Part shown: positions 1-52,642 of the stretch, piece by piece
Position numbering within the stretch: position 1 is the first letter of the stretch
Layout: every line of letters begins with the position of its first letter
IMG/VR virus record: IMGVR_UViG_3300037337_000202
Location: 1 to 52,642 of that record
Source of the DNA: a virus
Taxonomy: Duplodnaviria > Caudoviricetes
DNA: 52,642 nt
Direction: 5' to 3' (one strand)
Notes under the pieces: model-generated
What the model was told of the DNA's origin: nothing
The model's database searches: none
What the model saw: the letters and a program-made list of their open reading frames with translations, nothing else
Program-made: the position numbers and the translations under genes

Positions 1-52
1 GACGGCCCGCTTAGACGGTGGGAGGCTGCAAGTTCGAATCTTGCTACTCAGA
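1..52 (+). tRNA. 3' part of a tRNA truncated by the window edge; anticodon unclear (loop TTAGACG)
   Basis: CCCGC/GTGGG stem; T arm GCAAG-TTCGAAT-CTTGC. Confidence 0.6.
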
Positions 53-397
53 CAGAAAACTTTAAACATCAAAACCAACCAATCTCCCAAAATGTTTTAC
101 TTTTATTACTAGATGTGTTATAATAAACACATACCAAATAAGGAATTTATGAAAAGTTCAAATAATTGAAACAATATAATCAGTGAAAACAGCAACGAGA
201 GCTGGACGAACACTCTAAAAATCGTGCAATGGGCGTACAGTAGGAAGGAGACTCCTTTTGTGGAGTTGAATAAATCTGGTCAGGGTTCGACCCTGACATA
301 GAATGATCATTGGAAGATATGATCAGTCTATTCTAAAATGTACCAGAACCGACATGGGGTGCAGCACCCGCGGCTTGTACATTTTAGAATAGAATTT

Positions 398-487
398 GGT
401 TCCCATCCCCGCTAGCAGTCTGTAAAACTGCCGTCTAAAAATAAGTGGGTGGTTGGACAAGAGGATCGTAACCTCGGGGGACCACCA
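398..487 (+). tRNA. tRNA-Tyr(GTA), atypical: no D arm, long variable region
   Basis: GGTTCCC/GGGGACC acceptor, GCAGT-CTGTAAA-ACTGC, ACCA end. Confidence 0.7.
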
Positions 488-493
488 AATTAT

Positions 494-568
494 ATCGCGT
501 TCGACTTCGGGTGAGGTCAGCAGCCTTTCACGCTGCGTAGACGGGTTCGAGCCCCGTACGCGATGCCA
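494..568 (+). tRNA. tRNA-Glu(TTC)
   Basis: GCAGC-CTTTCAC-GCTGC, TTCGA loop, CCA. Confidence 0.9.
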
Positions 569-573
569 AATAT

Positions 574-651
574 GCCCTCGTAACCCAATTGGTATGAGGT
601 ACTTCGCTTAGAACGAAGGTCGTGCAGGTTCGAATCCAGCCGAGGGTACCA
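574..651 (+). tRNA. tRNA-Leu(TAG) with short variable arm
   Basis: CTTCG-CTTAGAA-CGAAG, CCA. Confidence 0.85.
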
Positions 652-740
652 ACTAAAAGACAAAGATCCAGTAAGGATCTTATAACTCAGTAACCTGGTA
701 AAGGCGAACAGTACTTGAATCAACAAGGTCCAAAATTTAT

Positions 741-823
741 GCGATTGTGGTGGAATAAGGTATACACACCAGACTCAAAATCTGACGTCTTCGGGCATAT
801 CGGTTCGATCCCGATCAGTCGCA
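741..823 (+). tRNA. tRNA-Leu(CAA), no encoded CCA
   Basis: CAGA-CTCAAAA-TCTG, variable arm GTCTTCGGGC. Confidence 0.85.
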
Positions 824-846
824 CATCTCATTCGAAGTTCGAACCT

Positions 847-854
847 TATAAATA
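847..854 (+). promoter_or_regulatory. T4-type late promoter
   Basis: TATAAATA just upstream of the endonuclease ORF. Confidence 0.7.
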
Positions 855-859
855 AGTAC

Positions 860-1543
860 ATGGAGAAAACTATGTACTGTATAATTTATAAGATTACAAA
901 CAAAATAAATAGCAAGATATATATCGGGGCACATAAGACTAAAAATCTCGATGACGGATATATGGGCTCAGGAAAGTATCTAAAGAGTTCTATTAAAAAA
1001 CATGGCTTAGATAACTTTTATAAGGAAGTTCTCTTTGTTTTTGAGACTGTAGAATCAATGTATGCTAAAGAAGCAGAACTAGTTAATGAAGAGTTCTTGG
1101 CTGAAGCCAATACATACAATCTAAAGCTTGGTGGTCAAGGAGGTTGGGGATATGCAAACCTAAATTACTCTTATGATACTAGAGTTAGAGCCGCAGATGC
1201 CGCTAATTTAGTCATAGGTGAAAAATACCAGTCCGACCCAATATTCAAAGAAAAAATGAGTAAGATGGCGACTGATCGGAATAATAAAAGAGTTAGAAAT
1301 GGTGAAAAACTATTTGGCGATAAGCGCCATACATTCAAAGGAATCAGTCATTCCTCTATATCAAAAAAAATTATTGGAGAAAAGGCCGCGATAAGCCAAC
1401 TTGGCGCAGGTAATTCCCAATTTGGGACAATGTGGATAACCAATGGTATCCATAGCATGAAAATTAAGAATAATTGTGATATTCCAATTGGATATCATAA
1501 GGGTAGAAAAATGAAAATTTTAGCCGCAGAATCCGATCAGTAG
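860..1543 (+). CDS. Seg-like GIY-YIG homing endonuclease inside the tRNA array
   Basis: IIYKITNKINSKIYIG...YMGSG...YNL motif; C-terminal WITNG/GYHKGR module. Confidence 0.9.
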   Translation: MEKTMYCIIYKITNKINSKIYIGAHKTKNLDDGYMGSGKYLKSSIKKHGLDNFYKEVLFVFETVESMYAKEAELVNEEFLAEANTYNLKLGGQGGWGYANLNYSYDTRVRAADAANLVIGEKYQSDPIFKEKMSKMATDRNNKRVRNGEKLFGDKRHTFKGISHSSISKKIIGEKAAISQLGAGNSQFGTMWITNGIHSMKIKNNCDIPIGYHKGRKMKILAAESDQ

Positions 1544-1556
1544 AAACTGATTTAAT

Positions 1557-1630
1557 CAGAGTATGGGATAAAAGTAGTCCTCTAGTTTTGGAAACTAGAA
1601 GCCCAGGGGCGGTACCTGGTACTCTGACCA
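1557..1630 (+). tRNA. tRNA-Pro(TGG)
   Basis: CTAGT-TTTGGAA-ACTAG, CCA. Confidence 0.85.
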
Positions 1631-1647
1631 ATTTAAGAATGTTTTGC

Positions 1648-1723
1648 TCCGCAGAATCCGAGCATGGCGCATGGACGTGACTGTTAATCACTGACTAGTC
1701 TGGTTCGATCCCAGAGTGCGGAG
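1648..1723 (+). tRNA. tRNA-Asn(GTT), no CCA, extended acceptor duplex
   Basis: GTGA-CTGTTAA-TCAC; T arm TCTGG-TTCGATC-CCAGA. Confidence 0.8.
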
Positions 1724-1753
1724 CAAAACATTCTAAACCTAGAGAACTTAGGT

Positions 1754-1824
1754 GTGACGTTATCATAAAAGTAATGACCTGGACTGTGAATCCGGTTAAA
1801 CGGGAGCGTTACCCGTACGTCACC
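1754..1824 (+). tRNA. tRNA-His(GTG)
   Basis: CTGGA-CTGTGAA-TCCGG; GTGACGT/ACGTCAC acceptor. Confidence 0.8.
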
Positions 1825-1846
1825 CCTAAGTTTTTTATCAATTACA

Positions 1847-1917
1847 ACATGACCTGAAATGTTTTCGGACTGACTCTAGTGAGTTGGAGTAGGTGGTTCG
1901 ATTCCACCCAGGTGTAC
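1847..1917 (+). ncRNA. tRNA-like element with perfect T arm and non-canonical anticodon arm
   Basis: GGTGG-TTCGATT-CCACC; ACCTG/CAGGT; hairpin TGACTC-TAGT-GAGTTG. Confidence 0.5.
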
Positions 1918-1923
1918 TTTTTT

Positions 1924-1998
1924 GCCTTGTAAGTGTTGGTGATTACATTTCTGACTTCCACTCAGACGTATCCGGTTTGATTCCGGAACAAGGCTCCA
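1924..1998 (+). tRNA. tRNA-Gly(TCC)
   Basis: TCTGA-CTTCCAC-TCAGA, TCCA end. Confidence 0.9.
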
Positions 1999-2017
1999 TT
2001 TATACATTATCAACTTC

Positions 2018-2099
2018 GCCGGATTCGCCTATTGAGATGGCAACTGTTTTGTAAGCAGTCGAGAAATCAGAGGGTGTTTGATTCACCCATCCGGCACCA
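2018..2099 (+). tRNA. tRNA-Thr(TGT)
   Basis: ACTGT-TTTGTAA-GCAGT, CCA. Confidence 0.85.
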
Positions 2100-2104
2100 T
2101 TTTT

Positions 2105-2179
2105 AATCCGTTGGCCGAGAAGTTAAGGCATTGGTCTGCAAAACCAATTAGATCGGGGCGGTTCCGATACGGATTTCCA
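2105..2179 (+). tRNA. tRNA-Cys(GCA)
   Basis: TTGGT-CTGCAAA-ACCAA, TCCA end. Confidence 0.9.
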
Positions 2180-2186
2180 TTAATAA

Positions 2187-2266
2187 GCGAATAGGGACTG
2201 CATGGTGTGGTCGCTTGCCTGTCACGCAAGATATTCAGAGGGGATCGTTACCCCTTATTCGCGCCA
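2187..2266 (+). tRNA. tRNA-Asp(GTC)
   Basis: CTTGC-CTGTCAC-GCAAG, GCCA end. Confidence 0.9.
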
Positions 2267-2270
2267 ATTT

Positions 2271-2346
2271 GCCGCTTCAGCTAATCAGGTGAAAGCGTCG
2301 GTCTGAAGAACCGAAGAGACTGGTTCGATACCAGTAGGCGGCACCA
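2271..2346 (+). tRNA. tRNA-Phe(GAA)
   Basis: TCGGT-CTGAAGA-ACCGA, CCA. Confidence 0.9.
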
Positions 2347-2416
2347 ACTTTTTATAGATATTCTACATGGCGCCATGGCCAGAATGTTAACATGGTTATC
2401 TATAAAATTCATTTAT

Positions 2417-2491
2417 GCCTGGTAGTCCGAATAGTGAGGGAGCGTTTTGATAAAGCGTTTGAAGTAGGAGCATAACCTACACCAGGTACCA
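2417..2491 (+). tRNA. tRNA-Ile(GAT)
   Basis: GCGTT-TTGATAA-AGCGT, CCA. Confidence 0.85.
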
Positions 2492-2497
2492 ATTTTT

Positions 2498-2571
2498 GGG
2501 ATTGTAACTTAAAGGTAAAGTAACGGACTTTTAATCCGTAGAAGAAGGGTCAGTACCTTCCAGTCCCACCA
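2498..2571 (+). tRNA. tRNA-Lys(TTT)
   Basis: ACGGA-CTTTTAA-TCCGT, CCA. Confidence 0.9.
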
Positions 2572-2578
2572 AAAACAT

Positions 2579-2655
2579 GTCGTATGTAGCTCAGCGGCCA
2601 AGAGCAGCCCAAGTGTGGGAAGGTCCCCAGGTTCGAATCCTGGCATACGACTCCA
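2579..2655 (+). tRNA. tRNA-like gene with 8-bp acceptor and collapsed anticodon arm; identity undetermined
   Basis: GTCGTATG/CATACGAC, canonical D and T arms, CCCA-AGTG-TGGG, TCCA end. Confidence 0.65.
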
Positions 2656-2662
2656 AATTTAT

Positions 2663-2737
2663 ACATCACGATTGTGAAAGCAGCATGTAGGATTCCAAAT
2701 CCTTACGGACGGGGAGCGTTACCTCGGTGGTGTGCCA
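2663..2737 (+). tRNA. tRNA-Trp(CCA)
   Basis: AGGA-TTCCAAA-TCCT, GCCA end. Confidence 0.85.
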
Positions 2738-2749
2738 TATATAGATTAT

Positions 2750-2824
2750 TGCGGGAAAATCGATTGGAGCAGATACTACTCTTTGAAAGTAGGTGATTGG
2801 GTTCGATTCCCAAGCCCGCTGCCA
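2750..2824 (+). tRNA. tRNA-Gln(TTG)
   Basis: CTACT-CTTTGAA-AGTAG, GCCA end. Confidence 0.85.
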
Positions 2825-2998
2825 TCCTTAACTTAGAACAAATATGATTGAAGTACTTACAAAATTTAACCCATACGCTTTTATTAATCCTACTACTGAA
2901 GAGGAATATTACAATTTGGTGAATGAAGCCATTCGAATGATCGATGAACTAAATACCGACTTAGATGAGACAACTAACTATCTCGATTCTGGCTTATA

Positions 2999-3580
2999 AT
3001 GATGCTTGATAACACTATTAAATCGCAACTAAAAACGTATCTAAAATTGCTTCGCCAACCAATTAAGCTGGTTGCATCCTCAAATGCGACCGTAGAAATG
3101 CTTGAGTTTCTAGACGATATTGCCAGCTTGTCTAATAAGATTACAGTTGAGAATTATTCCCAGGATAAAAGCCTGGCGTCATTTACGATCCAATCAGAGG
3201 CTGTAACATCGGGTGTTCGCTTTGCGGCACTTCCAGTAGGCCAACTTTTAACACCAATGATTTTGGCCATGCTTTGGACTGGTGGCCACCCGCCGGTATA
3301 TTCTGAAAAACTTATTCAGAATATTAAAGACATTAACCTAGACCACGACTTCGATATCTATGTCAGTCAATCCTGCCCAAATGGCCCAAGTGTAATCGAA
3401 GCGCTAGCCTTAATGTGTGTTTTAAATCCCAAGATTACAGTAACTGTAATCGATGGTGCATTATTCACAGAAGATATCGAATTCTTAGGTATCGAAGTTG
3501 TGCCTACAATCCATCATAACAACGACTTTTTTACCCAGGGGCGTATGACTCTAGAAGAAATTTTAGCCAAATTGAACTGA
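2999..3580 (+). CDS. ahpF: AhpF N-terminal double-thioredoxin domain, stand-alone (no flavoprotein part)
   Basis: MLDNTIKSQLKTYL, GVRFAALPVG, LAMLWTGGHP, IDGALF, FTQGRMTLEEILAKL. Confidence 0.85.
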   Translation: MMLDNTIKSQLKTYLKLLRQPIKLVASSNATVEMLEFLDDIASLSNKITVENYSQDKSLASFTIQSEAVTSGVRFAALPVGQLLTPMILAMLWTGGHPPVYSEKLIQNIKDINLDHDFDIYVSQSCPNGPSVIEALALMCVLNPKITVTVIDGALFTEDIEFLGIEVVPTIHHNNDFFTQGRMTLEEILAKLN

Positions 3581-3770
3581 TTGTTGCTTTGGGTAGCGAC
3601 CTGCATTAACTGGTTTTCACCGTTGAGAGTCCTCACAAATGAATTGTAAATAATAAATGAATGATACGGCTCTAGATGAACTTGAATTTCAAGTTCATCT
3701 AGAAATAGGTGATAGTTCGAGTCTACTACTTTCCTCACTTTAAATAAAAATCTAGGCTTAATTTTTAACT

Positions 3771-3950
3771 ATGACCAAATTTAAAGTTTATAATAAGTTG
3801 CATCTTACGGATCAACAATTAGCAAGCGCTTGTTTAACATTTAATCACAGCTTTGGACTCAGGACTGAGGAGCAGCAAAAATCTTTGCCCGCCATGGCGC
3901 GAAGCTGGGAAGATGCCTTCCACAAAGAGCTTGAGAACCCAAGAGACTAA
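3771..3950 (+). CDS. hypothetical protein (59 aa)
   Basis: Open frame from ATG 3771 to a TAA abutting the next promoter. Confidence 0.5.
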   Translation: MTKFKVYNKLHLTDQQLASACLTFNHSFGLRTEEQQKSLPAMARSWEDAFHKELENPRD

Positions 3951-4143
3951 GTTTTACTTTTATTCTGGTCTGTGGTATAATATATACATACCAAGAGGAT
4001 TAGAACAGTACCCCAGGATTCATTAGATGATACACAGAGACATAGCTCCAGTAAAACGGAGAAGCATGGTGGTTATCGTGTATCATCTAATAAATCTTGA
4101 AAGCTAAGTTTTACTTTTATTCTGGTCTGTGTTATAATAACTT

Positions 4144-4353
4144 ATGAATACAAAAAACCTCACCCAAGAACAGCGTAAAATTATTTCAACCATGGAACAC
4201 GCAATGTTCAAAATGTCTTCGGCTATCGAATCTCTTGATGAACTCTCCAAAATGGGTGCTCTGAGCTCCCATATGTTCTCGACCAAGAAAATGCTCGAAG
4301 ATGCCGTCGAACAGCTTGAGTTCGACCAGCGTGAAATTTGGAATCAAGTCTGA
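4144..4353 (+). CDS. hypothetical early protein, apparently leaderless
   Basis: ATG directly after the promoter (TATAATAACTTATG). Confidence 0.7.
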   Translation: MNTKNLTQEQRKIISTMEHAMFKMSSAIESLDELSKMGALSSHMFSTKKMLEDAVEQLEFDQREIWNQV

Positions 4354-4740
4354 TTTTACTTTTATTGTTGGATATGTTATAATAAACACATACCAAGGGG
4401 ATTGAAACAGAATTCGTTATTTTTAAGAAGATTCGATCAGCAACCGTTTCGCACTGCTTTCGGTCAATGTTTTAGTGAATTTTCTTAAAAATGGTATATA
4501 GAGACATAGCTCCCGTAAGACGGAGAAGCATGGTGGTTATCATGTATCATCTTATGAATCCCGACAATATGCTCTACAAAGGCACACGATAGGGAATTCA
4601 TTTGCGAGGATTCTCAGACGCCAAGGGACCACACCTAAACGTGTTATCCTGCGGCGCTTTGGGGAGGGGAACAGTCAATGCGGTCCCCACCGTCTGGCTT
4701 ATATTTGAGAATCCTCACAAATGAATTGTAAATAATATAT

Positions 4741-4834
4741 GGAGGCGCAACCCAACTGGCGATGGGACTGCACTTGAAATGCAACGAGCTGCTAATACCA
4801 GCCTTGGGAGTTCGACTCTACCCCGCCTCCGCCA
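4741..4834 (+). tRNA. tRNA-Ser(TGA)
   Basis: TGCA-CTTGAAA-TGCA, long variable arm, GCCA end. Confidence 0.9.
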
Positions 4835-4840
4835 AAATTC

Positions 4841-4926
4841 GGACAAACTGAGAGATTGCCTGTTGCTGGCATGAGAGCACCATAGCATGGCGCAAAATGA
4901 AGGTTTAATTCCTTCATTGTCCACCA
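4841..4926 (+). ncRNA. tRNA-like element with CCA end and irregular core
   Basis: GGACAA/TTGTCC-ACCA; TGAAGG-TTTAATT-CCTTCA. Confidence 0.55.
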
Positions 4927-4934
4927 AAATTAAG

Positions 4935-5505
4935 GCAATAAGACGCGAACGGCAAGACCGTCGTATGAGCCCTAAGATATAGAACATGACAGAAGGTGCT
5001 TGGCTGAGAAGTTAGACCAAAATTAGTTTCCAAAGCCTGTATCCAGGTCCCGCAACATGGGAAACGTTGCTCTGCGACTCCGGCAATCTGTAAGGGGAGG
5101 GTGCAGTTTCAGCCTGAAGTGAACTCGCAGGATAACCAACCTGCTCATAAAAAAAGGATATGCTGATGGGTAAGCCATAAGTCGTTCGTGTATGGAAAGC
5201 AAGGGCGCAGTAATTTAAAAAGTTTTTGTCTGGTAGCAGTCGCTGGCCAGCCCTGAGATATACGGATCGTCTATCGGTATATCTAACATAGGGTCAGTTC
5301 TCCCAAGAATAAGATGACGTGAGGGGAGAATCCAGACAAATTTATTATGGACAATGACCGGAAATACAATCTGTGCGGCCCGAGTGCGCAATTTATTGCT
5401 GGACAGCATAGGCTTAGAGGTTCTATACCATGAGTATAGAGGTTGACATGGGTATACACTCGACTTCGTTTTATTTGTGATAGAAGATGATAGTACACCC
5501 CACCA
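4935..5505 (+). ncRNA. Unidentified structured non-coding RNA(s)
   Basis: No convincing ORF; long-range stems 4943-4953/5181-5191 and 5225-5233/5332-5340. Confidence 0.5.
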
Positions 5506-5510
5506 AATTT

Positions 5511-5584
5511 GCTCTTATAGTTCAATGATAGAATGCCGCTGTGGTATGGCGGATATCAAGGTTTGATTCCTTGTGGGAGCACCA
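5511..5584 (+). tRNA. tRNA-Thr(GGT)
   Basis: CCGCT-GTGGTAT-GGCGG, CCA. Confidence 0.8.
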
Positions 5585-5589
5585 TTTTT

Positions 5590-5666
5590 GCGCCTTTACG
5601 ACAACTGGAATAGTCTCATAGTCTTCGAAACTGTGAATGTGGGTTCAAATCCCATGGGGCGCATCA
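5590..5666 (+). tRNA. tRNA-Arg(TCG)
   Basis: ATAGT-CTTCGAA-ACTGT; TTCAAAT loop. Confidence 0.85.
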
Positions 5667-5672
5667 TAATAT

Positions 5673-5751
5673 CCGTCGATATGCCGCTTGCCTTCTAAGC
5701 AAGAGAAAGCTAACTGGATTCATGCAGGTTCGACTCCTGCTCGACGGGCCA
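5673..5751 (+). tRNA. tRNA-Arg(TCT), D-arm-less, copy 1
   Basis: CCGTCGA/TCGACGG, CTTGC-CTTCTAA-GCAAG, GCAGG-TTCGACT-CCTGC, GCCA end. Confidence 0.75.
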
Positions 5752-5767
5752 CGCCATTTTTATTTTT

Positions 5768-5846
5768 GCCCAGGTACGCTATTTGGTACCGCGGACTGAT
5801 TCAGAATCAGTTGTTTTTGTGGGTTCGACTCCCATCCTGGGTACCA
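5768..5846 (+). tRNA. tRNA-Leu(CAG) with short variable arm
   Basis: ACTGA-TTCAGAA-TCAGT, CCA. Confidence 0.85.
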
Positions 5847-5852
5847 TTCTTT

Positions 5853-5928
5853 AGTGGCATAGCATAGCGGCTAATGCGGTTTCTTCATATGTAACAGATC
5901 GTGGGTTCGAGTCCCACTGCCACTACCA
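5853..5928 (+). tRNA. tRNA-Met or Ile2 (CAT)
   Basis: GTTTC-TTCATAT-GTAAC, CCA. Confidence 0.85.
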
Positions 5929-5929
5929 A

Positions 5930-6029
5930 TTTTCACTGTAAGGCTTGGTGCCCGGATCGCGCATCCGAAGATACGTGTTCGATTCCGTACAACTGGACGT
6001 TCTGGGTTCGAGTCCCGGTGCAGTGAAAA
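5930..6029 (+). ncRNA. tRNA-like RNA with two T-loops
   Basis: TTTTCACTGTA/TGCAGTGAAAA closing stem; TTCGATT and TTCGAGT hairpins. Confidence 0.55.
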
Positions 6030-6036
6030 TTTTTCT

Positions 6037-6124
6037 GGAGAGTAAATCAGTCGGGGACTGAGACTGTCTGCTAAACAGTGCGACCTGGCAACAGGTTTCG
6101 GTTCGAGTCCGATGCTCTCCTCCA
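6037..6124 (+). tRNA. tRNA-Ser(GCT)
   Basis: ACTGT-CTGCTAA-ACAGT, long variable arm, CCA. Confidence 0.9.
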
Positions 6125-6228
6125 AACTTTACTTTTATTCCTAGATGTGATATAATAACTTATCAACACGGAAATATCATGACTGAACTTGTTAAGCCGG
6201 TTATTCTCGTTATTATTATTGGTAATCA

Positions 6229-7008
6229 ATGAACTGGTTAATAATTGGTAGTGTTGCTGTTAAGCATTGGTTTCCAGATGCTCGTGTACCAACTGATATT
6301 GATATTCTTACTCCAGTAAAGATAACTGGTAACGTAAGTAATATCTGTGTGGTAGATTCACAGTGGCATAATGCAGCAGAATACCTAATCAGTATCAATA
6401 AAGACTCTACATTTGCTGACCCTGATGTGTTGTATACCTTAAAAGTATCACATGCTCAATGGAACATCAAATGGGATAAAACCATGTACGACATTGAATT
6501 CTTAAAAAGAAAAGGTTGTACTCTTATTCCTGACTTGCATTCTAAACTGGTTAAGGTTTGGACTGAGACTCATGGCAAAAAGCATGTTAATATGTCAAAG
6601 CCAATGATTGACTTTTTCAGTGACGACGTAAAAAGAGAATATGACCACGAAAAGTTACATGAGTTAGTCGCATTTTATGATCGGCCTATTCATGAACGAT
6701 TGAGGGAAGATCACAATACGGCATGGTGTTCAAAGGAGTTATTCTTTAAAATGACCCTCGAAGATCAATGTCTCTGTGTATTAGAGGAAATGTTAGTAAC
6801 TGCAATTGAACGAAGTAAGCTCACAGTAAATAGTAAGATGAGCGAAAAACTAGGTGCAATGTCGAAGGGTTACTTTCAGCTGGCAACATCGATGACAACC
6901 GGTTGGTTCGCTCTATTCTTAATTGAGCACCGACAAACTTTATTATTTGAAAAGAGAAACACATGGTTAACAAACTTGAATACAGCACTGAAACACTTGT
7001 CCAGCTAG
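6229..7008 (+). CDS. Phage nucleotidyltransferase-like protein
   Basis: IIGS...DIDI (GS/DxD) motif; LYTLKVSH; YDHEKLHE. Confidence 0.6.
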   Translation: MNWLIIGSVAVKHWFPDARVPTDIDILTPVKITGNVSNICVVDSQWHNAAEYLISINKDSTFADPDVLYTLKVSHAQWNIKWDKTMYDIEFLKRKGCTLIPDLHSKLVKVWTETHGKKHVNMSKPMIDFFSDDVKREYDHEKLHELVAFYDRPIHERLREDHNTAWCSKELFFKMTLEDQCLCVLEEMLVTAIERSKLTVNSKMSEKLGAMSKGYFQLATSMTTGWFALFLIEHRQTLLFEKRNTWLTNLNTALKHLSS

Positions 7009-7370
7009 CACTTGACGATCCCGGACTTTTTCTTGAAACCTTTGTCAAATTGCTTGATCCAATAGTTTACGCCACCGATCATTACGGGTCAGATAATTAT
7101 CATGGCTACCTGGAACAATTGGAGACCGATCAATCATTTGCTGGAATCTATGTTAAACTAGTTCATTCCGAAGGTGATTGTGAAGGCGGCGGAGATCATT
7201 CTGAGCACATTTGGTCAGTCGGTTTTAATGGAGTACCACCATTTGCTTTTATTAAGATTACTGGCTTTTACAGTTCTCATAATGGAACAGAATGGGATGA
7301 TCTAAGTAGTGCCGTTCTAGTTTATCCACGACAAGTAATGGTCACCCAATATTTTAAAGATAAAGAATGA
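6963..7370 (+). CDS. hypothetical protein
   Basis: ORF; GFYSSHNGTEW motif shared with the next ORF. Confidence 0.6.
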   Translation: MVNKLEYSTETLVQLALDDPGLFLETFVKLLDPIVYATDHYGSDNYHGYLEQLETDQSFAGIYVKLVHSEGDCEGGGDHSEHIWSVGFNGVPPFAFIKITGFYSSHNGTEWDDLSSAVLVYPRQVMVTQYFKDKE

Positions 7371-7710
7371 CTTTAAAGACGATCTACTAGGTACAGTAAT
7401 TAAACTCATCGCAGAAGATAATGAGCGCGACTTTCCCTTTGGCCCCAGTGTTAATAGAATCGAGGGTCTGAGCCTAAACTGTGTGTATGATGAAAGTGCG
7501 GGTGATGGTAATGAATGCGTTCGAGTAACAGAAATTTGTGTTGATGATGCATTTATTGGACATATCAGAACCATTGGTACTTACAGCTCATGGGGTAATA
7601 GCACCTGGTACCCAGAAGAAACTACATTGGTTAATTTGGTATCAACGATAGTTAACGTCTGGGTAAATGCCGATGGGTCTGAACATCATAAACACAAAAT
7701 GAATTTTTAA
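7367..7710 (+). CDS. hypothetical protein, paralogue of the upstream ORF, with a -1 frame break after MTLK
   Basis: ATG 7367 frame stops at 7390; the -1 frame is open from before 7375 to 7710. Confidence 0.5.
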
Positions 7711-7721
7711 ATAACAAATAT

Positions 7722-7800
7722 GCGCGAGTATGCCGCTTGCCTTCTAAGCAAGAGAAAGCTAACTGGACTCATACAGGTTCGAATCCTGTCTCGCGCGCCA
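7722..7800 (+). tRNA. tRNA-Arg(TCT), D-arm-less, copy 2
   Basis: GCGCGAG/CTCGCGC acceptor; core nearly identical to 5673-5751; GCCA end. Confidence 0.75.
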
Positions 7801-7817
7801 TCTATTACGGAGCATAT

Positions 7818-8366
7818 ATGCAAATTCTAGGTCTTGATGTGGCGGGCCATCCACGAAAATGGCTATCAGTAGAAGATGCTATCACATATCATGCTAAGGA
7901 TCAGGTCGCATGGTCATTAGGTGATATTGTTTTCAGGGCTCGAGGTGGATATCAGAGTTCTGGTAGACAGAGTATTATTGAAACCGCATCGATAATATCT
8001 ATTCGCTCTACTAAGTTTGATGTTAGAGATAGAAAAGTTCCGGTGAGTAACCAGACACTATTTTCTCGAGATCGTTGGAATTGTGCTTACTGCGGGCTGA
8101 CATTCAAGGCTAGTCAATTATCTAGGGACCATATTATCCCAAAAAGTAGGGGTGGACTTGATGTATGGCAAAATATTATTTGTTCCTGCAAGTGGTGTAA
8201 TAACAAGAAGGATAATAGGACTCCAGAGGAAGCAGACATGCCATTGCTGTTCCTACCCTATTTGCCGGCATTCGGAGAAAAGATTATTTTAGAGGGTAGG
8301 AATATTCTTGGCGATCAACTAGACTTTCTGAAAAAAACTCTACCGAAAAATTCTCGCTGCCACTAA
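7818..8366 (+). CDS. HNH endonuclease (McrA-like zinc-binding type)
   Basis: RDRWNCAYCG, DHIIPKSRGG, CSCKWCNNKK; start moved past the tRNA to ATG 7818 (GGAG SD). Confidence 0.85.
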   Translation: MQILGLDVAGHPRKWLSVEDAITYHAKDQVAWSLGDIVFRARGGYQSSGRQSIIETASIISIRSTKFDVRDRKVPVSNQTLFSRDRWNCAYCGLTFKASQLSRDHIIPKSRGGLDVWQNIICSCKWCNNKKDNRTPEEADMPLLFLPYLPAFGEKIILEGRNILGDQLDFLKKTLPKNSRCH

Positions 8367-8369
8367 CAC

Positions 8370-8392
8370 AAGGTCCCTCCGGGGACCTTTTT
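8370..8392 (+). terminator. Intrinsic terminator
   Basis: AAGGTCCC-TCCG-GGGACCTT followed by a T run. Confidence 0.8.
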
Positions 8393-8447
8393 AGTTTTTA
8401 CTTTTATCCTGGGTCGTGTTATAATAATTTATCAACAAGGAAACATC

Positions 8448-8678
8448 ATAAACACAGACTTCTACGCCACAACAGACCCCGCTTTCGATCCCGGCGAACG
8501 CTGGATCGATTCTTCAATGAGCCCTGTGTTTATTGTGCGAGTTGAAAAATATCCAGGTAGCCCTAGTGAATACAGTTCAAACTATGGCGTTATCTATCTC
8601 CAAGCAGATGGTTCATACCATGATAAAGACGCCTGGAGCTTCCAGGTCCGATATAACCACACACCAACTCCAAAATGA
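8448..8678 (+). CDS. hypothetical early protein with ATA at the start position
   Basis: AAGGAAACATC-ATA, 76 open codons, stop overlaps the next ATG. Confidence 0.5.
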   Translation: MNTDFYATTDPAFDPGERWIDSSMSPVFIVRVEKYPGSPSEYSSNYGVIYLQADGSYHDKDAWSFQVRYNHTPTPK

Positions 8679-8983
8679 AACAAGCACTCGTTAACTTTAA
8701 AATTCTGTCTCAGGGTGATGTTAAAATGTCACATGACTTCGGTTACATGGCTGTAGGCAATGATGATTGTGTTTGTTTCTTTATTGATCCGGTAGAGAAA
8801 GCGTATATCGAAGCTAGTTCTTCGGATGAAAATGACTGTCCGATCATTTATCTTTCTACAGAAGACGCCGAGGATTACACGACATTGGTTTTTCCCGACC
8901 ACAAAGGTTGGGGATTCCATGCCGGTGGGTGTGGTAAAAGTATTGCTATTGCCCTTGTTCGACGTGTAGCCGAGTCAGCATGA
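8675..8983 (+). CDS. hypothetical protein
   Basis: ORF coupled to neighbours. Confidence 0.6.
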   Translation: MKQALVNFKILSQGDVKMSHDFGYMAVGNDDCVCFFIDPVEKAYIEASSSDENDCPIIYLSTEDAEDYTTLVFPDHKGWGFHAGGCGKSIAIALVRRVAESA

Positions 8984-9261
8984 GGAATAATCCTAATAAA
9001 GATAGTCGCAGTCTGTATCGGCGTTTGCATGATGCTGGTATTCCTATTGATAATCATCACAGTGATTTATATTTCCCATATAATTCTACGACTATAGCAA
9101 TTGTAAATCAAGCCATCTCAGATGGAGTACTACACAAAAAACCGACATTATTTCAAGATAAAGTTAGTAACTCTATTTGGAGCGATGCGATGTCTCAATA
9201 TGACCCTTTCTGGGAAGTATCCCGTCTATCTGTAACTAATGCCGAAAGCAATCATGACTGA
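8980..9261 (+). CDS. hypothetical protein
   Basis: ORF with ATGA overlap. Confidence 0.6.
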   Translation: MRNNPNKDSRSLYRRLHDAGIPIDNHHSDLYFPYNSTTIAIVNQAISDGVLHKKPTLFQDKVSNSIWSDAMSQYDPFWEVSRLSVTNAESNHD

Positions 9262-9538
9262 TTATCGAGTAAAAATCTATAAACAAGACAAACGACATAA
9301 CTCTGGTGAGCGTCTTGAAGTAACATATGACTATCTAGCTCAAACTGATGAAATGTTTCAGATGGTATTACTTGATCTTAAAATCAACAAGCTATTCACT
9401 GAGGAATTTGGCTACCGAATCCAGTATTATCCAAGCAGAATCGTAGTGAGAAACCTCATGTCTGGCGAGCCTGTGGAACTTGATGCTGATACTCCCTGGA
9501 GCTGCCGCCCGGATTCCGAAACTTACTGGAGCATGTAA
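9254..9538 (+). CDS. hypothetical protein, paralogue of 19681-19878
   Basis: KIYKQDKRHNSGER vs RVYVKDRRCKSGER. Confidence 0.65.
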   Translation: MTDYRVKIYKQDKRHNSGERLEVTYDYLAQTDEMFQMVLLDLKINKLFTEEFGYRIQYYPSRIVVRNLMSGEPVELDADTPWSCRPDSETYWSM

Positions 9539-9750
9539 TGATCAAATATGTTGATTGGCTTTTCAATGGCGATGGTTGGGAAAATCGTAAAATTGTAATA
9601 TTTTTATTTGTAGTTCTTGCAATTTTTCTTACCATAAACATAATTTTACTAGTCGTAATTTATGTACCACTTGTGGAGACTGCTATTATTACCACGATTG
9701 TAATAGGCACAGTATTCTATCGCAGCTTCAAGGAATATAAAAAATCATGA
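9538..9750 (+). CDS. small membrane protein
   Basis: Two hydrophobic segments. Confidence 0.55.
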   Translation: MIKYVDWLFNGDGWENRKIVIFLFVVLAIFLTINIILLVVIYVPLVETAIITTIVIGTVFYRSFKEYKKS

Positions 9751-9882
9751 TCAAATATGCCGATTGGCGCCTGGTGCGCAATGGTCTGGAATAACCAACT
9801 AGAACCCACCATGATTCCGCTCTATACTCTACCAAGCCAAAAGTAGTTTTTACTTTTATTCTGTGGCGTGATATAATAACTT

Positions 9883-10227
9883 ATGAACCCAGAATACACC
9901 CACATTGAAGAACTTGATATGATCTACAGCGAGATGTACAAAGGCTTACACGGCTTCGAGCATAGATCCATCAAATTCTCTTCGGTAGAAGAAGGTCAGG
10001 CAGCCTTGGCCAAACTCGGTGTTGCTCTCGAAGCTCAAATGAAAAAAGAAGAAGAGGCTGAAAAATCCGCAATCATAAAATTCGAGGCCTTGATCTTGAA
10101 CTTGATTAACTGCGGGGCAAAAACTCGGGAGACCGCAATTTTCTGGTTGAACGACGAGGAGACTGAAAGCGATATGGAATGTCTTGCCTACAAGCATGGT
10201 CTCCCATACGGCTACTTCGGTCGGTAA
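9883..10227 (+). CDS. hypothetical early protein
   Basis: Follows a promoter; ends GLPYGYF. Confidence 0.7.
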   Translation: MNPEYTHIEELDMIYSEMYKGLHGFEHRSIKFSSVEEGQAALAKLGVALEAQMKKEEEAEKSAIIKFEALILNLINCGAKTRETAIFWLNDEETESDMECLAYKHGLPYGYFGR

Positions 10228-10271
10228 CTTTTATCCAAAGTTGTGATATAATAACTTATCAACAAGGAAAC

Positions 10272-10538
10272 ATGATGACAAAAAACGATTCCCAAGATAA
10301 TTTCCCATTCGTTCGCAAGCCGATGAGCCCACGAGTTATGGAAATTGCCAGAGATGCCGGTTTTTTTCTACCAGAAGTTTGGAGCAATGAGGACTCACAC
10401 TGTTTGCAACTGTTTTCCAATATCATTCTCGAGCGCTGCTCCGAAATTGTTCGGGATGTACTCAGAGACGATTTATCCAACCTGTCATATGAGGACGCGT
10501 CCCTTCTACAGGACAGAATCAGAAATTACCTAAAATGA
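10272..10538 (+). CDS. hypothetical early protein
   Basis: Promoter plus AAGGAAAC SD. Confidence 0.65.
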   Translation: MMTKNDSQDNFPFVRKPMSPRVMEIARDAGFFLPEVWSNEDSHCLQLFSNIILERCSEIVRDVLRDDLSNLSYEDASLLQDRIRNYLK

Positions 10539-10899
10539 CTGAAGCAACATTGACCCAGCTAGAAACTCTTCAAGAGAGCACCGAATATGCTGACTTTCTT
10601 ATGTGTAATTGCGCCGATCGCATTATCTGCAATGGTGCTACCCTTCTAGATGCAATTGAGGATGGTCATATGTTCGATGAATTCCTGACCTCCATTGGGC
10701 TAATTTCTTCTTAAGGATTAATATGACTGATATGAGTCTCTTTACTTGTGTTCTTGGATCTGTTGCTGGCTGGAATATGCAACAACCACTTTGGCTGGGA
10801 TATATTCGGGGTCTTTTAAAAGAACTACTGAATAAATAAAAAATAATAACTAGTAAATTAAGTAGGCCTATAACCCGAAAACACTAGTAACCAAACATA

Positions 10900-10976
10900 C
10901 CCACGGGCGCAATAGTGGTAGATGCCCCAGCTTCATAAGCTGGTGATAGTCGGTTCGAACCCGACACGTGGGACCA
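10900..10976 (+). tRNA. tRNA(CAT), probably Ile2
   Basis: CCAGC-TTCATAA-GCTGG, ACCA end; directly upstream of tilS. Confidence 0.85.
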
Positions 10977-11064
10977 ATATAAAAGCATATTCTTACTGTA
11001 ACTGATTAATTATTCCAGACAGTTCATGAATATGCTTTTTGTCGATTACTAGAAGTTTTTTATT

Positions 11065-11670
11065 ATGCAAGTGTTTAGAACTCTTCCCAAAAAAGTAGTC
11101 GTCGCTTTATCTGGCGGCTCTGACTCAATGGCATGCCTTCATTATTTCTTAGACAAAGGATATGATGTTTCTGCGGCACATTACATTCATTTCAACAGTT
11201 TGTCAGCAGAGCCTGAACACGAATTTGTTCAAAAAACCTGCTCTAATCTAGGTGTCAAGCTGTTTGTTGAAAAACAAGACTCTAAGAATGTAATGCAGAG
11301 TAATGAAGAATTCTGGCGTAATGGCCGATACAAATTTTTCAGAAAATTGTCCACTCCGGTAATAACAGGTCATACTCTTAATGATGTGGTCGAGTGGTAT
11401 CTTTATTCAGCAATGAATGGAAAGGGTTACCTAATGGACTATTCCCACGGAAATGTTGTCAGACCATTTTTTCTAGAGCGAAAAGAAACCCTGTTAAAAA
11501 TTCTAATCGACAAACAGTTAGCATGGTACGAAGATCCATCAAATACAGATGTTGAGTTTTGTAAACGAAATAAAGTTAGACACGATCTACTACCGGTGGC
11601 ACTATCAGTTAATCCTGGTTTGTTTACCATGATTAAAAGAATGGCGATTGAAAAATATAGGGGACTTTAA
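11065..11670 (+). CDS. tilS: tRNA(Ile)-lysidine synthetase, catalytic domain only
   Basis: VALSGGSDS PP-loop, RYKFF, TGHTLND, RPF, EDPSN, RNKVRH. Confidence 0.9.
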   Translation: MQVFRTLPKKVVVALSGGSDSMACLHYFLDKGYDVSAAHYIHFNSLSAEPEHEFVQKTCSNLGVKLFVEKQDSKNVMQSNEEFWRNGRYKFFRKLSTPVITGHTLNDVVEWYLYSAMNGKGYLMDYSHGNVVRPFFLERKETLLKILIDKQLAWYEDPSNTDVEFCKRNKVRHDLLPVALSVNPGLFTMIKRMAIEKYRGL

Positions 11671-11986
11671 AATGGGCTTAGGCTCATTTTTTTGGTCTGA
11701 ATAATGTACAAACTATTACACTTCGGTAACGTTGTTTATTTCAGGGTAAAGTTTTTCTGGATATAATAGATTATGTTCCCCAGTTGTTGGTTGTTCGGAA
11801 GATGTTTATAGTCTAGTCTTGCAAGCTAGCTATGCATTATTAGTGGCCCTGAGACTGACTTAGTCGCTGTCTAAGCGTGTCTGTGAAGAAGACGGTAGAG
11901 TCATATTACTCACGTGAGCCTGTGCTTAGAGTGATTTTACTTTTATTAAGGTCTGTGATGTAATAACTTATCAACAAGGAAACACG

Positions 11987-12181
11987 ATGCAACTCGAAAA
12001 AATCTCCAAAGCAAATCAGCCACTCATGATCGGTGCTCTCTGGTCTCTCATGCGTGAAGCTGAAGAAGCCGCCCGTGATTCTGGAAATGGTTTTGATAAA
12101 AGTCAGGTCGAGAGTTATTACAGGCTCTGGAATAATGTTACCGGTGATGACAAAGTTCCATTCTGGATGAAAGCAAAATGA
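11987..12181 (+). CDS. hypothetical early protein
   Basis: Promoter plus SD. Confidence 0.65.
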   Translation: MQLEKISKANQPLMIGALWSLMREAEEAARDSGNGFDKSQVESYYRLWNNVTGDDKVPFWMKAK

Positions 12182-12558
12182 AACACAATATTTACCCCTT
12201 TCACGTAAAATCATCGAATAATTTTCCTTCTCAGCTTGTCCTTGCTATCTGGAAGCGTGTGAGAAAACAGATTAAATCAGAAATATTTTGGTATAGTGTT
12301 GATCTCAGTGTGACTTCAGAAGATTCTGTTATTCTCAGGATCTACGATATGAAAGACATGACTTATGGTGGTACCGGCGACAGCATTCTAAGTCTGGTGG
12401 TAAATGAGTTTACTTTGTGGGAGATGACCGAACTCAAAAAGGAAATTCTAAAGCAACAGTTGGTCTATTCTAAAAATTATGTAGAACAACAAGACCGACT
12501 TGTATTGAAAGCAAGAATTCAAATCACAATGACTGAACTATTCAGTAAAAATGATTAA
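12178..12558 (+). CDS. hypothetical protein
   Basis: Coupled ORF. Confidence 0.55.
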   Translation: MKHNIYPFHVKSSNNFPSQLVLAIWKRVRKQIKSEIFWYSVDLSVTSEDSVILRIYDMKDMTYGGTGDSILSLVVNEFTLWEMTELKKEILKQQLVYSKNYVEQQDRLVLKARIQITMTELFSKND

Positions 12559-12799
12559 AGATACCATGAGCAAACTAGATAATGTTAAGCCTCTCAATTA
12601 GTCATTTCACTGGGGTACAGCAAATAACTCTAAGTATCTGAGGCTTAGGAATAGAACGGAGGCAGAAGCCTTTAGGGTTGCTGGTGAAGCTGGGTGGGTA
12701 AAGCCACGTTGGTATCGCCCGAGTACTTGGTCAAGCGCAGTGTTCAGGAGTTAATCGGTCTGAGTTTTACTTTTATTCTGGTCTGTGTTATGATGACTT

Positions 12800-13030
12800 A
12801 TGAACAAAAAATCTGATGGTGTGCAAGAAATAGTTCGGTGGATGAACGAACAGATCAAGCTCCAAAAAGAGCGTGTTGTCAAGGCAGAAAATGCCCCCTC
12901 CTTTTCATACGATCAAGGTGAGTTTCTTTATAGACACCGAGAGGAAGAAACCACCCGACTTAGAACTATGGTCGAATGGAAAATTAGTACTGAAAAGTAT
13001 ATGAAGAAACTGCGCCACCAAGCCGAGTAA
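12800..13030 (+). CDS. hypothetical early protein
   Basis: Follows a promoter. Confidence 0.6.
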   Translation: MNKKSDGVQEIVRWMNEQIKLQKERVVKAENAPSFSYDQGEFLYRHREEETTRLRTMVEWKISTEKYMKKLRHQAE

Positions 13031-13092
13031 GAGATAAAATTTTACTTTTATTCTAGCTTGTGTTATAATAGTCCTTTAACACAAGCCTCTTT

Positions 13093-13329
13093 ATGAAATA
13101 TCTGACTCTGAACAACTCACTTGCAGTTTTTTCCCTGGCATGCAACGTGGTAGGTTCTGTTCTACTCGCGGCTAATACCGGTCATATGGCATTAGGCTAT
13201 ATGTTTTTTATCACGGGTGTGATACCGGGAACCTATCTGTTGCTAATTTCTAGTGTTAACAAAATTCTAGTCATAACAAACGTTTACTTTTTCGCAATCA
13301 ATATCTTCGGTCTATATCGTCATTGGTGA
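13093..13329 (+). CDS. small membrane protein
   Basis: Three hydrophobic segments; ends NIFGLYRHW. Confidence 0.65.
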   Translation: MKYLTLNNSLAVFSLACNVVGSVLLAANTGHMALGYMFFITGVIPGTYLLLISSVNKILVITNVYFFAINIFGLYRHW

Positions 13330-13333
13330 AATT

Positions 13334-13810
13334 ATGCTAACATATCTAATCATCGGTAGAGTATACAATTGGAAATATCAGAAAGACTATATAATCTATC
13401 TTGGTAAAAAGGGGTTCTGGCACCAATTCAAAAAGATCAGTGATCCGCGACCTGTCTGGTGTGAAATTCTGGATGAAGATATCCCTAAATTAGAAGAATC
13501 AGACTCACACATTCGCCATGAGATATTTAGAGAAGAGTTACGTACAGAAATAAGTAAAATATACGTGGACTTTATAGCAGAGAATGCGGGTGAGCCTTTA
13601 GACAAGCCTACAATAGATAAACTTTTTATTGTAATGAATAGCTGTGTAAAGGACGTACTTTCACGCACAGTTGAGGACTTTACATATAAAGTGATCTGTG
13701 ACCACACAAACAATACTCCTGAAACTCTCAACCGCTCAGAACTTCATGTGTCAATTGATCTTATTACAGAACCGCACGGTCCAAACATGTTAGATCTGCT
13801 AGTATTCTAA
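13334..13810 (+). CDS. hypothetical protein
   Basis: ORF between two 55-bp direct repeats. Confidence 0.55.
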   Translation: MLTYLIIGRVYNWKYQKDYIIYLGKKGFWHQFKKISDPRPVWCEILDEDIPKLEESDSHIRHEIFREELRTEISKIYVDFIAENAGEPLDKPTIDKLFIVMNSCVKDVLSRTVEDFTYKVICDHTNNTPETLNRSELHVSIDLITEPHGPNMLDLLVF

Positions 13811-13945
13811 ACTTTACGGAAGAGTAAATAATGAACATTTTATATCTTGATTCTGACCACGTACTCAATTCTTCCTATCACAATAACAAACGTTTACTTT
13901 TTCGCAATACATATCTTCGGTCTACATCGTCATTGGTAATATATC

Positions 13946-14362
13946 ATGAGTAATTTTACACTTATCTGTCTGAGGGCCAGCGACAATTACAATAATTGGG
14001 GTGAGCTTATCGCCGGCAACTCTGTGGAGATACAGTTTTTTAGGCAAGATCAAATGCATAATGCTGTACTAATCTGGGCTGAGGCCGAATTCCATGGGCG
14101 CTTTAGTAGCATTGATTTCCTGATCGATGGAATACCCGAAGAAAAAATGAATCCCGATGAATTAGTAAAATGGGATTTTCTTTTTAATCAGCAACAAAAA
14201 CTTTTTGTCTTAATGACCAGACAAAAAGAGGCCGAGGATCTGATGGAAGCAGCAAAAGCCGAAGACGAACTTATTGCAGAAGAGCTACTGTTGGCTGAAA
14301 ATAATTATAAAACTGCTCTGCTAAATTATCATAAGTTGCAAATCAAACTTGGTTTGATGTAA
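13946..14362 (+). CDS. hypothetical protein
   Basis: ORF. Confidence 0.55.
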   Translation: MSNFTLICLRASDNYNNWGELIAGNSVEIQFFRQDQMHNAVLIWAEAEFHGRFSSIDFLIDGIPEEKMNPDELVKWDFLFNQQQKLFVLMTRQKEAEDLMEAAKAEDELIAEELLLAENNYKTALLNYHKLQIKLGLM

Positions 14363-14432
14363 ATAACTAATATGTGGAGGTAGTTCAGTAGTGTTGACTT
14401 AAATAGTGCAGAGACCCGCATCAAATTTTTAA

Positions 14433-14509
14433 CTCGCGTTAGCTCAGCTAGATAGAGCAAAATTCTCCTAAAGTTTAGGTCACTGGTGCAAATCCAGTAC
14501 GCGAGACCA
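14433..14509 (+). tRNA. tRNA-Arg(CCT)
   Basis: AAATT-CTCCTAA-AGTTT, canonical D arm, CCA. Confidence 0.9.
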
Positions 14510-14632
14510 TATTGAGATCATGCAGTTGGATTAGATACTATCCTGGCAAAGGCGAAGCGACCCACGGGTGTTAAATATCGAAGCGCTTCTTAATGATAAT
14601 TTGTGCAGCCTACTGCTTTTATATACTTTATT

Positions 14633-14791
14633 ATGAACAAAATGTGGAAAATCTGGGCCAAAAGTCTAGGTGAAAAATCCGGTGCGACAGATGCAGAGTC
14701 TGATCGCATCGCTTTAGTTAGAACTGCTATTCTTTCAATATATATTATTACAAACCTGTTTATTGTAGCAGGAGTGATACGACAATGGTAA
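14633..14791 (+). CDS. small phage membrane protein
   Basis: MWKIWAKSLGEK...NLFIVAGVIRQW. Confidence 0.65.
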   Translation: MNKMWKIWAKSLGEKSGATDAESDRIALVRTAILSIYIITNLFIVAGVIRQW

Positions 14792-14798
14792 CCTAATT

Positions 14799-15944
14799 AT
14801 GCTAGACAACAAACTTAAACTTATTTTAGAAAAAGAAAAAATCAGGCAAGATACTACGGTTGAACTAATCGCAAGTGAAAACTTTACCAGTCAGGCCGTA
14901 ATGGATCTTTGTGGTAGCATTTTTACCAACAAGTACGCCGAAGGCCTGCCTGGCAAACGTTACTATAATGGCTGTGAATATGTAGATGATATCGAGACAC
15001 TGGCTATTGATTATGCCACTGAGCTTTTCAATTGTGGCTATGCTAATGTCCAACCACATTCTGGCGCCAATGCAAACCTGGCTGTATTTAAAGCATTCCT
15101 TACTCCTGGTGATGTTATCGTTGGTATGGACCTATCAAGTGGTGGTCATTTAAGTCACGGTTCCAGTGTCAATGTTAGTGGTGCTTGGTTTACTCAGGTT
15201 AGCTATGGTGTTGATTCTAGGGGCTTTATTGATTACGATGCAGTAGCAGAATTGGTTTCTTTTACCAAACCTAAAATGGTAATTGCCGGTGCTAGTGCAT
15301 ATAGTCAAGTAATCGACTGGGCTAAATTCCGGGAAATTGCAGATAGTGTCGGGGCTGTATTTCTGGCTGATATTGCTCATTATTCTGGACTAATTGCCGG
15401 GCGTCAATATCCAAGTCCCTTTCCATATGCCGATGTGGTGACTTCTACAACGCATAAAGGGCTTCGTGGCCCACGCGGCGGAATTATCCTGTGGAATGAT
15501 CCCGAGTTCAGTAGGCAATTAAATTCTGCTGTATTTCCCGGCACCCAAGGTGGCCCATTGATGCATATTATTGCTGCTAAGGCACAATGTTTTTATGAGG
15601 CCTTACAACCAGAGTTTGAACTGTACGCCCGCCGTATTCGTATTAATGCTCATGCAATGGCACAAACATTTCTAGATGCTGGGGTTAATATCATTAGCGG
15701 CAGTACGCAATGTCATATGATGACCATTGATCTAACTAAGGAAAAATACAGTGGTAAAGAGTTTGCTGATCTACTTGAACTAAATGGTATCACGGTAAAT
15801 AAGAATGGTGTACCAGGTGACAAACGCGGTTTCGTGCAGACCAGTGGAATTAGGCTTGGGGTAGCGGCAGAAACTACTCGCGGCCATGGTGAGGCCTGGT
15901 TCAAGGAATTAGCCAATAAAATTATTGTTTTACTAAGAATGTGA
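14799..15944 (+). CDS. glyA: Serine hydroxymethyltransferase
   Basis: LIASEN, NKYAEG.PGKRYY, NVQPHSG, GGHLSHG, STTHKGLRGPRGG. Confidence 0.97.
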   Translation: MLDNKLKLILEKEKIRQDTTVELIASENFTSQAVMDLCGSIFTNKYAEGLPGKRYYNGCEYVDDIETLAIDYATELFNCGYANVQPHSGANANLAVFKAFLTPGDVIVGMDLSSGGHLSHGSSVNVSGAWFTQVSYGVDSRGFIDYDAVAELVSFTKPKMVIAGASAYSQVIDWAKFREIADSVGAVFLADIAHYSGLIAGRQYPSPFPYADVVTSTTHKGLRGPRGGIILWNDPEFSRQLNSAVFPGTQGGPLMHIIAAKAQCFYEALQPEFELYARRIRINAHAMAQTFLDAGVNIISGSTQCHMMTIDLTKEKYSGKEFADLLELNGITVNKNGVPGDKRGFVQTSGIRLGVAAETTRGHGEAWFKELANKIIVLLRM

Positions 15945-16561
15945 ACAAGTTAACTATGACAGACGATGAACTTACCTATTCAACCCACGTTAATCTTAGG
16001 CATTGGTATGATAAATTATGGTTATCAAAAGAGTTAGGATATTTTGCTGGAAACACTCCGATACCTAAAAATAGTGTCTATATAATTCGCCCAAGGATAA
16101 ATTTACATGGCTGCGGTTTAAATGCTAAAATAGGATTCTGCAATAAAGATAAGCAAATTCCACTTCATTGTTTTTGGTCTGAGGTATTCCATGGCGATCA
16201 TATGACCATAGATTATACATTAGTTAATGAACAATGGGTGCAAGGTAGCACATTTATAGGTTTCAACACTTGGAGTGATTTAGTACACTTTAGTAGTTGG
16301 AATAGACATAATATGAAATTCAATCTGCCGCCTATATTTGATGAACTAAAACAATCATCTAATAAACTCGAATATATCAACATAGAACTTATAGGCAAAA
16401 AAATCATCGAGGTACATTTACGGAGCAATTCGGACCCGGTAATGTATGATAACTTTATTCCTATTTGGGACGAAGGTCAAGTGTGCCCGAACGACTATAT
16501 TAGAATAGATGACCGGCAATCTCATATTGATAGACTAGGGTTTTTTGCAAAAAATAACTAA
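15941..16561 (+). CDS. hypothetical protein, possibly ATP-grasp-like
   Basis: YINIELIGKKIIEVHLR resembles the ATP-grasp E-x-N/H-x-R region. Confidence 0.5.
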   Translation: MNKLTMTDDELTYSTHVNLRHWYDKLWLSKELGYFAGNTPIPKNSVYIIRPRINLHGCGLNAKIGFCNKDKQIPLHCFWSEVFHGDHMTIDYTLVNEQWVQGSTFIGFNTWSDLVHFSSWNRHNMKFNLPPIFDELKQSSNKLEYINIELIGKKIIEVHLRSNSDPVMYDNFIPIWDEGQVCPNDYIRIDDRQSHIDRLGFFAKNN

Positions 16562-16564
16562 CAC

Positions 16565-25395: not shown

Positions 25396-26706
25396 ATGAA
25401 TATCGTAGATCAATCAATTACAGATATTATCAATGCTGACTACATGGAATATTCCCTGTACACAGTACAAAACCGTGCAATTCCATCTGCAGTTGATGGA
25501 CTTAAGCCAGTTCACCGAAAACTTGTTTATGCGATGTTGAATACTCATGGTGGAAAAAAGACCAAGGTGGTTGATCTGTCTGGCATTTCCTCTCTGAATT
25601 ATCATCATGGTGAAGCAAGCGCCGCCGAGGCAGTTAATACTTTAACCGCGCCATGGAACAACAACTGTCCTGTATTTACTGGACATGGCAATTTTGGATC
25701 ACGTTTGGTTCAAGAAGCTTCGGCTGCTCGATATGTCTTTGCTTCTATCTCACCTGAGTTCAAAAAGTATTTTATTGATAATGAAGTAGCCCCAAAATCA
25801 TCTGACCCAGACAGTCCGGAGCCGGCACATTACTTGCCTTCTATTCCATGGGTACTGGTGAATGGTATCTCTGGAATCGCAGTTGGTTTCGCCACCAATA
25901 TTCTACCACGTTCAATCGACACGCTTTTGAATGAGGTAAAAACATGTCTAAAAAATCCAGAAAAGTATCTTCTGGCCAACAAGGATGTGCCTCCAACATA
26001 CCCCGAATTTCGCGGTAAAGTAATTAAAGGCGAGACCAATCAATGGATCACCACTGGTATCATTGACTATACCAGTAAAAATACTTACAAAATATCTGAA
26101 GTTCCTGTTGGATATGACCGAGAGACCTATATCGGTGTATTACATGATCTAATCGATAGCGATAAAATTCGTGATTTTGAGGATGATTGCTCAGAAGAAG
26201 GTTTCGGCTTTACTGTAAAAGTAACTCCTGCACAAAAAGATAAAATCGATACTGACCCCCTAAAATATTTCAAGCTGATCAAGCCAAAGACTGAGAATCT
26301 AACCACTCTTGGCGTGGATGGTAGGCTGAAAATCTTCGAGACCATTTCCGAACTCGTTGCCTACTTTGTTGAATATCGTCTCTCAAAGTTCGGTGATAAA
26401 TTAGAGTATGAAAAAGAAACTCTTATCGGTGACATTCAGGAAATGAAGGATCGTATTGCATTTATTCGAGCTGTTATCACTCGCAAGATCGACTTCCGGA
26501 CCATGTCAAAGGTACAGTTGCTAGAATATATCTCCGAAAATATTACCACTCACGAGTGGGGCAAGACCTTTGTCAACATTCAAATGTGGGCTTGTACTAA
26601 TGATTCAGTCGAAACACTTGCCAAAAAAATCGAAACTGCCGAATCTCACTACAAGGTTTTGCTAACAGAAACCTCAATGTCCCGCTATCTATCTGTTTTA
26701 AAATAA
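25396..26706 (+). CDS. 52: Type II topoisomerase medium subunit (gp52, GyrA/ParC-like)
   Basis: RAIPSAVDGLKPVHRK, YHHGEAS, GNFGSR, SAARY, NGISGIAVGF. Confidence 0.95.
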   Translation: MNIVDQSITDIINADYMEYSLYTVQNRAIPSAVDGLKPVHRKLVYAMLNTHGGKKTKVVDLSGISSLNYHHGEASAAEAVNTLTAPWNNNCPVFTGHGNFGSRLVQEASAARYVFASISPEFKKYFIDNEVAPKSSDPDSPEPAHYLPSIPWVLVNGISGIAVGFATNILPRSIDTLLNEVKTCLKNPEKYLLANKDVPPTYPEFRGKVIKGETNQWITTGIIDYTSKNTYKISEVPVGYDRETYIGVLHDLIDSDKIRDFEDDCSEEGFGFTVKVTPAQKDKIDTDPLKYFKLIKPKTENLTTLGVDGRLKIFETISELVAYFVEYRLSKFGDKLEYEKETLIGDIQEMKDRIAFIRAVITRKIDFRTMSKVQLLEYISENITTHEWGKTFVNIQMWACTNDSVETLAKKIETAESHYKVLLTETSMSRYLSVLK

Positions 26707-26708
26707 CT

Positions 26709-26933
26709 ATGAACACACGACTTAATGAACTAATTACTGCATCTGGAATTGGTAGATCAAACGAAGATCTACAGGAGTTCGCTAAACTAATTATCATAGA
26801 ATGTTCAACTGTATGTTACGAGCATTCTAGGGTTCTACTCCGATTTAGTCAGTTTGGTAGTAATGCAGCCGAAGATTGTTCAAAAATGATTCTACAGCAT
26901 TTTGAAAACACAGATAAAAATGAGTCCTTATAA
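26709..26933 (+). CDS. hypothetical protein
   Basis: EFAKLIIIEC motif, similar to 10272. Confidence 0.6.
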   Translation: MNTRLNELITASGIGRSNEDLQEFAKLIIIECSTVCYEHSRVLLRFSQFGSNAAEDCSKMILQHFENTDKNESL

Positions 26934-27035
26934 AATAGGTTTCGAGTTAGGTGTAGCAATTTCGCTACTTGTTGGTAAACAGGCAATATCACTTTGGTTA
27001 ATCCTGTTAATTTTTTATACAATGAAAGATATTTG

Positions 27036-27353
27036 ATGGCATACACTACAATTTACATGACAAACGGCTTTGAAGTTAAAAAAGCGCCAGTTGGTTTTTC
27101 TTGGACCACTGCACTTTTTGGTGGGTTTCCTGCACTATTTCGTCAACATTGGATTTGGGGCATCGCTATTATTCTAGCCAATATCGTCACCTATGGTATT
27201 GCCGGCATTATAATGGGCTTTTTCTACAATAAAATTTATATTAAGGATCTTTTCAAGAATGGATATCGAGTAGATAATCTAGGTGGGATGTCTGAAAATG
27301 CGCTTAAGATGTATTTGGGATATCTTGAATTCCCGAACGAGCAAAAGCTTTAA
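27036..27353 (+). CDS. membrane protein
   Basis: KAPVGFSWT..FG.FPALFR; YNKIYIK.L..GY. Confidence 0.7.
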   Translation: MAYTTIYMTNGFEVKKAPVGFSWTTALFGGFPALFRQHWIWGIAIILANIVTYGIAGIIMGFFYNKIYIKDLFKNGYRVDNLGGMSENALKMYLGYLEFPNEQKL

Positions 27354-27354
27354 T

Positions 27355-27765
27355 ATGAAAAACTTGTTTTTTTCTTTTCTGATCTTTCTTGCTTTGTCGG
27401 CTAATGCGTCCGACAAATGGTATACAGTAACCAAGAGTTCGGATGGTGAAACGGTACTTGTTGTTAAACCAAGTTCCTTTTCTGCTCATCGTGATAAAGA
27501 TTCTGGTAGTTCAATAGGTGCTATTTTTCGAACTATTGAGTCTGATAAAATCTCAGAATACTTTATTATTGTTAACTCACGGAGTTGCACGGAGAGTGGT
27601 GGTAATATTCTATTGCGCAGTAAGATTGGAGATAGTTGGGAGAATGTGGCTGAATCTTCTTGGGCTGCAACTGGCACTACGCTTTATGATGCTTCCGGGC
27701 AGACTCTTTGCGCAATGCTAGAGATGAAGCTCGAGGCGGAGCGAAAGTCTTTACCAAGTATCTAA
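27355..27765 (+). CDS. putative exported protein
   Basis: Signal peptide ending ANA; paired Cys. Confidence 0.65.
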   Translation: MKNLFFSFLIFLALSANASDKWYTVTKSSDGETVLVVKPSSFSAHRDKDSGSSIGAIFRTIESDKISEYFIIVNSRSCTESGGNILLRSKIGDSWENVAESSWAATGTTLYDASGQTLCAMLEMKLEAERKSLPSI

Positions 27766-27815
27766 ATTTTACTTTTATTCTGAGACGTGGTATAATAACT
27801 TATTAACAAGGAAAC

Positions 27816-28193
27816 ATGATGAATAAAATTACCGAATACACAGTACAAGTCGATGAAGAAAAAACTCAATGGTTCTTGAATGGAGTACTCCATCGGCACG
27901 ATGGCCCAGCAGTTGAGTATAACAATGGCCACAAGATTTGGTACTTGAATGGGAAATACCATCGTGCCGATGGACCAGCCCATGAGTATTCTAATGGCCA
28001 CAAGATTTGGTACTTGAATGGGAAAGCCCATCGTGCCGATGGACCAGCTATTGAGTATTCCGATGGCCATAAGTCATGGTACTTAGAAGGTGTAAAAGTA
28101 ACCGAACAGGCTGTGATGAAACCGGTCAAAGAAATGACGATTGTCGAAATCGAAGCCTTGCTTGGACACCCCATCCAGATCATTGCTGGCTAA
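27816..28193 (+). CDS. 22-aa repeat protein (HRxDGPA), 3 repeats
   Basis: WxLNGxxHRxDGPAxEY tandem units. Confidence 0.85.
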   Translation: MMNKITEYTVQVDEEKTQWFLNGVLHRHDGPAVEYNNGHKIWYLNGKYHRADGPAHEYSNGHKIWYLNGKAHRADGPAIEYSDGHKSWYLEGVKVTEQAVMKPVKEMTIVEIEALLGHPIQIIAG

Positions 28194-28537
28194 GATTAAC
28201 TTTTATTCTGTGGTGTGGTATAATAACTTATTAACAAGGAAACATGATGCTCACTATTACAGAAGCCCGCGCAAAAACTAACTCGAGTTCTGCGGCACTG
28301 GCTGTTCTCATAGAAAGGTGCATTTGAACTAGACGGGAATGAAATTTTTATTTCTCGCCTGTTCAAGGCAGGTTACATGATCAAAAAAGATGACACTGAT
28401 ACCGAAATTGTAGATCGGTGGTTTCAGAATGTGTGCAGGCATGTGGACATGGGAACATGGGAACAAGAAGAAGCAATAAAGAAGAGTGGTATATGGGTTA
28501 GAACCACAGACATTGGCAACGGGCGTAGTGAAGTATC

Positions 28538-29011
28538 ATGATTTTTAATCATATCAAGCAGCTCAAGGCAGATTGTCAAAAGATTGGAATTGTTTTTTCG
28601 TCATTTGATATGTTTCACGCCGGACACATTGCTATGTTGAGTGAAGCCAAGAATCATTGCGATTATCTTATTGCTGGACTACAAACTGATCCCACAATAG
28701 ATAGGCCCGACACCAAAAACAAGCCAGTACAAACTGTGGTAGAGCGTCAGATACAATTAGCAGCATGTCGGTACGTGGACGAAGTTGTGGTATACCAAAC
28801 TGAACAAGATCTTGCAGACCTATTGCTTATTTTACCAATTGATGTACGCATCCTGGGTGTTGAGTACGAAGGTAAAGACTTCAGCGGCAAACTAGAATGC
28901 GACATGCGAGGAATCAGACTTGTGTTTAATTCTCGTAATCATAGTTTCTCCAGCAGCAGCCTGCGCAAACGTGTAGTAAGTGCCGAAACTGTAAAGACTC
29001 TTAAAGAATGA
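28538..29011 (+). CDS. Cytidylyltransferase-family (TagD-like) protein
   Basis: FDMFHAGH, ACRYVDEV, RNHSFSSS.LR. Confidence 0.85.
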   Translation: MIFNHIKQLKADCQKIGIVFSSFDMFHAGHIAMLSEAKNHCDYLIAGLQTDPTIDRPDTKNKPVQTVVERQIQLAACRYVDEVVVYQTEQDLADLLLILPIDVRILGVEYEGKDFSGKLECDMRGIRLVFNSRNHSFSSSSLRKRVVSAETVKTLKE

Positions 29012-29250
29012 TCTTGTATGTAAATGGCGATAGTCATGCTGCTGGTGCCGAAGCAGTTGTTCCTTACGGCTGGGCCCAGCGGGTAAAGATTGCGCTGGGG
29101 CATGGGCAAACAGTCACACCCGGACAACTTGAAAGCCAGCTTTGGCCGCGAACTTGCTAATCACCTGTATGCTATACTAGAATGTGATGCACAGTCAGGT
29201 GGTGGATTCAAAAGCATGGGCAAAAAATCCAAGGAAGAAGTCTGGCAGCA
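29008..29250 (+). pseudogene. Frameshifted SGNH-hydrolase-like gene fragment
   Basis: MILYVNGDSHAAG start, continuing in another frame as HPDNLKASFGRELAN. Confidence 0.5.
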
Positions 29251-29319
29251 CTACGTGATCAGGTGGTAAGTTTTACTTTTATTCTGAGACGTGTTATAAT
29301 AACTTACCAACAAGGAAAT

Positions 29320-29697
29320 ATGATGAATAAAATTACCGAATACATAGTACAAGCCGATAAAGAAAAAACCCAGTGGTTCCTGAATGGTAAACTCCATCGT
29401 GCTGGCGGCCCAGCCGTTGAGTATTATAATGGCCACAAGGAGTGGTACCGAAATGGTAAACTCCACCGCGTCAACGGACCAGCTATTGAGTATTCCGATG
29501 GACAAAGGGAGTGGTTCTTGAATGGAAACCCACACCGTGCCGACGGCCCAGCCGTTAAGTTGTCCAATGGTCACAAGGAATGGTTCTTGAATGGTGAGAA
29601 AGTAACCGAACAGGCTGTGATGAAACCGGTCAAGAAAATAACGGTTGTCGAAATCGAAGCCTTGCTTGGTTATTCCATCAAGATCATTGCTGGTTAA
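29320..29697 (+). CDS. 22-aa repeat protein, 3 repeats
   Basis: Same repeat family; own promoter. Confidence 0.85.
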   Translation: MMNKITEYIVQADKEKTQWFLNGKLHRAGGPAVEYYNGHKEWYRNGKLHRVNGPAIEYSDGQREWFLNGNPHRADGPAVKLSNGHKEWFLNGEKVTEQAVMKPVKKITVVEIEALLGYSIKIIAG

Positions 29698-29748
29698 GGT
29701 TTTACTTTTATTCTGTGGTGTGGTATAATAACTTATCAACACGGAAAC

Positions 29749-30195
29749 ATGATGAATAAAATTATCGAATACACAGTACAAGTCGATGCACACAAAACCC
29801 AGTGGTTCCTAAATGGTAGACTCCACCGTACTGATGGGCCAGCCGTTGAGTATAATAATGGCACTAAGTCGTGGTACTTGAATGGTGAACTCCACCGGTC
29901 CAATGGACCAGCCGCTGAGTATAACAATGGCGACAAGATTTGGTTCTTGAATGGTAAACTCCATCGTACTGATGGACCAGCCGTTAAGTGGTCCGATGGC
30001 ACCAAGTCATGGTACTTGAATGGTAAACTCCATCGTACTGATGGCCCAGCTATTGAGTATTCAAACGGCGGCGGGTCGTGGTACTTAAATGATGTGAGAG
30101 TAACTGAAGAGGCTGTGATGAAACCGGTCAAGAAAATAACGGTTGTCGAAATCGAAGCCTTGCTTGGTTATTCCATCAAGATCATTGCTGGTTAA
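29749..30195 (+). CDS. 22-aa repeat protein, 4 repeats
   Basis: Same repeat family; own promoter. Confidence 0.85.
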   Translation: MMNKIIEYTVQVDAHKTQWFLNGRLHRTDGPAVEYNNGTKSWYLNGELHRSNGPAAEYNNGDKIWFLNGKLHRTDGPAVKWSDGTKSWYLNGKLHRTDGPAIEYSNGGGSWYLNDVRVTEEAVMKPVKKITVVEIEALLGYSIKIIAG

Positions 30196-30232
30196 GGTTT
30201 TACTTTTATTCTGTGGTGTGGTATAATAACTT

Positions 30233-30517
30233 ATGAAAACAAAATCCAAACTTTCTCAGATCCGCAAACTTTTCAACGATGGTATGCTTGGTAGTGTAGA
30301 CATGGTATCCGTCAAGAAAACCGGCGAGATCGTGTTTCGTCGCGAGTATTACTACCGGCTCAATAATTCTGCACAAAAATTCTCGGATAATGTTTCCGAG
30401 CGTCTCAAGGCAGCGGGTATTGAGTTCACTGTGGTACAAATTGGCGATCACTGGGCGCCCTTTCGCGCTGGCGCATCTACGGCCAAATCTTCCCACTTTT
30501 ATATGATAATCAAGTGA
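30233..30517 (+). CDS. hypothetical early protein
   Basis: Follows a promoter. Confidence 0.65.
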   Translation: MKTKSKLSQIRKLFNDGMLGSVDMVSVKKTGEIVFRREYYYRLNNSAQKFSDNVSERLKAAGIEFTVVQIGDHWAPFRAGASTAKSSHFYMIIK

Positions 30518-30828
30518 AGCCTAAAAAACTTGCCCCAAGCCAGTATACTAAGAAACCTGTATCCAATTCAATTCAAAAATTTGCGCTTCCTGGAACCATG
30601 CTAAAAAGTAAAAGTAATCCCTTGGTAGATACTGTAACCGTACGTGACGGCGGTCTAACATTCAAAACCTACCCCTCTCGGGTAACTTCAGGTAGCTCGA
30701 CTGCCTTCAAAGAAAGCCCAGTCTATACGGGAACAGAGGTAAAGGGAATTTCCCTTGTACATAAGTCTGGTTTTATGCCTGTCTTTACTGATGAGCAAGC
30801 AGTAGATTTTGCTAACATGCGCCGTTGA
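30514..30828 (+). CDS. hypothetical phage protein
   Basis: YTG...GI...HKS...PVF...A.MRR. Confidence 0.7.
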   Translation: MKPKKLAPSQYTKKPVSNSIQKFALPGTMLKSKSNPLVDTVTVRDGGLTFKTYPSRVTSGSSTAFKESPVYTGTEVKGISLVHKSGFMPVFTDEQAVDFANMRR

Positions 30829-30881
30829 GTTTTACTTTTATTCCTGGGTCTGATATAATAACTTATCAACTCGGAAATATC

Positions 30882-31079
30882 ATGAAAACCATCACGCAAA
30901 TCAAAGCAGAACTCACCAGCCTCCGGGCCGAACACGAAGAAGCCTTGCTTAAACTCCAAGCTGAATTGAAGGACGCCCGGGCTAGAAGTGTTTACAGACC
31001 GGTTGAGCTGAGCCTAGATATGAGACTTATTTTGAAAAAAGCCGCTGCAGCAAACCTGCCCACGGACGACAAGCAGTAG
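30882..31079 (+). CDS. coiled-coil early protein, paralogue 1
   Basis: MKTITQIKAE. Confidence 0.65.
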   Translation: MKTITQIKAELTSLRAEHEEALLKLQAELKDARARSVYRPVELSLDMRLILKKAAAANLPTDDKQ

Positions 31080-31155
31080 ATTTTGCTAACACGCGCCGTT
31101 GAGTTTTACTTTTATTCCTTTGTGTGATATAATAACTTATCAACAAGGAAACATC

Positions 31156-31338
31156 ATGAAAACCATAACTCAGCTTAAAGCAGAATGCAAGGCACTCCGT
31201 GCCGAATACGAACGGTCCCTGGGCAAACTAGAAATTGAATTGAAGGCCGCCCGAGCCAGGAGTGGTTACAAACCAGTTGTGCCTAAGTACGAGCCTTACT
31301 TTGAGCAAGGACGTTGCAGTGAACCTACCCACGGTTGA
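31156..31338 (+). CDS. coiled-coil early protein, paralogue 2
   Basis: MKTITQLKAE. Confidence 0.65.
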   Translation: MKTITQLKAECKALRAEYERSLGKLEIELKAARARSGYKPVVPKYEPYFEQGRCSEPTHG

Positions 31339-31548
31339 GAAAGCAGGCGTTGTTTAATATACACACCACGGAAAGTTATCAATGACCAAACCCAAACCGC
31401 AAGAAAAGAACTGCCAATCTTGTCTCCATCAAGCCTCTGGCCTCTCACATAATTACCTTTGGCAAGAATGCACCAAAGGGTGGGGCAAGCCAATGATGAT
31501 TGGTGTAGTTAAAAATATGTGCGGCATGTACCAACCCAAAAAATAATT

Positions 31549-32106
31549 ATGAACCACTCTATTCAACCAATCGATGTCCGCAATTCTTGGCACTGGAATT
31601 TACTAAAATTTGCCGGTCGAACAAAGTATCTTCTCCCACGGCATCGTCAATTAGACAATCCCGTTACCAGCTGCAATTATGTACGTGCCGTTCTATTTGC
31701 CATGGCCAAGGTTGTGCTTTGTCTGTTCTTGACACTTTTTCTATCCTACTTCGTGACCCTCACGATTATCTTAAATGTTATCTACCAGTGGAATATCACT
31801 GGTGATTTTCATCATGTGATGGAGATTATGCTATTGGATTTATCAGAACCTTATGGGACCATAGTTGTTCTAATAACTACGGCTCTCTTTGTTGGCGTTT
31901 CCTTGTGCGTCTCCCTCGGACTCATCTTTTCTGCAATAGCTACCAGTAACTTCATCTCGGTGAGAAACCGGCAGCGCCGCCACTCAATTTGGAAGGCCGA
32001 GGGGCGCACCGGCCTTCCAGCAGAACCAGCATACAAAAATTCCTCAACCTACAAGTTATACAAATCTTTTTCAGACAAGTACTGCGTGCCTATCCGAACC
32101 GAGTAA
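31549..32106 (+). CDS. membrane protein
   Basis: Two hydrophobic segments; C-terminal KYCVPI. Confidence 0.65.
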   Translation: MNHSIQPIDVRNSWHWNLLKFAGRTKYLLPRHRQLDNPVTSCNYVRAVLFAMAKVVLCLFLTLFLSYFVTLTIILNVIYQWNITGDFHHVMEIMLLDLSEPYGTIVVLITTALFVGVSLCVSLGLIFSAIATSNFISVRNRQRRHSIWKAEGRTGLPAEPAYKNSSTYKLYKSFSDKYCVPIRTE

Positions 32107-32254
32107 GTCTATGTTCGAGATTCTAATGACTGGTTCTATAGTAAAGGGGAGATCATGCAACCCTTTCTCTGGCAAGCAAACAAGAATCTAGTCCTTGTGT
32201 AGTTTTACTTTTATTCTGAGACATGGTATAACAACTTATCAACAAGGAAACATC

Positions 32255-32698
32255 ATGAACAACACCACCGAATACACAGTACAAGTCGATGAAGAAAAAA
32301 CCCAATGGTTCTTTAATGGTAAACTCCATCGTACTGATGGCCCAGCAGTTGAGTATAATAATGGCGACAAGGCGTGGTTCCTGAATGGTAGGCGCCACCG
32401 TACCGATGGACCAGCTATTGAGTATAATAATGGCGACAAGTCGTGGTACTTGCATGGCGTACTCCATCGGACCGATGGACCAGCCGTTGAGTGGTCCGAT
32501 GGCCACAAGATTTGGTACTTGAATGGTAAACCCCATCGTGCCGATGGACCAGCCGTTGAGTATTCTAATGGCCACAAGATTTGGTACTTGAATGGTGAGA
32601 AAGTAACCGAACGGGCTGTAATGAAACCGGTCAAAGAAATGACGGTTGTCGAAATCGAAGCCTTGCTTGGTTATTCCATCAAGATCATTGTTGGTTAA
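32255..32698 (+). CDS. 22-aa repeat protein, 4 repeats
   Basis: Same repeat family; own promoter. Confidence 0.85.
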   Translation: MNNTTEYTVQVDEEKTQWFFNGKLHRTDGPAVEYNNGDKAWFLNGRRHRTDGPAIEYNNGDKSWYLHGVLHRTDGPAVEWSDGHKIWYLNGKPHRADGPAVEYSNGHKIWYLNGEKVTERAVMKPVKEMTVVEIEALLGYSIKIIVG

Positions 32699-32754
32699 AG
32701 TTTCTCCCACACATCTAGATTTTACTTTTACTCTTACCTGTGGTATAATACCTC

Positions 32755-33021
32755 ATGACACAAAATCTACTCTCAGACTACTCCAAGGAACTAAAGCAAG
32801 ACTCTGAAATGAGTCTTGAAAGTCTTATCGACAGCCATCGATATCTCAGAGAACGGTATAAAAATGCCCGCGCTGAGGGTCTAGAGCAGCTACTTCGGTT
32901 TCGAGAGCTTGGGACCGAGCAAGGATATGCAACTGTTACAAATGGTGAATACATTGCCATCTCAAAGCTTAAGAGTATGACCCTTGCCGAAATTGTTGAC
33001 TTCATTGGTACGAAAGATTAA
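32755..33021 (+). CDS. hypothetical early protein
   Basis: Follows a promoter. Confidence 0.6.
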   Translation: MTQNLLSDYSKELKQDSEMSLESLIDSHRYLRERYKNARAEGLEQLLRFRELGTEQGYATVTNGEYIAISKLKSMTLAEIVDFIGTKD

Positions 33022-33022
33022 A

Positions 33023-33295
33023 ATGAGATTGCTAATCAATGAACCTATTCTACTGACATTAAATCTTCAGGGTGAAGAATGGTATGAGTTTTCTTGCATT
33101 CTTACCTTCTTTAGCATTCGTACAGCAGTCGAAGGTAGATTTTTTATTCTCCTAGCTCAAAAAATCAACTTGGACGAGATTAAGATTAATGAATTTCTTA
33201 GCTTCCTAGACAGTAGTGAATATGTCCTTTCATATGGCAATCTAGGTGGCGCTGGCTGTGAACTGTCACTGAATATGAGTAAACCACAACTATGA
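33023..33295 (+). CDS. hypothetical protein
   Basis: ORF. Confidence 0.45.
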   Translation: MRLLINEPILLTLNLQGEEWYEFSCILTFFSIRTAVEGRFFILLAQKINLDEIKINEFLSFLDSSEYVLSYGNLGGAGCELSLNMSKPQL

Positions 33296-33470
33296 TTGAC
33301 TATTTACTACTATTACTGTTTTTAGCCCTATTAGCCCTATTGATATGTGGTTTTCTATTGGTAATGTACAATTTAGACAATGAGTAAACCACAACCATGA
33401 TTGACTATTTACTACTATTACTGTTTTTAGCCCTAATGATATGTGGTTTTCTATTGGTAATGGATTCAGT
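33275..33470 (+). repeat. About 105-bp tandem duplication of a small membrane-protein start
   Basis: ATGAGTAAACCACAAC.ATGATTGACTATTTACTACTATTACTG at 33275 and 33380. Confidence 0.85.
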
Positions 33471-33572
33471 TCTAGAGTCAGTAGATAAAAAAGCCAGGGT
33501 CATTGATTCAGCCATCGGTGGCTTTGTTATGGGCTCATTTTTCTCACTGTGTTTTGCCATTATTAATAGACT

Positions 33573-34229
33573 ATGAATAAAGAAGATTATAAAAAATATC
33601 CTAATCATTTTGTGGCTAGCGATATTCACTTCAATCACAAAAACATTCTAAAGTATAATGCTGCTAGTCGCGGTGATGGCCGCGACTATGATACTCTGAC
33701 TGAAGACGAGATTACAGACCTCGTCCACAAAATGAATGAGAAAATCATCGCCAACTGGAATTCTATGATTGGTCCAGATGATAACACATTTATCTTGGGT
33801 GATCTGTTCATGGGCCAAATGAAGTTTGCCGTAGATATCTTGAACCGAATGAATGGCTTCAAGTCGATTATTCTCGGTAACCATGATCGGGGACTAATGA
33901 AGTTGCCTGAGTTTCAAACCCGGGAAAGCAAACTGGCTATTAAAGTGTTGAGTACTCGGGACTATCTTTGCTTCTCACCCCGTAAGGGTGTTGGTATGGT
34001 ATTCAGCCACTTTCCGATGGCGAGTTGGGACGGCATGAGTAAAGCTGCCATACATTGTCACGGACATCTTCATGGGGCTCCAGTTCAAGTAATTGATGCT
34101 AAAAATAAACGTATTATGGATGTTGGCATTGATACTAATAATCTATTCCCATACCATATTGAAGAAGTTATCTCAAAAATGCAGAAGATCGAACTACCAA
34201 AACACGATCACCACATGAAGGAGCTCTGA
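33573..34229 (+). CDS. Calcineurin-like metallophosphoesterase
   Basis: SDIHF, LGD, GNHD, HFP, HGHLH. Confidence 0.9.
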   Translation: MNKEDYKKYPNHFVASDIHFNHKNILKYNAASRGDGRDYDTLTEDEITDLVHKMNEKIIANWNSMIGPDDNTFILGDLFMGQMKFAVDILNRMNGFKSIILGNHDRGLMKLPEFQTRESKLAIKVLSTRDYLCFSPRKGVGMVFSHFPMASWDGMSKAAIHCHGHLHGAPVQVIDAKNKRIMDVGIDTNNLFPYHIEEVISKMQKIELPKHDHHMKEL

Positions 34230-34570
34230 GAATGACTATCATACCACGCCCTACTTATGAAAATAATAAAACTTATCCTATTCTTGTTCGGTGTGGTGGA
34301 TATAACAAAATTGTAGAGATGCTCGGGATTCATGTCAATGCCTATAATCTAGCCTTAGCCACACAGTTAAGTATAAAAAATTCTAAACCATAGAAAGACC
34401 ATATTATGATAGTAGAACTTGAAACAGATAAAAGCGGCTCTTGTATTTTGCCGCATCTGCAAAACATGGTAAAAATTTTACTGTGATCATAGAAGAAACA
34501 CTCAAAATTTTAACAACTGTCGAAATATTAGAAGAATACTTAATAGGAAACATAAAATGGACAGAAAAAT

Positions 34571-35027
34571 ATGACTCAAAATACAAAGCAAAATATCTTA
34601 ACCCATAACAATCAGCTCATCCTGATAAGGGGGTTACCCAGGCAGTGGTAAATCCACATTAGCTCGTGATATAATGGGCTCACGAGAGCCTGGTACGGTA
34701 GCCTGGTTTGAGGCAGATCATTATTTTTATGATAAAGCCGGAAACTATAACTGGGATGGAATGAAGATTGGAAATGCACACTCCTGGTGTCAGAATTCAA
34801 CCTATGAAGCCTTTGAACAGGGTAAAACGGTTATCGTATCAAATACATTTACATTGAAACGAGAACTGAAACCATATTTTGGTATGATTCAGGATTATAA
34901 AAAGGATCCAACAGTTATCTGCCTACAATCTAATTGGGGCTCTATTCATGGTGTGCCCGATAATGTCCTAGCCAATATGAGCAAAAGATTTGAATTTGAC
35001 ATTGAAGATCTATTTTTAAAAAATTAA
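34571..35027 (+). CDS. P-loop kinase/ATPase with a +1 frame break in the Walker A motif
   Basis: LILIRGLP (frame 0) + GSGKSTLA (frame +1); EADHYF, AHSWCQ, VSNTF, SIHGVP. Confidence 0.8.
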
Positions 35028-35031
35028 TATA

Positions 35032-35886
35032 ATGAAACAATATCACGACGCCCTAAACCATATTCTAGAAACCGGTAAGAAAAAAGATGATCGTACCGGA
35101 GTAGGTACTCAGTCTGTTTTTGGTTATCAAATGCGCTTTGATTTACAAGAGGGATTTCCAGCAATTACAACCAAAAAACTTGCTTGGAAAAGTGTGGTTA
35201 GCGAACTATTGTGGTTTTTAGAGGGTAGTGGAGATGAACGCCGTCTTGCGAAAATCCTACATGGTACACGAGATTCTAGTAAATCAACTATTTGGACTGC
35301 TAATGCCGATGCCGAATATTGGAAACCAAAGGCCAAATTCGATGGTGATTTAGGTCGGGTTTACGGGGTTCAATGGAGGCATTGGCGCGCAACGGGTCAA
35401 TTAGACTCATTAAGGGAAATCGATCAATTATCTATTCTGATCGATGGGTTAAAAAATGATCCCAATAGCCGTAGGCATATTCTTAGTGCCTGGAATCCAG
35501 GTGAACTAGACCAAATGGCTTTACCCCCATGTCATATTCTAAGCCAATTTGATGTGACCGATGGCAAACTAAGTTGTCAATTATATCAGCGTAGCGCAGA
35601 TATGTTCCTAGGTGTCCCGTTCAACATTGCCAGTTATAGTTTACTGACACATATCATCGCCAAGGAATGTAATCTAGAGGTTGGTGAGTTTATCTGGGTC
35701 GGTGGTGATTGCCATATCTATAACAATCATATCGATGCAGTAAAGGAACAACTCGGCCGTGACTATCGAGCGCTACCTACATTAGGTATTACTGATAAGT
35801 TGTCATGGGATCAATACAGCTTGAATGATTTTACATTAGTAGGATATGATCCACACCCAGCCATCAAAGCACCAATGGCAGTATAA
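35032..35886 (+). CDS. thyA: Thymidylate synthase
   Basis: [37 protein letters not shown]. Confidence 0.97.
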
Positions 35887-35889
35887 CTT

Positions 35890-36105
35890 ATGAAAACTTT
35901 ACTTTCCACCCGCCCATTGACTCCAGAAACTAAGGCGACCCAGCGTGGCTGGGTCTGCATATCCACCGGAGAACTACTGGTGGCTGTAAAAAATCTAGCA
36001 GAAAAGTTAGGTGTCGAGGTTGCTCCGGAGGCGCCAGAGGACGCTAAGCCCGTGTTAGAGCGCGTTAAGCGTGGTCCAGGTAGACCACGGAAGGTTCCCG
36101 CTTAA
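35890..36105 (+). CDS. small protein with an AT-hook-like tail
   Basis: KRGPGRPRK. Confidence 0.65.
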   Translation: MKTLLSTRPLTPETKATQRGWVCISTGELLVAVKNLAEKLGVEVAPEAPEDAKPVLERVKRGPGRPRKVPA

Positions 36106-36191
36106 GAACGACTAGAGCGCGTCTCAGGTATTTTACTTTTATTCTAAGTCGTGATATAAAACTCATTAACATCAAACTCCTAGGCAATATT

Positions 36192-36554
36192 GTGAATACC
36201 CGAACCAAACAAGAATCGTTCCAACATATTCTGGCAGAATTTGACGCCAACCGCTTAGGAGCGATGGATGATCGCGGATGTCTCTATGAAGCTCCCGACG
36301 GCAAACACTGTGGGGTTGGGTGTTTGTTTACTCCGGAACAACATGCATGGATTCAAGAACGGTACCTGAACAGCGACAGCATCGAGGAGTTAGCTGTATC
36401 AATGGGAAAAGAGAGTTTATTCCTCACGACCGGTATGTCAATTGACGAACTAAATGAACTTCAATATTATCACGATGATGAGCACTTTGGCGAATTTAAT
36501 TCATCATTCACACGCGATAATTTTAGAAATTATCTTGTTACAAATGCATCATAA
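36192..36554 (+). CDS. hypothetical protein, paralogue of 37534
   Basis: CLYEAPDGKHCGVGCL...ELQ..HD. Confidence 0.7.
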   Translation: MNTRTKQESFQHILAEFDANRLGAMDDRGCLYEAPDGKHCGVGCLFTPEQHAWIQERYLNSDSIEELAVSMGKESLFLTTGMSIDELNELQYYHDDEHFGEFNSSFTRDNFRNYLVTNAS

Positions 36555-36571
36555 GAACTTGAGAATATATT

Positions 36572-37537
36572 ATGGGCGGAAACGTATTTAAGCAAGATCA
36601 AACCAGGCGCTATGAGTCTGGTGAGTACTTAGAGCTTGTCGAAAAAATCAAGCCACGCCTAGAATCTCTATCCAATAGATTCAAAGTTATCCCTGCCTAC
36701 AAAGGCAAGGAAAGTTTCGGAGACATGGATATCCTGATTATTCCTAGCAAAGAGTGGAATAAATCTCTGCTCGATCTAACCTTCAACTCTGGGGGAGATG
36801 TTATCCATAATGGAGGAGTTTGGTCACTAGTTTTTGAGCAGATTCAGGTCGATCTTATTATGACTTCAGAACAAGAGTTTAATGCCGCTCTTGACTACTT
36901 TGGTTATAATGATTTTGGAAATCTTAGGGGAAAGGTAATCCATAAATTCGGTTTAAAATATGGCCACGACGGATTATCACTTCCGGTTCGGTCGGCCGAT
37001 AACACAATCGGAACCATCATCTTATCTCAAGATCCTGTGGTAATTAATGAGATGTTTGGCTTCAAGCTTGAAGCCTTCGAGACTCTAGAGGAAATGTTTG
37101 AGTCAGTCATTGACTCTTATTTCTTCAACCCAACGGTATTTGCCTGGGAACAAATGAATGCGCCATCCAGAATTCGTGATAAAAAGCGAACGACATATCA
37201 TGCATTTCTAGAGTATATAAACGGAAAAGATTATCCCTTTCCGTATGAGTTTAATCCCGACAAATCTGGTTACCTAACTTGGATCTTTGAAAACTTTCCC
37301 CTAAAGAAACCAGAGTATGATGCTCTATGGGCTAGGAAAAAATTGCTTGAATCTGCTGCAGAGAAATTCAATGGTAATTTAGTCCGTGCCTGGTCGGGGT
37401 TAGAGGGTGTAGAGCTAGGCAATCTAATGAGAAATCTTAGGCCCATTATGAACGCCGAGCGTGTTCTTGATCTCTCTGAGACCGAACTCAGGAATATCGT
37501 GCATGAAATGTATATCAACTTAAAAGAAAGCAAATGA
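36572..37537 (+). CDS. Nucleotidyltransferase-like protein
   Basis: MGGNVF, KESFGDMDI, QVDL. Confidence 0.7.
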   Translation: MGGNVFKQDQTRRYESGEYLELVEKIKPRLESLSNRFKVIPAYKGKESFGDMDILIIPSKEWNKSLLDLTFNSGGDVIHNGGVWSLVFEQIQVDLIMTSEQEFNAALDYFGYNDFGNLRGKVIHKFGLKYGHDGLSLPVRSADNTIGTIILSQDPVVINEMFGFKLEAFETLEEMFESVIDSYFFNPTVFAWEQMNAPSRIRDKKRTTYHAFLEYINGKDYPFPYEFNPDKSGYLTWIFENFPLKKPEYDALWARKKLLESAAEKFNGNLVRAWSGLEGVELGNLMRNLRPIMNAERVLDLSETELRNIVHEMYINLKESK

Positions 37538-37923
37538 ATATTCGAACTAAAAAACAAGCATACCAACATGTTCTTTCTGAATTAATTAAAGGGAATTTAG
37601 GCGCAGTCGAAAAAAAGCCAGGAAAGATCTGTTGTGTTTATGAAACTTTAGATGGTAAAAATTGTGGAGTCGGATGTCTATTAACCAAACAATTTCTGCA
37701 ATTTCTTAAAGAAAAGAAAAATAATCATTGTTCAGTAAGTATCTTAATAGAAAGAGGTATAACTGATGAAGGCCAACTAGAAAGTATGACCGGATTATCA
37801 TTATTTGAGTTAAAAGAACTTCAGACAAACCATGATACGTGGATAAGTTTGGACCAAAAATCTTCTCGCACAACTAGTTACTTTCAAACCTTTTTAGAAC
37901 TAGAATTGTCAAATGTTGAATAA
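37534..37923 (+). CDS. hypothetical protein, paralogue of 36192
   Basis: CVYETLDGKNCGVGCL...ELQ..HD. Confidence 0.7.
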   Translation: MNIRTKKQAYQHVLSELIKGNLGAVEKKPGKICCVYETLDGKNCGVGCLLTKQFLQFLKEKKNNHCSVSILIERGITDEGQLESMTGLSLFELKELQTNHDTWISLDQKSSRTTSYFQTFLELELSNVE

Positions 37924-38072
37924 TACGTTAGACCTTGTATACAGACTGCGAACTCGTGCAGCAATCAGGCGTCAGATTACATCGCGAAAATCTGTCCAAG
38001 AAAATAAACCCGACAGGATTGCTGATCTATTAGAAGAAGCCGCCGATGAACTTGAACTTTTAAGAAAGACCT

Positions 38073-39308
38073 ATGGAAATAACACTAAATGATGATCAAG
38101 TAGAATTGCTAAAGCGACTAGTTGATTTCTACAAAGGCGACGATCAGTTCTTTGTAATTTCTGGAGCCGCTGGGGTTGGAAAAACTACCATGATGCGAAT
38201 GCTAACCCGGGTTCTTAAAAAGAAAAAGCCAGGCATTAAAATCTGTATGTCTGCTCCTACAAACAAGGCAGTTTCTGTTCTTCGAACTTCAGTCAATGAC
38301 TTTTCTATTGACTTCAAAACCATCTATAGCCTATTAGGGCTTCGCATGGAGGCAACTGGAGCAATCAAAGAACTAAAAGATAAAGGGCAGACAACAATTG
38401 AAAACTATGACCTAGTTGTTCTCGACGAGGGTAGTATGGTCTCGGAAGAACTGCTAGAATATATTGAATCAAAGACCGCAATCTCTGGTACCAAAATGGT
38501 AATCATTGGTGACCGCGCTCAACTGCCACCAGTCAAGGAAAAAGATTCTCCTATCTGGAAAAAGTTTCCAGTTGACTTTGAATTGACCAAAATTATGCGG
38601 CACCAGAACAGTATTCTGGCTTTCGTTACATCAATTCGGGATAACCCAAAGCCGGTGTTTGTTTCTACCGGTGAAGATGTAATGATCGAAAGTGACACCG
38701 AATTTATGGACGGAATCGAGCAAGCGGCTAAGAAAGGCTTATTCCATTCTGGTGAGGCAAAAGCGATTGCCTTCAGAAATGTAACTGTAGACTTCTTGAA
38801 TCGTCTTATTCGAGAAGCCCATTGCCCGGGGATTGACTCAGACTTCGTGGTTGGTGATCGAGTTGTATTCAAGGAGCCGGTGTATCAGGAAGTTGGAAAA
38901 AATAAGATTCCCTTGGCCCACACAGATCAGGAAGGAATTGTTACAAAAGTAGATGTTACAACTCATAATAAATATCCACTTAAGGCTTGGAAATTACAGA
39001 TTAAACTCGATGGTGGTTCAACGATTACATCATATGTAATTCATGAAGCAGGCAAGGCACTTTATCAGGATATGTTAGACAAATACTCATCCACCAAATC
39101 CTGGTTTCCTTTTTGGAAACTTAAAGAATCTTTTCATTCTATTTCTCACAGTTATGCAATGACTACTCACCGAAGCCAAGGGTCCTCTATTCCAGAAATC
39201 TTCGTGGAAGTGGGTGACATTTTTCTAAATAGAAATATCGAAGATCGAACTAAAATGCTATACGTTGCTTGTAGCCGAGCATCAAAAAAACTCCATATAT
39301 TTGTCTAG
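38073..39308 (+). CDS. dda: Dda-like SF1B DNA helicase
   Basis: GAAGVGKT, APTNKA, DEGSM, GDRAQLPPV, YAMTTHRSQGSS, YVACSRA. Confidence 0.92.
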   Translation: MEITLNDDQVELLKRLVDFYKGDDQFFVISGAAGVGKTTMMRMLTRVLKKKKPGIKICMSAPTNKAVSVLRTSVNDFSIDFKTIYSLLGLRMEATGAIKELKDKGQTTIENYDLVVLDEGSMVSEELLEYIESKTAISGTKMVIIGDRAQLPPVKEKDSPIWKKFPVDFELTKIMRHQNSILAFVTSIRDNPKPVFVSTGEDVMIESDTEFMDGIEQAAKKGLFHSGEAKAIAFRNVTVDFLNRLIREAHCPGIDSDFVVGDRVVFKEPVYQEVGKNKIPLAHTDQEGIVTKVDVTTHNKYPLKAWKLQIKLDGGSTITSYVIHEAGKALYQDMLDKYSSTKSWFPFWKLKESFHSISHSYAMTTHRSQGSSIPEIFVEVGDIFLNRNIEDRTKMLYVACSRASKKLHIFV

Positions 39309-39315
39309 GAATAAT

Positions 39316-39720
39316 ATGAATCCAATTTACGGTACTCAGCCTCAGGGTGACTTTGTTAACTATCTTACCCATGTTAATGCACGCTCATCAAACTCATTGG
39401 GCTTATCATCATTTAACATGGTTAGGGCTCATGTTAATAATATGTCTTGGTTTTCTACCCTTGAGGAGCTCTTAGAAAATCGCGGTCTTTTACCGGATAA
39501 CATCAAAAATTATTCTGTATCTGAATTGATGAAGCATATTATGCAGGATGGCAACCGAAACATGGGCGTTCTATATCCCGACCTTGGAGTTGTTGCCTAC
39601 TCTGGTAATAATAACTATGATCGGCCTGTGGTTGAAATGACTTACAACCTGGGTGCACCAAACGAGTTTAAACGGTATTATGCTACCCCCGACTTTAACA
39701 AGTTGGTGGTTCGGGTATGA
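39316..39720 (+). CDS. hypothetical protein
   Basis: ORF with AGGA SD. Confidence 0.6.
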   Translation: MNPIYGTQPQGDFVNYLTHVNARSSNSLGLSSFNMVRAHVNNMSWFSTLEELLENRGLLPDNIKNYSVSELMKHIMQDGNRNMGVLYPDLGVVAYSGNNNYDRPVVEMTYNLGAPNEFKRYYATPDFNKLVVRV

Positions 39721-39889
39721 GCGGCGAAGCTGGTAAGGGATCTGCACAGCGACCCACCGACAAAAAAGCTTATGACCAGGCTTGGGAGAAAATCTTCGGC
39801 AAAAAGTCCGGAGCCTAAAAAGTAGATTTTACTTTTATTCTGTAGCGTGTTATAATAACTTATCAACCCAGAAACCTCAAGGAAACATC

Positions 39890-40069
39890 ATGACCGTTAG
39901 TGAACTCATCGCCATTCTCCAGACCATGCCTCAGGATATGACTGTAGAGGTCAATGATAATCGAAATGGCGATGTTCACTTCATAGATAGCATCGATTGC
40001 TTTACTGCCGAGGATTTTGGGCCAGATGATGATAATCAACCCTGTGTTGTTATCCAAGTCAACTGCTGA
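39890..40069 (+). CDS. hypothetical early protein
   Basis: MTVSELIAILQ.MPQD.V; promoter plus SD. Confidence 0.65.
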   Translation: MTVSELIAILQTMPQDMTVEVNDNRNGDVHFIDSIDCFTAEDFGPDDDNQPCVVIQVNC

Positions 40070-40380
40070 AGTATCATGTCTCAAGAACAGTTGAATGAAG
40101 CGATTAAAGTGCTAACTAATTTGGCCGAAAGTGCCTGTAAGCTACTTACCAATTCAGACCCGAAGATTTAGATAGAACTGAGCACTATAATGCTAACATA
40201 CCCTGAAATGGCAAAGCTAGGTCTTTGCCCCTCTACCAAGTACGGATATAACAAGTCTCTACCAGAGGGATTCCCCAAGCCGGATCAGATTACCGATGAG
40301 ATCTACCGCGGTATGCCGCTTCAATTACAAATTTTTTACTCTATGACTTCAGTAAATGGCATGCGCCAGAAAATTACCAA

Positions 40381-40881
40381 ATGACAATGATTTACTGGGA
40401 CCTTGACAACGTTGCCGCTGATTTAGCCGGGGCTATTACTCGACTCACGGGTAAGCCACATAGCATCGGTGATGCTATTTCTCTCTCCGATTGGGGAAGA
40501 GCTTGCAGAAGTGCCCCTAGATTTTTTCGCGATCTTGACGTCGTGGACGAAGTGCAAAATATTATTGTCGCTCTTGAGGAAGACAGCTGTAAACAAGCCT
40601 TCCTAACTGCCCTCCCGTATGATGTTAGATATATCTGGAAATATGCGGGTATGGATAAAGTGAATTGGGTAAATAAAAACTTTCCGTTCGTGGATATTTT
40701 CTTCGGACCATATGCTCACCAAAAACTCTTGTATGCAAGACCAGGAGATATACTCATTGATGACAAACAAACAAATATAACCGAATGGGAATCCGCGGGT
40801 GGTATCGGCCATCTTTACCGAGACCCAATTTCCTGTAAAAACTTTCTTCATGATAACATTCCCTGGATACACCTTAAGTAA
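40381..40881 (+). CDS. HAD-family 5'(3')-deoxyribonucleotidase-like protein
   Basis: YWDLDNVAAD, LTA, ILIDD, WESAGG. Confidence 0.85.
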   Translation: MTMIYWDLDNVAADLAGAITRLTGKPHSIGDAISLSDWGRACRSAPRFFRDLDVVDEVQNIIVALEEDSCKQAFLTALPYDVRYIWKYAGMDKVNWVNKNFPFVDIFFGPYAHQKLLYARPGDILIDDKQTNITEWESAGGIGHLYRDPISCKNFLHDNIPWIHLK

Positions 40882-40884
40882 TTT

Positions 40885-41781
40885 ATGAAAATCCAAGTAG
40901 TTTCTGACCTTCATCTCGAATTCGGGGCTATCGTTATCGAAAACGCCGGCGCTGATGTTCTGATTCTTTCAGGCGATGTCTGTGTGGCAGATGATCTGGA
41001 TAGAAATATTCCCGGCTATGATCCATTGGATACCGAGATCATTTCTAAGTTTGGAGCCAGGCAGAAAGCAGCAATTCGATATCTTGAGTTCTTCAAGCAG
41101 GTATCAGAAGCATTTCCTCATGTGATCTATATTGCTGGTAACCATGAGTTTTACCAAGGAAAATGGGTAAAAAGTCTAGAAATTCTTCGTGAAACGGTGG
41201 CAAAGTTTCCTAATATTCACTTTCTTGAGAATGACATTTTCAAACTTGATGATGTAACATTTATCGGTGGCACACTATGGACTGATATGAATAATTACGA
41301 CCCACTAACTTTGCATGCTACTAAAGATCTGATGCAGGATTATAATCTCATTAGAAATGATGAGCTTGGTTTTACTAAGCTTAAGCCGGCTACTACTGTC
41401 CTACGACATAAAAAAACATTGGAATATATCTCCCTAATTGTAGAGGGTAAGCACAATGAAAAGTTTGTAGTAGTTGGTCATCATGCACCAAGTAGAATGA
41501 GTATACACGAGCATTATAAAGATCAATATCTAATGAATGGCGCTTATGCTTCAGATTTGAGTGAGTTTATTCTAGACCGCCCACAGATTAAACTTTGGAC
41601 TGCGGGTCATATGCACCATTCTTATAGATACTATATCGGTGATACCCTAATTGCAGCTAATCCAAGAGGTTATGTGGGTGAGGTTAGAACTGGTTTGTTC
41701 AATTCTAGCAAAATTATTGATCTAGATAACATGCCTAATCCAGAGAATGTTAAAACCGACTACGATTGGCTTAAATCTTAG
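40885..41781 (+). CDS. Metallophosphoesterase
   Basis: SDLHLE, LSGD, GNHEFY, GHHAP, GHMH, NPRGY. Confidence 0.92.
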
Positions 41782-42457
41782 GCAATCTACCTGGGCGATA
41801 ATCAACTCCCGGTGAACAGTGGCACATATTTTCTTTTACACCATTATTAAACCATCTAGATCCGATAGAGTGCTTATTGCCACCGCCCCATACATTTGAG
41901 AGTAATCTCCCCATTATAAAATTCTGGGGAATAAGTTCACCAATGCGTATCATAGTTTCCGAAGTACCATCGTTTACCCAAAAACTATTTTTGGAAATTT
42001 CTGTTCCCTGTTTTTGTCCAACGTTGTTAAAGGGAGCTCTCCCTCTAATAAACGATGAGTTTGGTGCTTCTGAAGCAAATCTGGATATAGTCCCGTCATT
42101 CCACCACTTGTGATCAGAATTTTTCTTTGACAGGTCAGCCTTTACTTTTTCTGTATGGATATATCCACTGGAGCCATCGCCTCCTGGTTGAAAATTTACC
42201 AAGATACCATCCCCTTTAGATTTTCGACCATACCAAGAAATATATCTCCTCTCAAGAGCAAAAGCACCAAGTTCAGTTAGATTAGCTTCCATTATTACAA
42301 TGTTGGATTTGTCCTTCGGTACAGGTGTTTGACCGTGTTTATCATAGGCCCGTTTGCCTTTACCCTTACCAACGTAGTATGGTGTGCCGGCTTTAGCCGT
42401 ATTGCTATCTTCTGAACGAAGATAGGCGTAGATATAATAAATAAGTTTGTTGCTCAT
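41771..42457 (-). CDS. GIY-YIG-type homing endonuclease with WxNDG repeats
   Basis: YIYAY...[10 protein letters not shown]; LVN..GGDG; late promoter TATAAATA on the - strand at 42516-42523. Confidence 0.85.
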
Positions 42458-42525
42458 AAAGGCCTTAGTACGGTTGAGTAAAGGTACTGGAACCGCCAAG
42501 TTCGCGAGTACCATCTATTTATACA

Positions 42526-42678
42526 ATGGAAATTTTAGATAATGAACCAGGAAATGGTCACGTACATAATTGCTTTGATTACATGATCGGTGATACCCGA
42601 GTAGTTTGTAATCCCCGTGGGTATGTTGGTGAGCAAACCTGCGGAAATTTTGACCCTAACTTTATTATGCAACTTTAA
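42526..42678 (+). pseudogene. Displaced 3' end of the metallophosphoesterase gene
   Basis: [26 protein letters not shown] mirrors [26 protein letters not shown]. Confidence 0.85.
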
Positions 42679-42841
42679 TGAATCAAGAAAAACTACAAGC
42701 CTGGTTTGACGGTGAGGTTTTTGATAGTGATCTAACTGAATCAGAAGTAGACTGGTTATCCAACCGAGTGTCATCAATTGTGTCGAAAATTATTCTAGGG
42801 CGACCCGGCGTCCATACTTTTTCCGAACATAGGACTATTCA

Positions 42842-43120
42842 ATGAATAAAGACAATCAACTTTCTCCAGGTGACCTAGCTGAAATTATCAAGAGTGTCGA
42901 TGGTATCTCTGTCGGTAAAATAGTTCAATGTGTTCGAGTTGATGGGGTACACAGTAAGCATGGTACTATGTGGCTTGTATCAGCAAGAGACGAGCTGGTG
43001 ACTGAGTATGGCGCAGTCGGAAATCGAGCCCATGTTCCCCAGGCGTGGTTGAAAAAAATTCTGCCACCTGGTGCCCCTGAGAAAATCCTTGAGAAAGAGC
43101 TAGAGCGCGTAGAGAAGTAA
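42842..43120 (+). CDS. hypothetical protein
   Basis: ORF with AGGA SD. Confidence 0.6.
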   Translation: MNKDNQLSPGDLAEIIKSVDGISVGKIVQCVRVDGVHSKHGTMWLVSARDELVTEYGAVGNRAHVPQAWLKKILPPGAPEKILEKELERVEK

Positions 43121-43183
43121 GTTTTACTTTTATTTCCGGACGTGTTATAATAACTTATCAACCCCAAACAAGGATAAAATATC

Positions 43184-43549
43184 ATGCCCCGTCTAACCAA
43201 AGAAGAAATTGCCCGTGCTGCAGCTGTAGCATGGGCATCTATGATCGAAGAGCGTAAAGCGGAATACCCTGTACAACTGATGTCCGTTCTGCAAGAAGCG
43301 ACTCAGCCATTCAACAACTACGAACTTCGTGTTATCGCCGGCAATTTCACCCTGCGTGAACGTAATAAGAATGAAGTGATAGTTCTTGCCCCCGTTTATA
43401 GCTATGAAAATTTTGAATATCTACAAGATTTAGAGTACGCCCTAGCCTTGGCCAAGGAGTCTCGTTCACGAAAGGCTATTGCCGAAAAATTTCTCAAAAA
43501 CGCCTTGGCCAAGCTTACAGTAGAAGAACGCAAGGCCCTCGGTTTGTAA
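43184..43549 (+). CDS. hypothetical early protein
   Basis: Promoter; ends ALAKLT.EERKALGL. Confidence 0.7.
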   Translation: MPRLTKEEIARAAAVAWASMIEERKAEYPVQLMSVLQEATQPFNNYELRVIAGNFTLRERNKNEVIVLAPVYSYENFEYLQDLEYALALAKESRSRKAIAEKFLKNALAKLTVEERKALGL

Positions 43550-43615
43550 GTTTTACTTTTATTCCTGGGTGTAATATAATAAACACATACCAACCAAACA
43601 TCACTAGGAAACATC

Positions 43616-43870
43616 ATGGACTTCAACTCTTATACCAACAATCTCCCATATTCTAATAGCAAGGGTGATCGTGAGGCTAATCTGGCATATCGGGCCGAGG
43701 ATCGCCGCCTGACCGAAAAATTCAAGAACGATCTCTTCGAAGACCTTGGTGTAGAAAATCACCCAAAGCGCGAAAAGCTCTATGGACTGGCTCGCGATAC
43801 TGCCTCCGGTGAAGGCCTGGAACGTCTCTATGAAGTTGCATGTGATTTTGTGGAACTCATGGATCTTTGA
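43616..43870 (+). CDS. hypothetical early protein
   Basis: Promoter plus SD. Confidence 0.7.
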   Translation: MDFNSYTNNLPYSNSKGDREANLAYRAEDRRLTEKFKNDLFEDLGVENHPKREKLYGLARDTASGEGLERLYEVACDFVELMDL

Positions 43871-43922
43871 TTTTACTTTTATCTCCGGGCGTGTTATAAT
43901 AACTTATCAACAAGGAAACACC

Positions 43923-44087
43923 ATGAACAACACCGAATACACCACCCAAATCGAAGAAGAAAAAACCCAGTGGTTCCTGAATGGAGTACTGCAGCGTGCC
44001 GATGGACCAGCTGTTGAGTGTGCTGCCGGCACCAAGATGTGGTACAACGGTGTGGAAGTAACCGAACAGCAACTTCCTGTGGTTTAA
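43923..44087 (+). CDS. 22-aa repeat protein, single degenerate repeat
   Basis: WFLNGVLQRADGPAVE. Confidence 0.7.
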   Translation: MNNTEYTTQIEEEKTQWFLNGVLQRADGPAVECAAGTKMWYNGVEVTEQQLPVV

Positions 44088-44140
44088 GTTTTACTTTTAT
44101 TCTAGGGTATGGTATAATAACTTATCAACAAGGAAACATC

Positions 44141-44515
44141 ATGAACACTACCGAATACACCGTAAAAATCTCCGGAGGCAAAACCCAGTGGTTTCTGAAT
44201 GGAGTACTCCATCGGATCGATGGACCTGCTGTAGAGTATTCCATTGGTGGCAATGAGTGGTACTTGCATGGCGTACTCCATCGAATCGATGGACCAGCCT
44301 TTGAGTGTTCCAATGGTTACCCGTCATGGTACTTGAATGGTAAACTCCACCGAGAGGGTGGCCCAGCCGTTGAGCAGGACGATGGTACAAAGCAGTGGTT
44401 CTTGAATGATAAACTCCACCGTACCGATGGACCTGCTGTAGAGTATTCCGATGGTGGCAAGGAATGGTGGTTGAACGGTGTGGAAGTAACCGAACAGCAA
44501 CTTCCTGTGGTTTAA
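44141..44515 (+). CDS. 22-aa repeat protein, 4 repeats
   Basis: Same repeat family; own promoter. Confidence 0.85.
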   Translation: MNTTEYTVKISGGKTQWFLNGVLHRIDGPAVEYSIGGNEWYLHGVLHRIDGPAFECSNGYPSWYLNGKLHREGGPAVEQDDGTKQWFLNDKLHRTDGPAVEYSDGGKEWWLNGVEVTEQQLPVV

Positions 44516-44576
44516 GTTTTACTTTTATTCTAGGGTATGGTATAATAAACACATACCATCCCACTAGGAAAAAATT

Positions 44577-44786
44577 ATGAAAACAATTAAAACGATTTCA
44601 ATGCAAGCTTGGTTTGAAAACCGTATGACCTACGGTCAGACCCTAACTATCTCCCAGCTAAAGCAAATGGGCTTCTCCAACCCTTATGACGCAGCATATG
44701 CTGCCCGACAGAAAGGTATTTCTGTCAAACGCTTTATCAAAGATACCCAAGATGGTCCCGTATCTGTTTACAGTCTAGATGTCTGA
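44577..44786 (+). CDS. hypothetical early protein
   Basis: Promoter plus SD. Confidence 0.65.
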   Translation: MKTIKTISMQAWFENRMTYGQTLTISQLKQMGFSNPYDAAYAARQKGISVKRFIKDTQDGPVSVYSLDV

Positions 44787-45024
44787 TAAGCAAACTTTTG
44801 CCCTCGTCAGGAAATAATTCATGATCTCATCTTATGAGCGAATCGCAAACCGACTTATTTTTGGTCAGAAGCGACCTAAGCCATTCTGTTATTTTGATGA
44901 TGTTAAGCTTAGCTGTGGCACTAAAAGCCTCCATCGTACCCAAGCATCCAGAATGTGGCGGACTTTCTGGCGAATCAAGAGCGTAGGTCGATAAAGTTTA
45001 CTTATCAACAATTTAGGAAATATT

Positions 45025-45453
45025 ATGAATCAAGTAATGATGCCAGCAGGTGAGTACTATATTGGCGATCTTTGTTATGTTCTTTCTGCTGAGTGGGATG
45101 AATGTTGTGAGTTGTTCTTTGCCGGTGGCTCTAACCAAAGCAATAAAGGCGAATTTACTCTAAAGGGCGTCCGCAGATTTATTAGTTATGATACTATGTA
45201 TGGAGATGGATCCTATCAAACGAATACTGGTGGAAACATTGATGTCGATTCTGGCTCCATTGGTTGTATTCTGGTAAGTGATATTCGAGATATGCAAATT
45301 TCTGATATCCGTAGTAGCGGCGTGATTCACGTTTTTGACAAACCCTTTTTTAGCTTTACACATAAAGGAACTTTGTATTTTGGAGATCTAAGTGTCAATA
45401 CCGGTATTAATAATGACGACACAGACGAAGATATGGATTATTACCCTAAATAA
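45025..45453 (+). CDS. hypothetical phage protein
   Basis: YYIGDLCYV, T.YGDG.Y, VDSGSIGC. Confidence 0.75.
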   Translation: MNQVMMPAGEYYIGDLCYVLSAEWDECCELFFAGGSNQSNKGEFTLKGVRRFISYDTMYGDGSYQTNTGGNIDVDSGSIGCILVSDIRDMQISDIRSSGVIHVFDKPFFSFTHKGTLYFGDLSVNTGINNDDTDEDMDYYPK

Positions 45454-45465
45454 TAAGTTAAAACT

Positions 45466-45891
45466 ATGAAAAACCAATTAGAAATAACCAAAGAGTGGTT
45501 CGCAAGAGCAGTCCCAGCACCCAATAAAAAACATGCCTGTGTTCAGCTTGGAGTACACTTTGAAGAAATCTCCGAGATGTTACAATCATTATCGATTGTA
45601 AAAACTGCGGAAGTTATGAGTGGGTTAGGCGACTTCTACAAAACTCAGGTGTTAGACCTAGAGGGTCTAACCATTGATCGAAAAGAACTGCTTGATTCCT
45701 TGTGCGATCAAATTGTTACCGCGGTTGGTGTTGCACACATGTTTGGTTTGGATATTACATCTGCCGTCGCTGAAGTGAACCGGTCCAATTATTCCAAATT
45801 CGACTCTGAGGGAAAGCCCATTTTTAATGCGAATGGAAAAATCACAAAGGGTCCCAACTACAGCAAGCCTGATCTAACTGGAATGTTTTAA
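45466..45891 (+). CDS. MazG-like nucleotide pyrophosphohydrolase
   Basis: EEISE, ELLDSLCD, EVNRSNYSK, GKITKGPNY. Confidence 0.85.
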   Translation: MKNQLEITKEWFARAVPAPNKKHACVQLGVHFEEISEMLQSLSIVKTAEVMSGLGDFYKTQVLDLEGLTIDRKELLDSLCDQIVTAVGVAHMFGLDITSAVAEVNRSNYSKFDSEGKPIFNANGKITKGPNYSKPDLTGMF

Positions 45892-46376
45892 TGAGCAAAT
45901 TAAAGCAGATCGACGGTGATCTGCTTACCTTGGCATATCATGGGAACTTCGATATTATTGTACATGGGTGCAATTGTTTTAATGTATTCGGCTCAGGTAT
46001 CGCAAAGCAGATCAAGGAACGATACCCCGAGGCATATGCAGCCGACCAAGAAACCGATATGGATAGTATCCACAAACTCGGAAACTTTAGTATGGCAAAA
46101 GCCAATGGGGATATTGATTTTTTGATTGTGAATGCCTATACGCAATTTGGTTACAACTCTGCTGGGAGACCAGTTTTAGATCGGTTTGAGTATGAGTCTT
46201 TTCGTCTTATTCTCCGTAAGCTTTCATACACGTATGGAAAAAGCCGATTCGGGTTTCCCATGATCGGAATGGGTTTGGTAGGTGGTCGGCCCCAGAAAAT
46301 CATCAACACCCTTCAGGAATTTGCACTGGATGTCGAGAAGCAGGGTGGTACGGTAACCATGGTGCGGTACGTGTGA
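45891..46376 (+). CDS. Macro domain (ADP-ribose processing) protein
   Basis: GDL, HGCNC..FGSGIA, NAYTQ, PMIGMGLVGG. Confidence 0.9.
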   Translation: MSKLKQIDGDLLTLAYHGNFDIIVHGCNCFNVFGSGIAKQIKERYPEAYAADQETDMDSIHKLGNFSMAKANGDIDFLIVNAYTQFGYNSAGRPVLDRFEYESFRLILRKLSYTYGKSRFGFPMIGMGLVGGRPQKIINTLQEFALDVEKQGGTVTMVRYV

Positions 46377-46439
46377 TTTAAGTTTTACTTTTATTCCTGC
46401 CTGTGTTATAATAAACACATACCAACCAAGGATCATAAA

Positions 46440-52642: not shown

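What the first reader, a model, noticed from the sequence alone, without database searches (positions are those of the whole stretch)
398..7800. D-arm-less tRNAs with a D-loop-like motif moved in front of the T arm
Seen: tRNA-Arg(TCT) at 5673 and 7722 have only 7 nt (TATGCCG) between acceptor and anticodon stems. A 20-nt segment containing AGCTAACTGGA, which looks like a normal Arg D loop, follows the anticodon arm. The two copies have different acceptor and T stems that both still pair fully, i.e. compensatory change rather than decay. tRNA-Tyr at 398 has the same layout (10-nt connector, GGTTGGAC before the T arm), and the 5930 element has CAACTGGAC at the same place. Established: D-arm-less tRNAs are mainly known from mitochondria. 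Inference: a rewired tRNA fold whose elbow GG comes from the 3' side, acting as a nuclease-resistant tRNA or a decoy.
Basis: partly seen in the sequence, partly recalled or inferred. Interest (0 to 1): 0.78.

Follow-up and report, generated by a model that had tools for sequence, protein, structure and literature searches.

The report
Phage tRNAs with a swapped-strand D arm
Two arginine tRNA genes in this phage belong to a large, apparently undescribed family of phage tRNAs whose D arm is rebuilt from pieces on either side of the anticodon arm, so the chain follows a different path while the signatures of the normal tRNA core are kept.

Summary
The two tRNA-Arg(UCU) genes at 5673-5751 and 7722-7800 are as described: 7 nt between the acceptor and anticodon stems, and AACTGGA after the anticodon arm. 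They are not D-armless. In 64 distinct homologues, connector nucleotides pair with the nucleotides just before T-AACTGGA. Two pairs are paired in 64/64 with four Watson-Crick types each, and the third in 41/64. RNAalifold finds this helix independently. The D stem therefore encloses the anticodon arm, with segments 10-21 and 22-45 swapped.

Core signatures persist:
- A14 is present in 81/81.
- The 15/48 pair covaries: A-U 49, G-C 27, other 5 of 81.
- Position 20 follows isotype: A in Arg 10/10 and 34/34; U in Ile 70/71 and 16/17.

The family covers 239 IMG/VR loci and 218 distinct sequences, all with Arg or Ile/CAU anticodons. It also occurs, unannotated, in cultured Streptomyces and Microbacterium phages. 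ARAGORN misses the window copies, while Rfam's tRNA model passes them. Ten literature searches found no description.

These are most likely working AGA decoders. Expression and charging are untested. The Tyr element (398) and the 5930 element are not shown to be members.

The parts
5673..5751 (+). Permuted-D tRNA-Arg(UCU), copy 1, with encoded CCA (5749-5751) and discriminator G (5748)
   Evidence: Sequence; Rfam tRNA 38.1 bits; model R1 78.2 bits
5673..5679 (+). Copy 1 acceptor 5' strand; pairs 7/7 with 5741-5747
5680..5682 (+). Copy 1: U8, A9 and the unpaired T assigned to position 22
   Evidence: TA is present in 64/64 homologues although the search pattern did not fix it; 22/13 is T/T in 53/64
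5683..5685 (+). Copy 1 D-stem strand GCC (spatial positions 23-25); pairs with 5708-5710 as G-C, C-G and a C.A mismatch
   Evidence: Family covariation; the window class GCC/AGC has 11 distinct members
5687..5703 (+). Copy 1 anticodon arm: 5-bp stem, loop CTTCTAA, anticodon TCT at 5694-5696
5704..5707 (+). Copy 1 bulge AGAA between the anticodon stem and the returning D-stem strand (A opposite G26)
   Evidence: Bulge of 2-5 nt in 215 parsed sequences; N+GAAA in 129 of them
5708..5711 (+). Copy 1 returning D-stem strand AGC (positions 10-12) plus T13
5712..5723 (+). Copy 1 D-loop equivalent AACTGGA (A14, A15, G18, G19, A20) and linker TTCAT ending in U48
   Evidence: A14 81/81, 15/48 covariation and A20 in Arg
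5724..5740 (+). Copy 1 T arm: GCAGG / TTCGACT / CCTGC
7722..7800 (+). Permuted-D tRNA-Arg(UCU), copy 2. Acceptor 7722-7728 with 7790-7796; U8A9 7729-7730; D-stem strands 7732-7734 and 7757-7759; anticodon 7743-7745; D-loop equivalent 7761-7767; T arm 7773-7789; G 7797; CCA 7798-7800
   Evidence: Sequence; Rfam tRNA 42.4 bits; R1 80.3 bits
398..487 (+). tRNA-Tyr(GUA)-like element with no 5' D hairpin. The predicted fold pairs its connector (405-413) with 444-453, 3' of the anticodon arm. 4-bp T stem, T loop ATCGTAA, A73, CCA. Not shown to belong to the Arg/Ile family
   Evidence: MFE fold; 3 near-identical copies with 0 pairs changed on both sides; no hit by Rfam or R1
5930..6030 (+). tRNA-like element with an 11-bp terminal helix, one T arm, a second T-arm-like hairpin and CAACTGGAC. 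No 7-nt anticodon loop and no CCA. Probably a chimera or pseudogene
   Evidence: Sequence; fold; relaxed ARAGORN gives a 2-nt 'anticodon'; no Rfam or R1 hit
1..6124 (+). Same-strand tRNA array that holds copy 1. It has canonical Arg(TCG) at 5589-5665; Arg(CCT) lies at 14433-14509. There is no canonical Arg(TCT) in the window

Best explanation
Both loci encode elongator tRNA-Arg(UCU) molecules with a strand-permuted D arm. The chain runs: acceptor 5' strand, U8-A9, then a strand that occupies the place of positions 22-25, N26, the anticodon arm, a 2-5 nt bulge, then a strand that occupies positions 10-13. This continues directly into a normal D loop (A14 A15 C U G18 G19 A20), a short linker ending in U48, the T arm and the acceptor 3' strand.

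Relative to a standard tRNA, segments 10-21 and 22-45 have changed places. The short D helix therefore encloses the anticodon arm and can stack on it as usual, while the D loop still reaches the T loop.

Shown: the helix and the conservation or covariation of core positions.

Inferred:
- the molecule folds into the standard L shape;
- it is charged by the host ArgRS through A20, C35, U36 and G73;
- it reads AGA codons for the phage;
- the layout arose by a partial tandem duplication followed by loss of the outer halves.

Why phages keep this layout is not known.
For: 1. New helix. The 64 distinct homologues were found with a pattern that did not constrain these positions, and positions were defined only by distance from invariant anchors. 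Pair 23-12 is paired in 64/64 (CG 38, UA 12, GC 11, AU 3). Pair 24-11 is paired in 64/64 (CG 27, GC 27, UA 8, AU 2). Pair 25-10 is paired in 41/64. None of 5000 shuffles reached the observed total, and the off-register combinations tested pair in at most 50/64. On a gap-free alignment of 20 sequences, all 3 pairs change on both sides and 100% of cells pair, against 40-50% when partners are slid. RNAalifold predicts the helix unprompted. In 215 pooled sequences, 215/215, 215/215 and 179/215 pair, with 24 distinct triplet combinations.

2. Canonical core, in a set where the D loop and position 48 were unconstrained. A14 is present in 81/81. The 15/48 pair is A-U 49, G-C 27, other 5, with 0 of 10000 shuffles matching. 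Within the UAU anticodon alone it is 37 A-U and 24 G-C with no exception. UA at positions 8-9 is present in 64/64 where it was not fixed.

3. Identity elements follow the anticodon. The nucleotide after GG is A in Arg (10/10 and 34/34) and U in Ile/CAU (70/71 and 16/17). The discriminator is A in 71/71 Ile. This matches the bacterial identity sets in Table 1 of PMC9976931, read as passages: Arg A20, C35, U/G36, A/G73; Ile U20, A73.

4. Slot filling. Of 78 loci holding a permuted Arg(TCT), 5 also hold a canonical one. In MAG arrays of 25 and 35 tRNAs it sits in line and is the only UCU. The window has no canonical TCT. AGA is the most used Arg codon, 95 of 392, in 41 ORFs I picked from the 81 listed.

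5. All other helices covary: acceptor 99.5% and T stem 98.8% of cells paired in 82 sequences.

6. The family separates cleanly from canonical tRNAs under model R1. All but one member score 46 bits or more (one scores 34.7), against at most 29.6 bits for canonical tRNAs.
Against: - There is no evidence of expression, processing, aminoacylation or ribosome use.
- The helix is only 2-3 bp. The window's own class (GCC/AGC) is the weakest, with two Watson-Crick pairs plus a C.A mismatch, and it shows no variation within the class.
- No 3D model was built, so the chain-path argument is geometric reasoning from textbook tRNA structure.
- Single-sequence folding does not predict the 2-bp helix for the window copies.
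- The sequences were gathered with patterns that fix some positions, and related sequences inflate shuffle statistics.
- Model R1 was seeded on Arg, so other isotypes could have been missed.
- The conserved U22/U13 mismatch and the GAAA bulge are unexplained.
Confidence: 0.75

Rival explanations
1. It has the same permuted fold but is not a translating tRNA. Instead it acts as a decoy or sponge for a tRNA-targeting host defence nuclease, or for another tRNA-binding factor.
For: Standard finders miss it and the layout is unusual. The family is strongly enriched in viral contigs: 78 true hits there against 8 in 596 Gb of prokaryote genomes. 5 of 78 loci keep a canonical Arg(TCT) as well.
Against: Synthetase identity elements track the anticodon. 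The anticodon loops keep U33 and A37, with CU..AA in 152 of 215. The window copies encode CCA. In most arrays it is the only UCU species. A decoy would not need to stay chargeable for two different amino acids.
Confidence: 0.15
2. It is a truly D-armless tRNA of the mitochondrial kind: the connector is unpaired and the GG-bearing stretch is a floppy long variable loop.
For: The single-sequence folds of the window copies do not form the connector helix. In the window class the helix has only two Watson-Crick pairs.
Against: Two pairs are kept in 215/215 with 4-5 pair types each. Slid controls drop to 40-50% paired. RNAalifold recovers the helix.
Confidence: 0.03
3. It is a precursor that is cut and rejoined into a standard tRNA, like the circularly permuted tRNA genes of algae and archaea.
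For: Permuted tRNA genes exist (PMC3978253 and PMC3218864; search listing and abstracts only).
Against: The acceptor 5' and 3' strands are already at the two ends, followed by CCA. Circularisation and a single cut therefore cannot restore the standard order. I saw no bulge-helix-bulge motif by eye, but I ran no search for one.
Confidence: 0.02
4. It is a decayed tRNA pseudogene, or a chance resemblance.
For: ARAGORN rejects it.
Against: 218 distinct sequences keep all four helices through compensatory change. The chance matches to the same pattern are clearly different, with 0-5 of 7 acceptor pairs.
Confidence: 0.01

Closest known systems
Canonical bacterial and phage tRNA-Arg(UCU) (Rfam RF00005, class I tRNA)
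   Same: 7-bp acceptor stem, 5-bp anticodon stem with loop CUUCUAA, 5-bp T stem with UUCRA loop, U8, A14, G18G19, A20, U48, discriminator G/A and CCA. It scores above Rfam's gathering score.
   Different: There is no hairpin between positions 9 and 26. The two D-stem strands lie on either side of the anticodon arm, and the D loop follows the second strand and leads into the T arm.
D-arm-lacking mitochondrial tRNAs (mammalian mt-tRNA-Ser(AGY), nematode mt-tRNAs; review PMC7609411, passages read)
   Same: A short connector instead of a hairpin between the acceptor and anticodon stems.
   Different: According to the passages read, those tRNAs lack the D stem or the whole D arm and rely on a flexible fold. 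Here a D helix, A14, G18G19 and the 15/48 pair are all retained.
Circularly permuted tRNA genes of Cyanidioschyzon merolae and some archaea (PMC3978253, PMC3218864; listing and abstracts only)
   Same: The order of tRNA segments in the gene differs from the standard.
   Different: In those genes the 3' half precedes the 5' half, and the abstracts say processing goes through a circular RNA (that this yields a standard mature tRNA is recalled). Here the ends are normal and the swap is internal, so the mature RNA itself would carry the new connectivity.
[quoted passage not shown]
   Same: A long stretch (about 20 nt) between the anticodon arm and the T arm.
   Different: That stretch is not a self-contained hairpin. 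It supplies one D-stem strand and the D loop. RNAalifold adds a 2-bp pairing inside it that never varies.
tRNAs with novel cloverleaf structures (8/4 and 9/3 allo-tRNAs, some in phages; PMC5389517, passages read)
   Same: Non-standard tRNA architectures found in metagenomes and phages.
   Different: Those change the split between acceptor and T stem lengths but keep the order of arms. The window tRNAs keep 7/5 and change the order.

Membership tests
tRNA (Rfam RF00005) | Score at or above the curated gathering score (29 bits) over the full model | tested here: met
   38.1 bits (5673-5748) and 42.4 bits (7722-7797), model positions 1-71
tRNA (Rfam RF00005) | 7-bp acceptor stem, anticodon arm with a 7-nt loop (U33, purine 37), and T arm with a UUCRA loop | tested here: met
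   Both copies pair 7/7, 5/5 and 5/5. Family-wide, 99.5% of acceptor cells, 91.9% of anticodon-stem cells and 98.8% of T-stem cells are paired.
tRNA (Rfam RF00005) | D hairpin between positions 9 and 26 | tested here: not met
   The 15 D-arm model positions are replaced by 4 nt. ARAGORN finds neither copy in three modes.
tRNA (functional definition) | Stable processed RNA that is aminoacylated and used by the ribosome | not testable with these tools
Bacterial tRNA-Arg identity | A20, C35, U/G36, A/G73 (PMC9976931 Table 1) | tested here: met
   Window copies: A after GG, anticodon UCU, discriminator G. Family: A20 in Arg 10/10 and 34/34. Whether ArgRS can reach A20 in this fold was not tested.
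D-arm-lacking (mitochondrial-type) tRNA | Connector with no pairing partner; no D stem; D-loop/T-loop contacts lost | tested here: not met
   The connector pairs with the 3' segment in 64/64, 64/64 and 41/64. GG, A14 and the 15/48 covariation are retained.
Circularly permuted tRNA gene | 3' half upstream of 5' half, with the acceptor ends internal to the gene | tested here: not met
   The acceptor strands are at the two ends, followed by CCA.
Permuted-D tRNA family defined here (model R1) | R1 score well above canonical tRNAs; U8A9 plus a 5-nt connector; 23-12 and 24-11 paired; T13-A14 start of the D loop after the anticodon arm | tested here: met
   Window copies score 78.2 and 80.3 bits against at most 29.6 bits for canonical tRNAs; G-C and C-G pairs.
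Permuted-D tRNA family defined here (model R1) | The same features, applied to the Tyr element (398-487) and the 5930 element | tested here: not met
   No R1 hit at E<=1 in the window other than the two Arg copies and two canonical Leu tRNAs. Tyr has A8 and G14, and no pair changes on both sides.

The most novel reading that the evidence does not exclude
This is a natural topological isomer of tRNA. It has the same L-shaped body but a different chain path, and it is fully active in charging and decoding. Phages keep it for their AGA (Arg) and AUA/AUC (Ile) decoders because the swapped connectivity hides these tRNAs from a factor that reads the 5' D-arm region. That factor could be a host defence nuclease, or the phage's own host-tRNA-degrading activity.
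Probability: 0.25. Interest if true: 0.95.

Novelty: new variant of a known kind. Interest (0 to 1): 0.88.

Why it matters
The order of arms in the cloverleaf is treated as universal outside mitochondria. A family of more than two hundred sequences that swaps two internal segments, yet keeps the D helix, U8/A14, the 15/48 pair, G18G19 and the synthetase identity nucleotides, would show that the L shape can be reached by a second chain topology in nature.

It matters for four reasons:
- It gives a direct test of how ArgRS, IleRS, RNase P, modification enzymes, EF-Tu and the ribosome depend on shape rather than connectivity.
- It exposes a blind spot in phage annotation. ARAGORN misses these genes. 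All five instances in three cultured phages are unannotated, and one overlaps a called CDS start.
- tRNA complements and codon-supply estimates for phages therefore undercount Arg(UCU) and Ile(UAU).
- It offers a new scaffold for engineered tRNAs.

Tried and rejected
- Similarity searches of 1-8400 (megablast) and 5500-8000 (blastn) against GenBank phages gave nothing useful: no match, and one 87-nt hit in Myxococcus phage Mx1.
- The exact 39-nt core was absent from viral contigs.
- BLAST with 79-80 nt tRNA queries was insensitive, with 4 and 5 records. Model R1 on whole records worked better.
- A structure-only scan for any tRNA with a short connector mostly re-parsed canonical tRNAs, taking the D arm for an anticodon arm. 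It added no isotype beyond Arg and Ile.
- The Tyr pattern scan gave 6 stretches: 2 real and near-identical, 4 chance.
- The three-sequence Tyr alignment carries no covariation signal; shuffles equal the observed value.
- No RNA holder was listed for 5400-8000. Nine DNA runs hold it.
- I considered and dropped a hairpin inside the variable stretch (GAG/YTC, seen by eye in the window copies). It is not conserved in the family, and RNAalifold does not predict it.
- Ten literature searches and find-mode reading of two papers on unusual tRNAs found no description of this layout. Supplements were not seen, subscription journals are not in the library, and tRNAscan-SE was not available.

Full report
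CONTEXT. The window is an entire IMG/VR virus record of 52,642 bp that CheckV rates about 22% complete. Its genes resemble those I recall from T4-like phages: two topoisomerase II subunits, a Dda-like helicase, SHMT, and GIY-YIG and HNH endonucleases. Bases 1-6124 form a dense same-strand tRNA array.

OBSERVATION. The order is a 7-bp acceptor stem, TATGCCG, an anticodon arm with loop CTTCTAA, 20 nt holding AGCTAACTGGA, a T arm, the acceptor 3' strand, G and CCA.
- ARAGORN misses both in default, relaxed and mitochondrial modes.
- Rfam's tRNA model hits both above its gathering score (38.1 and 42.4 bits against 29). It skips the 15 D-arm positions, where only 4 nt are present, and inserts 17 nt in the variable region.
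- The copies share an identical 39-nt core. They differ at 5 of 7 acceptor pairs and one T-stem pair, all compensated.

THE LAYOUT IS A FAMILY. A pattern tying the anticodon loop, AACTGGA and the T loop in this unusual order found 81 stretches in viral contigs.
- Of 67 distinct full-length sequences, including the two window copies, 64 have a paired acceptor stem (6-7 of 7) and T stem. The other 3 are chance matches.
- In 596 Gb of prokaryote genomes the same pattern found 24 stretches. Only 8 are real, all on MAG contigs. The other 16 have 0-5 acceptor pairs, which serves as an empirical chance control.

THE D STEM IS KEPT BUT PERMUTED. I defined positions only by distance from invariant anchors: the end of the acceptor stem, and the start of AACTGGA.
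- The second and third connector nucleotides after UA-N pair with the second and third nucleotides upstream of T-AACTGGA in 64/64 sequences each. Each pair shows four Watson-Crick types.
- The next pair is formed in 41/64. Two whole classes carry C.A (11 sequences, the window's class) or G.G (10 sequences).
- No shuffle in 5000 reached the observed total, and the off-register combinations tested pair in at most 50/64.
- On a gap-free 20-sequence alignment, the tool count gives 3 of 3 pairs with changes on both sides and 100% of cells paired, against 40-50% when partners are slid.
- RNAalifold predicts the helix without being told about it.
- Covariance model R1 separates the family from canonical tRNAs. 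All but one member score 46 bits or more (one scores 34.7); canonical tRNAs score at most 29.6. The window copies score 78.2 and 80.3 bits.
- On 82 model-aligned sequences the helix is 95.5% paired. That alignment leans towards the model's structure.

CHAIN PATH (inference from standard tRNA geometry).
- In a normal tRNA the D stem stacks on the anticodon stem. Strand 22-25 runs through 26 into 27-31, and strand 39-43 is continued, after 44-45, by 10-13, which leads into the D loop.
- In these RNAs the connector strand runs through one nucleotide into the anticodon stem, so it takes the place of 22-25.
- The strand after the anticodon arm is followed by T-A-A-C-U-G-G-A, so it takes the place of 10-13 plus 14-20.
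- Segments 10-21 and 22-45 have therefore swapped. Three backbone joins change: 9 to 22, 44/45 to 10, and 20/21 to 48. I judge each to link neighbours in the standard fold.
- A partial tandem duplication followed by loss of the outer halves would produce this order. That origin is inferred, not shown.

CORE AND IDENTITY SIGNATURES. A second scan fixed one D-stem class (CCC/GGG with a GAAA bulge) and left the anticodon, D loop and position 48 free. In this set:
- A14 is present in 81/81.
- The second D-loop nucleotide and the nucleotide before the T stem covary as the 15/48 pair: A-U 49, G-C 27, other 5, with 0 of 10000 shuffles matching. Among UAU sequences alone it is 37 and 24 with no exception.
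- The nucleotide after GG is A in 10/10 Arg and U in 70/71 Ile.
- The discriminator is A in 71/71 Ile.

A third scan, of the CGG/CCG class, gave 51 good distinct sequences: UCU 29, UAU 10, CAU 7 and CCU 5. Position 20 was A in 34/34 Arg and U in 16/17 Ile/CAU. These match the bacterial identity sets listed in PMC9976931 (passages read): Arg A20, C35, U/G36, A/G73; Ile U20, A73.

POOLED FAMILY.
- R1 hits give 218 distinct sequences from 249 sources, 239 of them IMG/VR loci.
- Anticodons: UCU 100, UAU 75, GAU 16, CCU 11, CAU 7, UCG 5, ACG 4.
- In 215 parsed sequences the two central pairs hold in 215/215 each, with 24 distinct triplet combinations.
- One contig carries all four Arg anticodons in this form.

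Caveats: each scan fixed some positions, R1 was seeded on Arg, and related sequences inflate shuffle statistics.

CULTURED PHAGES. R1 on whole GenBank records found five instances:
- Microbacterium phage Zooman: two (Arg ACG and Arg UCU).
- Streptomyces phage LilMartin: two (Ile GAU and Arg UCU).
- Streptomyces phage Coruscant: one (Ile GAU).

None is annotated as a tRNA. The Coruscant one overlaps the called start of an FtsK-like CDS. Streptomyces phages Moab and Patelgo gave the same BLAST hit but were not inspected.

FUNCTION.
- The permuted gene sits in line in tRNA arrays. Of 78 loci with a permuted Arg(UCU), 5 also hold a canonical one.
- In MAG arrays of 25 and 35 tRNAs it is the only UCU species.
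- The window has canonical Arg(UCG) and Arg(CCU) but no canonical UCU.
- AGA is the commonest Arg codon in the window, 95 of 392, in 41 ORFs that I chose by eye from the 81 listed.
- In one contig the canonical and permuted Arg(UCU) share nearly the same acceptor and T arms. The window's two copies share the inner domain but not the outer helices, which suggests modular exchange.

Expression and charging are untested.

TYR AND 5930.
- The Tyr(GUA) element has an acceptor stem, A73, CCA and a normal anticodon arm. Its predicted fold pairs the connector with a stretch 3' of the anticodon arm.
- It lacks U8 and A14, and it has a 4-bp T stem and an odd T loop.
- Only two near-identical relatives were found, and no pair changes on both sides. 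The topology is analogous, but membership is not shown.
- In the 5930 element I found no anticodon arm with a 7-nt loop by reading the sequence. It also has no CCA and no Rfam or R1 hit. It looks like a chimera or pseudogene.

NOVELTY. Ten full-text searches and find-mode reading of a paper and a review on non-canonical tRNAs found no description of this layout. Those were PMC5389517 and PMC7609411 (with no occurrence of 'phage' or 'permut').

VERDICT. This is a real, widespread phage tRNA architecture that I could not find in print. The secondary structure and core signatures are well supported. The function as a decoder is likely but inferred.

Noticed in passing
window 398-487, 1754-1826, 2187-2266, 2417-2491, 2663-2737; also seen in loci L022 and L072: Several tRNAs in the array have T loops of the form A-K-C-R-T-W-A (for example ATCGTTA, AGCGTTA, AGCATAA) instead of TTCRANN. 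Positions 54 and 58 look swapped (A54/U58). The same loop turns up in two unrelated viral loci.
   Followed up: no
window 860-1543 and 7818-8366: A GIY-YIG (SegE-like) endonuclease ORF sits inside the tRNA array, and an HNH endonuclease ORF starts 18 nt after Arg copy 2. These may be homing elements that move or duplicate tRNA genes.
   Followed up: partly
window about 4020-4090 and 4495-4560; also about 3626-3656 and 4706-4737: There are two pairs of near-repeats in the ORF-poor stretch between tRNA clusters: a roughly 60-nt element with internal complementarity, and a roughly 30-nt motif ending in ...tgtaaataata. Seen by eye. Rfam had no hit at E<=1.
   Followed up: no
window 4927-5510: About 580 nt between tRNAs has no ORF of 90 aa or more on the + strand and no Rfam hit at E<=1. 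It may be an unrecognised structured RNA or degraded tRNA genes.
   Followed up: no
window about 88-125, 3952-3990, 4105-4140, 4352-4385, 6124-6160: A repeated promoter-like motif (TTTACTTTTATT ... TATAATA) resembles what I recall of T4 early promoters. It flanks the tRNA clusters and small ORFs. Seen by eye; no scan was run.
   Followed up: no
L029 7152-7227 and 8031-8104: A permuted and a canonical tRNA-Arg(UCU) in the same viral contig share nearly identical acceptor and T arms but have different inner domains.
   Followed up: partly
L089, L095, L103, L108, L110 (prokaryote MAG contigs): These loci hold arrays of 15-35 tRNA genes within 8 kb, each with one permuted Arg(UCU) in line. They may be phage or prophage DNA binned into MAGs. 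In L089, L095 and L108 ARAGORN calls unusually long (92-93 nt) tRNA-Ile(tat) genes next to it.
   Followed up: partly
L121 (Streptomyces phage Coruscant MT711976, record 73025-73101): The unannotated permuted tRNA-Ile(GAU) overlaps the annotated start (73077) of the FtsK-like CDS. It lies just after a nucleotidyltransferase gene, as it does in LilMartin.
   Followed up: partly

Follow-up and report, generated by a model that had tools for sequence, protein, structure and literature searches.

A probable programmed +1 ribosomal frameshift site inside the Walker A motif of a phage polynucleotide-kinase-like P-loop kinase

To our knowledge, +1 frameshifting stimulated by a Shine-Dalgarno (SD) sequence is known essentially from prfB alone, and hungry-codon +1 sites come mainly from yeast. 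SD-like sequences are described as stimulators of +1 shifts, and the FSscan architecture for such sites is a 6+3+3+3+1 window (PMC2790909). The yeast Ty1 site CUU_AGG_C is credited with about 40% shifting, through slow decoding of AGG combined with an abundant decoder of GGC (PMC5009743), and CCC-A supports 1.5-11.6% +1 shifting in E. coli reporters (PMC8324841). SufB2-type tRNA-Pro is reported to read CCC-N. In the Listeria phages PSA, A118 and A500, +1 shifts are described at CCC_UGA (tsh) and ACA_CCC (cps), and the same review, Atkins et al. 2016, gives no natural in-frame stop-hop as known (PMC5009743). Our search of the open literature found no report of a recoding cassette at the kinase site described here, which lies in the window (the whole 52.6-kb stretch of viral DNA analysed) and comprises the following features.

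34571-34651, plus strand: ORF1, the frame-0 leader, from ATG 34571 through 26 codons to TAA 34649-34651
34628-34633, plus strand: internal SD-like hexamer AGGGGG (the Arg-Gly codons), 3 nt 5' of the shift codon
34634-34636, plus strand: spacer and E-site codon TTA (Leu), all A/U, identical in the distant relative L164
34637-34640, plus strand: shift site CCC-A, with P-site CCC at 34637-39 (Pro23), skipped base A34640 and +1 codon CCA
34640-34642, plus strand: frame-0 A-site codon AGG, rare, overlapping the +1 codon GGC at 34641-43
34641-35027, plus strand: ORF2, the kinase body in the +1 frame (GSGKST...), with its stop at 35025-35027

The frames, the stops and the +1 reading GSGKST at 34571-34680 are as the original prediction described them. 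ORF1 encodes strand beta-1 plus the first half of the Walker A loop, and the complete motif GxxxxGK[ST] after strand beta-1 exists only in the trans-frame product, each ORF by itself lacking it. The +1 frame is open from 34629, just past a TAA at 34626-28, and runs through to the stop at 35025-35027; a separate start for an ORF2 that includes the P-loop is ruled out, as this frame contains no ATG, GTG or TTG between 34629 and the ATG at 34674. Reading CCCA (34637-40) as a single proline, or skipping A34640, gives a 151-aa P-loop protein with RGLPGSGKST, and the unshifted frame 0 meets a TAA three codons past AGG, giving a 26-residue peptide. The TTA spacer occupies the E-site position of the 16-nt FSscan window, the heptamer CCC_AGG_C spans 34637-43 (CCT_AGG_C in L164), and P-site re-pairing from CCC to CCA, both proline codons, is possible in the window. 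The Arg codon of the cassette lies 19 codons from the ATG, compared with a median of 7 in 70 intact homologues. Two other routes to the joined frame were rejected: a shift at GGG-G would yield RGYP, and tyrosine is not seen at that position in 73 homologues, and transcriptional slippage would have to act on runs no longer than G5 and C3.

This arrangement shares with prfB the internal SD-like G-rich hexamer 3 nt 5' of the shift codon (PMC5009743, PMC2790909), a short frame-0 leader (in the kinase the shift falls at codon 23), the lack of a competing SD immediately upstream, and a functional protein that would come from shifted ribosomes only. It differs in the A site, which is UGA read by the gene's own product in prfB and AGG in the kinase, in the shift codon (CCC, or CCT in L164, rather than CUU), and in the gene itself, a phage kinase with the break within its catalytic motif. 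Because the A-site codon is sense AGG and not UGA, the kinase gene would have no autoregulatory loop of the RF2 type. The Ty1 and ABP140 site CUU_AGG_C has the same frame-0 A-site AGG and +1 codon GGC, and the same logic of slow tRNA-Arg(CCU) decoding against a well-supplied Gly decoder, as that review presents it (PMC5009743). The kinase site is, however, bacterial and has an SD stimulator, which eukaryotes lack; its P-site tRNA is Pro instead of Leu(UAG), and the phage carries its own copy of tRNA-Arg(CCU). The Listeria cases likewise concern phage genes and a +1 shift on a proline codon beside a slow A site, with CCC a minor codon in both, whereas their shifts add C-terminal extensions to structural proteins whose normal form is made as well, and the review's account mentions no SD stimulator for them (PMC5009743). 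In the kinase gene the shift would be needed for any enzyme at all, the unshifted product being the 26-residue peptide.

The joined 151-aa product matches AAA_33 with 34 bits against a cutoff of 27 (E 4e-8) and phrog_2071 at E 8e-34, the latter family being recognized by ORF2 alone at 4e-21. Its AF2 model has a pLDDT of 90.5 and a pTM of 0.84, and the top Foldseek matches in the PDB are the T4 Pnk kinase domain 1ly1 (E 2.8e-6, TM 0.67), PSTK and Clostridium thermocellum Pnkp; a PDB sequence search returned a spurious RecA match only. On these profile matches and this model, the joined product is a P-loop kinase (AAA_33/phrog_2071) with a T4 Pnk-like fold and a putative RNA/DNA-end kinase. The window kinase carries Phe at a Leu81 that is at least 90% conserved. 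The genomic context that bears on a possible 5'-kinase activity and its substrate consists of a phosphoesterase neighbor and of tRNA gene clusters. Two neighboring genes accompany it.

33573-34229, plus strand: phosphoesterase gene (phrog_547 at 1e-45)
34441-34608, plus strand: small upstream ORF of 55 aa from a TTG in the third frame, its 3' end overlapping the first 38 nt of ORF1

The phosphoesterase is likely the partner of the kinase in a split, Pnkp-like end-healing pair, and the flanking DNA retrieved around related loci includes a homologue of it in 39 of 86 cases and, for the loci of the stop-cassette scan described below, in 16 of 39. The 55-aa ORF was seen solely in contigs with a broken kinase; its L164 homologue (43% over 51 aa, E 2e-8) has the same overlapping position, and the ORF belongs to a conserved 5' module. 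A promoter and terminator scan gave no signal above shuffles.

Within the window the cassette is singular. Counting both strands, AGGGGG is present 3 times where 15.1 +/- 3.9 copies would be expected, and the one copy on the plus strand is that of the kinase shift site. Its duplex with the anti-SD is predicted at -11.0 kcal/mol, and four plus-strand places in the 52.6 kb reach anti-SD binding of -11 kcal/mol or stronger, two of which (1137 and 4661) precede an ATG by at most about 10 nt. A 6/6 anti-SD hexamer in the FSscan position is found at one of 12,629 in-frame codon positions, that of the kinase cassette; with pairing of at least 5/6 plus a slippery P codon there are 4 sites, and a rare A-site codon is found in the kinase site alone. 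AGG accounts for 10% of the Arg codons in the window (4.1 per 1000 codons), GGG for 9% and GGC for 24% of the Gly codons, and CCC for 15% of the Pro codons. The original prediction had cautioned that R-G is conserved in this motif anyway, which holds for the residues and fails for the codons: AGG GGG encodes Arg-Gly in none of 73 distinct intact homologues, a comparison covering homologues other than the close intact proteins P0002, P0003, P0128 and P0129. Pattern scans for the exact cassette with CCCAGG returned 2 matches, both unrelated; with AGG fixed and K followed by TCN or ACN there were 90 matches and no family kinase with a closed +1 frame, and 51 of the 52 matches to a general +1 pattern belonged to other P-loop gene families and simply lie in the other frame.

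The same frame break with AGGGGG, which the original prediction proposed to look for in orthologues, is present in L164, a locus represented by a single contig whose kinase shares 46% protein identity with that of the window (E 5e-41). Its cassette is AGG GGG TTA CCT A GGC, with frame-0 RQR-TAA at the same place, a leader of 17 codons that ends in NQFILV and resembles the window leader, and an open ORF2 with the family motifs intact. L164 and the window are identical at 26 of 28 cassette bases, synonymous sites being otherwise saturated (pS 0.84). The L164 shift codon, CCT moving to CTA (CUA), re-pairs via a G-U pair only, so this P-site feature is weaker than in the window and perfect P-site slippage is therefore not the conserved feature.

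Intact genes prevail elsewhere: the Walker A motif is uninterrupted in 85 of 86 fetched homologous loci, and recoding is not required by the kinase family. The closest proteins, P0002, P0128 and P0129 (88-91% identity), have no break, and their MTE leader is short. In the protein tree the window groups with the intact loci L003, L005 and L006 (support 96), apart from L164, and the +1 form would therefore have been gained twice, lost repeatedly or moved by recombination. Two truncated forms, P0005 and P0014, were set aside as further breaks, since P0014 corresponds to a gene call from an internal ATG, and L003 has that gene uninterrupted. Near and distant searches of GenBank phage DNA matched thyA alone and gave no relative of the kinase region, and tblastn against phages gave kinase homologues of at most 43% identity. 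IMG/VR scans with P0001 and P0127, in a collection that leaves out near records, gave no match, a metagenome scan gave 6 loci, all distant and intact, and a scan of genome contigs gave no match.

One odd relative led to a sister form of the cassette, consisting of IMG/VR kinases on 38 contigs with Pro-STOP-Pro at the shift codon of the window. A pattern in which the Arg and Gly codons were left free matched 39 contigs, and 38 of these read R-G-[VLI]-P-stop-P-G-x-G-K; in all 38 the Arg-Gly codons are [AC]G[AG] GG[GA]. All 27 distinct cassettes are CCN-stop-CCN, with TGA, TAA and TAG all represented, and their proline codons are CCT, CCA and CCG, with CCC at none of 54. Leaders in the main clade span 16-19 codons (21 sequences with an in-frame ATG), those of clade B 20-65 codons counted from the first ATG, and 12 extra leader codons go with recoding in the +1 lineage and the stop-cassette lineage alike. 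The downstream ORF is under purifying selection (median dN/dS 0.16). Median predicted anti-SD binding is -8 kcal/mol in these hop forms and -11 in the +1 forms, compared with -3.5 in intact genes, and is stronger in recoded forms with a Mann-Whitney p of 6e-14 computed on rows that are not independent.

From their sequences, the Pro-stop-Pro relatives look like a natural 6-nt stop-hop, which is favored over readthrough because the hop restores the invariant RG[VLI]PGxGK[ST] loop, the sole argument for this preference. Stop-codon reassignment in this clade was rejected, as its cassettes use every one of the three stops, and 18 of 26 genes end on the same codon that serves as their cassette stop; no suppressor tRNA was found near the stop cassettes. 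Synthetic stop-hops (Weiss et al. 1987) and T4 gene 60 resemble these genes in three ways, as reviewed (PMC5009743): the A site holds a stop at take-off, the leader peptide is conserved, and an SD-like element lies nearby. T4 gene 60 differs in skipping 50 nt with the help of mRNA structures (PMC5009743), where Pro-stop-Pro would skip 6 nt, and the Pro-stop-Pro relatives have a prfB-like SD 3 nt upstream. The one stop-cassette-clade ORF2 that was tested has no GenBank phage relative above 49% identity, and because these matches stay at or below 49%, no cultured carrier of the stop cassette was found.

Taken together, these data make it very likely that the site is a programmed +1 ribosomal frameshift signal needed to make the phage polynucleotide-kinase-like P-loop kinase. 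A deliberate frame shift is the most likely reading because this signal, or a sister version of it, persists in distant relatives. The original proposal of a prfB-like +1 cassette with AGG in the A site is thereby backed by the contigs of 4 runs, by the window statistics and by L164 and the sister cassettes.

Its own simpler alternative was an assembly or sequencing error, with the true DNA reading TTA CCA GGC in frame. The window is a metagenome-assembled fragment, and the support for CCCA, which that prediction wished to see checked, comes from assembled contigs of an independent assembler (Logan) and not from raw reads, so that minority intact alleles are possible. The contigs nevertheless carry the extra base in four metagenome runs, the probable source run and three further ones, without any indel, at depths of 4.7-29, with 0 gaps in six aligned pieces and with three downstream haplotypes. 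Two of these are variant haplotypes carrying the break (depths 29 and 16.6), the variant contigs having 2-3 substitutions each (counted, not itemised), and the changes in run X3 match P0123 exactly. Five distinct ORF2 products of 117/118 aa with the same Met start are also on record from 1-52 kb contigs, the site has no long homopolymer, and L164 has the extra base too. An error is rejected at the contig level, and we give it almost no chance of being correct. None of the 8 runs listed is an RNA run.

Real DNA could still hold an inactivating one-base insertion, that is, a recent pseudogene or leaky mutant in an abundant salt-lake phage population whose likeness to a cassette is a by-product. 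Adding one C to CCA GGC automatically produces CCC and AGG (CCC_AGG_C), the relatives at 88-91% identity and 85 of 86 fetched loci are intact, the invariant Asp49 is Asn in one of the broken haplotypes, P0124, and no change is listed for 34493-34676 in the 4 runs, which would fit a young allele. Such an insertion would not account for L164, which at 46% protein identity keeps the break, the hexamer, the spacer, the AGG, the frame-0 stop and the leader with its ORF2 open, nor for an AGGGGG that is unique on the coding strand and found in 0 of 73 intact homologues. The 12 extra leader codons that accompany recoding in both lineages, and the finding of no further lesion in 5-6 broken haplotypes, also speak against decay, and we regard this explanation as improbable. 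We consider it distinctly less probable still that a tRNA-Pro with an expanded anticodon loop, from phage or host, reads CCCA or CCUA as one proline. In its favor, SufB2-type tRNA-Pro is reported to do so at CCC-N, CCT-A in L164 has no good +1 re-pairing, and the window covers no more than about 22% of the genome and holds many tRNA genes, some of which have unusual anticodon loops; but no tRNA-Pro was found in the window and no tRNA in L164, decoders for both CCCA and CCUA would be needed, and the conserved SD-like hexamer at 3 nt and the conserved AGG would be left unexplained.

For the programmed frameshift, we infer the shift itself, its efficiency and its control by the speed of AGG decoding. 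Translation would begin at ATG 34571 and proceed until CCC (Pro23) reaches the P site, where AGGGGG, 3 nt upstream, would pair with the anti-SD of 16S rRNA. The weak UUA codon in the E site and the rare AGG in the A site would act jointly with this hexamer, and while AGG awaits tRNA-Arg(CCU), the peptidyl-tRNA-Pro may slide from CCC to CCA, or Gly-tRNA may read GGC out of frame. Decoding would then resume in the +1 frame and yield a single 151-aa protein with the canonical RGLPGSGKST loop, and non-shifting ribosomes would terminate three codons on and release the 26-residue peptide.

A candidate trans-acting factor is encoded in the window itself.

14433-14509, plus strand: tRNA-Arg(CCU), found by ARAGORN and with 57.3 bits in Rfam, a cloverleaf with a CCU anticodon loop

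The tRNA-Arg(CCT) gene named in the original prediction is thus present, and the tRNA-Pro(TGG) gene that it listed alongside was not found: ARAGORN lists 18 tRNAs in the window, none for proline, and the two additional Rfam tRNA matches have UUU and UCU-like anticodon loops. As the decoder of AGG, the phage tRNA-Arg(CCU) is a possible trans-acting modulator of the shift and would, if anything, reduce it by making AGG less hungry. The proposal in the original prediction that the kinase is produced solely under slow AGG decoding is a hypothesis.

A broader scheme, which we consider rather unlikely as a whole, would make the Walker A proline codon of phage end-healing kinases a recoding hot spot served by two interchangeable devices, a +1 shift at CCN_AGG_C and a 6-nt hop at CCN-stop-CCN. 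Both would rely on a prfB-like SD 3 nt upstream together with a longer leader, and both would gate an RNA-repair kinase on slow A-site decoding (tRNA-Arg(CCU) supply or release factor), so that the enzyme would be synthesized when translation is disturbed by host defence or by the phage taking over, with the phage tRNA-Arg(CCU) as a timer that turns the shift down.

The probable site would combine SD stimulation and a hungry codon in one phage enzyme gene, within the catalytic loop, with relatives that use Pro-stop-Pro instead. If this is true, the kinases would offer a second natural family in which to examine how ribosomes are pushed forward by an SD lying near the P site, the Pro-stop-Pro genes would be candidates for the first natural, utilised stop-hops, and a phage-encoded tRNA could tune the recoding of a phage gene.

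Gene callers label such kinases as truncated 'hypothetical proteins', and because of this the kinase family is systematically mis-annotated.

The window, an IMG/VR viral contig of 52,642 bp estimated to represent ~22% of its genome, carries a kinase gene divided between two reading frames:

34571-34651, plus strand: frame-0 leader of the kinase gene (ORF1)
34641-35027, plus strand: +1 frame with the kinase body (ORF2)
34628-34642, plus strand: cassette of AGGGGG (34628-34633), spacer TTA, shift site CCC-A (34637-34640) and A-site codon AGG (34640-34642)
34441-34608: small upstream ORF in the third frame, overlapping the kinase leader
33573-34229: phosphoesterase gene (phrog_547 at 1e-45), preceding the kinase gene

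Frame 0 runs from ATG 34571 over 26 residues to the stop TAA at 34649-34651. In the +1 frame, a TAA at 34626-34628 is followed by an open stretch from 34629 to the stop at 35025-35027. Since no ATG, GTG or TTG occurs in the +1 frame ahead of ATG 34674, ORF2 cannot initiate with the P-loop included. If CCCA is read as one proline, the two frames join into P0001, a protein of 151 aa whose loop is RGLPGSGKST; the sequence is exactly as the original prediction described it. P0001 matches Pfam AAA_33 (34 bits, cut-off 27) and PHROG 2071 'ATPase' (8e-34). Its AlphaFold2 model, generated from an alignment of 74 relatives, has a pLDDT of 90.5, and the top PDB fold match is T4 polynucleotide kinase (kinase domain 1ly1, E 2.8e-6, TM 0.67), with O-phosphoseryl-tRNA kinase and Clostridium thermocellum Pnkp among the further top folds.

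A split Walker A motif might reflect a base inserted during assembly or a gene that has died. A sequencing-run search found the stretch in eight salt-lake metagenome runs, among which no RNA holder is listed. Logan contigs from the likely source run (X1) and three others (X2, X3, X4) were aligned to 34480-35040 at 80% likeness: all six aligned pieces have zero gaps, and no substitution is listed for them in 34493-34676, so that CCCA is supported at the contig level in all four runs. Variant haplotypes are present in X3 (depth 29), where four listed changes give exactly protein P0123, and in X4 (depth 16.6), where 23 listed changes give a P0004-like protein; each variant piece counts 2-3 differences beyond those itemised, two of which are placed near 34486-34490 by the upstream-ORF variants P0131 and P0132. 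In the protein collection, five distinct 117/118-aa products with a common start Met (P0122, that of the window, P0123, P0124, P0004 and P0127) derive from source contigs of 1 to 52 kb. Four runs without gaps and five ORF2 products from separate contigs rule out an assembly error at the contig level.

The case against a dead gene comes from a distant relative. An IMG/VR scan for R-G-x-P, one extra base and G-x-G-K-[ST]-T, with all codons free, returned 52 contigs; 51 hold unrelated P-loop genes merely in another frame, and the remaining one, L164, encodes a kinase of the window's family. Its leader is MNTNFLKSTSKNQFILV and its cassette AGG GGG TTA CCT A GGC AGC GGT AAA; frame 0 reads RQR and then TAA, at a position matching the window's frame-0 stop, and the +1 frame stays open through EAD, VVSNTFT and GSIHNVPD. 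The joined proteins share 46% identity (E 5e-41) and synonymous sites are saturated (pS 0.84), whereas 26 of 28 cassette bases are identical. At this distance L164 retains the frame break with both frames open, together with hexamer, spacer, AGG and frame-0 stop, which a dead gene would not; a relative with AGGGGG and the same frame break, of the kind the original prediction had sought, does exist. The small upstream ORF, whose 3' end shares ~38 nt with the kinase leader in two frames, has a homologue in L164 (563-715; 43% over 51 aa, E 2e-8), which overlaps the leader there in the same way, and in none of the other compared loci; homologues are confined to contigs with the +1 cassette. It bears the motif K-W-x-E-x-Y...K-Y-L.

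Most of the family is uninterrupted. Of the 86 related loci retrieved, 80 come from IMG/VR and 6 from metagenomes (identity 36-65%), and 85 have an intact Walker A; with 12 repeats set aside, these give 73 distinct sequences. In this set Arg-Gly is never encoded as AGG GGG (AGG occurs in 2, GGG in 5). The closest recorded proteins (P0002, P0128 and P0129, 88-91% identity) are also intact and start MTELILIRG, with a leader 12 residues shorter than the window's. An imperfect 19-nt direct repeat (79%, spacing 24) at 34554-34596 spans the ORF1 start and may be a trace of the event that gave the leader its 12 extra codons.

The cassette is singular within the window. AGGA is enriched ahead of start codons (13 of 53, with 2.7 expected), which indicates that SD sequences are used by the host. 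For AGGGGG there is a depletion of about five-fold, with 3 copies on both strands together against 15.1 +/- 3.9 expected, and the copy at 34628-34633 is the only one on the coding strand. Four plus-strand places, the cassette included, bind the anti-SD at -11 kcal/mol or below, and of the remaining three, those at 1137 and 4661 have an ATG within ~10 nt downstream. In the FSscan register (6 nt of SD followed by E, P and A codons, as described in PMC2790909), 6/6 pairing is found at one of 12,629 in-frame positions, which is the cassette; at least 5/6 pairing plus a slippery P codon occurs at four, of which only the cassette has a rare A-site codon. AGG, GGG and CCC are minor codons in the window (10%, 9% and 15% of their families).

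The arrangement shares the SD close to the P site with RF2/prfB, and AGG in the A site with GGC as the +1 codon with Ty1. SD pairing near the P site is described as boosting the RF2 shift (PMC5009743; PMC2790909), and the Ty1 site CUU_AGG_C as shifting at ~40%, with AGG decoded slowly and GGC quickly (PMC5009743). Reported +1 shifting on CCC-A in E. coli is 1.5% in the wild type, 4.2% without tRNA-Pro(GGG) and 11.6% without m1G37 (PMC8324841). Bacteroidia ribosomes are reported to hide the anti-SD, yet prfB there retains its SD and shifts at ~7% (PMC10798248). Since the P codon of L164 is CCT, exact re-pairing is not the conserved feature; ribosomes could enter the +1 frame by slippage on the Pro codon or, equally well, by out-of-frame reading of GGC. 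The contigs of four runs, the singularity of the site and its conservation in L164 support the prfB-like +1 cassette originally proposed, and the site is very probably a programmed +1 ribosomal frameshift. No report of the cassette was found in the open literature searched, which covers few subscription journals; the interest for the recoding field is high, mainly through the family-wide pattern revealed.

By the Ty1 precedent, kinase output would, as the original prediction supposed, rise when AGG decoding is slow, and the phage's own tRNA-Arg(CCU) would be expected to reduce the shift. ARAGORN identifies 18 tRNA genes in the window, among them the anticipated tRNA-Arg(CCT); the tRNA-Pro(TGG) claimed alongside it falls away, as the 18 include no tRNA-Pro and two extra Rfam hits carry other loops:

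14433-14509: tRNA-Arg(CCT), ARAGORN
2498-2568: Rfam tRNA match absent from the ARAGORN list, 60.9 bits, UUU (Lys) anticodon loop
7722-7797: Rfam tRNA match absent from the ARAGORN list, 42.4 bits, odd fold, UCU-like loop

A tRNA-like gene at 2579-2655 ('tRNA-???') shows a tRNA-His-type acceptor stem of 8 bp; its anticodon loop, 6 nt long per ARAGORN, contains GUG.

A sister form of recoding sits at the codon where the window's frame breaks. Among the 86 loci, only L068 lacks a clean motif: it reads GTT AGG GGG GTT CCG TAA CCA GGG TCA GGT AAA, with R G V P stop P G S G K encoded from the AGG on. Scanning for this form with AGGGGG fixed returned 18 contigs, all family kinases; with the Arg and Gly codons free, 38 of 39 contigs were family kinases and the other was a GC-rich chance match with TGG.

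L091-L114 and L116-L129: stop-cassette kinases, R-G-[VLI]-P-STOP-P-G-x-G-K, 38 IMG/VR viral contigs, 27 distinct
L092:1104-1133 and L068:3043-3072: example stop cassettes
L109, L118, L123, L124, L128 and L129: second clade, P-loop kinases of 240-290 aa, Pro-TAA-Pro behind AGA GGG

Arg-Gly follows the pattern [AC]G[AG] GG[GA] throughout the 27 distinct sequences (AGG GGG 12, AGA GGG 9, AGG GGA 4, CGG GGG 1, CGA GGG 1), and the stop is TGA in 15, TAA in 11 and TAG in 1. Take-off and landing use CCT, CCA or CCG as Pro codons; CCC is absent there, against 13 of 73 intact genes that have it as their single Pro codon. Downstream of the stop, the ORF evolves under purifying selection (dN/dS median 0.16, maximum 0.33, from 103 of 148 pairs at 60-97% identity with measurable dS), and one pair is 95% identical in protein at a pS of 0.51. 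A reassigned stop codon is excluded, as 18 of 26 genes terminate with the same codon as their cassette stop. Readthrough would add two residues to the loop, while a hop of tRNA-Pro from the first to the second Pro codon would restore the invariant RG[VLI]PGxGK[ST]; the hop is therefore, judging from sequence, the likelier route. The 38 contigs are candidate natural 6-nt stop-hops; in-frame stop hopping is described in a 2016 review from synthetic constructs, with no natural case known (PMC5009743). The second, very distant clade (5 of the 27, motif ...IHSTDD...DNTN...NTH.VP) has its cassette gene beside tRNA gene clusters in three loci. Within the 60 nt upstream of Arg, the bases just ahead of the main-clade leader ATG are conserved (a-A-t-a-a-A-t-a-T-A-T-G), A/T-rich and without an SD, which hints that the hosts of this clade do not use SD for initiation.

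The recoded forms have in common an SD-like hexamer 3 nt from the P-site Pro codon, a weak E codon and a lengthened leader, and keep a slow A-site codon (AGG in the window, a stop in the sister forms). Predicted anti-SD binding at Arg-Gly has medians of -8.0 kcal/mol in stop forms, -11.0 in +1 forms and -3.5 in intact genes, and reaches -7 kcal/mol or below in 24 of 29 recoded against 4 of 73 intact sequences (Mann-Whitney p 6e-14, which is not a true probability as the rows are related). The nearest in-frame ATG lies a median of 7 codons from Arg in 70 intact genes, 16-19 codons from it in 21 stop forms of the main clade, and 17 and 19 codons in the two +1 forms. In the five distant-clade sequences a Met stands just ahead of Arg and the leaders are longer. 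Main-clade stop-form leaders conserve a Pro ~9 residues ahead of Arg.

In a protein tree of 102 sequences the window clusters with L003, L005 and L006, all intact (support 96), and L164 branches elsewhere; the +1 form must have arisen or been lost at least twice, and so must the stop form. Window haplotypes are mosaic downstream: beyond the 5' part, where 34493-34676 has no listed change, up to 21 differences fall within 129 nt. The tree split, the intact alleles at 88-91%, the mosaic haplotypes and the 5' module common to L164 suggest that upstream gene, leader and cassette move as one module by recombination, or that this module is easily gained and lost.

The kinase gene is followed by a thymidylate synthase gene. 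A homologue of the preceding phosphoesterase is present in the fetched flanks of 39 of the 86 related loci and 16 of the 39 stop-cassette-scan loci, and fold and context suggest that kinase and phosphoesterase may form a split Pnkp-like end-healing module. Further upstream, at 33275-33462, a small ORF (MIDYLLLLLFLAL...) has its start and N-terminal membrane segment duplicated in tandem (56 nt at 98%, spacing 105), and copy 1 is truncated.
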